The notes under the pieces: generated by a model
The model's database searches: none
Told to the model about the DNA's origin: nothing
The model's input: only the letters and a program-made list of their open reading frames with translations
Shown: positions 1-64,000 of the stretch, in pieces
Layout of the letters: every line of letters begins with the position of its first letter
How positions within the stretch are numbered: position 1 is the first letter of the stretch
Source: Desulfurococcales archaeon
Lineage (GTDB): Archaea; Thermoproteota; Thermoprotei_A; Sulfolobales; Fervidicoccaceae
DNA length: 64,000 nt
Reading direction: 5' to 3'
NCBI GenBank assembly: GCA_027014955.1
Contig: JALWDA010000073.1
Coordinates: forward strand, 12,926-76,925
Position numbers and translations under genes: made by a program

Positions 1-230
1 TGCCGAAAGGAAGGACTGGCGGAGTCAGGACATACCTCGTACCTGTGGCCCAAGACGTTATGACAAGGGACCCCATAACATTGGAGCCTGGAGGAACTCT
101 CCACGAAGCAGCCTCGCTTATGGTTGAACACGGCATCGGGGCGATACCAATTGTAGATAAGCAGGGCGATCTACTGGGGGTTGTTGCAAAAGTTCATATA
201 CTGGCGGCATATGTTGGGCAAAAACTCTAA
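1..230 (+). CDS. CBS-domain protein, C-terminal fragment (gene begins left of the window)
   Basis: The frame is open from base 3 with no stop. The translation ...VMTRDPITLEPGGTLHEAASLMVEHGIGAIPIVDKQGDLLGVV is a typical CBS motif. Stop at 228-230. Confidence 0.6.
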   Translation, partial: PKGRTGGVRTYLVPVAQDVMTRDPITLEPGGTLHEAASLMVEHGIGAIPIVDKQGDLLGVVAKVHILAAYVGQKL

Positions 231-286
231 GACAGCACCATGTTGGTGATAGAGCTCGCTCGGTAAACCTAGGGAGGTGTCTCAGT

Positions 287-1141
287 TTGGTTAAGAGTAG
301 GAAGCTTGGGGAGGCCCTCAAAACCAGGGTTGAGGACATTACGGTTAATGACTTCCCCTCAGCTGACAAAGACCAGAGTATTGCGGAGGCCCTCAGACTG
401 ATGGAAAAGTATGGGACAGACAGGATAGTGGTTACAGAGAAAGGGGCCCCCATTGGGGTTATGACCAAAAAAGACCTAGTCAACAAACTTCTAATGGAAA
501 GAACAAGGACCGCCTCATTTTCAGCACTCCATATATCAAGCTTCTTCACTAATAGCACAATATCTGTTGAGGCAAGCAAGTATTTGTCAGACGCAGCTAA
601 GGAGATGGAGGCTAACGATATAAGCAGCCTGTTCGTGGAAAAGCTTGGTTCGATAAGAGGTTTTTTCACCAAGAGAGAGCTTGTAGGTAAGCTTGCCGAC
701 GTTGATGATGTGAGAGCTCTTGAGGTGATGTCACCCGTCGTGCATTTAGCAAGGCTGGACGAAAGGCTGCTGCACATCAGGCAATTAATGCTGAGCAAGA
801 GAGTTTATTTCATGCCTGTAGTAAGCGACTCAGGCAAACTTGTGGGAACCATAAGTATAGACGACATAGCGGACGCGGTCATACAGTTTTATCGATCAGT
901 GCCTGAAAGGTATAGAAGGGAGAAAAAACACAAGCTCTTCGTTCATGGATATTATAACAGGACACAACCAGTGGCGGGTCTTGACACAAAGCTTTCAGAA
1001 ATAGTAGGGCAACTGGTCAGCAAGGGTGTAAGAGGTGTCGTTGTTATGGAGGGGGACAATGTGAAGGGCCAAGTCACTATTGATGACATTACAAGGCTAG
1101 TGGCGCTAGGCAGCCATGAGGTCCAAAGAAGAGAACAGTAG
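287..1141 (+). CDS. CBS-domain protein with tandem Bateman modules (about four CBS repeats)
   Basis: 284-aa ORF with repeated CBS-like segments (DRIVVTEKGAPIGVMTKKDL, ISSLFVEKLGSIRGFFTKREL, YFMPVVSDSGKLVGTISIDDI, RGVVVMEGDNVKGQVTIDDI). Confidence 0.75.
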   Translation: MVKSRKLGEALKTRVEDITVNDFPSADKDQSIAEALRLMEKYGTDRIVVTEKGAPIGVMTKKDLVNKLLMERTRTASFSALHISSFFTNSTISVEASKYLSDAAKEMEANDISSLFVEKLGSIRGFFTKRELVGKLADVDDVRALEVMSPVVHLARLDERLLHIRQLMLSKRVYFMPVVSDSGKLVGTISIDDIADAVIQFYRSVPERYRREKKHKLFVHGYYNRTQPVAGLDTKLSEIVGQLVSKGVRGVVVMEGDNVKGQVTIDDITRLVALGSHEVQRREQ

Positions 1142-1619
1142 CAAAAACAAGAATCCTCTCCCCGATCCGTTGTTTGTTATAGACGCAATGCATGGCAAGC
1201 TCGCGAAACTACTAAGAATACTAGGTTACGACACAATATATGCCAATAGCATGAGCGACCAGCAAGTGCTAGAAATATGCCAGAGTGGTGGCCGGGTGCT
1301 AGTTACTGGCGATAGGTCCCTCTACGAGAGGGCTTCTAAGAATTGCCCCAAAGCAATCTTCATACCCCAGAGCACTCGCGTCGAAAAATCTCTCGCTATA
1401 TTGGCGGAAAATCTGGGAATAAGCCTCGACATAGACATGGGAAGAAGCAGATGTCCATATTGTAACGCTAGGCTGGAAAAAATGCCGAGAACCCCACTCC
1501 CCTGGACTCAGGAAGTGTATAAGTGCCCATCATGTGGTAATTATTATTGGAAGGGAAGCCACTGGAAAAGCCTGTTGAAAACCCTGGGTGAAGCCAAGAA
1601 ATGGCTCCCTCCGAGATAG
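1116..1619 (+). CDS. Mut7-C / DUF82 PIN-like RNase-domain protein with C-terminal zinc ribbon
   Basis: The N-terminal FVIDAMHGKLAKLLRILGYDT...VLVTGDRSL matches the Mut7-C RNase pattern. The C-terminal CPYC...CPSCGNYYWKGSHW is a zinc ribbon. It overlaps the upstream gene by 26 nt and the downstream gene by 19 nt. Confidence 0.7.
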   Translation: MRSKEENSSKNKNPLPDPLFVIDAMHGKLAKLLRILGYDTIYANSMSDQQVLEICQSGGRVLVTGDRSLYERASKNCPKAIFIPQSTRVEKSLAILAENLGISLDIDMGRSRCPYCNARLEKMPRTPLPWTQEVYKCPSCGNYYWKGSHWKSLLKTLGEAKKWLPPR

Positions 1620-2233
1620 TTGAACCTGAGGACCTGACGCTGGAAGAAGGCTCGTACCTTGTAAAAAAGGCTAGAGAAGCAGTTGAGAAGAGCTTCATAG
1701 CAGAGCGCCCCGACACCCGTGACGCTACCCAGAAATTAATGAAAAAGGGGGCGGCGTTCGTAACAATAGAGCGGTTCTCGCCCGAGAAAAGAGAGCTTAG
1801 GGGGTGTATAGGTTTTGTTTACCCGGTAAAGCCCTTAGTAGAGGCGGTTATAGATGCGGCTATCGAGTCCGCCTTCAGAGACCCCAGGTTCCCTCCAATG
1901 AAAATATCAGAGCTACCCCAGGTCACTTTCGAGGTTTCTGTGCTCTCAAGTATAAAGCCGATGCCAGAAGACCCGAGGGAAAGGCTTAAACTCATAAAGA
2001 TTGGCCACGTAGGCCTTATTGCGAAGAAGGGCGTATACTCAGGCCTATTACTACCCCAGGTTCCTGTTGAACAGGGATGGGACGAGGAGACGTTCTTGTC
2101 ATACACGTGCCTGAAAGCGGGTCTTCCCCAGGACTGCTGGCTTTCTAGAGAGGTCAAGTTCTACTATTTCACCGCAAGGATATTCGCGGAGAAGCACCCA
2201 GGGGGTCCTGTTGAGGAACGTGTGTTCGACTAA
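1601..2233 (+). CDS. AMMECR1-domain protein
   Basis: 210 aa with the AMMECR1 signature LRGCIGF plus DPRFPP and GLLLPQV motifs. Confidence 0.85.
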   Translation: MAPSEIVEPEDLTLEEGSYLVKKAREAVEKSFIAERPDTRDATQKLMKKGAAFVTIERFSPEKRELRGCIGFVYPVKPLVEAVIDAAIESAFRDPRFPPMKISELPQVTFEVSVLSSIKPMPEDPRERLKLIKIGHVGLIAKKGVYSGLLLPQVPVEQGWDEETFLSYTCLKAGLPQDCWLSREVKFYYFTARIFAEKHPGGPVEERVFD

Positions 2234-2242
2234 ACTGGATAG

Positions 2243-2297
2243 TCAGCTTAACTCTGACCAATCATCCCACAGGGTCAGCCTTGCCGGTTATCATCAC
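2243..2297 (-). ncRNA. Candidate box C/D sRNA (weak)
   Basis: Read on the minus strand: C box GUGAUGA (2297-2291), 12-nt spacer, D' box CUGA (2278-2275), 6-nt linker, C' box GGGAUGA (2268-2262), 15-nt spacer, D box CUGA (2246-2243). Two points count against it: the C'-D spacer is 15 nt rather than about 12, and I found no terminal stem. Confidence 0.35.
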
Positions 2298-2446
2298 TTA
2301 AGGACATAGTAAACTACAGTGGGTTAAAAGAAAGCTTGTTTTCAAGTCAAATAGTGCTCTACAGTATTAAAAATCATGCCGTACAATAACCATACACTGA
2401 CGTATTGTTTCACAGTATAGCCTAATAATGAATCGTTTCTGGAGGG

Positions 2447-4252
2447 ATGGCTTTGAGGTTCATCCTAGTCGCTAAGACGCTGGACATGGTGGAAAAAATC
2501 TCGTCACGCATACAGATAACAAACACCCTGGTGGAGCTATTCAAGCAAACTCCCAAGGAAGTCGTGGATAAGGTGATCTACTTCCTCCAGGGAAAACTAT
2601 GGCCAGAATGGATGGGTATGCCTGAGCTAGGCCTTGGGGAAAAGATGCTAATAAAAGCAATATCGATAGCCTACGGCGTCTCAGAGGCCCGGGTCACGTC
2701 CCTCTACAAGGACTTGGGCGATTTAGGAGTTGTCGCAGAGAGGCTGAGGTCAGAGAAAAAGTCTCTAACCACCTCTAAAGGCCTAATGGCCTTCATGGGA
2801 GGCGCCGTAAGCACGGAATCCGGACTAACTGTTGACAGGGTCTACAACACCCTTGCGAGGATTGCTAAAGCCCAAGGTGAGGGGAGCAGGGATTTAAAGT
2901 TGAGACTGCTCTCTGGGCTGCTTAGGGAAGCCGAGCCCCTTGAGGCTAGGTTTATTGTCAGGTTTGTGGAGGGGCGCCATAGGATAGGTGTTGGTGATAT
3001 GACGATACTAGACGCCCTTGCCATAGCGTATGCCGGTGGTGGCTCATACAGGCCGGTCATCGAGAGGGCATACAACCTGAGGGCGGATTTGGCCCATGTT
3101 GCAAAGATTCTTGTAGAGAAAGGTGTTGAGGCTCTTGAGAAGATAAAGCCTGAGGTGGGAACACCAGTAAAGCCAATGCTGGCGGAAAGGCACAAGGACC
3201 CAGCGGAGATGCTGGCAAAGGTGGGGGGCAGGGCCATAGTCGAGTACAAATACGATGGTGAGAGAGCTCAGATCCATAAAAAAGGAGACCAAATATGGAT
3301 ATTCTCGCGCCGCCTCGAAAACATTACCCACATGTATCCCGAGGTTGTCGAGAGTGCTAAGAACTACCTTGTTCCCAACGAGGTAATTGTTGAGGGAGAG
3401 ATAGTAGCAATAGACCCTGACACTGGTGAAATGAGGCCCTTCCAAGTCCTCATGACAAGGAAGAGAAAATACGAGATACATAGAGCGATGAAAGAAGTGC
3501 CTGTAAGGGTATACTTGTTTGATATAATTTATGTCGATGGAGAAGATCTGACTCTCAGACCCCTTCCCGAGAGGAAGAAGGTGTTGGAGCAGAGCGTTAG
3601 GGAAAATGACGTGATAAAGCTCGCCGAGTACCAGTATGTTTCCACCCCAGAGGAGCTTGACAGATTCTTTCTAAAGGCTGTAGAAGAAGGAGCAGAGGGC
3701 ATAATGGTAAAGGCTATCCACCAGAACAGCATCTACCAGGCGGGTAACAGGGGCTGGCTCTGGATTAAATACAAGCGTGACTACAAGAGCGAGATGAGCG
3801 ACTCAGTAGACCTCGTAGTTGTTGGCGCATTCAAAGGAAGGGGAAGACGCGCAGGTAAATACGGCACTCTCCTGCTGGCAGCCTATGATAAGGAGAACGA
3901 CTCCTTTAAGACAGTCTGCAAGGTGGGGACGGGCTTCACCGATGAAGACTTGGAGAAAATGGAAGACATCCTAAAGCCCTATATGATTAAAAACAGACAT
4001 CCGAGAGTTGTGAGTGAGGTAGAACCGGACGTATGGACAGAGCCCGCGCTCGTTGCGGAAATCATAGGCGCGGAGCTGACGCTCAGCCCGTTACACACCT
4101 GTGCGCGGGGGGCCCTCAAGCCGGACACTGGTATTAGTATCAGGTTCCCTCGTTTCATTAGATGGAGAGACGACAAGAGCCCCGAGGAGGCCACAACCTG
4201 CGATGAGCTCGTTGAGATGTACAAGCAACAACTGAGAACGGTCCAGGAATAA
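2447..4252 (+). CDS. lig: ATP-dependent DNA ligase
   Basis: 601 aa with the adenylation motif I EYKYDGERAQIH (KxDG). It also has EGIMVK, LLLAAYD and a C-terminal OB-fold region (RFPRFIRWRDDK), giving archaeal Lig1-like architecture. Confidence 0.95.
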   Translation: MALRFILVAKTLDMVEKISSRIQITNTLVELFKQTPKEVVDKVIYFLQGKLWPEWMGMPELGLGEKMLIKAISIAYGVSEARVTSLYKDLGDLGVVAERLRSEKKSLTTSKGLMAFMGGAVSTESGLTVDRVYNTLARIAKAQGEGSRDLKLRLLSGLLREAEPLEARFIVRFVEGRHRIGVGDMTILDALAIAYAGGGSYRPVIERAYNLRADLAHVAKILVEKGVEALEKIKPEVGTPVKPMLAERHKDPAEMLAKVGGRAIVEYKYDGERAQIHKKGDQIWIFSRRLENITHMYPEVVESAKNYLVPNEVIVEGEIVAIDPDTGEMRPFQVLMTRKRKYEIHRAMKEVPVRVYLFDIIYVDGEDLTLRPLPERKKVLEQSVRENDVIKLAEYQYVSTPEELDRFFLKAVEEGAEGIMVKAIHQNSIYQAGNRGWLWIKYKRDYKSEMSDSVDLVVVGAFKGRGRRAGKYGTLLLAAYDKENDSFKTVCKVGTGFTDEDLEKMEDILKPYMIKNRHPRVVSEVEPDVWTEPALVAEIIGAELTLSPLHTCARGALKPDTGISIRFPRFIRWRDDKSPEEATTCDELVEMYKQQLRTVQE

Positions 4253-4449
4253 TCGTTCACATTTAGTCAGATGCTCAGATATCATTTTGTCCACAGGTTT
4301 TCCAACAACATCGTGCAAACCAGAAAATTGGTTATCAAAACCCCTGTTGGAAGATTTGTTACATCAAAGAACGTTTTGAGCAAGGCCAACTATTATGAAG
4401 GAACTACTAAGCTTTAACGTCGGAAAGCCTTGAAATAAGCCACGCGGTA

Positions 4450-4893
4450 TTAGTGTCTCCTATAAATTCTCTTGAGGTGTGCCTGGGCAATGCGGTATAC
4501 AGCCTCGACTACTCCCGGCTCTTTTAATTCATTTATTATAATTTGACTAACTTTTCCTTGGTCGTTCCTCACTATTTCTATATTTACCTCCTCGTTGGCA
4601 GCCATTAGGCTTACCTTTTCTCTAAGCGATTCCAGCTTCAGATGGTCAGGGTCGGCTGGTTTGCTGAAGTGTATAATAACTTCTTCAGAACCCTTTTTAA
4701 CGCTGGCAACTACTTCATCGTTTTGCCTTATCTCTGTACCTGTTTCTTTCCTAACCAAAGGCTTGTGGACGTTCATGGAGTCGAGCAAGTTAAGCATGTG
4801 TTCGTAATGCTCGAGCTCTTTTTTGAGCTCGTTTATACGTTTTACCAGGAAGTCTTTAAGCTTATCAAGCTTTTCTCGGTCACTGCCTATCAT
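4450..4893 (-). CDS. Hypothetical protein (N-terminal coiled coil)
   Basis: 147-aa ORF in an otherwise non-coding gap. It has hyperthermophile-like charged composition and no motif I recognise. Confidence 0.45.
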   Translation of the reverse strand: MIGSDREKLDKLKDFLVKRINELKKELEHYEHMLNLLDSMNVHKPLVRKETGTEIRQNDEVVASVKKGSEEVIIHFSKPADPDHLKLESLREKVSLMAANEEVNIEIVRNDQGKVSQIIINELKEPGVVEAVYRIAQAHLKRIYRRH

Positions 4894-5207
4894 TGCCTCA
4901 TCCTAACCTTATTAATGCCTTAAATGTGCTATAAGAGTACCTATGCAATCGTGCTGATGGTTATTGTCACCTTACTAACTAATACACGGAACTTCGATTA
5001 AAGGCTTCTATCCTATTAGACTAAAAAGGGGACGCCGGATAGCATCCACCCTTTTCCCGAGAAAAGGTAAAAAATAAGAGACAAAAGCAATTCTTAATCC
5101 TTAGCAGCTCAGTAATAAACACACATACATAAGAATTACTCACAAACCCGCCGTCGATTACATTGTCTTCCAGACAAGTCCCGAGTGTTATAACGTGAAG
5201 GCGATTA

Positions 5208-7076
5208 GTGATGGAAACAAAAAGGCACAGAAAATCCTGCCCAGGGTGCAAGTGCTTCCGTGCTTGCCTTTTAGTGGTAGTGGTTGCCTTTCTAATGGCA
5301 GTTGCCTTCGCCCCGGTCGCGATCATGGGACAAGCCGATTCACAGGGTTCGGAAAGAGACGGGCAGAAGTATATAGTACTCAAGGTCCCAGCGGTTACTG
5401 GTGACAACGGTAAGATAATATCCATTATCGTCAAAAAAAGCGACACACCGGGTGTGAGGTTTGATGGTACAGTAGATATAGGTGAGGATACCTATGCCTC
5501 AGCTTGGACAGCCTATCTAATATCAAGCCTCCTTTCAGGAGAGTCCCCGTTTGACCGTGGTATAGAAATCATGGTACTCACAGATAGCAACAATGTAGAG
5601 GGTCCCAGTGCTAGTTTAGCAATAGCGACGGCCATCTATGCACTCCAGGCTGGAAAAACCGTTCATAATAGTTTCTCTAACTTCTCGATAACTGGCGCTA
5701 TCAGCCTAGACGGCGCAAGTGTACTAGTTGGGGGAACTTTGGAGAAGCTGAGGGCAACTATCGAAGAGGGCCTGGAGGCCATGATACTTCCTGCGCCAAA
5801 CGCTGTTATGCTAGAGAGCCAGGCAGGGGCGGGGGACAGTCGTTATCTGATGCCAGTATATGGGCTTCTCGATACGTACGACGTTCTCATATCAAGGGAA
5901 ACAGTATTCTCGAGCTGGGTAGAGACGGGGTATCCCGGCGAGCTAGCTGAGTACTTGTCTGGCATAAGGGAGGAGTTCTACGCTAAAGCCTTGGACACAG
6001 CCCTGGGACTGGGTAACGCTACCCTTGCAAGGGTGACCCACTATCTCAATGAGTCTGAGAAGGAGTTCTCTAGAGGAAGGTACTATTCTTCGGCAAGCCT
6101 GGCTTACACAGCCTACTTAGCCGCGTTAGCAGCAAATCTATCATCTGTAAGCGATAGTGAGCTGGAGAACATGTATAACCTTATTGTGAAGGAACTCGAT
6201 CGTATCAAGGATGTTCTGCGCTACCGAGAGCAGGAATTGTACAGGAAGGGTTCTATAGGACAATATGAGCTAGAACTCCTGGCAATATCAGAATCACGTG
6301 CCTGGATGTGCGAGGCTCTTTTAAAAGAGTATAAAGCGGGCCAGCTTAGTAAAGAAGAGAGAATAGACGCTCTCATACAAGCGAAGGCAAGATGTGAGAC
6401 CGCTAAGACGTGGGTGAAGGCCCTGGATCTCCATTGGGAGAATCAGCCTCTTGTATCATATAGCCTTTTGGAAAAGGTTATCGACGAGTATAACACCTTC
6501 TTGGAATATGCGATGATATATGTTTCAAAAGCGGTTGAGATGCAGGGGATGCCTCCTCGTATAAAAATTTACTTTGATGAACTCAAAGACTTGGCAAATC
6601 GGATAAACGAGGCCTCGCAGAAGGGAAGCCCAGGGCTCAGGCTGGGGTTATCGGTAGAGCTTTCAAGCAGGCTCTCTTCCTTCCTAACCCAGATGAACTT
6701 TATTGAACCCAAAGTTACAGAGGGCTACGTAAGAGAGCTTTGGAGGAACTTCGCTGTCCTCTCAGGAAATCTAGCGTCTTATGGGAGGAGCAGTATAATG
6801 GCCTCCATGTACGCGGAGTATGCCTCTTATGACGGCCACGACCCACTTACCACAGTCTCTTTACTAGACACCGCCATTGCATCGCTACACCCCCTTCTTA
6901 TATACTCTATGTTGGAGGAACATGGTGTCGAGGGAAGTGGTGTAGAAAACGCGACAGTGTCTAACAACACGGCAATCATCATCGAGAGGTACCAATACTG
7001 GGTCGCATTCGGCGTAATGTCAACAATAATTGGTGTAATAGTGGCTAGGCTTTATACGGGTAAGGAGCTCTGGTGA
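5208..7076 (+). CDS. Secreted, membrane-anchored Lon-like (peptidase S16) protease-domain protein without an ATPase module
   Basis: The N-terminus is a basic region followed by a hydrophobic stretch (LLVVVVAFLMAVAFAPVAI). The S16 motif is GPSASLAIATA...ITGAISLDGASVLVGGTLEKL, with Ser and Lys 46 residues apart. A helical region of about 400 aa follows, then a C-terminal TM segment (YWVAFGVMSTIIGVIVA). It is a paralogue of 35155..37188. Confidence 0.7.
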   Translation: MMETKRHRKSCPGCKCFRACLLVVVVAFLMAVAFAPVAIMGQADSQGSERDGQKYIVLKVPAVTGDNGKIISIIVKKSDTPGVRFDGTVDIGEDTYASAWTAYLISSLLSGESPFDRGIEIMVLTDSNNVEGPSASLAIATAIYALQAGKTVHNSFSNFSITGAISLDGASVLVGGTLEKLRATIEEGLEAMILPAPNAVMLESQAGAGDSRYLMPVYGLLDTYDVLISRETVFSSWVETGYPGELAEYLSGIREEFYAKALDTALGLGNATLARVTHYLNESEKEFSRGRYYSSASLAYTAYLAALAANLSSVSDSELENMYNLIVKELDRIKDVLRYREQELYRKGSIGQYELELLAISESRAWMCEALLKEYKAGQLSKEERIDALIQAKARCETAKTWVKALDLHWENQPLVSYSLLEKVIDEYNTFLEYAMIYVSKAVEMQGMPPRIKIYFDELKDLANRINEASQKGSPGLRLGLSVELSSRLSSFLTQMNFIEPKVTEGYVRELWRNFAVLSGNLASYGRSSIMASMYAEYASYDGHDPLTTVSLLDTAIASLHPLLIYSMLEEHGVEGSGVENATVSNNTAIIIERYQYWVAFGVMSTIIGVIVARLYTGKELW

Positions 7077-7713
7077 CGTGCCCTTCTTTGGTCTTTAGAG
7101 CCACATCTTCTTCCCCCCCCATAATCTCCTTAGCCAGCCTTATATCATCCAGCAGGAGGTTCCAGAGACCCCGGTTCCTAAGTATGGCTGCGGGGTGGTA
7201 TGAAGATACAAGTTTGAACTCTATATCACCTATCTTTACCTTAATTACTTTCCCGCGGAACTCTTTGATAGGCACGTAGCTTGGCCTGTGTTGCAGTGAG
7301 GTGGGAAGGTTCGCTAGATAGTTGGCCGCGGTGGCGCCCAATGCAAGAACTATTACTGGCTTTATCGCCCTTAGCTGGCCCACAAGATAGGGAAGGCAGG
7401 CCACTGCCTCATCATGACGGGGAACCCTATTCCCCGGGGGTCTACACTTAACCACGTTGGTGATAAAAACATCATCTCTACGGATTCCATTATGTTGTAG
7501 AGCCTTGTCAAGCAGTTTTCCAGCTGCCCCTACAAAAGGCCTCCCAGTAGCGTCCTCCTGGGCTCCTGGCGCCTCTCCTACTATGACCATCCTTGCATTT
7601 GCTGGTCCCTCGCCTGGAACTGGCTTCTTACGTGTCTTGTGAAGGGGGCATCTCTTGCACTCCCTTACAAGCCTATGTATCTCGTCTAATACGGGAGGAT
7701 GGTCTGACTTCAT
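7045..7713 (-). CDS. udg: Uracil-DNA glycosylase, family 4 (Fe-S type)
   Basis: CKRCPLH...PVPGEGPANARMVIVGEAPGAQEDATGRPFVGAAGKLL matches thermostable family-4 UDG. I prefer the ATG at 7713 because it forms an ATGA overlap with the upstream stop. A GTG at 7725 is also in frame. Confidence 0.85.
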   Translation of the reverse strand: MKSDHPPVLDEIHRLVRECKRCPLHKTRKKPVPGEGPANARMVIVGEAPGAQEDATGRPFVGAAGKLLDKALQHNGIRRDDVFITNVVKCRPPGNRVPRHDEAVACLPYLVGQLRAIKPVIVLALGATAANYLANLPTSLQHRPSYVPIKEFRGKVIKVKIGDIEFKLVSSYHPAAILRNRGLWNLLLDDIRLAKEIMGGEEDVALKTKEGHVTRAPYPYKA

Positions 7714-8816
7714 GCCCTTCGCCACACGTAGTGTTCGCTCAGAGAGTAGTTCGCAAGAAACCCAGCTACTATCCCTATTAAGTTAGCAATGAGAGGCTCG
7801 ATGCCAAGCAGGTATGACAGTGAGAGAAGAGTGATATAGTTAATGGTCACTCCCAATCCAGCTGCAAGGTGATATCGCGCAAGCCGCTTGTGTAGAGGGA
7901 CAAGCGTCTTCTCATTCCTGAATGTAAACACGTTATTGAGGGTGAAGTTATTTAGTATGCTGGACTCTATTGACAGCAGTCCTGAGATATACAGGGGCAA
8001 TCCGATTTGATAGTGTGTCACCCAAAGTACAGCCTCGTTCACGACAACCCCGGTCGTGCCAACCAGTGCAAATTTTAGTATCCTGTAGTTGTTTAGCCTA
8101 ATCACATGCTTGAGATAGTTCAGGCCTTCGCCTGCAGTAAGCTTGCTCTTTCCCGCGTATCGCGGAGAAAAAACAATGGGTACTTCCCTAATCCGCTTCC
8201 GGTCATAGTCGCCCTTCACTAGTATCTCAAGCAATATCTTGTACCCTAAAGGGTCTAGTACGTTTAGTTTATTGGACACGACGCTACGTTTCAGTCCGAA
8301 GAACCCTGTCATTGGGTCGCTTATCATGCGGGTTTGTGGGAGAAGAAGTTTTGCAATCGCAGTTGCTCCTAAGGAAACTATCTTTCTAAGAACAGTTAGA
8401 CCCTCGTCTCGCCCCCCGTGCTTGTACCTTGTACCTATAACAATGTCGCCCCCGCTCTCCAACTCGCGGAGCATCTCGGGGAGCTTTTCGGGAGGGTGCT
8501 GAAGGTCAGCGTCCATTACTATAATATACCTCCCCTCCGCGTTCTTGAAACCCTCTACAACGGCCCGGGCCAACCCCCTCTCATTGTATCTTACAATCAC
8601 CTTTACCCTATCCTCTATTCCCAATCTCTTGGCGTGCTTGAGAGCCTCTTCTGCTGTTCCGTCGGGACTGTTGTCATCAACTATTATGACCTCGTAATCA
8701 TCACCAAGCCCTGCTTTCTCCATCGTGTTTCTTATCCTCTCCAGCAGGACGCCTATGTTCTCAGCCTCATTATACGTGGGTACAACTATGCTAAGCTTCA
8801 AGCTCTCTTCCTTCAT
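7710..8816 (-). CDS. Dolichyl-phosphate beta-mannosyl/glucosyl-transferase (GT2) fused to a GtrA-like membrane domain
   Basis: LSIVVPTYNEAENI...VIIVDDNSPDGT...VMDADLQHPP is a GT2 DPM1-like core. The C-terminal ~120 aa has about four hydrophobic helices (GtrA-like). Confidence 0.85.
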   Translation of the reverse strand: MKEESLKLSIVVPTYNEAENIGVLLERIRNTMEKAGLGDDYEVIIVDDNSPDGTAEEALKHAKRLGIEDRVKVIVRYNERGLARAVVEGFKNAEGRYIIVMDADLQHPPEKLPEMLRELESGGDIVIGTRYKHGGRDEGLTVLRKIVSLGATAIAKLLLPQTRMISDPMTGFFGLKRSVVSNKLNVLDPLGYKILLEILVKGDYDRKRIREVPIVFSPRYAGKSKLTAGEGLNYLKHVIRLNNYRILKFALVGTTGVVVNEAVLWVTHYQIGLPLYISGLLSIESSILNNFTLNNVFTFRNEKTLVPLHKRLARYHLAAGLGVTINYITLLSLSYLLGIEPLIANLIGIVAGFLANYSLSEHYVWRRA

Positions 8817-8992
8817 GAGTGACCCCTTCAGTGCACAAGGCTCCCCGCTAAAGTCAAGTAGGTATTTTTAGGGAGAGTTAGGCCTATTTTGTCTTGTGAG
8901 CCAATGAAACCCCCGGCACATATCTCATTGTGGGAAGCACCCAGCATTAAACGAAACATGACATCGGTAGTCCACCTCGACCTCCCGGCATA

Positions 8993-10714
8993 GTGTTCAG
9001 GGTGTATGTGTTGGAGGCCCGGCATGGGGAGACTTCCAGTGGACTTGAGCGAGTAATAGGGCTCCTCAGGTATATTGGTAAAATGATAATGTTCTCGTCG
9101 TTCATGGTGTTCGTACCCGGGTTCTACTCGCTCTACCGTGACCTAAGAGGGAGCATAATACTAACTCTAGACTGGATGCTCCTCGCGAGCTTGGTAATAC
9201 TAATGTATGCTATTTTTCATAACGTGAGGTCGAGAATAACTAAAACCACCGCAGTAGTGCTAGTTTTTTTCCCTATTGCATTACTGCTTGTATGGCACAT
9301 GCATCCTTTAACATTGTCCCGTCTTAGTGATGTGACGCTTGCTTTTAACCTGTACGGCGCATTCATGATAACTATAGGGTATCTCATGAACAGCCTGTCT
9401 GGTAGAGACATATCCCTCAGGCTTGAGGAGGCCATATTCTTGGTTGCACTCCTATGGGTCTTAATACCTCCACTCGTAGCTGTGCCAGTGTATCTTTTCC
9501 TCAAGATACCATTCATTAACCTATGGTTCGAAAGCGTGAACGGCATGGCAGGAACTGGCCTGACCACGTTCACGGGCGAAGTTGACCCCCATGGATACTA
9601 TGTGCCTTCAGTTGAGGAACTGCCCAAACCTATACTCCTCTGGCGTTCACTTATCCAGTGGGTCGGTGGGATAGGCATTGTTGTCACAAGTATGGCGGTC
9701 CTTGCAAGACCTGGCCTTGGCGTAATTCTGCTAAGCCAAGTCGAGGGTCGCCTGGAGAGGATAGAGCCCAGTATTAGAAAAACAGCGGTCCAGATGGTAA
9801 AGTTCTACACGGGGCTTACTCTGCTTTCCTTCATACTATTCGCGCTGGCTGGAATGGACGTCTTCAACGCTGTTGCACACGCCCTAACAGGTATATCTAC
9901 TGCCGGCTTCTCTACAAATTCGGGCAGCATAGGGGGCTTCAACTCTTTGTCTATCGAGATAGCTGCCATAATAGTCATGTTCATAGGGGCCTCTAATTTC
10001 TATGACATGTACAAATCGCTTAGAAAACCCAGTTTCATTATACGGTCGGTGGAGTTCAGGTTCATGCTTGCCTTGACTGTGGTTGGCATAGTGGTCGGCA
10101 CGTTCATATTGTTTATTCAGGGAGGCGAGTCTCTTGAAACAGCGCTTAGGGCGGCATCCTTCCAAGTGGTAAGCGGTCTGACCACTACTGGCTTCCAGTC
10201 CTATGATCTTTCCGAGGCACCCGTGGCCTTCAAGTTCATGTTGACCATACTAATGCTCATAGGAGGCAGCGTGTTTTCAACTGCAGGCGGAATAAAATTG
10301 TTCAGGATACTAGTAGTCTTTAAGGCGTTCAAAGAGGAAATAAGGAAGATAACAGGGCCCCCCGGGACCATTGCCACATATAGGGTTGGTAGATACGACC
10401 TGGAGGAATCAGACGTCCTAAGAGCAATTCTAGTTGCAGTGTTGTTCCTCCTTATAGCCAACATTGGCCTGGTCTATACCATGTTCAGGCTAGCGGACTC
10501 CTACAATGTGGATGACATATACTTTGACACCATAAGTGCACTCACCAACATAGGCCTTAGCGCCGGTGTGGCGGGAGCATCACTGCCCGATGATGTTAAG
10601 GTCCTTTTCATGACAATGTCAACCCTAGGCCGTCTAGAAATTCTCCCGATACTCGTACTGTCCTTCAAGATAGCGAAGAGCCTGAGGAGAAACATGGCGT
10701 TCAAGAGCCGCTGA
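8993..10714 (+). CDS. trkH: Trk/Ktr-type potassium transporter membrane subunit (TrkH family)
   Basis: 573-aa polytopic membrane protein with repeated pore-loop-like segments (NGMAGTGLTTF, TGISTAGFST, SGLTTTGFQS, ALTNIGLSAG). The start is ambiguous, with in-frame GTG/TTG codons at 8993-9011. Confidence 0.8.
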   Translation: MFRVYVLEARHGETSSGLERVIGLLRYIGKMIMFSSFMVFVPGFYSLYRDLRGSIILTLDWMLLASLVILMYAIFHNVRSRITKTTAVVLVFFPIALLLVWHMHPLTLSRLSDVTLAFNLYGAFMITIGYLMNSLSGRDISLRLEEAIFLVALLWVLIPPLVAVPVYLFLKIPFINLWFESVNGMAGTGLTTFTGEVDPHGYYVPSVEELPKPILLWRSLIQWVGGIGIVVTSMAVLARPGLGVILLSQVEGRLERIEPSIRKTAVQMVKFYTGLTLLSFILFALAGMDVFNAVAHALTGISTAGFSTNSGSIGGFNSLSIEIAAIIVMFIGASNFYDMYKSLRKPSFIIRSVEFRFMLALTVVGIVVGTFILFIQGGESLETALRAASFQVVSGLTTTGFQSYDLSEAPVAFKFMLTILMLIGGSVFSTAGGIKLFRILVVFKAFKEEIRKITGPPGTIATYRVGRYDLEESDVLRAILVAVLFLLIANIGLVYTMFRLADSYNVDDIYFDTISALTNIGLSAGVAGASLPDDVKVLFMTMSTLGRLEILPILVLSFKIAKSLRRNMAFKSR

Positions 10715-10759
10715 AAAGCCTAATTAAACCACGTAATTACACTGAAGGTCTCAAAGTCT

Positions 10760-11518
10760 TTACACGTCTCCGATTATTCCCGATAATTCCCCTAGAGGTG
10801 GAAACTCCATGGAGCTGCCCCCCGGCTCAAATATTATGGGAATGGCCTCCTCGATTATTCCGATTTTCTTCACAATAGGAGATAGGTAGGCAGAGCGGTC
10901 AAGTGTTACGGGGTTACCTGTTTGGTAGTAACCGGCGGCTGGAAGAACTATTAGGGTCCTCCCGTCCACAAGGGGCATGGAAAGGAAGCAGGGATACTTA
11001 GCTACGCTTCCCAGCTCGTCCGAGACTTTTATCGCTGGATGCTCGTGTCCAATAATCACATACTTTGCCCCCCGTGCCTCCTCTTCACTGTACATTCTAT
11101 GACCGTGGACAAGCAGGGTCTCTGAGTCAAGCCTCAGGCTCTCAACAACCTCTACGTCGAACCTGTTGGTTATGATTGTTATGTAATTGTCGTGATTCCC
11201 CCTGATAAGCAAGACATCGCTAAACAAGTCTTTGGCATGGGCGAGGAACTTGGAGACCTCCTCTCGCTCTTGCATCGTGAGTTTCTCGAAAGTATGTTTA
11301 AGGTCACCATCTATCACAAGAAGACTAGCCCCTGTCTCCCTATGTAGCCTATCTAGAAGGTCTAAAGCTTTCTTTAGCTGGAGACGGGGGAGATATACCC
11401 CCTCTTTCGCAGCCTCTGACTCGAAGCCTAAGTGTAGGTCGGCTAATACCAGTGCCTTTTTCCCTCTATGATACATAGCAGGGCTTCCAGGTACAATGGC
11501 CAAGCTACCGTACTTCAA
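10760..11518 (-). CDS. Calcineurin-like metallophosphoesterase (ICC/SbcD-related, COG1407-like)
   Basis: The ordered metallophosphoesterase motifs are present: ADLHLG, DGDLKH, GNHD, GHRM, GHEHP. Confidence 0.8.
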   Translation of the reverse strand: MKYGSLAIVPGSPAMYHRGKKALVLADLHLGFESEAAKEGVYLPRLQLKKALDLLDRLHRETGASLLVIDGDLKHTFEKLTMQEREEVSKFLAHAKDLFSDVLLIRGNHDNYITIITNRFDVEVVESLRLDSETLLVHGHRMYSEEEARGAKYVIIGHEHPAIKVSDELGSVAKYPCFLSMPLVDGRTLIVLPAAGYYQTGNPVTLDRSAYLSPIVKKIGIIEEAIPIIFEPGGSSMEFPPLGELSGIIGDV

Positions 11519-11817
11519 AAGACCTCCCCTTACTTGCCTAATTAGCGGTCCTTAACAATACTTACCAAATTACACATGATGTTTTAGACATGTTTTTGTT
11601 TAGCCTCTTAGGTTGATGTCTAGCGTCTTACAAAAGCAAGCTGAATAACCGCAAGTCTGGGCTCCGTTAGTAAATTGTTTTCCAAGAGAGCCTACTTGGA
11701 GCCATTGTTTTAAAGACTTGCGTAGTAGTATAAAAACGTAAAAGAGACTGGAGTTCAGATGGCTTCGGACAAAGCATAATCACATGGTCAACATTTAGGA
11801 ACACCGCCGTGGAACAA

Positions 11818-11889
11818 GCGTGGCTGTGATGAAGTGGGCAGCCCTTGACCAGCCCGGGATGATGACCCTAGTCTCACACTGAGCAACGC
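11818..11889 (+). ncRNA. Box C/D sRNA (2'-O-methylation guide)
   Basis: C box GUGAUGA (11826-11832), 12-nt guide, D' box UUGA (11845-11848), 10-nt linker, C' box AUGAUGA (11859-11865), 13-nt guide, D box CUGA (11879-11882). The flanks 11818-11824 (GCGUGGC) and 11883-11889 (GCAACGC) can pair at 6 of 7 positions as a terminal stem. It is intergenic, 16 nt upstream of the next ORF. Confidence 0.75.
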
Positions 11890-11904
11890 AAAGACATTGA
11901 GAGA

Positions 11905-12387
11905 GTGGGGCTTTTGAAACGCTCTAAGCACCTTACAGAGGCCAGACTGGTGCCAGGCACTATAGTAATGATAGACCTAGATGACTTTGAACAAGTTACC
12001 CAGACACTTGGCCTAGACGAGTATAAACCCAACTTCGCAACAGGAGAACTCACTAACCTCATAGAAAGTTTCGCGAACAAGAAGAGAGGCGTCATCATTC
12101 ACGGCCTCGACCGCGAGAGGGGGACTGAGGAGGCAGTCATAGAAATACCTTACACAAGTCCCGAGGAAGTTATAAAAGATCTAGAGGAGATAATGGAAAA
12201 ACTGTCATCCATCGGAGTCAAAGCTACGATAGCAGTTGCGGAGGGAATGGTTTCGGCAAGACCAGCTCTCAACCCCAAGGAGGCTTTTAAGGGGACACCA
12301 TGGAGACATGCAGTGTACAAGATGCTACGTAAGATCAAGAGGAGGGGAGGAGGTAGGTTAATAGTATTGGGAGAGCATCCTGTATAA
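11905..12387 (+). CDS. Hypothetical protein with a GGDEF / nucleotide-cyclase-like palm-fold pattern
   Basis: 160-aa ORF. IVMIDLDDFEQVTQTLG ... GELTNLIESF ... GVIIHGLDRERGTEEAVIEIP ... SPEEVIKDLEEIMEKL ... VKATIAVAEG follows the beta-alpha-alpha-beta-beta-alpha-beta order and acidic positions of GGDEF/Cas10 palm domains. The start is uncertain: GTG at 11905, or the ATG at codon 22. Confidence 0.5.
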   Translation: MGLLKRSKHLTEARLVPGTIVMIDLDDFEQVTQTLGLDEYKPNFATGELTNLIESFANKKRGVIIHGLDRERGTEEAVIEIPYTSPEEVIKDLEEIMEKLSSIGVKATIAVAEGMVSARPALNPKEAFKGTPWRHAVYKMLRKIKRRGGGRLIVLGEHPV

Positions 12388-12465
12388 AGTCTATTGTGCG
12401 CCCGCAAGTATATTAGACCCTCCATTATCCTCAAAGGAATGGAGTCTAGAGGGAGGCGGTGAGAG

Positions 12466-12693
12466 TTGAGGGGTTCCAAGAAAAAGTATGTATACATAGA
12501 AACCCCCAGCAGAAAATATGTGAAAGCAAGAGTCATGCTTCAAGGAAGAGAAGAGCCTACAGTAACCCCCACAATGGATGGGAATAGCATAATCATTGTG
12601 GGCAAGCCGACAAATAGGCCCCCCTGGGGATACAAGGTTGTTAAATTCGAAGACCTACCACCCGAGGTCAGGGCCAAGATAGAATACCTTTAA
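12466..12693 (+). CDS. Small hypothetical protein (75 aa)
   Basis: ORF with a TTG start preceded by GGAGGCGGTGAG. It has a basic N-terminus and no recognisable motif. It is convergent with the radical SAM gene. Confidence 0.35.
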   Translation: MRGSKKKYVYIETPSRKYVKARVMLQGREEPTVTPTMDGNSIIIVGKPTNRPPWGYKVVKFEDLPPEVRAKIEYL

Positions 12694-12698
12694 CTGAC

Positions 12699-13742
12699 CT
12701 AAGCGGGCTTTGCTATAAGAATACCGTCCTCGTCGCGAATGATAGTCCCAATAACTACATCCCCTATCCTATAGTTACCCCTCCTGTCTATGAGTGTAAA
12801 CACACGGTCCCACCTGAGTGAAACACCTAAGAACTCTCCTGGTAACCAGCCCTGGCCTACTATAACAAGCTTCACGGTCTCCCCCTTAACGTAGGGTTGG
12901 GGAACCCGTGGGGCGGGCCTAAGCCCAAAGTCCTCGGGCCTTAAGACAAGCCTTACTCCAAATCTTTCCTCAAGCTCTTTCAGCTTGGTGAAAAAATATC
13001 TCCAACTCCACTCCTTTACCCCCGGTATCTTCCTCCCACGGCGATGTATGACATATTTCTGGATGCCGAGTGGAGGATACCTGCGTGATAACTCATTCTT
13101 GATAGCGAACTCCAGGATTTCCTCAATATCATGGTCATTAACACCGGGTATCCACACGGGTGTTATGTGGATGTCTATCCCAAAATCCTTGGACGCGATA
13201 AGTGCCAACCTTACTACTTTCTCTATGTCATAGCTCTGCGTGCCTGCTAGCATCCTCGCCTTATTAGGGTCAAGGCTATCTATGCTTAGGTTTATCCTAG
13301 AAACCCCTGCCTCCGCTAGCTTTTCCAGCAGACTCGGGCTAGCCCCATGAAGACGCGTCTCCAGGGCGACGCTCTCAACTCCCCTTAGGTCGGACACGGC
13401 TCTTATCATATCGGTGAGGCGGGGATGAGCGATGGGATCACCTGCACCGTCAAATAGAACGTGCAGGCTACCCTTATGCGCTATAGCCCTCGAAACCCAC
13501 TCTGCAAGCCACTCTTCATCGTCAACAATGAACTCCAGCACTCGAGGCGAGGAGGGACCAGCGTTAACACTGCAGAATATGCACGAGAGGCCGCAGAGGC
13601 TGGTTATTCTGACCTGGAGGTTGTTATAACCGCGGTCTATAACACCGAACCCAATATGGCCCATAAGGGGGAAGGGCGACCTTATTATGGCAAGGCCTCC
13701 CCTAAGCTCGAGCCCCTTGGTCATTAGTGTTCCCCGGGCCAA
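12699..13742 (-). CDS. Radical SAM protein (archaeal COG2100-like, with a C-terminal beta-rich TRAM/OB-like extension)
   Basis: CX3CX2C cluster motif CGLSCIFC, a glycine-rich SAM motif (FDGAGDP) and a TIM-barrel-like core. Confidence 0.8.
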   Translation of the reverse strand: MARGTLMTKGLELRGGLAIIRSPFPLMGHIGFGVIDRGYNNLQVRITSLCGLSCIFCSVNAGPSSPRVLEFIVDDEEWLAEWVSRAIAHKGSLHVLFDGAGDPIAHPRLTDMIRAVSDLRGVESVALETRLHGASPSLLEKLAEAGVSRINLSIDSLDPNKARMLAGTQSYDIEKVVRLALIASKDFGIDIHITPVWIPGVNDHDIEEILEFAIKNELSRRYPPLGIQKYVIHRRGRKIPGVKEWSWRYFFTKLKELEERFGVRLVLRPEDFGLRPAPRVPQPYVKGETVKLVIVGQGWLPGEFLGVSLRWDRVFTLIDRRGNYRIGDVVIGTIIRDEDGILIAKPA

Positions 13743-13752
13743 GAGTCACCAC

Positions 13753-14274
13753 CTAGACCCTCCAGGAGCTAGGGTTGCTCACACCCATTATATACAAGAG
13801 CACTGTCCTCAAGTACCCCCTGTCATCGTAGAACCTTCTGATCTTGAAGGGGGCCCAGCCCGGTATCGGGAAATCCAATGTGACTATCCTCGAACCTTCC
13901 CGAAGTTCCATTTCATATTTCCTAGAGAGGCGTTCATTAATGCTTGTATATAGATAGGTGTAGACTACATCCGCATCATTCAGCTCTGCTTCCATGAAGT
14001 CTTTACACACTACACTAACCTTCTCTGCCACTCTATTATAGATAGCATTGGCCTCGGCAAGTACACACAGGTCGGGCTGGACCTCCACACATACACCCTG
14101 CGCGCCCAGGTGCTTGGCGGCTATTATGGGTACTCTGCCATCCCCGCATCCTAGGTCGTATAGGGTTTCTCCAGGCCTTACATCAGCAACCGCCAGCGCC
14201 ATGGCGATCGCTTTCAAGGGGCTTGAGATGAATGGAGCGTGTATGGGCAATCCTTGTTTGACCTCCTGTGCCAC
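13753..14274 (-). CDS. Class I SAM-dependent methyltransferase
   Basis: Motif I LYDLGCGDGR, followed by an acidic post-I residue (CVEV) and the DVVYTYL motif. It lies 10 nt upstream of the radical SAM gene on the same strand. Confidence 0.8.
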   Translation of the reverse strand: MAQEVKQGLPIHAPFISSPLKAIAMALAVADVRPGETLYDLGCGDGRVPIIAAKHLGAQGVCVEVQPDLCVLAEANAIYNRVAEKVSVVCKDFMEAELNDADVVYTYLYTSINERLSRKYEMELREGSRIVTLDFPIPGWAPFKIRRFYDDRGYLRTVLLYIMGVSNPSSWRV

Positions 14275-14346
14275 TGCTCCCTGTTTTTCTAAACCTTTGG
14301 CTTAAGGTAACTGTTATATATAGCTAGGTGTTTGAATGAAAAGTAG

Positions 14347-14372
14347 CTCCACCATCTGGTGGAGTATAAAAG
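14347..14372 (+). promoter_or_regulatory. Perfect 8-bp inverted repeat abutting a TATA box, upstream of the ABC binding-protein gene
   Basis: CTCCACCA-TC-TGGTGGAG (14347-14364) is immediately followed by TATAAAAG (14365-14372). This places the palindrome at the BRE position, about 70 nt upstream of the ATG at 14443. Confidence 0.4.
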
Positions 14373-14442
14373 AGACCTATATATATTCCCGTCTTCGTGT
14401 TAAACATTAGTGCAGGGGTACAAACCCCACTGGGTGAGAAGT

Positions 14443-17187
14443 ATGAGTCCCAAAAAGGCATTCTCCCTGCTACTAATCATTGCAATGATAGCACCACTCG
14501 TACTGGCAATACCTTCGGCACAGGCACAGGAGGAAGGCGACCCCAACTGGGTTGACATAAACACACTGACACCCGAAATAATGGCCGACGAGCGGTTCCA
14601 GTTCAACCCGCTTGGCGTTAAGGAGATACGCTATGCGCTGAACCTGCTCATTGACAGGAGCCTCATCGTGGACAACATAATGGAAGGAAGCGCCGACGCA
14701 ATGCTAACAGCACTTCGACCCAACCACCCAGCATACGATATAATCGACGTGGAGGCGATCGAGGAAGAGTATGGACTCTTCCCAGCGGGAGACGTTGACA
14801 CGGCAGTCCAGGTCTATATGGATGCCCTAAAGAAGCTCAACGAGACCTACAGCGAGTATGGAATGTACCTGGTTTTCAAGAAGGGCGAAGATGATAAGGA
14901 GTGGCTGTACTTCGTCAAGCCAGACGGGACGGAACAGCAGGTCAAGATATACTTCATAATAAGGATAGAGGATGAGAGGAAACAGATAGGAGAACAGATA
15001 GCGGCGTGGATTGAGGAATACTTCAAGATAAAGGTCGAAAAGGTTGAGAAAGAGAGAAGCGTGGTCACACCAATAATCTACGGAACCAACCCAGCAAGCT
15101 ACGGGTTCGACACCCATCCATGGCACATATACACCGAAGGATGGGTCAGCATGACCGATGACCCGCCCTACTATGCAAGATATGACGCAGCCTTCTTCTA
15201 CGCATCGCTAAGAGGCTACGGACCCAACCACAGGGTCACCGACTGGTGGTACTACTACAACCCCGAGTCCTACGACCTAGGACTAAAACTCTATTTTGAA
15301 ACATATACACCCGACATGGTAGACCAGCTGTGGGAAGACATCAGGAAAATGCTAGAAATAGGAATACAGGACAGCATAAGAGCCTTCATAACAAACAACC
15401 TCGAGTACTTCATGGTTAACTCACAGGACGTCGACATACCAGTATATGGCAAACAAACGGGCCTGTGGAGCGCCTGGGGTCTGAGGACAGCTACAGCGCA
15501 GGATGGCACCATAACTGCACTGGAGTTCAGCAGCACCGGAGCCCTATTCATGAGCGCGTGGAACCCCATCTTGGGCTTCAACGATGTCTACAGCAGCCTA
15601 ATATGGGACCAGGTCCACAGCTTCGGCATGTACCCGCACTTCGAGACAGGCATACCCACGGAGACCACGGCGTCCTACAGTGTGACAACTGACTATAACA
15701 AGGATGACGAGGGCAATATTGTGGGCAACCTCCAGGTACCTGATAACGCCATTGTCTTCGACCCCGTCGAGAACAAGTGGATACCCATAAACCAGGCCGT
15801 GGCAGAGGGCAAGACTTACATACCAGGTGTAGAGGACCTGGCAAACGCCGGGGGCAAGGTGCCTGTCAAGGTAGTCTTCAACTACGCTCCCATAAAGTGG
15901 CATTACGGTGAGGACTTCAGCATATTCGATGTGCTCGGCTCTATGGCCTTCAGCTACGAATGGGCCGTTGACGATTCCGAGATAACGGGAGAGCCTGACC
16001 CGTACTACGACGCCGAATATGCAACCAACGCATACCAGGTACTCAGCCTCATTAAGGGTATCGAAGTCGTTAACGACACTGCCCTAGCAGTGTATACCGA
16101 CTATATAGACGTGGATCCAGCACTCATTGCATACTCAGTGCTGATGTATGCATCCATACCCTTTGATCTACTAGCGTCCATGGAGAAGCTGGTAGTCGAA
16201 GACATGGGAGACACCAACTACGGTTGGACCACAAGAGAAGAGACAGGAGAAACGGGCGTTGATATGTTGATACACTACAATGAAATAAAAACAAAGGCTG
16301 AAGAACTAGCGGCTAACCCGGAGATATACTACTTCAATGGTCTAGAAGACCTCGGCATCAATGTCAATATAGACCCTGCTGCAAGGTTCTCGAAGCTAGT
16401 GGAATGGATAAACAGCCGTGGCCATGCAGTAGTTAGCAACGGTCCATTCTACGTTGAAGAGTACAACCCTGATGCCAACTACTTCGTGCTGAAGTCCATA
16501 GAAAACCTAGGATTCGATAAAATAAGTTACATCGGAGTAGACATGCAGGTGCCAAACGTTGATACAATCGAGTTCAAGACCGTCACCACGCAAGAGGCTG
16601 GCATTGAGGCAATAAAGAGTGGAGAAGCAGACGTGTTCCTATGGAGCATGAGCAGGGCCAAGATAGGTGACATACCTGACACAGTCATGCTAATACCAAC
16701 GAGCTCCACCATGTACAACCTAGGATTCAACCCAGTGAGCAACGTGTATGACAGCAATAAAGAAGGAACAGTACCGCTGAAAGACAAGGAGCTTCCAGGC
16801 CAGGTCATACCAGGCCTGGTACTCTTCAATCCGCAACAGGTACTACAAGAGTATGCAACCCAGACCCCAACAGAGACTCCTACAGAAACCGCAACACCAA
16901 CACCCACACCAACAGAGACCGAGACAACGCCAACCCAAGAGACGACCCCGCCTCAACAAACACAGACTCCTACGGAGACCCAGCCACCTACACCAGGAAC
17001 GGTCACTGTAACAGTGACGCAGACCGTTACTCAGACGGCAACTCAGATGCAAACAGTAACCCAGACAGCTACTGTAACAGAAACTGTCACAGTAACTACA
17101 GGCGGTGGCAACACGGCGCTGATAGCGGGCGTGGTCATCGTAATAGTGATTGTTGCAGCGGCTGCTGCTTTAATGAGGAGACAGTAA
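14443..17187 (+). CDS. ABC transporter substrate-binding protein, family 5 (peptide/oligosaccharide type), C-terminally membrane anchored
   Basis: Signal peptide MSPKKAFSLLLIIAMIAPLVLAIPSAQA, a large SBP_bac_5-like body, a Thr/Pro-rich stalk, a TM segment (ALIAGVVIVIVIVAAAAAL) and an MRRQ tail. A GTG at 14410 is also in frame. I prefer the ATG at 14443, which is preceded by GGTGAG. Confidence 0.85.
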   Translation: MSPKKAFSLLLIIAMIAPLVLAIPSAQAQEEGDPNWVDINTLTPEIMADERFQFNPLGVKEIRYALNLLIDRSLIVDNIMEGSADAMLTALRPNHPAYDIIDVEAIEEEYGLFPAGDVDTAVQVYMDALKKLNETYSEYGMYLVFKKGEDDKEWLYFVKPDGTEQQVKIYFIIRIEDERKQIGEQIAAWIEEYFKIKVEKVEKERSVVTPIIYGTNPASYGFDTHPWHIYTEGWVSMTDDPPYYARYDAAFFYASLRGYGPNHRVTDWWYYYNPESYDLGLKLYFETYTPDMVDQLWEDIRKMLEIGIQDSIRAFITNNLEYFMVNSQDVDIPVYGKQTGLWSAWGLRTATAQDGTITALEFSSTGALFMSAWNPILGFNDVYSSLIWDQVHSFGMYPHFETGIPTETTASYSVTTDYNKDDEGNIVGNLQVPDNAIVFDPVENKWIPINQAVAEGKTYIPGVEDLANAGGKVPVKVVFNYAPIKWHYGEDFSIFDVLGSMAFSYEWAVDDSEITGEPDPYYDAEYATNAYQVLSLIKGIEVVNDTALAVYTDYIDVDPALIAYSVLMYASIPFDLLASMEKLVVEDMGDTNYGWTTREETGETGVDMLIHYNEIKTKAEELAANPEIYYFNGLEDLGINVNIDPAARFSKLVEWINSRGHAVVSNGPFYVEEYNPDANYFVLKSIENLGFDKISYIGVDMQVPNVDTIEFKTVTTQEAGIEAIKSGEADVFLWSMSRAKIGDIPDTVMLIPTSSTMYNLGFNPVSNVYDSNKEGTVPLKDKELPGQVIPGLVLFNPQQVLQEYATQTPTETPTETATPTPTPTETETTPTQETTPPQQTQTPTETQPPTPGTVTVTVTQTVTQTATQMQTVTQTATVTETVTVTTGGGNTALIAGVVIVIVIVAAAAALMRRQ
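16858..17100 (+). repeat. Coding low-complexity Thr/Pro/Gln/Val repeat (probable O-glycosylated stalk)
   Basis: Translation TQTPTETPTETATPTPTPTETETTPTQETTPPQQTQTPTETQPPTPGTVTVTVTQTVTQTATQMQTVTQTATVTETVTVTT. The nucleotide level shows imperfect ACN-rich repeats. Confidence 0.8.
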
Positions 17188-17205
17188 AATAAGCCTCACC
17201 AACTG

Positions 17206-17212
17206 TTTTTTT
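17206..17212 (+). terminator. Oligo-T tract after the binding-protein gene
   Basis: A T7 run lies 19 nt after the TAA stop. Archaeal termination commonly uses oligo-T. A 287-bp AT-rich spacer separates it from the permease genes. Confidence 0.4.
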
Positions 17213-17474
17213 AAGACCATATTAAATAACGTTTAGGACCTATTCTACTACTTTTTGTACATCTTGAACGCGATACAGTAGGCTCTATATCCCTAAACGA
17301 TATAATCGAGTCTAGAAAGAGCCTGACTCAACTGATTTTTAAGTTACAATGTTATAACAATCTATGGCTTTATTGGTTTAGAGAATAAGCTTTTATCTCA
17401 CTTGGTTGTAAAAGACACTTGATTTAAAAGGCCTTGTTTATGCATCGATAGACTGGGCGGCGAGTGGTGTAAAA

Positions 17475-18596
17475 ATGAGTGGAGTGGCCCGGCTTCTGAT
17501 TGTGCAGACTATCAACAACTTAGCTATCCTATTGATAATTGTTGCTATAATTTCGGTAATATTCGTAATATATAATCAACAAGCTCTTGAAGGAGCTGTT
17601 ATAGAGGCTGTTCAGAACTACGCCCGTATGATTGAGAGAAACCCTAATCTTACTGAAGAGGAAAAGAAAATGTTGATAGAGCAGTTCGAGCAGAACCTTC
17701 GCTACAAGTTTGGTCTCTTGGGAAACCCTGTCCAAAAAGTATACAATATGATGATAAGGCTCTTGACTCTCGACCTTGGGAATGCGCGGCAGATATACAT
17801 AGGGGCATCCTATGCAATAAAGGACCAAGTCCTACTTGCTCTTAGGAACACAGCAATATTATTCACCACAGCTACCATAATAACAACCTTCGTAGGCCTC
17901 TTCATAGGCCTATATGCTGCCAGAAGGCCCCAAGGGTTGCTGGACAGGGTTCTCTCTATATCCGCGGTGTTCTCCGCCAGCCTCCCCACCTGGTGGCTGG
18001 GGATGCTCATGTTGCTGATATTCGCCTTCAAGCTTGGATGGTTCCCCTTCCAGTCGAAAGACATATTCATAAAGCTATCTGAGCTCTCCGCAGCCTATCA
18101 GGTTGGAGAAATGGGGTATTTCACCTACCTGGTCTCTAGAATTTATACCTGGATTTACTACATGTTCCTACCGCTAGTAACCGTTGTCATAGTATCCGTC
18201 GGCGGATGGGCCTACGTGGTCAGGAACATTGTGATAAACAGGATGACAGAAGACTTCGTCATGGTCGCCCGGGCAAAGGGGGTTCCCGAGCGAAAGGTGC
18301 TCTTCGGCCACATACTCAGGGCATCTAGCCCTCCCCTGGTCACAATCATTGTGCTCGGCCTGGTAAACAGTTTGGGAGGAGCCATAATAACCGAGACCGT
18401 CTTCGGGTGGCCCGGAATGGGTCTGCTATACTGGGTTGCGCTTACCAACAGTGAAACACTTCTGCTCGGCACGGTCACCTACGTCACAGTCCTGCTATTC
18501 GTGATAGCAGTGGTGATTCTCAACTTCATATACGCGCTCCTTGACCCGAGAGTTAGAACCGGGCATGCTGGCGGCATAGGCCCAGTGGCAAGATAA
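17475..18596 (+). CDS. ABC transporter permease (DppB/OppB-like)
   Basis: 373 aa, polytopic, with the BPD_transp_1 EAA-like loop VMVARAKGVPERKVLFGHILRAS. Confidence 0.9.
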   Translation: MSGVARLLIVQTINNLAILLIIVAIISVIFVIYNQQALEGAVIEAVQNYARMIERNPNLTEEEKKMLIEQFEQNLRYKFGLLGNPVQKVYNMMIRLLTLDLGNARQIYIGASYAIKDQVLLALRNTAILFTTATIITTFVGLFIGLYAARRPQGLLDRVLSISAVFSASLPTWWLGMLMLLIFAFKLGWFPFQSKDIFIKLSELSAAYQVGEMGYFTYLVSRIYTWIYYMFLPLVTVVIVSVGGWAYVVRNIVINRMTEDFVMVARAKGVPERKVLFGHILRASSPPLVTIIVLGLVNSLGGAIITETVFGWPGMGLLYWVALTNSETLLLGTVTYVTVLLFVIAVVILNFIYALLDPRVRTGHAGGIGPVAR

Positions 18597-18610
18597 GAGG
18601 TGCATTAGAC

Positions 18611-20116
18611 ATGACCGGTCGCCCAAAGTCTTCTAGGAGGAGGTTTGAAGACCTTAGAAGAGGGCTGGCGAACCTCGCCCGGGAGTTCCGACGCTCCAAG
18701 ACAGGTATGACGGGGCTCACAATACTGGTAATATTGACTTTTATCGCGATCTTCTTCCCCATTGTAGGGAACCCCGAGGCCATAGACAATTGGACCAACC
18801 TGGAGTACTGGCAGGACAACCCGAAGAAGGCCCCACCCTGTTGGGCGGCCAGTGATGCTTTTAGAACGGTGGTCATAACCAGTAATAATACAAGCGCTAT
18901 AGGGGCGGAGTTGGTCGCAAGGGAATGGATGGCCCCTGATGGGAGAAAGGTTTCGTCCTTCTCGTTGCTTTTCAAGGTTGAGAAAAAGCCTCCCACCAAT
19001 ATTAACGTAGAATTCAGGGTATCCTACAAAAAGACGACCCGCGTACTCATACTGCTAGAGAGGCCAGATGGCCAGACTGTCTACCTTACTAAAGACCCCT
19101 TCGAGGGCAGAGGTACTTCTGTGAAGGATGTGTTCGGAGTTGCAACAACCAAGTTCAATGGAACTGTGTCAAAGCAGCTGTCTAGCTATGTTACTAAGCC
19201 TAAGAACGTGGAGAACTTCCTAAGACCTTGGCTAGAGTCGAACGGCTACAAGATAGGTACAGCCGAGACATCCGTGCTCACCAAAAGTGGGTTCGACATA
19301 TTGTTCGCAAAGCTGACGCCCAACTTGTTCAACCAGTTAGAGTACCTACCGGGCAGGTATAACCTGACCATCGCCTTCGTAAGCAAAGACCCAGAGTCGT
19401 CGTTCGAGGTCAAGAAGATAGTCCTCGTGGGAGGGTGCTTCGGCCTGGCCGGCTCCGACAAGTATGGTAGAGACCTTCTCCAGGGCCTCCTCTATGGCGT
19501 AAAGTGGGCCCTTATAATAGGTCTTCTAGCGAGTCTTGCGAGCACGCTCATAGGCGGCGTCTACGGTGTGGTGAGCGGATACGCTGGGGGTGTAGTGGAT
19601 GAAGTCATGCTCAGGATTGCACAGGTTATATACTCTATACCCGTACTGCCAATACTTATACTGCTATTCGCTATAATAAAGCCATCAATATGGATACTCA
19701 TTGGATTGCTTGTGGTATTCGGATGGCCAGGCATGGCTATTGTTACGAGGAGTATGGCACTTCAGCTAAAGGAAGAGACCTACGTGGAGGCAGCCAGAGC
19801 CATTGGAGCGGGACACTTCAGGCTGGTTTTCCTCTACATACTCCCCCAGATCCTTCCCTACATGTTCGCTAGCATAGCCCTAAGCGTGCCAGGGGCGGTG
19901 ATAGCTGAGGCCAGCCTCAGTTTCCTTGGGCTAGGCGACCCCACGATCCTCACCTGGGGCAAGATACTCAATGAGGCCCAAAACGCTGCCGCGACTATAA
20001 ACGGTTACTGGTGGTGGGTACTCCTACCGGGTATCATGATAACCCTTGTGGGGACCACCTTCATACTGATAGGTCAAGCCCTGGACACCATTCTCAACCC
20101 AAGGCTAAAGAGGTGA
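18611..20116 (+). CDS. ABC transporter permease (DppC/OppC-like) with a large extracytoplasmic insertion
   Basis: 501 aa. A first TM segment is followed by a hydrophilic segment of about 230 aa, then the canonical OppC core (GSDKYGRDLL, EAARAIGAGHFRLVFLYILP). Confidence 0.9.
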   Translation: MTGRPKSSRRRFEDLRRGLANLAREFRRSKTGMTGLTILVILTFIAIFFPIVGNPEAIDNWTNLEYWQDNPKKAPPCWAASDAFRTVVITSNNTSAIGAELVAREWMAPDGRKVSSFSLLFKVEKKPPTNINVEFRVSYKKTTRVLILLERPDGQTVYLTKDPFEGRGTSVKDVFGVATTKFNGTVSKQLSSYVTKPKNVENFLRPWLESNGYKIGTAETSVLTKSGFDILFAKLTPNLFNQLEYLPGRYNLTIAFVSKDPESSFEVKKIVLVGGCFGLAGSDKYGRDLLQGLLYGVKWALIIGLLASLASTLIGGVYGVVSGYAGGVVDEVMLRIAQVIYSIPVLPILILLFAIIKPSIWILIGLLVVFGWPGMAIVTRSMALQLKEETYVEAARAIGAGHFRLVFLYILPQILPYMFASIALSVPGAVIAEASLSFLGLGDPTILTWGKILNEAQNAAATINGYWWWVLLPGIMITLVGTTFILIGQALDTILNPRLKR

Positions 20117-20126
20117 ATACAGGGAA

Positions 20127-21104
20127 ATGCCGGTGCTCAAGGTAGAGAACCTCAGCACCAATTTCTACACTTTTCGAGGAGTCGTGAAGGCCGTGGAAAA
20201 CGTTAGCTTGGAGCTGGAGAAGGAAGAGATACTTGGGATAGCTGGTGAGAGTGGTAGTGGGAAAAGCACGCTGGCCTGGAGCATAATGGGCATGGTACCT
20301 CCACCAGGAAGGATAGTCTCGGGGAGGGTCGTAATAGACGGGGTTGAGGTAACGCGTCTAAGTGATGCTGAGCTTAGGAGAAAGGTTCTCTGGAAAAAGG
20401 TGAGCATGGTATTCCAGGGGGCCATCAATGCGCTGAACCCAGTCTACACAATAGGCTATCAGCTGGCAGAGCCCTTCATATACCATGCGGGCCTAAGCAA
20501 AAAAGAGGCACTTGAAAAGGCCAAGAGCCTGCTTCCCATGGTGGGGCTCAGTGAGGAGATAGCCAAACGCTATCCCCACGAGCTTAGCGGTGGTATGAAA
20601 CAGAGGGTTGTAATAGCGATGGCCCTCGCACTGGAGCCCACTGTGGTCATAGCAGACGAGCCTACAACCGCCCTCGACGTCGTTGTCCAGGCCCAGATAC
20701 TCAACCTCCTGAAAAAACTAAAACGAGAAAAGAAGCTGAGCTTCATACTAATAACCCACGACCTGAGCGTTATCGCCGAGATGTCTGATAAGATTGCCAT
20801 AATGTATGGAGGCCAGATAGTTGAGTACGGGACAAGTGAGCAGATATTCAACGACCCCCTACACCCCTACACAAGAGCCCTCCTCAGAAGCATACCAAGA
20901 CTCAGGGGACCTATAGACAAGCTCCAGTATATCCCAGGCGAGCCCCCAGACCTCATATCCCCACCACGGGGATGCAGGTTCCATCCAAGATGTAGTGATG
21001 TCATGGACGTTTGCAGAGACAGGGAACCCGTGCTAGTGGACACTGGGGATAAGCACCTCGTTAGATGCTGGCTCTATGACGAATCGTGGAAGAGGCGGGG
21101 GTGA
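20127..21104 (+). CDS. ABC transporter ATP-binding protein (DppD/OppD-like)
   Basis: Walker A GESGSGKST, signature LSGGMKQR, Walker B VVIADEPTTALD and the oligopeptide C-terminal domain (HPYTRALL, CRFHPRC). Confidence 0.95.
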   Translation: MPVLKVENLSTNFYTFRGVVKAVENVSLELEKEEILGIAGESGSGKSTLAWSIMGMVPPPGRIVSGRVVIDGVEVTRLSDAELRRKVLWKKVSMVFQGAINALNPVYTIGYQLAEPFIYHAGLSKKEALEKAKSLLPMVGLSEEIAKRYPHELSGGMKQRVVIAMALALEPTVVIADEPTTALDVVVQAQILNLLKKLKREKKLSFILITHDLSVIAEMSDKIAIMYGGQIVEYGTSEQIFNDPLHPYTRALLRSIPRLRGPIDKLQYIPGEPPDLISPPRGCRFHPRCSDVMDVCRDREPVLVDTGDKHLVRCWLYDESWKRRG

Positions 21105-22204
21105 GGGGGTTGTCAGGAGGAAATGGCTATATTCTGGAAGTTGAGGGTCTTAGGGTCTGGTTCCCTATAAGACGGCGTCTAAGCGAGCTGATAACACGGA
21201 AGCCCCCCCGATACGTCCGGGCTGTCGACGGCGTCTCCTTCAACGTGAGGAGGAACGAGACTTTCTGTCTGGTGGGTGAAAGCGGGTGTGGGAAAACTAC
21301 AACGGGGAAAGCACTACTCCGCCTCGTCCCAGTAAGCGGAGGGTCTGCCTATTTCCAAGCAAGGGAAGAGATATTAGAAGAGCTGAGCAGGCGAGGTGTA
21401 GATGTTGGTAATGATGGTAGAGTTAATATATTCGGCATCCCCCCAAGCAAGATGAAGCCCTTGAGAAGAGAAATCCAAATGATTTACCAGGACCCATTTG
21501 GTAGTCTGAACCCACGTTATAGGATTGGCGCCATACTAGAAGAGCCGCTCAAGATACACAACCTCCACCTCACCAGAGAAGAGACGGAGGAGTTGATACA
21601 CAGGGTGTTAGAGGAGGTCAGGCTGACCCCTCCAGAGGACTTCGTGGACAGGCATCCACACCAGCTAAGCGGTGGGCAAAGGCAGAGGGTGGCCATAGCT
21701 AGGGCACTCATCCTGAAACCAAGCCTAATAATAGCGGACGAGCCCGTGTCCATGCTTGACGTGTCTATCAGGGCGGAAATACTTGAACTCATGGGCATGC
21801 TTAAGGAGAGAGAAGGGATTACATATATTTTCATAACACATGACCTGGCAGTTGCACGATACATCTGCGACCGCATAGCTGTCATGTATCTGGGAAGAAT
21901 AGTCGAACTGGGTAACGCCAGGAATGTGATTGAAGACCCCAAGCACCCCTACACCAAGGCACTAGTGGCCGCAATACCCGAGCCCGACCCCAGGAACAGG
22001 CTCAGGATAAGAAGCGTCCCCATAAAAGGAGAGATACCAAACGCAGCAAACATACCGCCGGGATGCAGGTTCCACCCCCGCTGCGTGGCCTATGACGAGA
22101 ACAGGGACAGGTTGGGTGAGAGATGCAAGGTAGAGGAGCCGCCCCACTTTACTGTAGAGAAAGACAGGATGGTGTCATGCTGGCTCTACGAGCATTCCAG
22201 CTAG
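21086..22204 (+). CDS. ABC transporter ATP-binding protein (DppF/OppF-like)
   Basis: Walker A GESGCGKTT, signature LSGGQRQR, Walker B LIIADEPVSMLD and C-terminal HPYTKALV / CRFHPRC. It overlaps the upstream gene by 19 nt. Confidence 0.95.
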   Translation: MEEAGVRGLSGGNGYILEVEGLRVWFPIRRRLSELITRKPPRYVRAVDGVSFNVRRNETFCLVGESGCGKTTTGKALLRLVPVSGGSAYFQAREEILEELSRRGVDVGNDGRVNIFGIPPSKMKPLRREIQMIYQDPFGSLNPRYRIGAILEEPLKIHNLHLTREETEELIHRVLEEVRLTPPEDFVDRHPHQLSGGQRQRVAIARALILKPSLIIADEPVSMLDVSIRAEILELMGMLKEREGITYIFITHDLAVARYICDRIAVMYLGRIVELGNARNVIEDPKHPYTKALVAAIPEPDPRNRLRIRSVPIKGEIPNAANIPPGCRFHPRCVAYDENRDRLGERCKVEEPPHFTVEKDRMVSCWLYEHSS

Positions 22205-22215
22205 CTGGATAGACA

Positions 22216-22848
22216 TTACTGTAATACTATCCTGCCTTTCCTAAGTAGGCTAGTCAAGATTTTACCATATCGCGCGAAACCCTCGTGTATCGGAACTAGT
22301 TCTTCCCCCCTAAGATCGAACAGAACCATATAACTCTCCGATCCCACAATCAGCGGCTTCTCACCCCGCGGAAACAGTATTCTTTCATAAAGGTCGATGA
22401 GCATCCTATCGAATCTGACCTTGTATGACGCAGGTTTGGGGGGTTTTTGCCCAAAGCTTCCGAAGAGGAACCGCCTAAACTCGCTTTCAACATACTTTCT
22501 ATAAAAAGGACGAGGGTCCTCCTCATCGCTTACTACAAGTTCTTTTGTTCTTTCACCAAGTTTTATCGCCTTGTAAGACTTGTACAGATCGTTGAGCATC
22601 TCATCCACGTTCCTATAGTAACTCGGAAGCCGTCTGTGGGACTGGGCAGTTGAATCGGGAGGCTTAAGGACCTTCGATACTAGGAGTATCCTATCGCTAG
22701 GCTCCAGCTGTCCTATGAAGTAGTTCTCTATAGTGGCACTCCATTCCCTATCTCTACTTCTTAGCCGCACGTTCAGAAAAGGGACTAGTATTGGGTTCGT
22801 TGGTCGCGCATCTCTTTTTCTCCCAAGTTTAAAAAACATACCCTCCAC
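22216..22848 (-). CDS. Hypothetical protein
   Basis: 210-aa ORF that fills the gap exactly, with plausible composition and no motif I recognise. Confidence 0.45.
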   Translation of the reverse strand: MEGMFFKLGRKRDARPTNPILVPFLNVRLRSRDREWSATIENYFIGQLEPSDRILLVSKVLKPPDSTAQSHRRLPSYYRNVDEMLNDLYKSYKAIKLGERTKELVVSDEEDPRPFYRKYVESEFRRFLFGSFGQKPPKPASYKVRFDRMLIDLYERILFPRGEKPLIVGSESYMVLFDLRGEELVPIHEGFARYGKILTSLLRKGRIVLQ

Positions 22849-22922
22849 CTCGCTTATAGGAGGTAAGTAAGTTTATTTAATAAAACATTCCGGGTATTCG
22901 ATACTAATGCAGTGGAGTCTAA

Positions 22923-23936
22923 TTGTCGCAGTATAGGGTCCTAAGGCTATGTTGGTGGTGTGCCTTGCAGGCTTTTACAAGCTTGACTGGGGGGTTCCCA
23001 AGGACGAGAAGCTATGCCGACGCTGTAAGGAGGAGGGAAAAGGGTAAGCTCGGCGTTGACGAGTTTTGGGACACGGTTGTTAGGGAAACCAAGCGGAGCT
23101 TGGCGAGGACGGCTCGTTATCTTGACTATCTTACGGATGGCATGTACCTGTGCGACGACATCTTCAATCCCTTCATAAAGGACATAGAAGGGGTTAAAAG
23201 AGGCTGGCTTGTAAGGTTTTATGATAACAACTTTTTCGTGAGAAACCCCATAGTTAGGGGAAAGATAAGACTCAGACCAAGTCCATCCACTGTTGATGAG
23301 AGGATAAGGCTTATCAAAGTGCTTTCCAAAGACAATGCCTTCAAGGGAAAAAGCTTCAGGTTGCCCGTACCGGGTCCACTTACATTCACTGACTTCTCTG
23401 TTGTAGAAACCATTGATTACAGTGATAATGCACAGCTCGCAGCCGACTATGTAAAGAACGTCCTCAACCCTCTGATAGATTACGTGAGAGGAAAAGGACT
23501 GGTCATAGAAATTCATGAGCCAAGCTTGAGCACTACTTTAACAGGCAATGTAGACTGGCAGGAAGTCTACAGCAACCTAGTGGGCGACAAGGAGAGCGTT
23601 CACATTATCCAATATTTCAACCAGCCCCCCTTAGATGCCCTAAGGACCCTCTCAAGCAGGTTCACAATAGGTGTAGACCTGGTAGAGAACCCGGGCCTGC
23701 TGGACAACCTTGACGAATGGCTAGGTGAGAAGCCCGTTATCCAAGCAGGTGTGGTTGATGCCCGGAACACGAGGCTAGAAGACCCGGGGGAAACGGCCCG
23801 CCGTCTCAAGCGCCTCTCGGACAAGGTGGATGTGATTATTATTTCAAGCAATACTACGCTTGAGTTTCTCCCCGAAACCGTGGCCCACAGGAAGACGCGC
23901 TTGCTAGCTAGGATAAAAAACAAACTCGTTAGGTGA
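22923..23936 (+). CDS. MetE N-terminal-domain-like protein (non-catalytic half of a split cobalamin-independent methionine synthase)
   Basis: The GGFPRTRS...DEFW start resembles the MetE (beta/alpha)8 N-terminal GFPR motif. There are no His/Cys zinc ligands. It lies immediately upstream of the catalytic-domain gene. The start is uncertain, with several in-frame TTG codons at 22923-22980. Confidence 0.6.
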   Translation: MSQYRVLRLCWWCALQAFTSLTGGFPRTRSYADAVRRREKGKLGVDEFWDTVVRETKRSLARTARYLDYLTDGMYLCDDIFNPFIKDIEGVKRGWLVRFYDNNFFVRNPIVRGKIRLRPSPSTVDERIRLIKVLSKDNAFKGKSFRLPVPGPLTFTDFSVVETIDYSDNAQLAADYVKNVLNPLIDYVRGKGLVIEIHEPSLSTTLTGNVDWQEVYSNLVGDKESVHIIQYFNQPPLDALRTLSSRFTIGVDLVENPGLLDNLDEWLGEKPVIQAGVVDARNTRLEDPGETARRLKRLSDKVDVIIISSNTTLEFLPETVAHRKTRLLARIKNKLVR

Positions 23937-23942
23937 TAAGAA

Positions 23943-24962
23943 ATGGTAGATTATGTACTCCCCTCGCTCCCCACAAGCGTTATCGGAAGCTATCCTCGGC
24001 CAACATGGCTCCGTAGAATGATAAAATACTACAGAATGGGGAGGATAACAGAGGATGCAGTGCAGGAGGCCTACGATGACGCAGTTACAACCATTGTCAG
24101 GGAACAGGAGCTCGCAGGAGTCGACATACCTGCAGATGGCGAACAGCGTAGGGATGAGATGGTAGAGTACTTCGCCCACCAGATAAAGGGCTTCAAGTTC
24201 TACGGACCCGTCAGAGTTTGGGGTAACAACTACTTCAATAAGCCAGCTGTAGTCGCTAAACTAGAATATCCTGGGCCAATGACCGTGGAAGAATACCTTT
24301 TCCTCCGACAAGTCAGTACCAGGCCCATAGTTAAGGTAACCATAACGGGCCCCTATACGATAGCGGACTGGAGCTTCAACGAGTACTATCCATCCAAGGA
24401 GGACCTTGTAAAAGAGCTCTCTAATATAATAAACCAGGAACTCCACGCGTTAGTGGACCATGGTGCACAGTTCATACAGATAGACGAACCAGCATTGACA
24501 ACACACCCCGATGAGGTAGAATGGGCGGTGGACCTCATAAACAGGACTGCCAAGGGCATCGATGCTAAAATAGGTCTGCACGTTTGTTACAGTAACTATG
24601 ACCTCCTCTTCCCCTACATTGACGAGTTCTCGGAGATAAGCCAGTTTGCACTAGAATTCGCCAATAGGGGGTTTAGTGACCTTCATAAGCTCAAGGGGTT
24701 CTCAAAAGAACTTGGCTTCGGAGTGATAGATGTGCATAACAGGCGCGTGGAGTCTCCCGAAGAGGTTGCCCGCGCCATTAGGAAGGCCATGAAGTACATT
24801 GAGCCGGAGATGCTTTACATAAACCCTGACTGCGGGCTCAAGCTGCAGCCCAGGAGCGTTGCCAGGAGGAAGCTGGAGAATATGGTTCGTGGAGTCCTGA
24901 TGGTCAGAGAGGAGCTCGTGAAACGTGGGATAAGGAGTATTCCCTTCAGAAAGAGGGTTTGA
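23943..24962 (+). CDS. metE: Cobalamin-independent methionine synthase, catalytic (MetE C-terminal) domain protein
   Basis: PTSVIGSYPRP start, DGEQRR and IQIDEPAL motifs, and zinc ligands in LHVCYSNY (His-x-Cys) and NPDCGLK. Confidence 0.85.
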   Translation: MVDYVLPSLPTSVIGSYPRPTWLRRMIKYYRMGRITEDAVQEAYDDAVTTIVREQELAGVDIPADGEQRRDEMVEYFAHQIKGFKFYGPVRVWGNNYFNKPAVVAKLEYPGPMTVEEYLFLRQVSTRPIVKVTITGPYTIADWSFNEYYPSKEDLVKELSNIINQELHALVDHGAQFIQIDEPALTTHPDEVEWAVDLINRTAKGIDAKIGLHVCYSNYDLLFPYIDEFSEISQFALEFANRGFSDLHKLKGFSKELGFGVIDVHNRRVESPEEVARAIRKAMKYIEPEMLYINPDCGLKLQPRSVARRKLENMVRGVLMVREELVKRGIRSIPFRKRV

Positions 24963-25080
24963 AACTCGACTAATATCTAAAAATAATAATTTTTCTTTAG
25001 ACTATTGCTAAACAATTTATAACGTGTAAAGTACACTACTTTAAACAAGCGGTAGGACTAAACTGTGGAAGTGAAACCAC

Positions 25081-26145
25081 ATGAACGTGAACCCAGAGTC
25101 CAGGGCAGGCATAGTCGGGTGGGGGGCCTACGTTCCCAAGTATAGGCTCAGGATGGAGGAAATTGTGAGACTATGGGGCTTCCCAGAGGGAACGCCAAAG
25201 GGCCTAAATGTTATAGAGAAAAGTGTTGACAACCTGGACGAAGACGCGCTCACTATGGGATATGAGGCCGCTAAAAACGCTATAAAAAGAGCTGGCATAG
25301 ACCCGAAGGAGATACAGGCGGTCTTCTTCGGTACGGAGTCCAAGCCCTACGCTGTGAAGCCCAGCGCAACCGTGATAGCGCAAGCTCTGGGAATAACCCC
25401 TGATACCATGGCAAGCGACCTTGAGTTCGCTTGCAGGGCTGGCAGCGAGGGCATAAAGTCAGGCATAGGCCTAGTTGTCTCGGGGATGGTAAACTACGCT
25501 CTGGCAATAGGCAGCGATACCGCCCAGGCGAACCCTGGTGACGTCCTAGAGTTCACTGCTAGTAGCGGGGCAGTTGCATATATAATAGGGCCAAGCGAGG
25601 CCTCTACAGCCGTTTTCGAGGCCTCGTACACCTATGTCACAGACACCCCTGACTTCTGGCGAAGAGCCAACAGCCCCTATCCCCTGCACGGAGAGGGCTT
25701 TACCGGAGAACCCGCGTACTTCGCCCACATTATAGGTGCTGTCAAGGGGCTTCTAGATAAAACCGGTCTCACCATCAACGACTTTGACTACGCTGTATTC
25801 CATCAGCCCAATGGCAGGTTCCCCATAAAAGTGGGAGAGAAACTTGGCTTCCCCCGAGAGAAAATACTCCCCGGCCTCGTGACTCCCTATATTGGCAACA
25901 CTTACAACGCTAGTGCCCTACTTGGGCTGGCAAAGCTGCTGGATACCGTGGAACCAGGTGTCAGGATACTAGTCGCACCCTTTGGAAGCGGAGCGGGCTC
26001 CGACGCCTATAGTATACTCGTAACCGACAAGGTGGAAGAGGTTAGGGAGAGGGCCCCACCCCTCAGCTATTATATTGATAACAAGGAGTACGTTGACTAC
26101 GCGATCTATGCAAAGAACCGCAGGATAATAATGAAGATAAGGTGA
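25081..26145 (+). CDS. Hydroxymethylglutaryl-CoA synthase (archaeal type)
   Basis: GTESKPYAVKP, catalytic Cys in LEFACRAGS, FHQPNG and GNTYNAS motifs. It is the first gene of the HMGCS-thiolase-DUF35 operon. Confidence 0.9.
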   Translation: MNVNPESRAGIVGWGAYVPKYRLRMEEIVRLWGFPEGTPKGLNVIEKSVDNLDEDALTMGYEAAKNAIKRAGIDPKEIQAVFFGTESKPYAVKPSATVIAQALGITPDTMASDLEFACRAGSEGIKSGIGLVVSGMVNYALAIGSDTAQANPGDVLEFTASSGAVAYIIGPSEASTAVFEASYTYVTDTPDFWRRANSPYPLHGEGFTGEPAYFAHIIGAVKGLLDKTGLTINDFDYAVFHQPNGRFPIKVGEKLGFPREKILPGLVTPYIGNTYNASALLGLAKLLDTVEPGVRILVAPFGSGAGSDAYSILVTDKVEEVRERAPPLSYYIDNKEYVDYAIYAKNRRIIMKIR

Positions 26146-26149
26146 AGAG

Positions 26150-27292
26150 GTGGACACCGTGGTGTACATACGGGCCATAGGACTCTCCAAGGTAGAACGC
26201 GCCTACGGAAAAGGTCTCCAGGAGAAGTTCTACGAAGCAGTCGTTCCCATAATGGAGACTACAGGTCTCAGCGAGGTGGACACGGTAATTGTGTCCAACA
26301 GCTTCGCCTCACTGTTGCAGTCCCAGAACCTACTCGCATCCCTGCTAGTTGAGGACCTGTCCCTCCTCAACGTCACAACCCTAACTGTTGAAAACGGTGG
26401 TGCAGGGGGTCTAACGGCCCTTCACCTTGCCAGGTCGCTGATAAAATCAGGCGAGTCCCGCAACGTTCTTGTCGTGGGTGTTGAGAAGACTACCGACTAT
26501 AACAGCGAATACTACAACGCAGCACTATCCCAGCTGACAAACGCGGAGTTCGAGGCAATCTACGGAGCCAACATTATAAGCCAGTTCGCAATAATCGCGA
26601 GAGCCTACCTAGAGAGGCATAGTGTAAGCGAGGAGCTATTCGCAGAATGGCCAGTGTTTATGCACGAGAACTCTCTCAACGCAAAACACTCCCAGCTTCG
26701 TTTTAAGATAACAGTGGACAAGGTGCTGGCGTCGGACTATGTCTCCTCCCCCCTGAGAGTCTTGCATAGCCCTCCCTTCGGAGACGGTGCGGCCGCCTTG
26801 CTTTTGTCTGGAGAGCGGGGCGAGGATTCACTCGCGCGTATCGAGATGACCGCAGTCCTCAACGATACCATGGAGCTATCGCTAAGGGGAGACCTGGCCA
26901 CACTACCCTCAGTCAAGAGGCTTGTCGAGAGGCTGCAGAAGAAAACCTTCCCCCCCAACCAGGCAGACTACATAGATGTACTAGACAAGTACAGCATAGC
27001 AGGGCCCCTCATGCTGGAAACCATGGGAATAGCGGACCCTGGACGCATCCTCTACGAGATAAAAGAGGGCAAGTTCAGGCCAGGCGACAAACCAGTGATA
27101 AACCACACTGGTGGCGCCAAGGCACGTGGGCACCCAGTGGGAGCCACGGGCGTCTACCAGGTCGCTGAAGCTGTGGCGGCGATGCACGGACTCCAGGGGG
27201 TAAGAGGCCTGGACTATGTGGAAAAAGCCTGGATTTTAGGCATAGGGGGCCCCGGCACGGTTGCCGCTGGGGCCATTGTAAAACGTGTCTAG
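26150..27292 (+). CDS. Thiolase-family protein (acetyl-CoA acetyltransferase homologue) lacking any cysteine
   Basis: Thiolase motifs are retained: VVGVEKTTD, HENSLNAKH, FGDGAAALLL, NHTGGAKARGHPVGATG and GIGGPG. The nucleophile position reads TVENGGAGGLTAL, and the 380-aa translation contains no Cys. Confidence 0.85.
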   Translation: MDTVVYIRAIGLSKVERAYGKGLQEKFYEAVVPIMETTGLSEVDTVIVSNSFASLLQSQNLLASLLVEDLSLLNVTTLTVENGGAGGLTALHLARSLIKSGESRNVLVVGVEKTTDYNSEYYNAALSQLTNAEFEAIYGANIISQFAIIARAYLERHSVSEELFAEWPVFMHENSLNAKHSQLRFKITVDKVLASDYVSSPLRVLHSPPFGDGAAALLLSGERGEDSLARIEMTAVLNDTMELSLRGDLATLPSVKRLVERLQKKTFPPNQADYIDVLDKYSIAGPLMLETMGIADPGRILYEIKEGKFRPGDKPVINHTGGAKARGHPVGATGVYQVAEAVAAMHGLQGVRGLDYVEKAWILGIGGPGTVAAGAIVKRV

Positions 27293-27731
27293 GCGGAGGG
27301 TGGGTCTTATGGAAAGTCTTTCAATATCAAGGTTCTGGAGATATAGGAGAGCCCACTATAGGCTAACCGGGAAAAAGTGTCTAAGATGCGAAAGGGTCTT
27401 CTACCCGCCCAAGCGCTCCTGCCCCTACTGTGGGTCGATGGACTTGGAAGACTACGACCCTCCTGAGAGGGGGGAGATAATAGCCTGGACCAAGCTATAC
27501 GAAACAGGGACGCCCTACACACCCTACAGGCCAATCTACCTAGCCTTAGTCAAACTAGGTGATATGACCGCCCTTCTCCAGCTAACCGACGTCACGGACG
27601 AGAAGAAACAGCTGAGAAAAGGAGCCCCAGTAGAGCTCGTGTTCAGGAGAATAAAAGAAGACGGATCCCACGGGCTGATATACTATGGTATAAAAGCGAG
27701 GCCAGCACAGCCCATCGAGACACAGGAGTAA
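27285..27731 (+). CDS. DUF35 OB-fold / zinc-ribbon protein (thiolase-HMGCS scaffold family)
   Basis: Rubredoxin-like CLRCERVFYPPKRSCPYCGS followed by an OB-fold-like C-terminus. It overlaps the thiolase gene by 8 nt. Confidence 0.85.
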   Translation: MSRRRVGLMESLSISRFWRYRRAHYRLTGKKCLRCERVFYPPKRSCPYCGSMDLEDYDPPERGEIIAWTKLYETGTPYTPYRPIYLALVKLGDMTALLQLTDVTDEKKQLRKGAPVELVFRRIKEDGSHGLIYYGIKARPAQPIETQE

Positions 27732-27795
27732 ACAGACACTATAATAACCCACCAGACCACAAACAACCACAAGACGCACCGACTCCCAAGGGTAG

Positions 27796-28122
27796 ATGGG
27801 TATGCCCAAGCCCAAAAAACTCATACTAGACACCGCAGAACACCACCCCCACCACAAACAATGGATGAAAATGGCTAAAGAAGTGGCCGAGACCCTTGGA
27901 ATAGAACTCGAAGTAAAGAAAGAAGACTACGAATTCGCAATACAACACGGGGTAACAGACGAGCTGGGAATGGCAGGGCTCCCCCAAATAATGGTCGAAT
28001 TAGAAGACGGCAAAATAGTCCCACTACTACACGAAATACCCCTCGACGAAAAGTTCCAACCAGACTTTGAAAAAGGAAAACAAGTCATCCTACAAAAGAT
28101 AGAGGAGCTCTCCAAACAGTAA
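27796..28122 (+). CDS. Small thioredoxin-fold-like protein without a CXXC motif (His-rich site)
   Basis: 108 aa. KLILDTAEHHPHHKQW(helix)...GLPQIMVELEDGKIV follows the Trx-fold order, including a cis-Pro-like GLP loop. The redox-motif position is occupied by EHHPHH. Confidence 0.5.
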   Translation: MGMPKPKKLILDTAEHHPHHKQWMKMAKEVAETLGIELEVKKEDYEFAIQHGVTDELGMAGLPQIMVELEDGKIVPLLHEIPLDEKFQPDFEKGKQVILQKIEELSKQ

Positions 28123-28285
28123 AGACAAGCCAACACAAGACCTGAGACAAATGTTTTTAACTAAACCGAACGGAATCCCGAGTATAATTACTTCTTCTAA
28201 AAAATCGATGTTTCACATTAAGACTCCCTTATAGCGCAAAACATAGGAAAATACAAGGGAAACAAAAATTAGCAGCTAGATAAAA

Positions 28286-28364
28286 TGGTGCGGCCGCCGG
28301 GATTTGAACCCGGGATCGCCGGCTTGGAAGGCCGGCGTCCTAGTCCAGGCTAGACGACGGCCGC
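28286..28364 (-). tRNA. tRNA-Gly (anticodon UCC) with genomically encoded CCA
   Basis: The minus strand reads GCGGCCG-UC-GUCU-AGCCUGGACUA-GGAC-G-CCGGC-CUUCCAA-GCCGG-CGAUC-CCGGG-UUCAAAU-CCCGG-CGGCCGC-A-CCA. This is a full cloverleaf with a 7-bp acceptor stem and a UUCAAAU T-loop, and there is no intron. Confidence 0.92.
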
Positions 28365-28410
28365 TGTTACCCGTGTTTATATTTTGTGAGCGAGTAGGGT
28401 ATTAAATATG

Positions 28411-29085
28411 TTAGTTGGGTCTTCCATGGGGTTTTTCTGTGGGTGGTTTCTTTATTATGGTTGCTGAGACTGGGGTCCCTTTTATCCTTCTTATTATCCT
28501 AGCCTCTATGGTTTTTAGAGTCTCTTTTGCTTGATTCACTATAGCTGTGGGATCTACTGCGTGTCCCGTTGTCTTTAGGTATCTGTGGGCCAACTTGGCC
28601 AAGGGTCCGCGTAACCCTATTTTGCGGTATGATTCACCTATCTGGCTCGGGGGTATTGTGGGGTCTGCCTCGAATACGATCACTTCTCCCCCGTCTTTGA
28701 CAGTCATGTACAGGGATTGGAGGGTTTTGCTGGGGTCTGAGAGGTGGTGGTAGGAGAACACGAGTAGTGCTTTGTCTATAGAGTTTTTCCTGAGGGGGAT
28801 GTGCTCTCCCACCCCCCTTATGAGATGTACGTGTGTCCTAGTTTGGAGGCTCGCCGAATGTTTGAGCATGGGCTTGGACGGCTCTATTCCTATTATCTCG
28901 GCGTTGATGCGTTCGCTAAGTATTTTTATGAACGCGCCTGTCCCACTGCCCACCTCGGCGAGGACCTCTTCTTCACCAGCTTCTAAGCAACTGGCAATAG
29001 CTTGGTGAAGTTTCCTAGTAAAGGGTTGTTTGCTGAAGACGTGGTATAATAGTGAGAACAGGGGATTATTCCAGTGGCTCTCCAA
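28411..29085 (-). CDS. Class I SAM-dependent methyltransferase
   Basis: Motif I VLAEVGSGTGAF, then IIGIEPS, then a Methyltransf_11-like core. Confidence 0.75.
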   Translation of the reverse strand: MESHWNNPLFSLLYHVFSKQPFTRKLHQAIASCLEAGEEEVLAEVGSGTGAFIKILSERINAEIIGIEPSKPMLKHSASLQTRTHVHLIRGVGEHIPLRKNSIDKALLVFSYHHLSDPSKTLQSLYMTVKDGGEVIVFEADPTIPPSQIGESYRKIGLRGPLAKLAHRYLKTTGHAVDPTAIVNQAKETLKTIEARIIRRIKGTPVSATIIKKPPTEKPHGRPN

Positions 29086-29133
29086 TAGGCTCTCATCTCC
29101 AGGTTCACGGTTAAGTTGCCCGTGAACACTTTT

Positions 29134-30423
29134 TTACTCGTAGACGTATTTCTTTAGCATACTTACGACGTTTTTAACAGGTTCTTCAAAACGTTTCTCC
29201 TCATAGCGGTCATAGAGGGTGACCTTGCCTTCACGAGCTTCCTTCTCACCAAGTATGGCCACGAACCTAATGCCCAAACGTTGAGCATATTTCCTCTGCT
29301 TAGAATGGCTTCTCCTCATAAGATCCACATCGGCGGGTATTCCTTCCCTTCTCAAAAGCTGGGTAAGTTTCCACGCGTCCCCGTATAGGTCCTCGGAAAG
29401 ATAGGTGACCATAACCAATACACTCGTACGAGCATGCTCGTCTATAAGCCCCCTTTCCCTTAGGACGTCGATGACCCTCTCCACACCAATACTCGCACCT
29501 GTAGCAGGCAGGCTCCCCTCTTTCCTGAACATGCCGATGAGATTATCGTACCGCCCGCCTCCAGCAAGGCTGGGTGAGAGCTGCTCCCTTAGCCCGTACT
29601 CAAAGATGGGCCCGGTATAATAGTCGAGCCCTCTCACCAGGCTTATGTCGATGAGCATGCGCTGGGGTTCTTCGGCCAGCTCGTATACGCGCTCAAGGTC
29701 GGCAACGGGACCGCTGTTTCCGACCATTGTCGCTAACCTCTCGAGTAGGGTCTGGGGCTCGCCCCTCAGTTCTATGAGCTTCATTATTTTCTCTATACTA
29801 GAGTCGTTAAGACCTAGTTTCTCAAGCTCTTTCCTAACCCCCTCCTCGCCTATCTTGTCAAGTTTGTCAATAGCTCGGTAGACTGGAAGAGGATCGTCCA
29901 GGCCGAGCTCTTTCTCGAAAACTTGGGAAAGCAACCTCCGGTGGTTTATCCTTATCACAACATCGTTTATGCCCAGCTCTATGAGAGCCCTTGCTATTAC
30001 GTTCATAACCTCTGCATCAGCTTCTGGATGGGGGCTCCCAATAACGTCAGCGTCTGCTTGGAGGAACTCCCTATACCTCATCCTCTGGGGCTCTTCGTGC
30101 CTCCATACCAGGGATACCTGGCCACGCTTAAAGGGAAGGGGGATCTCCGGGTGCATGGCCACGAATCTGGCGAGGGGTACTGTCAAGTCGTATCGGAGGG
30201 CATACATCCTGCCGCTGAGGGGGTCCTCAAACCTCCATATAAGCATTTTCTCGGCTTCTTCGCCATACTTGCCTGCCAGGGTCTCCCAGTACTCAATGAC
30301 AGGCGTGTCCATTGGGGGGAAACCGTATATCTCGAAAACCTTTCTTATCTGCTCTACAACCCTTAGCCTGGGCTTCATGACCTCTGGAGGGAAGTCTCTA
30401 AACCCTCGCGGTACGCCGAACAT
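29134..30423 (-). CDS. hisS: Histidine--tRNA ligase
   Basis: Class II motifs: RGFRDFPP, WRHEEPQRMRYREFLQADADVIG, GGGRYDNL, and a C-terminal anticodon-binding domain. Confidence 0.95.
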   Translation of the reverse strand: MFGVPRGFRDFPPEVMKPRLRVVEQIRKVFEIYGFPPMDTPVIEYWETLAGKYGEEAEKMLIWRFEDPLSGRMYALRYDLTVPLARFVAMHPEIPLPFKRGQVSLVWRHEEPQRMRYREFLQADADVIGSPHPEADAEVMNVIARALIELGINDVVIRINHRRLLSQVFEKELGLDDPLPVYRAIDKLDKIGEEGVRKELEKLGLNDSSIEKIMKLIELRGEPQTLLERLATMVGNSGPVADLERVYELAEEPQRMLIDISLVRGLDYYTGPIFEYGLREQLSPSLAGGGRYDNLIGMFRKEGSLPATGASIGVERVIDVLRERGLIDEHARTSVLVMVTYLSEDLYGDAWKLTQLLRREGIPADVDLMRRSHSKQRKYAQRLGIRFVAILGEKEAREGKVTLYDRYEEKRFEEPVKNVVSMLKKYVYE

Positions 30424-30649
30424 GGATTCTCACCCGTAGAGTTTCATCGCAGGTTCATCCACGCTGTCGATTGGAGTACTCATGTTTTAGAGAGGAATCG
30501 CTGGAAGTGCATTGCTCCTAGCTGTTCAAAGATAGGGTATACAGACAATAATATTAGACTACCCTCACTGTAAGAGTCAATGACGTAATGCGGGTTCAGT
30601 AATATTGCAGAGACCCGGTGCCACTCTGCGTTGGTGAGGGGTTGCTTGA

Positions 30650-31366
30650 TTGATAGAGAGCCTTACTAACCTGTCACTATTGCTTGAGAAGTACGGTCTC
30701 ATAGGTGTATTTATAGTAAGCTTCATCGGAAACGTTATACCCTATTCAGCGGTACCCTACTTGGCATTCATAGCAGCGTATGCCGCTAGTTTCGAGTCGG
30801 AGAACCGAATGCTAATCGCTCTTGTAGGAGGCCTTGGCTCTGCACTTGGGAAATACGTGCTATACGGAGCCTCGAGATATGCAGGCCGCTTTCTATCAAG
30901 CCGTAGACGTGAGGAGCTAGAGTACTTCTCGAAGATATTCAGCAAGAAAGGGGCCGGGCTAATAGCGATATTCCTGTTCGCAGCTCTGCCTTTGCCCGAC
31001 GACTTGCTTTATGTCCCCCTAGGTGTTGCCAAATTCAATTTCACGCTATTCGCTTTAGCCGTTCTGTTGGGAAAGATATTCTTATCTGCAATTGCAGTTT
31101 TTCTAGGTAGCCAAGCCCGGTGGTTTATCAGCGAAAGCCTCGAAGGAGGCTACCTAGTGTTAGGCATTGTTGTATTGATAGTCGCCACTGTGATGTTCCT
31201 TATGGCTGTGATATACATTGACTGGAAGAAAATATTCTTCGCGACAACCAACGAGGGTGGCATGAAGGCAATGAAGGTGTTCTGTAAAGAATTGTACCTG
31301 GTACTGACTCTTAGACACCCCTCAATGAGAAGCTCGAGAAAAGCTGAAAAGGTGAGACAGTCCTGA
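30650..31366 (+). CDS. DedA / SNARE-associated (VTT-domain) membrane protein
   Basis: 238 aa with YGLIGVFIVSFIGNVIPYSAVPY and PLPDDLLYVPLG motifs and multiple TM helices. TTG start. Confidence 0.7.
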   Translation: MIESLTNLSLLLEKYGLIGVFIVSFIGNVIPYSAVPYLAFIAAYAASFESENRMLIALVGGLGSALGKYVLYGASRYAGRFLSSRRREELEYFSKIFSKKGAGLIAIFLFAALPLPDDLLYVPLGVAKFNFTLFALAVLLGKIFLSAIAVFLGSQARWFISESLEGGYLVLGIVVLIVATVMFLMAVIYIDWKKIFFATTNEGGMKAMKVFCKELYLVLTLRHPSMRSSRKAEKVRQS

Positions 31367-31608
31367 CCATCAAGTTCCTCTTCGAAGTACAGCCCACACG
31401 TTATAAGGATAAGTTTGTCAGGGAGCTCAACATAATTTCAAGGATAACTAGAAGAATACATATACCCGACTCCCCTCTGGGTTACCCTAAAAACCACGTA
31501 CTGGCGCTGGCGAGTATTGCAGTTAACAGACTGTTCGAAACCACTATACATCTTAGAACAATTGACCTTAACGAAAACGCGCTCGTAAGCACCATATATG
31601 GAGCGAAC

Positions 31609-32091
31609 ATGCTAGGAGTAAGGCGATTACTCTTCCTAAGAGGAGACCCTCCCCACTATGGAGGACCATGCGGGTCGTCAATTACCCCGGAGGAGGCTAT
31701 AGAGCTCGCTCGTCGAGATAATAGGCTGGATTCTATGCAAAAGGGCCTTATATTGAGCCTAAGGTACCCCATAGATAAAGTGATACAGAGGGTAGAGAGG
31801 GCGAAGCCGGACTTTGTCCTGACCATGAATAACGACTTGAAAAAGCTTGAGAGTCTGAGGAGCAACTATGATGGAATAATAGTGATGTACACCGTGATAA
31901 AGACCATTGGGAACGCCAGTTATGTTGAGAAGGAGCTGGGTAATAAGGATGCTGTGTACTATGAAGACCTAGTAAACTTTGTGGAGCGTGTAAAAGACTT
32001 TATAGATGAACTTCTCCTAACAGCTCCAAGGGCGGTGGAGGACGCCGTGGACGCGCTCAAAAAATTAGGGCTCTCACTTTACACTCCCTAG
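31609..32091 (+). CDS. Methylenetetrahydrofolate-reductase-like (MTHFR fold) protein; minimal ORF from the first ATG, and the true N-terminus probably lies upstream
   Basis: GVRRLLFLRGDPP resembles the MetF GIRHIVALRGDLPP motif. The same frame is open back to 31348 and encodes TIKFLFEVQPTRY...IHIPDSPLG...TIHLRTIDLN, which resembles the MetF segments FEFFPPRT and APHLTCID. That stretch has no ATG/GTG/TTG codon. Confidence 0.5.
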   Translation: MLGVRRLLFLRGDPPHYGGPCGSSITPEEAIELARRDNRLDSMQKGLILSLRYPIDKVIQRVERAKPDFVLTMNNDLKKLESLRSNYDGIIVMYTVIKTIGNASYVEKELGNKDAVYYEDLVNFVERVKDFIDELLLTAPRAVEDAVDALKKLGLSLYTP

Positions 32092-32969
32092 GTTAAGGTG
32101 AGCCCAATTCCCCAGAAACCAATAATCACGCCCAGGGCTCTTGAGAGCCCTATTTTCTCCTCGGTGGATGGCAACAGGTATACGAGCAACAGGGCTATGA
32201 AGGAGCTGGTTGAAAAGATGGGTGCGGCCACAAAGGCAGGTATATAGTCAAGGGCCACGAACCTGAAAGATTGTGCAGCCAACGGTATTATACCAAGAAG
32301 TACTAGGAGAGGACTACGCGTGCTAACCAAAAGCCTAGCGGCATAGATCGTATCTCTGCTCCTAGCTATGGCGATGGCCAGTATAGCTGACATGTAGCTT
32401 ATAAAAACACCTGTAAATGGACTCGCCTGGCCTAGGTTAGCGTACCTTATGCTGATGTTCACCATTGATACAAAGAACATGGCCAAAAACGCCGAGACTA
32501 ACCCCACCAGATCCACATTCTTCCCCCTATCAGAGTTGTTTGCTATAGCCACTCCTGCCAAGAAGAAGAGTAGGCCCACCAAAGCCTTGCTGGTAGGAGT
32601 CTCCCCTAGAAGAACCGCACTAAGCAACGCAGTGACTATAACGTTGCCCGAAATCACAAGACTGGCCACGCTCGCGCCTACTCTTCTCACGGCCTTAAAG
32701 AAGAAAAAACGAGCAACCGCAAAATTGGCAACTCCCGAGAAGGCATAGGCGGCCGCACATTTTGGGCAGACACTAGGGCTGGAAACTATAGGAAAAGCAA
32801 CTGAAATCACTGTACCTATAAGTAGGCTTGCTGGAAGCATTACGGATTCGCTATACTTATGCCCGACGATGCGTGCGACTACACTGTTCAGCCCAAACAA
32901 GAGCGCCGAGAGGAAGGCTGCAAATATGCCCAGAAGGCTATATGCCAAGTCCACCGCCTCGCCTTTCAA
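32088..32969 (-). CDS. EamA-like (DMT superfamily) transporter
   Basis: 293 aa with about 10 TM helices in two EamA-like halves. Confidence 0.7.
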   Translation of the reverse strand: MKGEAVDLAYSLLGIFAAFLSALLFGLNSVVARIVGHKYSESVMLPASLLIGTVISVAFPIVSSPSVCPKCAAAYAFSGVANFAVARFFFFKAVRRVGASVASLVISGNVIVTALLSAVLLGETPTSKALVGLLFFLAGVAIANNSDRGKNVDLVGLVSAFLAMFFVSMVNISIRYANLGQASPFTGVFISYMSAILAIAIARSRDTIYAARLLVSTRSPLLVLLGIIPLAAQSFRFVALDYIPAFVAAPIFSTSSFIALLLVYLLPSTEEKIGLSRALGVIIGFWGIGLTLT

Positions 32970-33122
32970 AGGAGTTCAGCTTGTCAGGGATTAAATCCTT
33001 CTAGGAGCTAGAAGACCCACATGTAGAATAATAAGCTTTACAATAAAACACACTCCGTAAAAGAAGTTGCATGCAATGACTGTAAGGTGGGTCACCCTAG
33101 AATACGAGTCTGCTAGAGGCTA

Positions 33123-34061
33123 CTAGAATCCCGGTCTCGTAGTTATGATAACCTCTTTCTCCAACACGAGTATGGTGTCTTCCGCCTGGGCAACTTGAAG
33201 ACCCGTAGGCTCTACCAGGACGGGGTAGTCTATCAGGTACCTTCGAGTCGCTAACGTTTTGAGGGTCTCCCTTATGTAATCGATGGTAATTTTCCTCCCC
33301 TTGGAAGCGCTCATCAGCCACCTCTCAGAAAAGGGAAGCCCCCTCCTCTCCTCGTAAATCTTATCAAGCATAGACGCTAGCCTCCCTGCGAGTCTCCTTC
33401 CCTTCTTGTCAAGGGGTCTTGAGAACGAGTATATGTTGACATCATTGCCGTTCACTACGTAGCCAAGGCCTTTCGTTGTGAATGGCTCAATAGCTATTAG
33501 CATTCCCGGCCTTATGGATATCCTGGACGAGTTGGAGACGTTAGGAATACTCACACCAGCATGTAGCCTGAAGGGCTCCATGGCATGCCCGGTCAGGTTG
33601 CTGACTGGCTTGAGACCGTAGCTCTTTATGGTCTTTTCAATAACTGAGGATATTTCCCACACCTGTATATCGGGTCTGATGACAGATATCGCTCTGTCAA
33701 GGGCATCTTGGGCTGCTTTAATCAGATCTTCATTCTCTCCAGATAGGTCTATGCTGACTGACGTGTCAGATAGCATACCTTTTACCATTACGCCAAAATC
33801 TATCTTCAGGACACCGCTATCGGGCACTTTACGGGTGTCCTCCCAGTAGGGGGAATAATGGGCTGCTTCGTGTCCCCAGCTTATGTTACAAGGGAAGGCA
33901 GGCTCTCCCCCTTTGCTCCTTATGGTTTCTTCGACCTTCTCAGCAATCTCTATGTAAGGAACGCCTGGCCTGATCATTTTCTGTATCATCTGCTTTATTT
34001 CGTAGGCAATTCTACCTGCCTTCTTAATGTTCTCTACGTCCTTTTCGGTAAGAATCGCCAT
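33123..34061 (-). CDS. map: Methionine aminopeptidase, type 2 (archaeal)
   Basis: AFPCNISWGHEAAHYSP, KIDFGVMVKG, HAMEPFRLHAG and IAIEPF motifs, plus the type-2 helical insert. Confidence 0.9.
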   Translation of the reverse strand: MAILTEKDVENIKKAGRIAYEIKQMIQKMIRPGVPYIEIAEKVEETIRSKGGEPAFPCNISWGHEAAHYSPYWEDTRKVPDSGVLKIDFGVMVKGMLSDTSVSIDLSGENEDLIKAAQDALDRAISVIRPDIQVWEISSVIEKTIKSYGLKPVSNLTGHAMEPFRLHAGVSIPNVSNSSRISIRPGMLIAIEPFTTKGLGYVVNGNDVNIYSFSRPLDKKGRRLAGRLASMLDKIYEERRGLPFSERWLMSASKGRKITIDYIRETLKTLATRRYLIDYPVLVEPTGLQVAQAEDTILVLEKEVIITTRPGF

Positions 34062-34142
34062 CTTGGGACACCTTGTTAAGGTTTCCGAAGTGGATCTAAA
34101 TTATATTAATCATCCGAGGGCCTCACTTACTCGTGCCAAGTA

Positions 34143-35189
34143 ATGGTGAAGGGATACTGCATGGCATCTAGTGGTAAAAGGACAGTTATTTTGGGTGTCT
34201 TTAGTATAAGTATTATAATAGTATCATATCTGGCTTATGCACGCTTATCTAACGCTGACTTAGGAAAGCTAGCAGAGAGTTTTACCTTATCAAGTATTCT
34301 ATTATCTATGGTACTTCTACTCGTGTCTGAGACGGTTAAAGCATATAGGCTATACTACATCTCTAATATACTCGGCGAGCCAGTTTCTTTTAGTAGCACC
34401 CTCATTACTAGGTTTGTGGGAAACACTGCAGGTCTTCTAACTCCAGGAAACCTTGGTGCAGAGCCTGTGAGGGTACTCACGCTGGCATCACTCAATGGAG
34501 TTAAGATAGAGAAACTTGCGGCAGCGGGGGTGCTAGAGTCGTTTTACGACATAGTGGTTGCTGTCGCGATCTCTCTCGCAGCATCAATGGTGCTCCTCCC
34601 TGCCTCCCTTCCCGTGCTTATTGTCTCTGTTGTAATAATGGCTTTATGGATAGCCGGGCTAACAGGCCTCGTCTATAGGGAGGGATTCTGGAAAAAGGTG
34701 GTTAAAGGAATAAGTGAAAGGCTTCCCGAGAAGTATAGAGGACAGGTTCTCTCCAGGTACAAGGACTTTACCTTAGCTGTTACCACTGGTCTTAATCCTA
34801 GAGCTAACGTGGTTTGCTTCTCCCTTACTATTGCGAGTTTTTTCCTAATAGCACTCAGCTTTATCCCACTTGCTGGGATAATAGAGAATGGCGGGGGTGC
34901 GGGTGTGTTTTATGAAGTAGTCGATTTTGTATCAGGGTATTCAATGAGCTTTGTCATGAGCTTCCTCCCTACTCCTGGGGGCAGTGGCTTCTTTGAGTAC
35001 GGTCTCGGCGTCGCTATGGAGAAAGAACTTGCTCTTGCGTGGAGGATGGTATTCATAATCTTCTCTCTGACCCCCACAGCTCTTATACTATTGTTCGGCG
35101 TAAGGATTAGGAAGACCGTAATAGGCAACCTCAAAAAATCACTGGGAGGAGAATCTAACCAGCCCTCCTACGTGCCATCAGAGTACTGA
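34143..35189 (+). CDS. Flippase-like / LPG_synthase_TM (UPF0104) membrane protein
   Basis: Polytopic protein. The LTPGNLGAEP and PTPGGSGFFE motifs are typical of this family. Confidence 0.7.
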   Translation: MVKGYCMASSGKRTVILGVFSISIIIVSYLAYARLSNADLGKLAESFTLSSILLSMVLLLVSETVKAYRLYYISNILGEPVSFSSTLITRFVGNTAGLLTPGNLGAEPVRVLTLASLNGVKIEKLAAAGVLESFYDIVVAVAISLAASMVLLPASLPVLIVSVVIMALWIAGLTGLVYREGFWKKVVKGISERLPEKYRGQVLSRYKDFTLAVTTGLNPRANVVCFSLTIASFFLIALSFIPLAGIIENGGGAGVFYEVVDFVSGYSMSFVMSFLPTPGGSGFFEYGLGVAMEKELALAWRMVFIIFSLTPTALILLFGVRIRKTVIGNLKKSLGGESNQPSYVPSEY

Positions 35190-37188
35190 CCACAATTGCT
35201 ACAAGAACTGCGACCGCAAATGCCTGTACAACACCTGTAGTGCCCACGCTTCTCTCTACAGCTATTGTCTGTGTCGTTGTAACGGTAACAGTTTGTGTTA
35301 TATGGACTTCTTGGGTAATTGTGGTCGTAGTTTCTGTTTGGTCTTCCACACTACTTGTATCCTGGATACCTGTACTACTTTGTAGAGGCCCCTGGACAGG
35401 CATAGAAAATGCGGGGGCAAGGTACCTGGTCAGCGCGTCTTGCAGTGAGCCTAGTGTGAAGGACCTTATAGCTGCGTATACTTCGTCCATATCCCCCGTC
35501 TTCTCGAAGTTGCTCAGGCTCTCAAGCCCGTATTCGAGGTAGCCTAGGGCAATCACGCTTCTATATCCAGGTCGTGACAGGCTCTTAACCAGGTTCTCTT
35601 TTAGTATAGTTGCGATATCCTGGGGCTTATAGTCAAACACCCTGTGAAGGCCAACCATGGAATCCGCCAGGCTCTGCATGAAGTATGAGATAGCCTCTAT
35701 CTGGGCACCCTCTCCTAGCTTTTCAACCCCCTTCTGATAGGACAGTGAGGGAGATTCTTGTGGGGATACTCCAAGGTCCTCAAATAGGCTGGTATAGTAA
35801 GAAACCACAGTCTCAGCAAGCCCCATGAGGTCGTTAGCGAGCTTTTCTATATCATCCCGAGTCACGGGGGGTGAGGGTATCTCGGAATATTCGAGCCACT
35901 TGAGAGCAACCAAAGACCTCCACTTAGCATAGCCAAGCCTGATAGCTGAACCGTCTTCTACAACAAGGGTTTTCTCCCCGGTGAGTGGGTTGACGGCTTC
36001 GTATATTCCTTCAAGCGCACTTAACAGAAGGTATTGGGCGTCAAGGGCCCGCTGCCTTGCCGTTACCAGTGCTTCTAGGCTGGAGACGTTCTGGGGCTGG
36101 GTGCTGTTAATGATTTGTAGTACATTGTTTATGGTGTTGTTTACGGTTTCTATGTACGAGAGGATCTCCTCTTTAGTCGTCACGTACTGTTTTATGTAGG
36201 CAGCTTCAGCCAAGGCCGTTGCACTGAACATGTATGAGGCTGCAATGTAGTATTTGCCTTCATTCTTATAGGAGAGGGCCTTGTCTGCCAGAAGTTGGCT
36301 CTGGTTAAGAAGGTCTTCTGCAAGGGACGTGTTGACCAGTTCAACCAGTCTTTCCCTCTCGTTTTTTAAGTCGTTTATCCACCTAGTAAAGAGGTTTACA
36401 GCATCGATATTGTAAAGTGGTAGGTCCACGTCACCCTCACTGGGCGGTTTCCAAGATTCTAGGAAGTACGATGCCGCTTCGTATATGCTGGCCACTTCTA
36501 CAACCTTAACACCGAGCTCCTTTGCATATTCTGTTAGATTAAGGGGCTCGCGGGTCACATATATGATGCCTCCCTGCTGCACTCTCTTCTCAACCATCAC
36601 AACAGACTCGCCTGCGGGAACTAGGAAGACTTTGTAACCAGCGTTTGCTGCTGCTTCTAATTTCGCCTTTACGCCCCCCACCGGACCCACTGTACCGTCG
36701 GGATATATCATCCCAGTCATAGCTACGCTAGAATTTATGCCGGATCCCGTGAACAGGGCTAGAAAACCTATGGTCATTACAGCCCCTGCACTTGGGCCCC
36801 CGATAATCAGGCTAGGTGATTTCATGGAGACGAACGCGTCGTAAACCCTATGGTCCTTGCCCGCGATTTGTGCCGCAACCATGAACGCGATACGGGCCGA
36901 TGCCTGGCTGTCTATCATGGTAAGGGGCTCTGAGCTGAAATAGAGGTTCCCTTTTCCAGGGTAGGCCAACGATACTGTAAGGTTGCTTACAACGCCCCTT
37001 CCGTCGCTTCCAACGGCTAGTGCAGGCAGGCTTACGCTTGCTATCCAATCATAATTATTGTATACAGGCCTGTAGACCTCTTCGGCGCTCAGTGTGGGTG
37101 ATATCAGGGCTAGGAGGATTAAATAGGCTAGAATTAATGATTTCATAGCACGAGGGGATGTTGGCTTATTGGGGTTCTTATCTACCAT
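35155..37188 (-). CDS. Secreted, membrane-anchored Lon-like (peptidase S16) protease-domain protein without an ATPase module (paralogue of 5208..7076)
   Basis: Signal peptide MKSLILAYLILLALISPTLSA. The S16 motif is GGPSAGAVMTIG...AMTGMIYPDGTVGPVGGVKAKLEAA, with Ser and Lys exactly 43 residues apart as in E. coli Lon. A long helical region with many N-x-S/T sequons follows, then a Thr-rich stalk, a TM segment and an ARRRAG tail. Confidence 0.75.
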   Translation of the reverse strand: MVDKNPNKPTSPRAMKSLILAYLILLALISPTLSAEEVYRPVYNNYDWIASVSLPALAVGSDGRGVVSNLTVSLAYPGKGNLYFSSEPLTMIDSQASARIAFMVAAQIAGKDHRVYDAFVSMKSPSLIIGGPSAGAVMTIGFLALFTGSGINSSVAMTGMIYPDGTVGPVGGVKAKLEAAANAGYKVFLVPAGESVVMVEKRVQQGGIIYVTREPLNLTEYAKELGVKVVEVASIYEAASYFLESWKPPSEGDVDLPLYNIDAVNLFTRWINDLKNERERLVELVNTSLAEDLLNQSQLLADKALSYKNEGKYYIAASYMFSATALAEAAYIKQYVTTKEEILSYIETVNNTINNVLQIINSTQPQNVSSLEALVTARQRALDAQYLLLSALEGIYEAVNPLTGEKTLVVEDGSAIRLGYAKWRSLVALKWLEYSEIPSPPVTRDDIEKLANDLMGLAETVVSYYTSLFEDLGVSPQESPSLSYQKGVEKLGEGAQIEAISYFMQSLADSMVGLHRVFDYKPQDIATILKENLVKSLSRPGYRSVIALGYLEYGLESLSNFEKTGDMDEVYAAIRSFTLGSLQDALTRYLAPAFSMPVQGPLQSSTGIQDTSSVEDQTETTTTITQEVHITQTVTVTTTQTIAVERSVGTTGVVQAFAVAVLVAIVVSTLMARRRAG

Positions 37189-37302
37189 GTCTATTATCGC
37201 CTTTAAAGCTACCTTGGACAGATAACAGTTATTCAGTATATAATATTGTGAAGATAATGGTTAATACGCATATAGAATTACCTTAGTATTTTCATGGAAA
37301 CA

Positions 37303-38328
37303 TCAAGCTGATATGGGATAGATGAAACTGGTTCTCTCCCTTGTACCAATCACTATACTCAATGTATCATCACGGGTGTCGTGGAACGCTGGTCCCCTAA
37401 CCAGGAAAGCGCCTCCTTTACTAATTGCGTTGACAAAAAGAGCCTCGAAGATTATCAAACGCGCCAAGGAACCTGGTTTAGCCGAACCCCGAATAACGGC
37501 CTCTACAGTACCGCTAGCTAGGTGTGGATAGTAATGCAAGCCACAGCTATGATTATTGTCTAGGCCATCATCAATCCAGATTATTGCCTCTACAGTGCCT
37601 TGATATTCCCCTCTAGGCCTCAGCGGCCCCCCGTCTGGTGCATAGTAGTCCCTTCTCCTGTCGGGTGCATAGGCTACGGATACGAGCCTACCCTTGTATA
37701 AAAACCTCCTCCTAGGATCATACATTTGAGCTACCAATCTTGGGTGAAGCCCTAGTCTCTCAGCATTTCTCAGAACCCATTTTTCGAACAGCTTGCCTTT
37801 TAGCGGCTCGCCAACCTCTTTCCCGAGACCATCGATTAGACCACAACTGTATACTACCAAGTCTATATCACTATGTGCCTCGTTGTGAAAACCCCCCAGA
37901 ATAGAGCCCGATATGCCAATTCGGTCCCATACAGTATAGCCTCTGTCAACTATCTCGCTAGCAAGTGAGAGAGAGGCTTTCTCCAAGGGATCACCTACCC
38001 TATATAGTAGCCTCTCCACAGCCTTCTCGGGTCTCCTGTGCTCATATATGTCGAGAACGTCGATGCATGGCATGCTTGTACGGTATATGGGGCTTATACA
38101 GCTTTTTGGAGAAAGGTTAACCACATCCGGTTTATAAAGCCTGAAAATCCTCCTCAGTCCACCCCAGGAGCCCTGCCAGGGGGTAGGACCTTTTGTGGGC
38201 ACGTACTTCAGGAACGCGTATACATTCGCGGGCTCATGTATAGAGCCTATTACCTGGTATACCATACCTCGTTTATCAACCAGTATGTCCTTGTCCCTCA
38301 GAACCCTTCTCTCCACCCTTCTCTCCAC
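37303..38328 (-). CDS. Pol-beta-superfamily nucleotidyltransferase-domain protein (archaeal, uncharacterised)
   Basis: GISGSILGGFHNEAHSDIDLVVY is the GS...DxD nucleotidyltransferase signature, and the C-terminal part is beta-rich. The GTG at 38328 overlaps cdd by 53 nt. An ATG at 38265 would avoid that overlap. Confidence 0.65.
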   Translation of the reverse strand: MERRVERRVLRDKDILVDKRGMVYQVIGSIHEPANVYAFLKYVPTKGPTPWQGSWGGLRRIFRLYKPDVVNLSPKSCISPIYRTSMPCIDVLDIYEHRRPEKAVERLLYRVGDPLEKASLSLASEIVDRGYTVWDRIGISGSILGGFHNEAHSDIDLVVYSCGLIDGLGKEVGEPLKGKLFEKWVLRNAERLGLHPRLVAQMYDPRRRFLYKGRLVSVAYAPDRRRDYYAPDGGPLRPRGEYQGTVEAIIWIDDGLDNNHSCGLHYYPHLASGTVEAVIRGSAKPGSLARLIIFEALFVNAISKGGAFLVRGPAFHDTRDDTLSIVIGTRERTSFIYPISA

Positions 38329-38719
38329 CTAATAGCCTCTCTCCCGTAAACGTGTGCGGGAGAAGCTCCTCAAGGCTCTTGACAAGGGTTTTCCCGTTTC
38401 GTGCAACCATAATTATCCTAGCACGCGGGTTAAACTCTGCTATCACCTGCCTGCAAGCCCCGCAGGGTGGAGTAGGCTCCTCCGTAGGAGTGTATATGAG
38501 CACCTCTTCAATATCCCTATCACCCTCAGAAACCGCCTTGAACACCGCTACCCTCTCAGCGCATATGGTGAGGCCATAGCTACTGTTCTCAACATTAACC
38601 CCCGTATACAAGCGCCCCTTAGCAGTCCTAACCACTGCCGCTACAGGGAAGCGAGAGTAAGGAGAATAGGAGTTCCTTATTACCTTCTTAGCCTCTTCGA
38701 CCAGTTTCTTCACTGACAA
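38276..38719 (-). CDS. cdd: Cytidine deaminase
   Basis: Zinc motifs CAERVAVFKAVSEG and PCGACRQVIAEF. The 22-aa Gly/Glu/Lys tail is unusual and is encoded by the 12-bp tandem duplication. Confidence 0.88.
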   Translation of the reverse strand: MSVKKLVEEAKKVIRNSYSPYSRFPVAAVVRTAKGRLYTGVNVENSSYGLTICAERVAVFKAVSEGDRDIEEVLIYTPTEEPTPPCGACRQVIAEFNPRARIIMVARNGKTLVKSLEELLPHTFTGERLLGGEKGGEKGSEGQGHTG

Positions 38720-38786
38720 GGCACAACCCCCGGGGGGTTATGCTTAAATTTCGTTAGAAGGGGGTATATATACCAGGGGGTCGGCC

Positions 38787-39212
38787 ATGGAGCAGACAGT
38801 TGTTTATACTGAAAAGCCTTCAAGGAACACGGCGCTAGGGCTGGGGGACGAGGCCAGGGAGGCAAAACCAAGAGTGGTTGGCAAGCACGTGTATGGAAAC
38901 GCTATGCACTGTAACGTGGACAAGCTAATGGACGAGGAGTTTCTAGTAGAAACGGTGAGAGAAGCCGCACAGAAGGGCAACATGAGCATCCTTGACCTGA
39001 AATCGTGGAAAATAGGAAAAGGAGTATCAGTGCTAGCTGTTATACTTGAAAGTCACATATCTGTCCACACTTGGCCGGAGTACGGTTTCGCCACAATAGA
39101 CGTATACAGCTGTGGGGAACATACGAGGCCCGAGGTTGCTTTCAAGCACATTGTCGAAAAACTGGAAGCCCGGAGCGTGGTCAAGGGCTTCATTAACAGG
39201 AGTTTTGTATAG
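38787..39212 (+). CDS. Pyruvoyl-dependent S-adenosylmethionine decarboxylase-family proenzyme (AdoMetDC, or the crenarchaeal arginine decarboxylase paralogue)
   Basis: Self-cleavage and active-site segment VILESHISVHTWPEYGFATIDVYSCG. Substrate specificity cannot be assigned from sequence by eye. Confidence 0.85.
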   Translation: MEQTVVYTEKPSRNTALGLGDEAREAKPRVVGKHVYGNAMHCNVDKLMDEEFLVETVREAAQKGNMSILDLKSWKIGKGVSVLAVILESHISVHTWPEYGFATIDVYSCGEHTRPEVAFKHIVEKLEARSVVKGFINRSFV

Positions 39213-39340
39213 TTCGTCTTTTTTAAACTAAAAGTCGTATGTAGAAGTTTTTTAATAATCCCGCCTACTGCTGGCTGGCCTGGTAGGAGCCTACATTTTA
39301 CCCAAATGAACACGCAGGTTATGCAATTTGTGCTAGTACA

Positions 39341-40084
39341 GTGGTTTGTTGTTCAATGGTGTATTTCATGACACTCCTGCCCGCGAGAAGAATAATACCC
39401 GACACTATAACCGCGTTGACTGGAGTAGTGGGAACATTTGCTCTCTATGCATTCTTTCACGGTGAGAGAGACCTTGCAGTAAGACTCTTGATATTGGCCC
39501 TTTTACTGGATGTACTCGACGGCATGGTAGCCCGAGGTCTAGGCATCGCGGATAAGCAGGGAGAGTTGTTGGACAGGCTCTTTGACAGGTATTACCAAGT
39601 AATAGTACCTGCTATAATTTATGCCCATTACAATAACTGGAGTTATGATGCAACATTGTACGCTGGCCTAGTAATAACAATATCATTGTGGCGTGTTACA
39701 AGGAGGGTTAGGGCGAGGCTATACTTTGTTGGAGCACCTCTATTTCTTCACACTATAACGATACTGACCAGCCTCTACGCGGAAAAACCCGCACCCACCT
39801 ACGTCCTCATAATGCTCTCAATAGCGAGCCTCCTTCCCCTGAAATACTATAGGAGAAACCCGAGGTACTCGGAAAAGGAGAACAAGGGCACATATGCTGC
39901 GGCAAGGATAGCTATATTGGCGCTCATGGCCCTGCTACCCTACGAGAGGCTCTCTTTGGTGTTAGGCGTGGTGCATTACATGGCGATAGTATATGGCCTA
40001 CTCGGGTGGGCATACTATCTTTATGCAGAGAAGGGCACCCTGTTAAATAGGGTGCTTTACAGGGAGAGGGTCGAGGGATACTGA
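39341..40084 (+). CDS. CDP-alcohol phosphatidyltransferase family protein
   Basis: Complete signature DVLDGMVARGLGIADKQGELLDRLFD, i.e. D(x)2DG(x)2AR(x)8G(x)3D(x)3D, in a polytopic membrane protein. Confidence 0.85.
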   Translation: MVCCSMVYFMTLLPARRIIPDTITALTGVVGTFALYAFFHGERDLAVRLLILALLLDVLDGMVARGLGIADKQGELLDRLFDRYYQVIVPAIIYAHYNNWSYDATLYAGLVITISLWRVTRRVRARLYFVGAPLFLHTITILTSLYAEKPAPTYVLIMLSIASLLPLKYYRRNPRYSEKENKGTYAAARIAILALMALLPYERLSLVLGVVHYMAIVYGLLGWAYYLYAEKGTLLNRVLYRERVEGY

Positions 40085-40186
40085 CTGGAGGACCGAGTTT
40101 TCTTAATAACCCACAGTAGCCATTACCTATACAATAACATTTACTGCATTAGCGAATAAGAAGCACTAGATCATGGTGCGTGTAGA

Positions 40187-41158
40187 ATGAGTAGTAAGCC
40201 CTACACTCCTAGGAAACATGGCTCCACCGAGATAGCGCTTGAGCTGCTCAGCGGGCTTACCACTCAGCTTACGGAGACAAGCGACTGGCATTCTCTCTTG
40301 AGCCTTGTGTACAAGGTCACGAGCAATGCCTATCAGAGGAGACCAACATCAGCCCTGCTAGTCAACACTATAAGGCTCATACTGAGGAACCTCAAGGAGC
40401 TGTACGAGAAGGGTGAGAATGTGGACAATGCTGTTAGGAAGCTTCTCGCAATCATAGAGGAGCAGAAGAGGTTCACCATAGAAAGCACCGAGAGGCTCTC
40501 AGACATTGGTGCGAGGAGGCTTCCTGACAACAGTAGGATACTTGTACACAGTTATAGTACTAGCGTCAACAAGATCATACTAAAGGCGCACGAGCAGGGC
40601 AAGGTGAGAGAAGTGATAGCGACAGAGTCGAGGCCCGGGAGCGAAGGATTCCTCACAGCAGAGCACCTTGACAACATGGGCGTACCAGTAACCCTGATAG
40701 TAGACTCTGCAGTCAATTATGTGATGGACAGGGTCGATGTGGTCCTCCTCGGCTCCGAGGCGATAACCGCGAACGGGGCTCTAGTAAACAAGGTGGGCTC
40801 TAGCCTCATCTCGCTGATAGCCTTCCAGAAGAGGAAGCGGACACTTGTAGCGGCTGGCACGTACAAGTTCAGCTATGAGACACTGCTGGGGGAGCTCATA
40901 AGGATACCCACCGCAGGACCTGAGACGCTGATGCTCCCAGACGAATTGTTATCGAAAGGCCTCAGAACCTACCTGCCCCTAATGGATGTAACACCCCCTC
41001 AGTACATTGACGCCATAATTTCGGAGAAGGGGGTAACAAGCCCCCAAGGTGTCCCAATCATGCTATGGGAAATATACGGTCACTGGCCCCACGTCGAGCC
41101 CGACATAAACACCCTCCTCAAGGAGATGAAGAGCCTTGCCGAATCCAGTAAACGCTAG
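40187..41158 (+). CDS. aIF-2B alpha/beta/delta-family protein, degenerate active site
   Basis: IF-2B family fold (ATESRPGSEG, NKVGSS). The positions of the isomerase Cys and Asp read VHSYSTS and LLGSEAI. Confidence 0.8.
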   Translation: MSSKPYTPRKHGSTEIALELLSGLTTQLTETSDWHSLLSLVYKVTSNAYQRRPTSALLVNTIRLILRNLKELYEKGENVDNAVRKLLAIIEEQKRFTIESTERLSDIGARRLPDNSRILVHSYSTSVNKIILKAHEQGKVREVIATESRPGSEGFLTAEHLDNMGVPVTLIVDSAVNYVMDRVDVVLLGSEAITANGALVNKVGSSLISLIAFQKRKRTLVAAGTYKFSYETLLGELIRIPTAGPETLMLPDELLSKGLRTYLPLMDVTPPQYIDAIISEKGVTSPQGVPIMLWEIYGHWPHVEPDINTLLKEMKSLAESSKR

Positions 41159-42125
41159 CATACCGGAGGAGGTCCTTAGGATAGCCGATGATATTAAGAC
41201 AATGAGAATAAGAGGAGCTGGAAAGATAGCGCGCAGTGCTGCACAGGCCCTAATAATTGCAGCGGAGAAATACAGGGGACCCCCCGAGGGGTTCACAGAG
41301 TACATTAGGACAGTAGGCGTGACATTGATAAGAACCCGGCCCACGGCAGTATCTCTACCCAATGCGGTATTCTATGTCCTCAGCAGGATAGACGGTCTAG
41401 AGGGAGAAGAGGCTCGTATAAAGACTATTGAGGCTGGTAAGAAGTTCATAGACCTTTCATTAACAGCGCTTGACCGTCTTGCTGAGATAGGTTCTAAGCT
41501 GGTAGAGGACGGCGATGTTGTACTCACCCACTGTCACAGCACGGCGGTTGTGAGGCTCCTTCAGAAAGCCAGGCAACGCGGCACGGACTTCCAGGTGTAC
41601 AACACGGAGACCAGACCAAGGTTCCAAGGGAGGATAACGGCATCCCAGCTCCTTGACTCGGGAATAAAGGTCACCCACATAACAGACTCTGCAGTAAGGT
41701 CGGTAATGCCCCGAATAACCAAGGTCATAGTAGGAGCAGACACTGTTACCAGTGACGGTCACCTTGTAAACAAGGTAGGCACGAGCCAGATTGCCATCGC
41801 TGCATATGAGGCAGGAGTACCCTTCTATTCCGCAACAGAGTCAATAAAGTTCAGCCCAGCATCATTCGCAGGTGGGGACGTGGTAATCGAGGAGAGAAGC
41901 GCTGAGGAAGTCGTGGACCCTATATGGCTTAAAGGGAGGAGAAATGTAAAGGTCCTGAACCCCGCATTCGATATAACAGACCCAGAGTACATACACGGTT
42001 TCATAACAGAGCTTGGACTAATACCGCCCCGCGCAGCATCCCTTATAATAAGAGAGATGTTCGGTTTGAGGAGCGGGCACTTGCAACTAAAGCTAATAGA
42101 AGAAGAGGCCGAATGGAGCCACTAG
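41136..42125 (+). CDS. aIF-2B-family sugar-phosphate isomerase (ribose-1,5-bisphosphate / methylthioribose-1-phosphate isomerase-like)
   Basis: MRIRGAGKIA, THCHSTAV (Cys present), ETRPRFQG and VGADTVTSDGHLVNKVGTS (Asp present). A TTG start overlaps the upstream paralogue by 23 nt. Confidence 0.8.
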   Translation: MPNPVNASIPEEVLRIADDIKTMRIRGAGKIARSAAQALIIAAEKYRGPPEGFTEYIRTVGVTLIRTRPTAVSLPNAVFYVLSRIDGLEGEEARIKTIEAGKKFIDLSLTALDRLAEIGSKLVEDGDVVLTHCHSTAVVRLLQKARQRGTDFQVYNTETRPRFQGRITASQLLDSGIKVTHITDSAVRSVMPRITKVIVGADTVTSDGHLVNKVGTSQIAIAAYEAGVPFYSATESIKFSPASFAGGDVVIEERSAEEVVDPIWLKGRRNVKVLNPAFDITDPEYIHGFITELGLIPPRAASLIIREMFGLRSGHLQLKLIEEEAEWSH

Positions 42126-43012
42126 CCGCACAAGTTCTTGTCAATAGAAACGTCGAGAGAAACCTGATAAAGCCTCGGCCCAACACTCCTAACAATCCTT
42201 CCGCCCAACAACACAGCTTTGGCACAATCCATAACACGTCTAAGAACGGTTTCTACTCTCTTGTAAGCCTTCGGTATCAAATCCCCCCGCCTTTCACCCT
42301 TCTCTAGTTCAACGAATTCGTAAAAATGCAACACACCCTCGCCTCCCAACGCCTCGAGAGCTGCCAAGTAGAACCTGGGAGAAAAACTGGGAAGGGGCAA
42401 AAGCACCCTGTCCGCCACCCCTTTAAGCGATTCCATTATAACATCAACAGAGTCTCCAAGCACTGGCACCACACTTTCTTCAACACTGTTTAAATTAATG
42501 TTCTCCACCAGCAGCCTGTGAGCCGCAGGGTTCTTGTCAATGGAAATAACACGGGCGGGGTTTGCCATCTTGGCTATTACTATTGAGAAGCCTCCCACAC
42601 CCGAAAACATGTTCACAACAACCTCACCGCTTCTCACAAGCTTTGCAATCCTAGAATGCTCATAGCTGAGCCTTGGGGATATGTATGCTGATTCCAGGTC
42701 CACTTTAAACACACAACCGTGCTCTCTATAGTAAGTCCACTTTCTACTGGTTCCAGCCAAGTGGAGAACCTTTCTTAAACGAAATTCGCCCATAACCGGT
42801 GTTAGTGAAAGGAACACGCCCTTAACGTACGGAAGCTCGTTCAACAAGGCCTCTCCTATTCTCTTGTATTCGTCGAGAAGGTTGCGGCTTATCTCGACTT
42901 CGCTTATGGGAGCTCTCAGTAGTACAAGGTCACCGATTAAGTCAAACGACTTCCATATAGGCACTTTCGCTTGTTTGGCGTTCAGTATCTTTTCCAAGAG
43001 CCTTTTTCTCAA
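42122..43012 (-). CDS. Met-10+-like tRNA methyltransferase (Trm5 / Taw2 family)
   Basis: SFDLIGDLVLL N-terminal motif and the SAM motif NMFSGVGGFSIVIAK with IDKNP. Confidence 0.8.
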   Translation of the reverse strand: MRKRLLEKILNAKQAKVPIWKSFDLIGDLVLLRAPISEVEISRNLLDEYKRIGEALLNELPYVKGVFLSLTPVMGEFRLRKVLHLAGTSRKWTYYREHGCVFKVDLESAYISPRLSYEHSRIAKLVRSGEVVVNMFSGVGGFSIVIAKMANPARVISIDKNPAAHRLLVENINLNSVEESVVPVLGDSVDVIMESLKGVADRVLLPLPSFSPRFYLAALEALGGEGVLHFYEFVELEKGERRGDLIPKAYKRVETVLRRVMDCAKAVLLGGRIVRSVGPRLYQVSLDVSIDKNLCG

Positions 43013-43206
43013 ACAGTACGCACCACGTCCTAATGTTATGGGCTCGAGCTAATGCATGGATATGTACAATGGTTTACTAACCCGGTTGATATACACGGCT
43101 GATCAGCTACTTGCGGGGCGTTATAATAATGATACAACTGTTAACTTATTACTTGGTGTTTTGGATTATTTTTAGAAGTTAGGTTCGAGGATTGTTTAAT
43201 AAAAAA

Positions 43207-43410
43207 CTATTTAGTGACATGCATGCGCACGGTTGTTCTAACAGATATCTTGAGACTCCCATTTACCCCACTTAGGGTTATGTACTGGTCATTAATCCTA
43301 TACCCGCATATTGGGCACTTGTAGTATGTTTGTATTGCCTTGTAATTCCTGTCGAACGTCTCTGTCTCTTTCCTGTAATCCATCTCGTGGCCGCATCTCG
43401 GGCATTTCAT
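43207..43410 (-). CDS. Small zinc-ribbon protein (67 aa)
   Basis: Two CxxC pairs (CPRCGH ... CPICGY). It is divergent from the 357-aa orphan gene. Confidence 0.5.
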   Translation of the reverse strand: MKCPRCGHEMDYRKETETFDRNYKAIQTYYKCPICGYRINDQYITLSGVNGSLKISVRTTVRMHVTK

Positions 43411-43567
43411 TCCCTACACCCCTCACTGCCCGGATACCGATGTCCCGCAGGGCTCGCCTCATCGTCATTGCTTACATCTCCGGGCTCTTCCCTCAATAAT
43501 CTAAATGGTTTTGTGTCAGTAAATAAAATGATTGGCAAACAAGTGATTGAGACGGGAGGGGGGATCT

Positions 43568-44641
43568 ATGGGGTCTCTTACCGAAAGCCTAATACTTCAG
43601 GGATGCTCAGCTGCCATAGGGCCAGCGGAAGAAGAAGGCGCGGCCATCTTGGGTAGTGGAGACTATGCTGTACAATTGAGTGAGGGTGGCCGACCGCTGC
43701 TCTTAAGAATGGAGGAACGTGGTGAAGGACACGGTGAGGTATCTGCTGTGGATTGTAGGGGCAGGGTTGCCTACGTGCCTCCTCCTAATATCGTATCCCA
43801 GAAATCCATAAGAAGCAAGAGAGGAAGGGATTTTTACAAGCTATTAATAGGTAAAGGGTATGGCTCGGCTATAGTCATGGGAAAGAGAGAAGCATTACAA
43901 GCAACTATCGGAGAGCTTGTAGGAGCCTCCGGAAAACCCCGCCGTGTGTGGAAAGGAGCCCATCCCAAGTATAGGGTAATTTCTGAAAACAGTTTGGAAG
44001 ATGTGTTGAGAAAAGGTACAGTTATGCAACCGGGATACGACGGCCACATAATCATGCTTGGTATGACAAGACATGGCCTCTATAAGCTTATGAAGCGGTT
44101 AGGAGGACCCCCACTTCAAGTGCTCGTAAGAGAAGGCCTAATAACTGGCACAGGCGCGGGTAAACCTACTATAATAGTTACAAACGGATGGCTGACATCC
44201 AGCGACCTCGAGGCAATCAGGGGCCTGAACAACATTATGCTCGCTTACTGCGGTCTGGCCCCTCTTGAAAAGGGATTGGGTGGGGGTTTACCTCTCCACG
44301 AGATCATTGAGGACGAAGAGCTGCGATATAGGACAATGCTGGCAACGTGTGATTCAGACTTGGGGAAATGGTATACCCATTCACTCGCCCTAGCGACAAT
44401 CGCATCATTGTTCTCAAGATACTACTCATGGTCTACGAAACCTAGTCCTGAAGAGATCCTGGGCCTCATGTATAATGGGTACAGGGTGGTAACTCAAGGA
44501 GTTTTCCCAATACTTCTCTATGGAGACCGCAAGTTGGAAGATTATGGTGGCCAAGAGGGTTCATTAATTGAATACCTTGGTACACCCATTCTGGGTCCCC
44601 AAGACTTATACATTATAAAAGCTACTGGGTTCACTGTGTGA
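43568..44641 (+). CDS. Hypothetical protein (357 aa), no recognisable domain
   Basis: Long ORF. The ATG at 43568 is preceded by GGGAGGGGGG. A TTG at 43547 is also in frame. Confidence 0.55.
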   Translation: MGSLTESLILQGCSAAIGPAEEEGAAILGSGDYAVQLSEGGRPLLLRMEERGEGHGEVSAVDCRGRVAYVPPPNIVSQKSIRSKRGRDFYKLLIGKGYGSAIVMGKREALQATIGELVGASGKPRRVWKGAHPKYRVISENSLEDVLRKGTVMQPGYDGHIIMLGMTRHGLYKLMKRLGGPPLQVLVREGLITGTGAGKPTIIVTNGWLTSSDLEAIRGLNNIMLAYCGLAPLEKGLGGGLPLHEIIEDEELRYRTMLATCDSDLGKWYTHSLALATIASLFSRYYSWSTKPSPEEILGLMYNGYRVVTQGVFPILLYGDRKLEDYGGQEGSLIEYLGTPILGPQDLYIIKATGFTV

Positions 44642-45173
44642 GTGGCCCGGCGATTTCCTCTGACGCTTTTCTTAGAAAAGCGTATTCGCTCCGAGAAAGG
44701 AGTTCAATTAGCTGTCTCCTTATAGAATCTTCTATCTCAATGCACCTATGGTACCCGGCGCTTTTTAGGCGTCTAGCTTCGATGAGTGTGGCTATCTTCT
44801 CGCTCACCCGCGCGACCCTAGACTCTGCTGTTTCTTGAGAAATCCATTCGCGGTATAGGTCAAGAATTTGTTTTGGTAACCCCAGCTCTTCAACTGCCTT
44901 CAGTTCGATATCCTCTTTGATCTCCCCGATTTTCGTGGAGGAGTATAAGGGCAGGTCACCGACCCGGCACTCTGCTATATCATGGACTATGGCTAGGGCC
45001 ATTGCACGCTCTACGTTGGCACCCACCTTTGAAGCGAGGATGCCGCTTATGATGCTGGCCTCGTACGAGTGGGCTGCGACTGTCTCGGCTATAGAGGCGG
45101 GCACGCCTCTTTGCATCCATCCTGTCCTAGGCAGTTTTTTTAACGCATCGATGCAAGTTGATACATCGTCCAA
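44631..45173 (-). CDS. HD-domain phosphohydrolase (YfbR-like 5'-nucleotidase family)
   Basis: H...HD...D pattern: VAAHSYEAS, IVHDIAECRVGDLP. Confidence 0.8.
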   Translation of the reverse strand: MDDVSTCIDALKKLPRTGWMQRGVPASIAETVAAHSYEASIISGILASKVGANVERAMALAIVHDIAECRVGDLPLYSSTKIGEIKEDIELKAVEELGLPKQILDLYREWISQETAESRVARVSEKIATLIEARRLKSAGYHRCIEIEDSIRRQLIELLSRSEYAFLRKASEEIAGPLTQ

Positions 45174-45224
45174 GGTGCTGCACCAGGTGACCTTCTAGCC
45201 ATAATTATGTTATTAATGTAATTC

Positions 45225-46454
45225 TTGCGTTACAGCGGGTGCGATGGGTTGGGAGAAGAGGGTAGGTGGAGAGACTGGGTTGTCGGGGGCTCTTTTAGGG
45301 CATACTATTTGGCATCCTACCTTACCGGCCTCATGATATCCGTATACTATACTTACACACGAGCTATTATAGGGGGACTTGATTACGGTGGAAAATACGG
45401 GCTGGTTGTATTCCTTGCTGCCATGGAGAGCATACCGGGACTCCTGTCAGTAATACTTGGGTTCGTGTCGGACGTAGCGGGACGTAGAAATGCGCTCCTG
45501 GCTGGCCTAGTGTCTTCCCTGATACTAGTGGCCACGGGTTTCGTAGAGCCAAGGCTCTACCCCATTATGGCGTTAGGTATTTTCACGGGATACACATTCT
45601 TCTGGGCTTCTCTATACGGGGTTATTTTAGACTATGTTGGAGGCAGGGGAAAGCCCCTGAGCCTATTTGGTCTCTCGGGCTCATTAGGATGGTCGTCGGG
45701 GGGCGTGCTCACGGGCCTAATCTCAAACCATGGGCCACTAGCTGTATTCTCGTTCGCGGGTATTTCAATAGGCCTTGCATCAGTCATATCCTACGTGGCC
45801 TTTCCCAAGGGCCTTGCTTTCCGGGAGAAGCCTAAGCTTAACAGCTTGGTAAAGGGTATAAGGTCCGTGTTCGTCATATTCATTGCCTATCTACTAGGCT
45901 CGGCTGGTGTCTCCATTTACATCAACTCAATGGGATTAAGGCTTTTCGAGGTGCTCAAGGGGGACATGCTGGTCTACGGTTTTCTGTTCTCGACGATGAC
46001 GGGACTCCTGGGTGCAATTAGTAGGCCCTTCGCGGGAATACTCGTTGACAAAGTGAAGCCGGAGGCTGTGTTAGCAGGCGTGTTTGCAACATATTTATTT
46101 TCAAGCATAATAGTCACGCTACACATCCCCCTTTTACTCATGATATTGATATGGTTACTCCCACTCTACCCTTTCTATGAGACATCAGCACTGACAACAT
46201 CGTCTAGAAGGCTTCCATCCAACCTGCAGTCAACTGCAGCCGGTATTGTGGGTACAGGCTCTTCGTTGAGCGGGTTCGTGAACGCTGCTGCTTCAAGTAT
46301 TATTGGAGAAGGAGGGTTCCAGAAAGCTCTAGTAGTAGGGGTGTCGCTTCTCTCAGTATCACTCTTACTATTGGTATTAATTATTGCGAGAGAAGGCAAA
46401 CAAAATAAGGGAGAGAAGGGTATGGGAAACACTAGACCACCGAAACCCGTGTAA
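45225..46454 (+). CDS. MFS-type transporter
   Basis: About 12 predicted TM helices and the loop motif SDVAGRRNAL between TM2 and TM3. The start is uncertain. Confidence 0.7.
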   Translation: MRYSGCDGLGEEGRWRDWVVGGSFRAYYLASYLTGLMISVYYTYTRAIIGGLDYGGKYGLVVFLAAMESIPGLLSVILGFVSDVAGRRNALLAGLVSSLILVATGFVEPRLYPIMALGIFTGYTFFWASLYGVILDYVGGRGKPLSLFGLSGSLGWSSGGVLTGLISNHGPLAVFSFAGISIGLASVISYVAFPKGLAFREKPKLNSLVKGIRSVFVIFIAYLLGSAGVSIYINSMGLRLFEVLKGDMLVYGFLFSTMTGLLGAISRPFAGILVDKVKPEAVLAGVFATYLFSSIIVTLHIPLLLMILIWLLPLYPFYETSALTTSSRRLPSNLQSTAAGIVGTGSSLSGFVNAAASSIIGEGGFQKALVVGVSLLSVSLLLLVLIIAREGKQNKGEKGMGNTRPPKPV

Positions 46455-46608
46455 TAAGCAAGACCCTATCAAGAGGGCAATGGTATGCCCCTTAACCCGC
46501 CTTCACCTACGAACTATGTTGAAAAACATGGTGGGCACGCCTCACATATCCTTGGATTATTCCCTACTTTAGCTCAAACAACGACTCCGTTGGAAGGGGA
46601 ATTCCTTC

Positions 46609-47409
46609 ATGTCGTTTCGCGAGGATAAGCAGGAGATATTTGAGGACGAGACGGAGCTTTCTAGGTACGCTATACTGACGGATAGCTGGCATATTTTCCA
46701 AAGGTTCGAGCAAGAGCTAGATAACGTAGTCCGGGAAGAGGGTAGCTTGTACGCCAACGTTGTCCAGGGCGAGTACATCAACATGAAAGTAAGCGTCATA
46801 AACTATCCCCCCGGAGCAAGCAATATTGTGCTGGTCTTTGACGAAATGCTTAGGAAAGGCGTCCGAGTCGCGGTTAAGATAGGCTATGGTGTATACCTAA
46901 GGCCCACCAGACACCCGCTCAGGATAGCCCTTGGAGCGGTACGCCTAGAGGGGCTCCTGAACCACGTGTATCCACCTGAGATACCCCCTGTCGCCTCCAT
47001 AACGCTTGTTAATCACCTCTCAAGGGCCTTGGAGAACAGAGATGTACCCCATGACATAGACCTCGTGGCGAGCGTTGGAATGCCCCTGAGGAACCTGGAA
47101 AACGGTTTTCTCCCAAACAATGTACGCAAATGGGACATAAACGTGATAGATACGGACACGTCCATCTTCTACCTCATGGCATACCAGAGGAAAGCAATGG
47201 CATCGTCAGTAATCATACCAGTCATGTCTGCAGCAGAGGCGGAGGAGTATGGAATATGGAGCGAGCACGAAATCAGTAAGAAGATGGAGGACCTGTTCAA
47301 CAGGATAGCTCCAAGCGTATTAGAGGGTCTCTGGCAGGTAAAAGAATCCGCAGAGAGGGGAATGCAGCTGGAGTTCACCAAGCACCACAGGCACGAGAAC
47401 AAACATTAG
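46609..47409 (+). CDS. Hypothetical protein (266 aa)
   Basis: Clean ORF with an ATG start, and no motif I can assign. Confidence 0.5.
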   Translation: MSFREDKQEIFEDETELSRYAILTDSWHIFQRFEQELDNVVREEGSLYANVVQGEYINMKVSVINYPPGASNIVLVFDEMLRKGVRVAVKIGYGVYLRPTRHPLRIALGAVRLEGLLNHVYPPEIPPVASITLVNHLSRALENRDVPHDIDLVASVGMPLRNLENGFLPNNVRKWDINVIDTDTSIFYLMAYQRKAMASSVIIPVMSAAEAEEYGIWSEHEISKKMEDLFNRIAPSVLEGLWQVKESAERGMQLEFTKHHRHENKH

Positions 47410-47585
47410 CAAACCAGAGTTATACCTATCCAAGCAGCCGATGAAGAGAAGACGACTGCCGAGCTATGTTGCGATGACGAGGTGGAGCGACTCTGAGGGA
47501 AGAGTTCGTGGCTAGATAGTTACAGGTAGTCCTTAGATATGTTGCTCTTGCGCCTGTCACATGGAATTGATAGGTGGTGCAAGAC

Positions 47586-48989
47586 ATGGAGCGTAGGACC
47601 AAGATACTCGCAACATTAGGCCCCTCCACGTCGGACGTGCGTATGATTAAGAAACTTGTTAAGGAAGGCGCCGATGCCTTCAGGATAAACTTCAGCCACG
47701 GTAATGAAAACCAGTGGTCGGAATTTGTCAAGTTCGTTAGGGAGATTGAGGGTGAAACGGGAAGGGGTATACCGTTAGTGGGGGACCTCCAGGGCCCTAA
47801 CGTCAGGCTTGGAAGAATAGTTAATGAAACAGGAGCCATTGACCTCAGGAGAGGTGGAAAGGTAGTAGTCGAGTATGGTGCAGAGAGTGAAGACGCACTA
47901 CCTGTCCCATTAAAGGCTTTCTTCGAGGTCCTCGAGAAAGGTGACGTCATCGTAATAGGTGATGGGCAGGTTGTGTTGGAGGTTGAAGAAGTCGACATGG
48001 ACAGGGCCATAGCAAAAGTGGTAGTGCCCGGGAAGGTCTCTAGCAGGAAGAGCGTTTATGTAAAAGACAAGCAAATCCCAATGCCTTTCATAACGGAGAA
48101 GGACCGTAACGACCTGATATTCGCAGTGAAAAACAGCTTCTCCTACATTCTGCTAAGCTTCGTCGAAAGTCCCTCACACATTGAAAAAGCAAGGGAATTC
48201 CTAAAATCCATAGGCGGTGACGAACTGGGCCTGATAGCCAAGATAGAGACAGCAAACGCGGTTTCCAACATAGAGGGCATAGTGAAGGCGTCAGACGGGG
48301 TAGTTGTCGCAAGGGGTGACCTAGGAACACACTTTCCCCTAGAAAAGCTCCCCAGCATACAGAGGAGGATAATAAGAACCGCACGTATAAAAGGAAAGAT
48401 CGGCGTCCTCGCAACCCAGCTCCTATCATCCATGCTCGAAAGCCCAGTACCTTCAAGAAGCGATGTGGTGGACATATATAATGGCGTCCTCCAAGGGGCG
48501 GATGTGATGATGCTCACGAATGAGACGGCTGTAGGCCGGTACCCTGCGGAGGCCGTCTCTTGGCTCAGGAGAGTTATAGTCGAAGCTGAAAAGGAATTAC
48601 AAGAACACCTGGAATCTCAAAGAGAGGCTGTTGAAGCCAATACTACTACAGAGAAGTTTGCTAAGGGCATTGTGGAGATGGCCAATAACCTGTCTGCACA
48701 CATTATTGTTTACACGAAGAGTGGTAAGACAGTCAGCCTGCTCTCTAGGTTCAGGCCCTCTAGAACAATATATGCGGGGACGTCCTCAATCAATGTTGCA
48801 AGGAAGATAAGGATGCTCTGGGGAGTTCACTCTCTCCTGATAAAGGCTAAGGACTATGCTGACGGCATTGATGAGACAAGGAACATTCTTCTAAGGGACA
48901 ACCTGATAGGATATGGCGAGACCGTTATTGAGACCTATAGGATAAGCACTGGCGAGAGTCACCATCTAAAAATTTACCAGGTAAGGTAA
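47586..48989 (+). CDS. pyk: Pyruvate kinase
   Basis: RRTKILATLGPST, FRINFSHG, DLQGPNVRLG, IAKIET, VARGDLG and MLTNETAVGRYP motifs. A GTG at 47574 is also in frame. Confidence 0.93.
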   Translation: MERRTKILATLGPSTSDVRMIKKLVKEGADAFRINFSHGNENQWSEFVKFVREIEGETGRGIPLVGDLQGPNVRLGRIVNETGAIDLRRGGKVVVEYGAESEDALPVPLKAFFEVLEKGDVIVIGDGQVVLEVEEVDMDRAIAKVVVPGKVSSRKSVYVKDKQIPMPFITEKDRNDLIFAVKNSFSYILLSFVESPSHIEKAREFLKSIGGDELGLIAKIETANAVSNIEGIVKASDGVVVARGDLGTHFPLEKLPSIQRRIIRTARIKGKIGVLATQLLSSMLESPVPSRSDVVDIYNGVLQGADVMMLTNETAVGRYPAEAVSWLRRVIVEAEKELQEHLESQREAVEANTTTEKFAKGIVEMANNLSAHIIVYTKSGKTVSLLSRFRPSRTIYAGTSSINVARKIRMLWGVHSLLIKAKDYADGIDETRNILLRDNLIGYGETVIETYRISTGESHHLKIYQVR

Positions 48990-49036
48990 GCAAAGGACAA
49001 GGCCTGAGCAAAAGAGATGAATCTAAAATAAGGAAA

Positions 49037-51793
49037 CTATGCTTTTACACCCTTATCCTTAAGAGCCGCATGCGCCGCCGCAAGTCTGGCCACTAGTATT
49101 CTGAAAGGCGATGCACTTACATAGTCAAGGCCGGCCTTATGGAAGAAGTGGATTGACTTGGGGTCTCCGCCATGCTCTCCGCAGATGCCTACTTCCAGTG
49201 ACGGGTTTGCGCTCCTCCCTTTCTCAACAGCCATTTTCACGAGTTGTCCTACACCTTTTTCGTCTATGGTCTCAAAGGGGTTGTACTCCAGCAGATCGAG
49301 CTCTAGGTACTGGGGCAGGAACTTGTTCTCAACATCATCTCTGCTGAAGCTGAACGTCGCCTGGGTGAGGTCGTTTGTGCCGAAGCTGAAGAACTCCACC
49401 TCTTTCGCTATCTCGTCGGCCACTAGGCATGACCTGACGGTCTCCATCATCGTGCCTATCTGGAACGGTATCTTCACGCCCAGTCTCTGCTCAACCTCCC
49501 TGGCGGTCGGAAGTATAGCCTTCTCCTTTACATACTTGATTTCAGAAGCTAATGCTACCTGGGGTATCATGATCTGGACCTTGGGATTATATCCCTCCTT
49601 TATCAGCTCGCCAGCTGCCTCTAGTATTGCGCGGGTCAGGCCCTTGTATATCTCTGGGAACGTCACGCCAACCCTTACTCCACGGTGACCCATCATCGGG
49701 TTGGCCTCTGTGAGCGCCTTCACCCTCCTATACAGCTTCTCTAACTTGCTGGTGTCTTGGCCCTTTGACTTGGCTTCATATATCTCCTCTAATAGCTCCT
49801 CGGGGCTTGGTAGGAACTCGTGGAGAGGCGGGTCTATGAGCCTAATGGTGACGGGGAGGCCGTCCATTATCTTCAGCATCTCTTTGAAGTCGGCCTTAAC
49901 CATGCTGGCCAGTTCCTCCATAGCCTTCTCCCGTTCCTCTCTGCTCTCCGCCAGAATTACCCTCCTGAGGACTTCTAGCCGCTCAGGTTTCCTGAACATA
50001 CGCTCGATCCTTAGAAGACCTATTCCCTCTGCGCCGTACTCTCTAGCAATCCTAGCGTCTTCAGGAACATCCGCGTTGGCCTTGACCCCAAGGCGCCTGA
50101 ACTCGTCAGCCCAGCTCAGGAGCGTCCCCAGCTCCTTACCAACGCTTGGCTTCACCGTGGGTATTTTTCCGAGATACACGTTACCAGTGTTACCATCTAT
50201 TGTTATCCAGTCTCCCTCGCGGACAACCGTGCCGTTAACCCGGAATACTTTCTCGTCGTACGATATCTTTATGGCCTCAGCTCCCACAACTGCTGGCTTA
50301 CCAATCCCCCTAGCAACCACCGCGGCGTGGGACGTCATACCACCTCTGCTTGTGAGTATTCCTTTCGCAGCATAGAATCCGTGAACGTCGTCAGGCTTAG
50401 TCTCCACTCTCACTAGTATGACTTCTTTCCCAGCCCTAGCCCACTCTACCGCTGTATCTGGGTCGAAGACGACCTGGCCACTAACAGCCCCTGGGGAGGC
50501 TGCCAGTCCCTTTGCTATTGGTTTTCCTGCCTTTGACTCGTCCACCCTGGGGTATAGTAGCTGGAGCACGTGCTCGGGTTGAACTTTCATAACGGCCTCT
50601 TCACGTGTTATTATCCCCTCGTTAGCCATGTCAACAGCGGTCTTCACGCGGGCGATTGGAGTCATTTTAGCATTGCGTGTCTGCAGGAAGAACAACTTGC
50701 CCTTCTCCACGGTGAACTCGACGTCCTGAACGTCCCTGTTTATCCGCTCGAGCTTCTTCACGTTCTTGTAGAGGTCTTCATAGAGTTCGGGGAACCTCTT
50801 CTTGAGCTCCGATATAGGCATTGGGGTCCTTATACCAGCTACCACGTCCTCGCCCTGGGCGTTAGGTAGATATTCTCCATACAGCTCGTTCTCACCAGTC
50901 GCAACGTTTCTCGAGAACACAACGCCTGTCCCCGAGTCCTCGCCCATGTTGCCGAAGGCCATGGACTGTACGTTGACAGCCGTGCACTCTGCCACCTCTG
51001 GCGTAATGTTGTGGGCGACCCTATAGAATATGGCTCGGGGGTTCATCCATGAGCGGAAAACTGCCTTTATGGCTAGCCTCAGTTGCTCGTAGGGGTCTTG
51101 GGGGAACTCTCCCCTCTCCCTTCTTATTATCTCCTTGAACCTCTCAACGATCTCTTTTAGACCCTCTACGGGTATCTCCACGTCGTATTTGGCCCCGTAT
51201 TTCTTCTTGACTTCCTCGAATGCGTCGTCGAATAGCTTCTCGTCTATGGTGAGCACTATCTTTCCGAAGAGCTGGAGGAACCTCCTGTAAGAATCGTAGG
51301 CGAACCACTCGTTACTAGTATTGCTGGCGAGACCCTTAACGGTCTCGTCATTAAGGCCCAGGTTAAGAACCGTGTCCATCATACCGGGCATAGATACTGG
51401 AGCACCTGACCTCACCGAGACCAGAAGCGGGTTCTGCGGGTCGCCGAAACCCCTCCCCCTCTTCTTTTCAAGCCTCCTCATATGCTCCCTAACTTCGTCC
51501 ATAAGACCCTCTGGCAAGTCAAGACTATCGATAATACCCCAAAGCTCCTCTATCAGCCTATCCCTCTCCTGGGGTGGGGGGTTCTTCTCCAGCCTCTTAA
51601 CGATTCTATCGATTTCTGCTTTACGGGGAGAGTAGAAGTCCTTACAGGCCTCGGTAGTTATAGTGAAGCCTGGGGGGACGGGCAGTCCTGCCTGTGTCAT
51701 TAGCGCTAGTCCCGCTCCTTTTCCTCCGAACAACTTCTTGTTGTTAGGGTCAGCCTCTTCGAAGTCGTACACGTATTTCTTGCCAGGGGCCAT
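49037..51793 (-). CDS. ppdK: Pyruvate, phosphate dikinase
   Basis: 918 aa with KKYVYDFEE...GGKGAGLALM...GLPVPPGFTITTEAC at the N-terminus, the phospho-His motif GGMTSHAAVVARG and the PEP-utilising C-terminal GICGEHGGDP. Confidence 0.95.
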   Translation of the reverse strand: MAPGKKYVYDFEEADPNNKKLFGGKGAGLALMTQAGLPVPPGFTITTEACKDFYSPRKAEIDRIVKRLEKNPPPQERDRLIEELWGIIDSLDLPEGLMDEVREHMRRLEKKRGRGFGDPQNPLLVSVRSGAPVSMPGMMDTVLNLGLNDETVKGLASNTSNEWFAYDSYRRFLQLFGKIVLTIDEKLFDDAFEEVKKKYGAKYDVEIPVEGLKEIVERFKEIIRRERGEFPQDPYEQLRLAIKAVFRSWMNPRAIFYRVAHNITPEVAECTAVNVQSMAFGNMGEDSGTGVVFSRNVATGENELYGEYLPNAQGEDVVAGIRTPMPISELKKRFPELYEDLYKNVKKLERINRDVQDVEFTVEKGKLFFLQTRNAKMTPIARVKTAVDMANEGIITREEAVMKVQPEHVLQLLYPRVDESKAGKPIAKGLAASPGAVSGQVVFDPDTAVEWARAGKEVILVRVETKPDDVHGFYAAKGILTSRGGMTSHAAVVARGIGKPAVVGAEAIKISYDEKVFRVNGTVVREGDWITIDGNTGNVYLGKIPTVKPSVGKELGTLLSWADEFRRLGVKANADVPEDARIAREYGAEGIGLLRIERMFRKPERLEVLRRVILAESREEREKAMEELASMVKADFKEMLKIMDGLPVTIRLIDPPLHEFLPSPEELLEEIYEAKSKGQDTSKLEKLYRRVKALTEANPMMGHRGVRVGVTFPEIYKGLTRAILEAAGELIKEGYNPKVQIMIPQVALASEIKYVKEKAILPTAREVEQRLGVKIPFQIGTMMETVRSCLVADEIAKEVEFFSFGTNDLTQATFSFSRDDVENKFLPQYLELDLLEYNPFETIDEKGVGQLVKMAVEKGRSANPSLEVGICGEHGGDPKSIHFFHKAGLDYVSASPFRILVARLAAAHAALKDKGVKA

Positions 51794-52132
51794 AGAAGGT
51801 CACCTCACAATAGGGGTTAGGGTTCCCGCACTTTTAATGAATATATAATTTTTGTGGAGAATAAATGTTTACTCTAGAACTTTATTGGGGTAACCCTTAG
51901 TACTGGGTCACGGTATTTACCATTTTGGCAACTATTGCTAAAAACCAAGAACACTTACTACAAGGCATTTTCAAATAACTTGAACAGGTGATACGGGGTT
52001 CAGAGAGAGGAAGATGAGGACCACGTCTTCACAGGGCGTGCCTCAGCGAGTAGGGGCCTCAACATCCCCCAATAGCTTGTAAGCAGATCATGCCTTAATT
52101 ATAGTGTGCCCCCGATTCAGGGACGGGCAATC

Positions 52133-53158
52133 CTAGTAGGGTGCATTCCATCCCTCGGGGCACCCATTGCCGAACCTGATGGGTTTCTCCAGTTGGGATA
52201 ACAGGACGACTCTGCTGGGCTTGCTCTCGCTCCTAACAGGGTACCCTGTGGCCTTCGAGAGTTTTTCTGAAAACTGCCTCACCTCGTCATGGGTGGGCAT
52301 GTTGCTACGGTTAAGCCTCTGCATGCTTGCCCCCACGTACATGTATGCTTTGGCCTCAATGTAGGTGGGCTGCATAAGGTCCACTAGCTTCGCGAAGCCC
52401 TCTACAGCCTTGTCATCCATGTTTATGCCCTTGATGAGAGTTATTCTCATGACCGTGGGGCTAGGGTAGTCTCTTAGTCCCTTTAGGGTCTCCAGCGTCA
52501 GCTCCCACGCTCTCTTGACTAATGGTCTATCTAACCACATGTACATTTCCTTGTTATACGCCTCTACGCTCACGTATAGTTGGCTGGGCGGCTCCTCCAT
52601 GTTGAGTATCATGTCAGGTCTAACACCACGTGTCACGAGGAAGGTCGTCAGACCTCTCTTGTGGAAGGCCTTAATTAGATCGGGGAGCTTGTCATAGAGC
52701 GTGGGCTCCCCTGTTAGGCTAATCGCAACATGTTTGGGTCTCGTGGCCTCCTCGTAATACTTCCTATTCGCCCTGGGATTCCCCTTGTAGCCCGTAAGCA
52801 ATTTAACGTGGGTCTCTATGACCTTGTCCGCGAGCTCCTCGACATCCTCCTCAGGATACTGGGGCATTCTGGCTTCATCCCAGTACACCCCCACGTCCTG
52901 CGGCCTCAGCCGCCAGCAGTGTATACAAGCATTCCAGCACCAGTATGCGGCGGGGCTCATCTGGATACAGCGGTGGCTCTCAATGCCATAGAACTTGCAC
53001 TTGTAGCAGAACCGGTTCTGTGTAAGCGCATATCTTGTCCACGCGCACGTCTTGACAACCGTATGTTCTCCCACAAAGTGGTAGCCTTGCTTCGTCATTA
53101 TCTTCCTCAGTATATCATAGGCTCCCTGCTTGTCACTAACAGGTCTCAGGCTGAGCAC
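52133..53158 (-). CDS. taw1: tRNA 4-demethylwyosine synthase (TYW1/Taw1), radical SAM
   Basis: Radical SAM cluster CWNACIHC, ISLTGEPTLY, and conserved N-terminal cysteines (KTCAWTRYAL, CYKCKFYG). Confidence 0.88.
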   Translation of the reverse strand: MLSLRPVSDKQGAYDILRKIMTKQGYHFVGEHTVVKTCAWTRYALTQNRFCYKCKFYGIESHRCIQMSPAAYWCWNACIHCWRLRPQDVGVYWDEARMPQYPEEDVEELADKVIETHVKLLTGYKGNPRANRKYYEEATRPKHVAISLTGEPTLYDKLPDLIKAFHKRGLTTFLVTRGVRPDMILNMEEPPSQLYVSVEAYNKEMYMWLDRPLVKRAWELTLETLKGLRDYPSPTVMRITLIKGINMDDKAVEGFAKLVDLMQPTYIEAKAYMYVGASMQRLNRSNMPTHDEVRQFSEKLSKATGYPVRSESKPSRVVLLSQLEKPIRFGNGCPEGWNAPY

Positions 53159-53347
53159 CTTAACACCTCGATCCCCACGGGATTACAAGACGCCATTGTA
53201 TGCATTAGTCGTGTACCTATTTAATAAGGTCTCGTAAGTAAGCATGCCAGGTTATGAATAGCCGGAACTGATACAGTGTGGAGAAGGCGTAAACGTGCAC
53301 AAATATATCCCATATTCCTAGATAGAGAGGGATTGGTGACACCTGCT

Positions 53348-54073
53348 ATGGGTCCACCCTTCCATATCTTGGCTAAGAAGGGAGATGTAGCCGAAAGGGT
53401 GATAGTTGCAGGAGACCCCGCCCGGGTAAAGCAACTTGCACAAATGCTAGACAATCCCCGGCTGGTTAACGAGAACAGGCAGCTACTGGTATACACGGGA
53501 GAGTACAAGGGGATCCCCCTAACCGTGGCTACCCATGGGATAGGCTCGGGAAGCGCGACTATCGTGTTCGAGGAGCTCAGGATGCTTGGGGCCAGGCTAA
53601 TGATACGGCTAGGTACGGCGGGCGGCATGTCACCCGACTTGAAAGTCGGAGACTTCATAATAGCGACAGGAGCAGCGACCTTATGCAACGGGAACTCCCT
53701 TGGAATGTATATGCCCGGCTACTGCCTACCCGCATCCCCCAGCCCTGATGTGACGATGAACCTCATAAAAGAGGTGGAGCATTCTGGAGAGAAGGCTATA
53801 ACTACGCCTGTATTCAGCAGTGATGCCTTTTACGCTGAGGACCCTGACTTTGCCAAGAAATGGAGCGATAAGGGAGTCAAGGCCGTCGAGATGGAGTGTG
53901 CCAGCCTCTTTGCTCTTGGCTGGATGAGAGGCTTCAAGACGGGAGCCCTCCTCATGATAAGCGATATGTTGGTGGGGGAGAAGACAGAGCTACTAACAGC
54001 AGAGCAACTTGCACCCAGGGTGGAGAAGGCTTCAAGGATAGTGTTCGAGGCAGCTATTAAGACGCCCGTCTAA
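53348..54073 (+). CDS. Purine/uridine nucleoside phosphorylase (PNP_UDP_1 family)
   Basis: ERVIVAGDPARV, TGEYKGIPLTVATHGIGSGSA, RLGTAGG and VEMECASL motifs. I prefer the ATG at 53348 over the upstream in-frame start at 53276. Confidence 0.85.
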   Translation: MGPPFHILAKKGDVAERVIVAGDPARVKQLAQMLDNPRLVNENRQLLVYTGEYKGIPLTVATHGIGSGSATIVFEELRMLGARLMIRLGTAGGMSPDLKVGDFIIATGAATLCNGNSLGMYMPGYCLPASPSPDVTMNLIKEVEHSGEKAITTPVFSSDAFYAEDPDFAKKWSDKGVKAVEMECASLFALGWMRGFKTGALLMISDMLVGEKTELLTAEQLAPRVEKASRIVFEAAIKTPV

Positions 54074-54270
54074 GAGGTCACATACTTGGGCATAACAATA
54101 GCCGTCACAGATCTCCCTACTAAGCTGTTTTTCTCTATAATGATTATTTTATGGCAGTTGGAAAACACGAGATATTGTAACTAGACTATTAGGGAATGGT
54201 CGTGGATGCTAGACTCTGGGCGAATTCTTAATAACTTATGTGAAGCGTCAAAAGGGGGAGATTACAAGAG

Positions 54271-54876
54271 ATGGGCAGAAACCCCGCACCCTTGCCCCAG
54301 GAATGGTACGCAAGAGACCCCAAAAGAGTCGCCCTAGAACTTCTGGGAAAGATACTGGTGAGGAAGACGCCTGATAACGTCACTATAAAGTGCATGATAA
54401 CGGAGACTGAGGCCTACTATGGTCCCGAGGACCCGGCGTCGAGAGCTAGAAAGGGTGGAGACCTTCGCGAGGTTATGGGAGGGCCGGTGGGACACGCGCT
54501 TGTCTACGGGGTTCACAAGCAGTGGCTACTTAACGTAGTTGCCCATAAGCCGGGCGAGTATGGAGCAGTCCTCTTCAGAAGCTGTGAGCCGCTGGAGGGC
54601 CTTGAGCTTATGATGAGGAACAGGGGTGTGGATAATGTTAAGCTGCTGACCACGGGGCCTGGACGCCTTACGCGGGCACTGTTGATTGACAAGAGCTTTC
54701 ATAAGAAACCCATGTATGTCGTGTCACATGGCCTTTGGATAGAAGATGAGGGTTTTGACGTGAGGGAAAGTGATATTGTCTCGAGCCATAGGATAGGTGT
54801 TAGGGAAGACTTGCCCGAGAAGCTAAGGTTTATCCTTAAGACAAGCCCCTATATATCTAAACCTCCCCGGGGATGA
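54271..54876 (+). CDS. mpg: DNA-3-methyladenine glycosylase (AAG/Mpg family)
   Basis: ITETEAYYGPEDPASRA, GHALVYGVHKQWLLN and TGPGRLTRAL motifs. Confidence 0.88.
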   Translation: MGRNPAPLPQEWYARDPKRVALELLGKILVRKTPDNVTIKCMITETEAYYGPEDPASRARKGGDLREVMGGPVGHALVYGVHKQWLLNVVAHKPGEYGAVLFRSCEPLEGLELMMRNRGVDNVKLLTTGPGRLTRALLIDKSFHKKPMYVVSHGLWIEDEGFDVRESDIVSSHRIGVREDLPEKLRFILKTSPYISKPPRG

Positions 54877-55325
54877 AGTCTATGAGTAAGGAAGACGAGG
54901 GGCATGTTATAGAGGGCGTCCCAGGCCATGTGGCATGGCGGGGCTGGGCAAGGGAGTTACAGCGCATGCTGAGGAGCTATGGCCTTTCCTATGAAGCCGA
55001 ATTAGACCACACCCGTATTCACCTCAAGGGCGTCCTCATACAAGTATACCCTGACCCCAAGGGCTACGTGATAGACGCCAGCCTGCCACTGCCACTAGGT
55101 GGCGAGGACCCTGATTTCCTTTCTGAAATCCTCGAGGGCTTTAGAACAATACTTACCCTGATAAACAGCGCCCGTGGGGTGAGACCCGTCTACGAGCTAG
55201 ATACCAGCCTCCCCTATAATCCTTCCCTCCATACAATCATTCACTATAGCGACCCAGATAGCCTAATTTCCACCATGAAGACGTTTCTCGACACAATGTT
55301 CAGTGCAAGCGAGGAGGAAAAATAG
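54873..55325 (+). CDS. Hypothetical protein (150 aa), translationally coupled to mpg
   Basis: An ATGA start/stop overlap with mpg. No recognisable motif. Confidence 0.5.
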   Translation: MKSMSKEDEGHVIEGVPGHVAWRGWARELQRMLRSYGLSYEAELDHTRIHLKGVLIQVYPDPKGYVIDASLPLPLGGEDPDFLSEILEGFRTILTLINSARGVRPVYELDTSLPYNPSLHTIIHYSDPDSLISTMKTFLDTMFSASEEEK

Positions 55326-55473
55326 CCCTGTAATCCACTTACCCTTATCTTGATACGTCGAACATCATTGTGAAAAAGGACAAAAAACGCTCAAAGACTA
55401 GGTTGGACACGGTCGTTTTAAGATAAAAAAGCATACATTGAAGCCTCGTAGTTGGATAAAAATACAGATAATG

Positions 55474-55962
55474 TCAGCTACTGGACGCTACCTCCATCGC
55501 TCTCTTAACTACCTCGTCATAGTCTGGTTCGACAAGAGGGTCGTCGCTAACCCATTTCCACGCGACCTTGCCCTCCTTGTCTATTATGAAGACAGCCCTC
55601 TTGGCTAGTCCTTTGAGGCCCTTAAGGTCCTCTAGCACGACGTTGTATTTCTTTATAACCTCCTTGTTGAAGTCGCTTAGAAGGTCAAAGCCCAACCTGT
55701 TCTTCTCTTTGAACTCTTTCAACGAGAAGGGAAGGTCAACGCTTATTCCCACGACCTTCGCGTTAGCCTTTTCGAGCAGTGCCATGCGGTCCCTGAAATT
55801 GCAGAGTTCGTTGGTACACACGGGGCTAAAGGCTGCGGGGAAGAATACAAGTATCACGGGTTTCCCATCTTTTAGGAGGTCCCCCAGGCTGACGGGCTGG
55901 AAGTCTTGGTTGTACAACGTGAATTCAGGAGCCTTTTCCCCAACTTCTACCATTTCAACCAC
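55474..55962 (-). CDS. bcp: Peroxiredoxin (Bcp-type thiol peroxidase)
   Basis: FFPAAFSPVCTNELCNF, with the peroxidatic and resolving Cys in the Bcp CxxxxC arrangement. Confidence 0.9.
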   Translation of the reverse strand: MVEMVEVGEKAPEFTLYNQDFQPVSLGDLLKDGKPVILVFFPAAFSPVCTNELCNFRDRMALLEKANAKVVGISVDLPFSLKEFKEKNRLGFDLLSDFNKEVIKKYNVVLEDLKGLKGLAKRAVFIIDKEGKVAWKWVSDDPLVEPDYDEVVKRAMEVASSS

Positions 55963-56245
55963 CCTTGAATCCGTTTGAGAGTATGGTTTATTTCGGAAAT
56001 ATCGTCGTCAGGGGTTTATAGGGTGGTGTAATTACCTTCCATGACACGGGCTTTCTCGAGTACTCGCAGAGTGTATATATACGTGGTAAATAAGCGCCTT
56101 AACACTCAGTCATCAGTTATGTGCAGAATATAGTAATTATTCTTAATAATTCATAAATGAAAAAGTTTATTCACGCCAATCCTTAAACCATCCCAATAAT
56201 AGCCCCCCTAATTATACGAACAAAGCGGGGCGAAGTGAGGAAGCC

Positions 56246-59117
<2,872 letters not shown>

Positions 59118-59320
59118 TTACTCACCCGATTTTACAAGGCCCGTCTAGGAGTCCAGTTTTTTATCAATATTGTTTAATCACACCGTCTATCTTTGTCTCC
59201 CTTCTGCACCCGTTTGCCCCAAGCATAGTCTGTAGCAAGTAATTGAAATTAAGGGGAAGAGGGCAACGTAATTTACTAGATCAATATGTATTCCAAGCCA
59301 AAGCCCCATGTAGGAGAAGG

Positions 59321-61075
59321 GTGGCCTTCTTGGTTGAGACGATAAACCATGACGTGGTAATAATAGGTTCTGGCCTGGCTGGCCTCAGGGCAGCCGTGGA
59401 GATAATGAGGATGTTCGAGGAGAAGGTCAACGTAGGCATAATATCCAAGGTACAGTTGATGCGAAGCCACAGTGTGTCGGCCGAGGGTGGCACCGCGGCT
59501 GTCCTCTACCCTGACGAGGGGGACAGTATAGCGCTTCACGCGTGGGATACAGTTAAGGGCTCTGACTTCCTCGCCGACCAAGATGCTGTCTGGACCCTGG
59601 TATCCCACATGCCTCAGGAAATATACCTCCTTGAACACTGGGGGATTCTCTGGAGCAGGAGAGAAGACGGACGCATAGCCCAGAGGTATTTCGGAGGCCA
59701 GACCTTCCCTAGGACAGTATACGCTGGTGACAAGACTGGGCTCTTCGAGATGCAGACCCTATATGGAAAACTACAGGAATATGATAACTACGAGAGGTAC
59801 GACGAGTGGTTCGTGACTTCATACGTTATAGAGGATGGCGAGTATAGGGGCGTAACAGCGATTAATATGAAGGATGGGAACCTGTATCTGTTCAGAAGCA
59901 AGGCGGTCATCATAGCAACAGGTGGAGGGGGTAGGGTCTACGGGTTTAGCACATACGGTCACACTGTTACGGGAGACGGCCTCGCTATGGCCTACAGGGC
60001 GGGCATACCGCTAAAAGACATGGAGTTCTACCAGTTCCACCCAACCGGTATAATACCCTCAGGAATATTGGTCACGGAGGGAGCCAGGGGAGAAGGGGGC
60101 ATTCTTCTGAACAAGAACGGGGAACGGTTCATGAAAAAATATGCACCCACTAAGATGGAACTCGCCCCCAGAGACATAGTCTCAAGGGCCATGTTCACCG
60201 AGATGAAGGAGGGAAGGGGATTCAAGGACGAAGAAAGCGGGTTAGAGTACCTCCTTCTAGATCTGAGGCACCTCGGCGAGGAAAAGCTCAACGAGAGGCT
60301 CCCCCTGGTCAGGGAAGTTGCAATAAAGTTCGCCGGAGTGGACCCAGCCGAGGAACCCATACCAGTTAGGCCCGTGGCCCACTACACCATGGGGGGCATA
60401 CACGCGGATATAAGGGGACGGGTTCTCGACGCGCAGGGCAGATGGATAAAAGGCATGTGGGTGGCAGGTGAAGCGGCTGCCTATAGTGTCCACGGTGCCA
60501 ACAGGCTGGGCTCAAACAGTACAGCTGAGTGCCTGGTATGGGGCAAGATAACGGGTAGGGAAGCCGGCCTATACGCATTGAAGTCGCCCTCACTACCACC
60601 TATGCCGTCGAATGAAAAAGTCGCGGGCGAGGAAAAGAGGCTCTTCGATGGACTTCTCAAGAGGGAAAGTGGCAAGGAAACCGCGTACCAGATAAAGAAG
60701 GAGCTTAACCATGTAATGGACACACATGTCTACGTTTATAGGAATGAGGAGGGGTTGAGAAAGGCACTGTCGAAGATAAGGGAGCTTAAAGAAAGGTTCA
60801 AGAACGTGGCTCCCAGCGACAAGTCCCGTATTTACAATACTGATTTCATAACAGTGCTCGAGACAGAGAACCTGCTGGACATAGCCGAGGTGATAGTAGT
60901 GGGAGCACTGGAGCGTAGGGAGAGCAGGGGAAGCCACGCGAGGACTGATTACCCCAAGAGGGACGACGAGAACTGGCTCAAGCACACCCTTGCTACGTAT
61001 AGTAGAGACGGGCCTGTGCTCAGCTACTGGCCCGTGACCATAACAACTTGGAAACCCGTTGAGAGAAAATACTAG
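59321..61075 (+). CDS. sdhA: Succinate dehydrogenase / fumarate reductase flavoprotein subunit
   Basis: FAD motif DVVIIGSGLAGLRAA, covalent-FAD segment RSHSVSAEGG, HPTG and RESRGSHAR. The start is uncertain: GTG at 59321 (used here), TTG at 59330, or TTG at 59243. Confidence 0.92.
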   Translation: MAFLVETINHDVVIIGSGLAGLRAAVEIMRMFEEKVNVGIISKVQLMRSHSVSAEGGTAAVLYPDEGDSIALHAWDTVKGSDFLADQDAVWTLVSHMPQEIYLLEHWGILWSRREDGRIAQRYFGGQTFPRTVYAGDKTGLFEMQTLYGKLQEYDNYERYDEWFVTSYVIEDGEYRGVTAINMKDGNLYLFRSKAVIIATGGGGRVYGFSTYGHTVTGDGLAMAYRAGIPLKDMEFYQFHPTGIIPSGILVTEGARGEGGILLNKNGERFMKKYAPTKMELAPRDIVSRAMFTEMKEGRGFKDEESGLEYLLLDLRHLGEEKLNERLPLVREVAIKFAGVDPAEEPIPVRPVAHYTMGGIHADIRGRVLDAQGRWIKGMWVAGEAAAYSVHGANRLGSNSTAECLVWGKITGREAGLYALKSPSLPPMPSNEKVAGEEKRLFDGLLKRESGKETAYQIKKELNHVMDTHVYVYRNEEGLRKALSKIRELKERFKNVAPSDKSRIYNTDFITVLETENLLDIAEVIVVGALERRESRGSHARTDYPKRDDENWLKHTLATYSRDGPVLSYWPVTITTWKPVERKY

Positions 61076-61098
61076 GCAGTAGATGGAGGTGCGATAGG

Positions 61099-61572
61099 TT
61101 GGGGGAGAAGAGGAAGCCCCGGTTCCTTGAAAACCGCTTGGGTATTATGGGTAACATTGTTCCCTGGGTCCTGATGATACGCGACAACCCCGAGCGGGTG
61201 GCCTTTGTCCTCCACAGGCTCACTGGCCTGCTGCTGATAATATACCTGCCTGTACATATATTTGTGACGAGTATGACTGTGAACCCGCAGAAGTGGGAAG
61301 ACTTCCTACGACTTGAAGAGAACCCGCTTGCCCAGTTCTTCCTATGGATACTCTTCGGCTCCATCGTCTTCCACGGGCTAAATGGGATACGCCTACTGCT
61401 AGTAGAGGGGCTGGGCAAGGGAATAGGAAAGCCAGAACCCCCAGAGCCTCCCTACAAGCCCACAAGCCTTTCATCTGCCCAGAGAAAATGGCTCTACGCG
61501 GTATTCGCTATTTGGCTGATCGTGTGGATAGTGGGAGGCATTATACTTTTTAGAGAATTCGGCTGGGTCTAG
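61099..61572 (+). CDS. sdhC: Succinate dehydrogenase membrane subunit (cytochrome b-like, SdhC)
   Basis: 157 aa with three TM helices and a HRLTG motif. The TTG start lies 8 nt after GGAGGTG. Confidence 0.75.
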   Translation: MGEKRKPRFLENRLGIMGNIVPWVLMIRDNPERVAFVLHRLTGLLLIIYLPVHIFVTSMTVNPQKWEDFLRLEENPLAQFFLWILFGSIVFHGLNGIRLLLVEGLGKGIGKPEPPEPPYKPTSLSSAQRKWLYAVFAIWLIVWIVGGIILFREFGWV

Positions 61573-61585
61573 GAGGTGCATCACC

Positions 61586-61948
61586 GTGCCTCGGGAATCT
61601 ACTCTCCACCTACTCCTTTACGCTACTGCGGGGCTTCTAGCCGTCTTCCTCACAATACACGTTGCCCTCCATGCACCGGGCCTATTTTATGACACCTACA
61701 AGGAAAGCGTGCAGAGGGAGAGTGTCCGTAGGAACTACGAGAACTTCGGATGGGCACTAGTAGCACTGTTAATAGTAGCCGTTATCCACGGCCTCGTAGG
61801 TCTCAGGGGGATACTGCTAGAGCTGAGGCAGGGACCTAGATGGGAGGCCTTCGTCAACTTCCTTGTAGTGTTCCTAGGCGCGTACATGTTGGGTCTGGGC
61901 ACATACACCCTCCTAACATGGCTTGGGATAATGCACTTCGGGGGGTGA
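61586..61948 (+). CDS. sdhD: Succinate dehydrogenase membrane anchor subunit (SdhD)
   Basis: 120 aa with three TM helices. The GTG start lies 8 nt after GGAGGTG. It sits between sdhC and sdhB. Confidence 0.7.
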   Translation: MPRESTLHLLLYATAGLLAVFLTIHVALHAPGLFYDTYKESVQRESVRRNYENFGWALVALLIVAVIHGLVGLRGILLELRQGPRWEAFVNFLVVFLGAYMLGLGTYTLLTWLGIMHFGG

Positions 61949-61954
61949 GAGCGT

Positions 61955-62902
61955 ATGGGCATCAATGCTAACGGAAGACCCGCTACGCGAGTTGTCAAGA
62001 TAAGGGTACGGAGGTACGATCCAGAGACTGGTAGGAGGTGGTGGCAAGAGTATAGAGTGGAGGCCAAGAAGGGAACCACCGTTCTTGACGCGCTGCTCAA
62101 GATAAAGGCGGAGCAGGACCACACCCTAGCTATGAGGTACTCGTGCAGAATGGGTGCTTGTGGCAGCTGTGGCATGCTTATAAACAAGATGCCCCGCCTC
62201 GCATGCGAGACCCAACTCCTGGAGCTCGGGACAGACACTGTCACCATAGAGCCCCTGCCCAACTTCCCCGTCCTGAGGGACCTGATAACAGACTTCGGCG
62301 ACTTCTTCAAGAAGCATAGGGACATCATGCCCTACATAGTGAGGGAGAGCAAGAAAGAGAACGAGGAGCCCTATAGGGAGTACTACATGCCACCCGACGA
62401 GCTGAACAAGATTATCAGGTACTCCTACTGTATAATGTGCGGCCTATGCTACGCCGCTTGCCCCGTGGTCGCTATCGACAAGAAGTTCCTAGGACCACAG
62501 GCACTGGGACAGGCATACAGGTGGGTCACCGATGTTAGGGACGAGGGTCTTAGGCTCAGGCTGGAAAAGGTAGATGACAAGCACGGTGTATGGAGATGCC
62601 ACTTCGCTGGCTCCTGCTCCGCAGCCTGCCCCAAGGGAGTTGACCCCGCTCAGGGAATACAGCTCCTCCGCTCAAAGCTGGTCGCGCTCACCGCCGGGGC
62701 TAGAAGAGATAAGAAACCGACCCATGTGGCGACTCCAACCACCGTACGCTATGTCGATGTGGGGGATGCTCCCAAGCCTACCGTGGAGGATAAGAGCCTG
62801 CTCGTCAAGCACCTCGAGGAGACGGCCCAAGAGCTGGAGCAGGACCTTCCATACGTTGCACAGGCTCTGAGGGACTACCTCCGCACAATAACGTCGTCAT
62901 AA
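61955..62902 (+). CDS. sdhB: Succinate dehydrogenase iron-sulfur subunit, with a C-terminal extension of about 70 aa
   Basis: Cluster motifs CRMGACGSCGM...C, CIMCGLCYAACP and CHFAGSCSAACP. Confidence 0.92.
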   Translation: MGINANGRPATRVVKIRVRRYDPETGRRWWQEYRVEAKKGTTVLDALLKIKAEQDHTLAMRYSCRMGACGSCGMLINKMPRLACETQLLELGTDTVTIEPLPNFPVLRDLITDFGDFFKKHRDIMPYIVRESKKENEEPYREYYMPPDELNKIIRYSYCIMCGLCYAACPVVAIDKKFLGPQALGQAYRWVTDVRDEGLRLRLEKVDDKHGVWRCHFAGSCSAACPKGVDPAQGIQLLRSKLVALTAGARRDKKPTHVATPTTVRYVDVGDAPKPTVEDKSLLVKHLEETAQELEQDLPYVAQALRDYLRTITSS

Positions 62903-62903
62903 A

Positions 62904-62926
62904 TATTTTTCATGCCGTATGGCATA
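62904..62926 (+). terminator. T-run plus short hairpin between convergent genes
   Basis: TTTTT (62906-62910) is followed by ATGCC-GTAT-GGCAT (62912-62925), directly after the sdhB stop. Confidence 0.3.
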
Positions 62927-62978
62927 GCCACTTATCGTGGAAAATAATGAGGCTATAAAACTAAACCAGAGGCCCTTA

Positions 62979-64000
62979 TCAGGCTGTTAAATCCCTAGAA
63001 TGCCAGTCAACTTCTTCAAGCGCGCCCCCTAGGCTTATTATTTCTCTGACCTCGCTCACTCTTGCATCCAGCCTCCTGTCTCCAAAAGTGTTTGAAAAGT
63101 AAAGCTCCCCTGACCTGGCGAGGGACTCGCTTCCCGTCTTTCCCGAGAGCCATATCAGCTCTGCAACTGCTATTGTTTTAGCCAGTGTATCGAGGACGTT
63201 TTTAGCCATCCATTGCGCCTTGTAAGAGTCCTCTCCTATAGAGCGGATAGCCTTTCTCGCTATCTCTAGGAGTTCCTCCCCCAACCTATGGCTGGCAACC
63301 CAGTAACTGGACGTGACCATGTTTTCAAGGTCTTCCAACATACTTTTATGAGCGTTCTTCTTAACCATAGCCTCGAGCATATCCAGGGCCTGTACATTGC
63401 TCGTCCCCTCCCAGATTGGAGTTATCAGAGCCTCCCTGTGCCACCTCTCTATGGGGAACTCGTGGAGGAAACCAATACCTCCGTAGACTTCCATTGCCCT
63501 CCTGGTCACGTCCGCGGCTATGTCTGCGGTGAAGTTCTTGGCCATGTGCGTGAGTAACCTGGCATAGTGATACTTGTCGTCATATGGGGGCTCTTTCTTC
63601 CATGACTTGTCAAAAGAATCTATCGCCTTGAGTGTTAGCGCTAGGCCTGCTTCGATGCCTAGCTCTGCTTCGAGCAGGTCCCGGGCGAGGAGCGGGTGTT
63701 CTATAATCCTCTTTCCAAACGCCCTTCTTACCTGCGAGTAACCGTATGCCTCAATATATGCTTTTCTTGCAATACCGAGCGCCCCTATAGAGTTGGCGAG
63801 CCTTGAAACCATGAGGTCCTCCATGGTGTAGTAGATACCATTCTCGGGCTCGCCTATGAGATGTGCCTCGCTCCCAATAAGCTCGACCTCTCCCGTGGGA
63901 ACAGAAATTGTCCCGCTTTTCCATTTGAGCCTCCTAACCCTGTAGTTCAGAAACCCCTTACTATCCAGGCGGGGGACGGCAAACAGTGCCAACCCTTTCG
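62979..64000 (-). CDS. Acyl-CoA dehydrogenase, C-terminal part (gene continues right of the window)
   Basis: ACAD middle and C-terminal domain patterns (FAVPRLD..., RLANSIGALGIARKAYIEA, RRAFGKRIIEHPLL, YGGIGF, EGTSNVQ). The frame is open to the window edge. Confidence 0.85.
   Translation of the reverse strand, partial: KGLALFAVPRLDSKGFLNYRVRRLKWKSGTISVPTGEVELIGSEAHLIGEPENGIYYTMEDLMVSRLANSIGALGIARKAYIEAYGYSQVRRAFGKRIIEHPLLARDLLEAELGIEAGLALTLKAIDSFDKSWKKEPPYDDKYHYARLLTHMAKNFTADIAADVTRRAMEVYGGIGFLHEFPIERWHREALITPIWEGTSNVQALDMLEAMVKKNAHKSMLEDLENMVTSSYWVASHRLGEELLEIARKAIRSIGEDSYKAQWMAKNVLDTLAKTIAVAELIWLSGKTGSESLARSGELYFSNTFGDRRLDARVSEVREIISLGGALEEVDWHSRDLTA

Follow-up and report, generated by a model that had tools for sequence, protein, structure and literature searches.

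A conserved thiolase homologue lacking the catalytic cysteine in an archaeal HMG-CoA synthase operon is a predicted structural partner

Thiolase-superfamily condensation runs through an acyl-Cys intermediate. The thiolase/HMG-CoA synthase (HMGCS)/DUF35 complex is currently described as the means by which nearly all archaea cope with the unfavourable equilibrium of the thiolase reaction, with acetoacetyl-CoA being channelled into HMG-CoA synthesis. In the window analyzed here (the whole 64-kb stretch of DNA, from a hot-spring archaeon), the thiolase gene of such an operon encodes a protein that contains no cysteine. What does a thiolase homologue do at this place without its nucleophile, and where would the acetoacetyl-CoA come from? 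The relevant features of the window are as follows.

25081..26145, + strand: HMGCS, 354 aa, catalytic tetrad intact (Pfam ACP_syn_III_C, Thiolase_N, HMG_CoA_synt_C)
26150..27292, + strand: thiolase homologue without Cys (380 aa when read from GTG 26150), proposed non-catalytic subunit (Pfam, phmmer, AlphaFold model)
26390..26410, + strand: former nucleophile loop E81-N-G-G84-A-G-G87, canonical E-A-A-C-G-S-G (DNA GAA AAC GGT GGT GCA GGG GGT; alignments)
26981..26992, + strand: L278-D-K-Y281 at the position of the HDxF motif, His gone (alignments)
27131..27133, + strand: GHP histidine, His328 in the window protein, variable across the clade (clade alignment)
27285..27731, + strand: DUF35 protein with zinc ribbon and OB fold, likely start ATG 27309, 140 aa (Pfam zf-ChsH2, OB_ChsH2_C)
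62979..63992, − strand: acyl-CoA dehydrogenase gene, 3' part, opening a β-oxidation-like cluster that runs beyond the window end (Pfam Acyl-CoA_dh_1)

The operon and the lost catalytic residues

The open reading frame at 26150..27292 (+) begins with GTG, encodes 380 aa and contains all of the motifs quoted in a preliminary description of this DNA (TVENGGAGGLTAL, VLDKY, GVEKTTD, MHENSLNAKH, GDGAAALLL, GGAKARGHPVGATG, and GIGGPG). Its product has the Pfam domains Thiolase_N and Thiolase_C_1. The gene had been placed between an intact HMGCS (EFACRAGS) and a DUF35 gene, and Pfam agrees for both flanks. The DUF35 protein is a stand-alone protein of 140–148 aa with a C-x2-C...C-x2-C zinc ribbon; the other neighbours are HMGCS, MetE-like genes and HisRS. 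The gap of 4 nt and the overlap of 8 nt reported for the three genes are true only for the longest reading frames, although the tight packing still holds. Database gene calls give 140 aa for DUF35 and 377 aa for the thiolase-like protein, and a GGAGG Shine–Dalgarno sequence lies 6–10 nt upstream of ATG 27309, thus suggesting that the true starts are probably ATG 27309 for DUF35 and GTG 26159 (377 aa) for the thiolase-like gene.

The window protein matches the Pyrococcus furiosus thiolase (PDB ID: 7YVY; phmmer, 2e-46) and the thiolase of the Methanothermococcus thermolithotrophicus complex (PDB ID: 6ESQ; 2e-42). VENGGAGG aligns with IEAACASGG and VEAACASGS, and VLDKY with VHDAF and VHDCF. These alignments, which the preliminary description had proposed as a check, put Gly84 (codon GGT, 26399-26401) in place of the nucleophile and Leu278 in place of the HDxF histidine. 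The AlphaFold model (pLDDT 96.8) has 6esq_A as its best structural match, with a TM score of 0.93. Pfam, the E-values and the model agree that the protein is a homologue of archaeal SCP2-type acetoacetyl-CoA thiolases (ACAT), and the family assignment is upheld by both sequence and model. The nucleophilic Cys of the CxS motif is absent (Gly84), as is the HDxF histidine (LDKY), which is missing in all 17 sequences of the clade described below. The latter residue is essential in the archaeal complex, where the mutant H284A stops the formation of HMG-CoA from acetyl-CoA (PMC12960953). The GHx histidine is present (His328). However, this position is occupied by D, F, N or Y in close relatives, so the histidine is not constrained in the clade. 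K113, Y153, H172, D279 and N318, which are family-invariant polar residues, are also kept, and the retention of these residues together with His328 makes ligand binding or residual activity possible.

The preliminary description had stressed that the protein has no cysteine at all. This is correct, but it is not unusual in itself; what counts is the loss at the nucleophile position. Cys makes up 0.62% of the residues in the reading frames of the window, the probability of finding none in 380 aa is approximately 0.09, and 20 of the 58 reading frames are Cys-free. We therefore rejected whole-protein absence of cysteine as a statistical anomaly. Canonical orthologues usually have a single Cys, which is the catalytic one.

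Conservation among relatives and selection

The window protein falls in a clade of Fervidicoccus-like orthologues with 100% bootstrap support in a neighbour-joining tree, the deep nodes of which are weak. The clade has 17 sequences, namely the window protein, 13 database proteins and three species loci. It had been asked whether orthologues are also Cys-less: all 16 other sequences lack both the nucleophilic Cys and the HDxF histidine. The nucleophile column contains G, S or E, and no alternative Cys is conserved; the histidine column contains L, M, T, C, S or P. Variants of the GHP motif among clade members are GDP, GFP, GNP, GYV and GYI. The change A83G is common to all of the main Cys-less groups, and E161, H206, Y281 and N131 are newly fixed in the clade.

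Species loci were taken as the best 80 of 333 matches from a scan of contigs with two peptide patterns. Among these 80, the nucleophilic Cys is missing from 22 of the 40 thiolases adjacent to HMGCS and from none of the 40 non-adjacent ones; F. fontis Kam940 is absent from the 80. A test scan of viral contigs found no relatives. The order HMGCS–thiolase–DUF35, with or without HMG-CoA reductase, is constant across the compared loci whatever residue replaces the Cys, and it is that of canonical members. The residue is Cys in Pyrodictium abyssi (L011), Gln in locus L010, Glu in Acidilobus (L004), and Gly in the window and in Fervidicoccus (L001). The window gene is thus a positional orthologue of the canonical thiolase gene. 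The literature searched contained no account of archaeal HMGCS operons with a Cys-less thiolase, and the subunit is apparently a previously undescribed variation on the known thiolase/HMGCS/DUF35 complex.

The HMGCS partner is not degraded. The tetrad E86-C118-H241-N273 is present in the window HMGCS and in all 46 HMGCS genes adjoining canonical or Cys-less thiolases among the matches listed. The window HMGCS is 64–75% identical to HMGCS from other lineages.

A missing Cys might also reflect an error of sequencing or assembly, or a gene newly inactivated and on its way to being lost, and the Gly codon GGT differs from the Cys codon TGT by a single substitution. Copies of the gene with 99% identity are found in NCBI GCA_027002425.1, ENA ERZ23491050 and Logan SRR33939662, and the MAG JALTXS01 has one that is 94% identical, so that at least four other assemblies carry the same gene. 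The residues are identical in these assemblies and are matched in 16 diverged orthologues. The reading frame is not interrupted by a frameshift or a stop codon, the HDxF histidine is also replaced here, and the GHP histidine is replaced in several clade members. The dN/dS of the thiolase-like gene is 0.052 against the 94% identical relative L013 (dS 0.56), and that of HMGCS is 0.029. The thiolase-like gene is under strong purifying selection and is not a pseudogene. We regard the probability of an artefact as negligible; the comparative data already refute it.

The thiolase-like protein nevertheless diverges at roughly double the rate of the HMGCS beside it. Identities in canonical pairs are 0.64 for thiolase and 0.65 for HMGCS, whereas in pairs inside the window clade they are 0.45 and 0.72. 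DUF35 shows no such drop in identity in the lineages without the Cys. Of the columns conserved in canonical proteins, the thiolase-like protein keeps 47 of 96 and HMGCS 134 of 139. Among those lost are columns in the loops of the nucleophile, HDxF and GHP motifs, together with residues 119–154 and position 366. Judged from these comparisons, constraint is selectively relaxed on the thiolase-like subunit.

Proposed role and alternative explanations

The thiolase-like protein has lost catalytic residues, yet it keeps its fold and its conserved operon partners and is under purifying selection, as expected of a pseudoenzyme. The loss of catalytic residues in the face of strong conservation makes a non-catalytic structural partner of HMGCS the most likely role. 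In the Methanothermococcus complex, HMGCS alone is reportedly inactive, the thiolase alone is said to be insoluble, and the CoA site is reported to be shared at the thiolase–HMGCS interface. The thiolase fold and both operon partners may have been kept here because HMGCS requires the assembled complex. We predict, with fair confidence, that the protein is a catalytically dead orthologue of the ACAT subunit of the complex, kept as a structural partner of HMGCS. The suggestion of such a pseudoenzyme, with the real thiolase encoded elsewhere, had been made in the preliminary description and is supported by every computational test that we ran (alignment, model, clade, selection and scaffold thiolases).

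With a dead thiolase subunit within a retained complex, the complex would run the second step only, in which acetyl-CoA and acetoacetyl-CoA give HMG-CoA. Acetoacetyl-CoA would then be supplied from elsewhere. In the absence of channelling, the unfavourable thiolase equilibrium must be overcome in another way. A tblastn search of the 64-kb window, with three thiolases as queries, gave no match other than the gene at 26150-27292 itself, and nothing relevant was found in the left flank of the scaffold. Beyond the window, a Cys-containing paralogue had been proposed as a target, and two Cys-thiolases are present on the same scaffold, 3.5–7 kb past the window end. Locus L093 belongs to this scaffold, with which it shares 12,046 nt at 100% identity, and has the following genes.

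L093 15540-16736: classical thiolase with the motifs VCASG, NEAF, GHP and CHG (4e-82 to the Zoogloea biosynthetic thiolase)
L093 17305-18495: SCP2-type thiolase with the motifs EAACASGS, HDCF and GHP
L093 18502-19050: DUF35 gene next to the SCP2-type thiolase

Both thiolases are approximately 40 kb from the Cys-less gene, and the SCP2-type/DUF35 pair is 43 kb downstream of it. The β-oxidation-like cluster also contains a second acyl-CoA dehydrogenase and a fusion of 3-hydroxyacyl-CoA dehydrogenase and enoyl-CoA hydratase (3HCDH/ECH). The most plausible sources of acetoacetyl-CoA would be in this cluster: either of the two thiolases (the SCP2-type one paired with its DUF35) or the 3HCDH/ECH fusion. 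We infer three things from these data, namely that the complex forms, that the thiolase-like protein is inactive, and which enzymes may supply acetoacetyl-CoA. The proposed link of the thiolases in this cluster to mevalonate synthesis is of the same kind.

Could the protein still be an enzyme with changed chemistry? It might carry out a Cys-independent condensation, decarboxylate malonyl-CoA as KSQ/CLF and TbSLP do, or act as a retro-aldolase like Ltp2 and Sal. Strong purifying selection and the residues newly fixed in the clade (E161, H206, Y281 and N131) are compatible with this, the Cys-less thiolase-fold proteins Ltp2 and Sal are real enzymes, TbSLP has weak malonyl-CoA decarboxylase activity, and some sister lineages have replaced the Cys by Gln, as in KSQ/CLF. 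However, every former catalytic position varies freely in the clade, which is unexpected for a new active site, and half of the canonical conserved columns are gone, with the losses clustered in active-site loops. The aldolase signature is also absent, since the Tyr of YD[HC][FY] corresponds to Leu278, and the window protein has Gly rather than Gln at the nucleophile position; we downgraded the aldolase and KSQ-like readings on these grounds. The genomic context is purely that of mevalonate synthesis: it has HMGCS, joined in relatives by HMG-CoA reductase, and neither a hydratase nor any other new partner. Different chemistry had been offered as the alternative to a pseudoenzyme; it gained no positive support, and we judge it unlikely.

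Mixed assemblies of the Cys-less protein with a Cys-thiolase, for instance that of the SCP2-type/DUF35 pair, would preserve the channelling of acetoacetyl-CoA, by analogy with KS-CLF heterodimers. Thiolases are obligate dimers. The known complex contains thiolase dimers (PMC12960953), and the genome has a Cys-thiolase paralogue with its own DUF35. This paralogue is only 30% identical to the Cys-less protein, however, and it is located in a β-oxidation-like cluster. The arrangement in relatives argues against mixing as well. At least four related genomes have, in addition to an operon of live HMGCS, Cys-less thiolase and DUF35, a second operon that is its mirror image, with a degenerate HMGCS-like gene, a Cys-thiolase and DUF35 (for example, L075 and L077). 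The degenerate protein matches HMGCS in hhalign with a probability of 98.2%. The live thiolase of these relatives has its own degenerate HMGCS-like partner, which indicates two separate complexes. We consider mixed assemblies improbable. The paired operons would offer a precedent for keeping a catalytically lost partner, as proposed for the window protein. The four Fervidicoccus-like genomes represented in the best 80 of 333 matches showed no mirror-image operon in a two-pattern scan that is blind to distant paralogues, and a protein search by organism name returned no Fervidicoccus member of the 'HDAY-type' Cys-thiolase family.

A conserved dead thiolase subunit in Fervidicoccus-like, Acidilobus and several other Thermoprotei lineages would mean that the channelled mechanism cannot operate there. 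This raises a testable question as to the source of acetoacetyl-CoA for lipid precursors in these archaea. The locus would be a natural example of a complex architecture outliving the catalysis of one subunit, with a reciprocal pair of half-dead complexes in some genomes. Genes annotated as 'acetyl-CoA acetyltransferase' beside HMGCS in these genomes should not count as thiolases in metabolic reconstructions. A broader reading, which we regard as doubtful, is that the dead-thiolase complex is a widespread and ancient alternative design of archaeal mevalonate entry that arose by duplication of the three-gene operon and reciprocal catalytic loss, uncoupling acetoacetyl-CoA from HMG-CoA synthesis. 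If so, the membrane-lipid carbon of many Thermoprotei would enter as free acetoacetyl-CoA from β-oxidation-type enzymes and not through a channelled thiolase reaction. In a stronger version, the Cys-less subunit would have gained a ligand-gating or new catalytic role.

Comparison with known systems

ST0096 of Sulfurisphaera tokodaii (PDB ID: 4YZO) also has an archaeal SCP2-type fold without nucleophilic Cys, and it is the third-best PDB match of the window protein (1e-34; 27% sequence identity to the model in Foldseek). We rejected it as a member of the same family. Each of the 120 ST0096-family proteins examined has the motif VDNTSGSGG, in which the Ser does not vary, and retains both HDM and GHP, whereas the window protein reads VENGGAGG, LDKY and GHP. 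The S. acidocaldarius gene of that family does not adjoin HMGCS.

Ltp2-ChsH2(DUF35), Sal-Shy(DUF35) and TbSLP likewise have a Cys-less SCP2-thiolase fold, and the aldolases among them are paired with DUF35. The catalytic Tyr of Ltp2 and Sal is in a YD[HC][FY] motif at the HDCF position (PMC12329534). It is missing in the window protein, where the first residue of LDKY is variable in the clade. The gene context there includes steroid or hydratase genes; here, it is one of mevalonate genes, the DUF35 protein is not a hydratase domain, and there is no steroid-degradation context.

In KS-CLF (KSQ) of type II polyketide synthases, a homologue that has lost its Cys is an obligate partner, and CLF, with a defined Gln, forms a heterodimer with a live KS. 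The loss of the active-site Cys, the partner role proposed here and the replacement of Cys by Gln in some sister lineages are similar. KS-CLF belongs to another branch of the superfamily, however, and the window protein has Gly and HMGCS as its partner.

The closest system by operon is the thiolase/HMGCS/DUF35 complex of M. thermolithotrophicus (PDB IDs: 6ESQ, 6ET9; Vögeli et al. 2018), with the same three genes, the SCP2-type fold and the DUF35 partner. Unlike that thiolase, the window protein has neither the nucleophilic Cys (Gly84) nor the HDxF histidine (Leu278). It is thus predicted to be unable to form an acetyl-enzyme, and channelling of acetoacetyl-CoA made in situ would be inoperable.

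In the bacterial HMGS/ACAT/DUF35-type complexes PhlABC, MucABC and PfACAT/HMGS-DUF35, a dead HMGS subunit is kept since it is required for assembly (PMC12960953, PMC6392133). These systems share with the complex predicted for the window operon a tripartite make-up in which one thiolase-fold subunit is catalytically lost yet retained. The archaeal operons with degenerate HMGCS, Cys-thiolase and DUF35 (L075, L077 and others) resemble direct counterparts of the PhlABC-type systems. In PhlABC-type complexes, it is the HMGS-like subunit that has lost catalysis, and the Cys is still present in the thiolase; the window operon appears to be the reverse, with a live HMGCS and a dead thiolase.

The window protein and its operon

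The operon around the Cys-less thiolase homologue is arranged as follows.

25081-26145, + strand: HMG-CoA synthase (HMGCS) gene; 354-aa ORF with Pfam HMGCS and KAS-III-type domains
26150-27292, + strand: Cys-less thiolase homologue; 380-aa ORF with Pfam Thiolase_N and Thiolase_C_1
27285-27731, + strand: DUF35 gene; 148-aa ORF with Pfam zf-ChsH2 and OB_ChsH2_C

The 8-nt overlap cited in the preliminary description as part of a tight coupling depends on the choice of the longest ORFs. A GGAGG site precedes the ATG at 27309. This site and the gene lengths called in databases, 377 aa (thiolase-like) and 140 aa (DUF35), suggest true starts at 26159 and 27309, respectively. Directly upstream of HMGCS, two adjoining ORFs of ~338 aa each (22923-24962) resemble a MetE-like pair produced by splitting or duplication; their counterparts in the 99%-identical locus L005 match Meth_synt_1 and Meth_synt_2. 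The 108-aa ORF directly downstream of DUF35 (27796-28122) gave no match in a Pfam search. Gene calls in the near-identical loci L005-L007 include it as well, and the Fervidicoccus locus L001 lacks it at this position. Five CBS-domain protein genes lie in tandem at and just before the 5' end of the window (window 287-1141; locus L094, 6572-10855).

The window protein contains no cysteine, as originally described, and every motif quoted at that time was found. The complete lack of Cys is true but not unusual for this proteome (Cys is 0.62% of residues, the probability of zero Cys is ~0.09, and 20 of 58 ORFs are Cys-free). A phmmer search of PDB sequences ranks 7YVY, a thiolase from P. furiosus, first (2e-46), ahead of 6ESQ, the thiolase subunit of the M. 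thermolithotrophicus complex with HMGCS (2e-42), and 4YZO (1e-34). The alignments place VENGGAGG opposite EAACASG, and VLDKY opposite VHDAF or VHDCF. The AlphaFold2 model (83-sequence alignment) is very confident, with a pLDDT of 96.8, and its best Foldseek match is 6esq_A (TM 0.93, rmsd 2.1 Å). Alignments and model therefore put Gly84 at the nucleophile site and Leu278 at the site of the HDxF histidine, which bears out the earlier reading of both motifs. The GHP histidine is retained as His328. Lacking two defining catalytic features, the protein should not be annotated as a thiolase; it is homologous to archaeal acetoacetyl-CoA thiolase (ACAT) and occupies the same genomic position.

The Cys-less gene is a real feature. 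Copies that are 99% identical occur in one NCBI MAG, one ENA metagenome, and one Logan assembly, and a 94%-identical copy is present in MAG JALTXS01 (L013). The window gene differs from the latter by 82 synonymous and 18 non-synonymous changes (dN/dS 0.052, dS 0.56; the HMGCS dN/dS is 0.029). The near-identical copies elsewhere, the low dN/dS, and the same losses in diverged relatives exclude an artefact or pseudogene with near certainty.

Cys-less relatives and the probable course of decay

The closest relatives are likewise Cys-less at the nucleophile site, a check proposed in the preliminary description. The 13 closest database proteins (42-57% identity; some labelled Fervidicoccus or Fervidicoccaceae) all carry E-N-G-[G/S/E]-A-[S/G]-G in the nucleophile loop and lack the HDxF histidine. 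The GHP histidine is also gone from several of them (GDP, GFP, GNP or GYV). These proteins and three species loci group in one clade (bootstrap 100%). Other Cys-less sequences retain both histidines, with the Cys replaced by Asp, Gln, Ala, Gly or Glu; the remaining family members read VEAACGSGG, HDAF, and GHP. In a 50%-identity cluster search, Cys is missing at the nucleophile column in ~80 of the best 150 representatives (P0325-P0472; D 23, G 16 including the query, E 14, S 10, P 6, and others), a ranking that is skewed towards the query and in which fast-evolving proteins fall into more clusters. A single Ignisphaera-clade protein (P0089) is canonical except for a Phe at the nucleophile site (VEASFGSGG); either the Cys was lost recently or the sequence is in error.

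We compared pairwise identities at similar HMGCS divergence. Thiolase identity is 0.64 in canonical pairs (HMGCS 0.65), 0.51 in Glu-type pairs (HMGCS 0.67), and 0.45 in window-clade pairs (HMGCS 0.72), with no reduction in DUF35 identity. We also counted the columns conserved in at least 90% of canonical reference proteins (96 in thiolase and 139 in HMGCS). The Asp/Gln group keeps 78/96 thiolase and 137/139 HMGCS columns, the Glu group 54/96 and 110/139, and the window clade 47/96 and 134/139. The thiolase columns lost include the nucleophile loop, residues 119-154, the HDxF and GHP loops, and the C-terminal glycine loop. One main loss of Cys followed by progressive decay is suggested, because an Ala-to-Gly change beside the lost Cys is common to all three main Cys-less groups and the Cys-less sequences nest together in a tree whose deep nodes are weak.

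Genomic context across species

The order HMGCS-thiolase-DUF35, often followed by HMG-CoA reductase (HMGR), is identical for canonical thiolases (Pyrodictium abyssi L011; L008) and for the Gln (L010), Glu (Acidilobus L004), and Gly forms (window; Fervidicoccus L001). This shared order makes the Cys-less proteins positional orthologues of the thiolase in the mevalonate operon. With each species represented by one genome, 40 thiolases among the best 80 of 333 loci adjoin HMGCS and 22 of these lack the Cys (G 4, D 2, E 13, Q 1, N 2). The Cys is present in all 40 thiolases not adjoining HMGCS. The E-C-H-N tetrad is intact in 46/46 adjoining HMGCS proteins examined. An Asn-type lineage in MAGs labelled Nitrososphaerota and Thermoproteota (L063 2124-4742; L085 33-2549) reads VEAANASG, IGEYSS, and GDP; all three catalytic residues are lost, the neighbouring HMGCS retains E-C-H-N, and this looks like an independent loss.

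Four assemblies among the best 80 loci (CAZZLT01, JAJHRE01, JAGGUC01, and JAGGTW01) each carry an HMGCS/Glu-type-thiolase/DUF35 operon and a second locus with a canonical HDAY-type thiolase and DUF35. A 259-300-aa ORF precedes the thiolase in 9/9 HDAY-type loci (L075 9105-11532; L077 3403-5854; L055, L064, L068, L082, L086, L087, L089). Its product retains the HMGCS N-terminal signature and aligns to the HMGCS profile over 257 columns (hhalign probability 98.2%, E 4e-14). The E-C-H-N tetrad is missing from the two copies inspected (L075 and L077), and a Pfam search with the L077 copy gave no match. By these comparisons, the product is a degenerate HMGCS homologue. With both operons present, each of the four genomes would therefore encode two reciprocal half-dead complexes, which looks like reciprocal loss after operon duplication.

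Possible source of acetoacetyl-CoA and proposed function of the complex

There is no other thiolase within the 64-kb window. The window lies on a 103,852-bp scaffold (ENA ERZ23491132 scaffold_40), and window 51955-64000 matches locus L093 at 100% identity. A beta-oxidation-like cluster begins at window 62979-63992 and continues 3.5-9 kb past position 64000 (L093 11025-20948).

Genes of the cluster, in order:
Window 62979-63992 (3' part), remainder past the window 3' end: acyl-CoA dehydrogenase
Past the window 3' end: zinc-type alcohol dehydrogenase (Zn-ADH)
Past the window 3' end: fumarase
Past the window 3' end: classical bacterial-type thiolase with VCASG, NEAF, GHP, and CHG motifs (4e-90 to 4WYR, 4e-82 to Zoogloea 1DLU)
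Past the window 3' end: SCP2 protein
Past the window 3' end: SCP2-type thiolase with EAACASGS, HDCF, and GHP, then its own DUF35 (3e-78 to 7YVY, 8e-76 to 6ESQ)
Past the window 3' end: second acyl-CoA dehydrogenase
Past the window 3' end: 3-hydroxyacyl-CoA dehydrogenase/enoyl-CoA hydratase (3HCDH/ECH) fusion

The search for a Cys-containing paralogue proposed at the outset is thus positive, with a classical and an SCP2-type thiolase encoded on the same scaffold. In Acidilobus (L004 5825-7843, L044, L052, L057, L070) a 672-aa 3HCDH/ECH fusion is conserved on the opposite strand, 1-2 kb upstream of the HMGCS/Cys-less-thiolase/DUF35/HMGR operon, with an acyl-CoA dehydrogenase downstream. This neighbour fits a beta-oxidation-type supply of acetoacetyl-CoA.

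According to passages of PMC12960953 that cite Vogeli 2018, the thiolase of the archaeal complex is insoluble by itself, the HMGCS is inactive by itself, the CoA site is shared at their interface, and the H284A mutant (HDxF motif) forms no HMG-CoA from acetyl-CoA. In the window protein, acetyl-enzyme formation and stabilization of the Claisen transition state would be impossible. It would be retained as a structural and CoA-site partner needed by HMGCS and DUF35, and the complex would catalyze only acetoacetyl-CoA + acetyl-CoA -> HMG-CoA, with beta-oxidation-type enzymes from neighbouring genes as the source of acetoacetyl-CoA. The lost catalytic residues, the purifying selection, and the Cys-thiolases on the scaffold support the pseudoenzyme proposed in the preliminary description, and the window protein is probably a dead subunit of the HMGCS complex that receives acetoacetyl-CoA from elsewhere. 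New chemistry in the protein is unlikely, since every former catalytic position drifts within the window clade, the catalytic Tyr of the aldolase motif YD[HC][FY] is missing, and the genomic context is mevalonate only. A mixed complex of the protein with a live thiolase paralogue is unlikely.

The open literature searched contains no description of Cys-less thiolases in archaeal HMGCS operons, and a precedent for a live HMGCS with a dead thiolase was looked for and not found. The feature is a new form of a known complex. We rate its interest as moderate to high because it appears widespread and a dead thiolase subunit runs against the assumed universality of channelling.

The ST0096/4YZO family (Sulfolobales, Thermoplasmata, Marsarchaeota; P0125-P0244) differs from the window protein. 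It is a separate Cys-less family with an invariant Ser (VDNTSGSGG in 120/120) that retains HDM and GHP. The S. acidocaldarius member (L012 6001-7397) is not beside HMGCS and is followed by an 89-aa ORF, neither HMGCS nor DUF35, without a match in a Pfam search. The invariant Ser and this context rule out a common family. The bacterial complex PfACAT/HMGS-DUF35, in which HMGS is dead, ACAT is live, and only thiolysis takes place, is a published precedent for the type with degenerate HMGCS and live thiolase, as are PhlABC and MucABC, which share the pattern (PMC12960953). The dead subunit of PhlABC-type complexes resembles the window protein in its behavior, with the roles reversed, as it is the thiolase that would be dead in the window.
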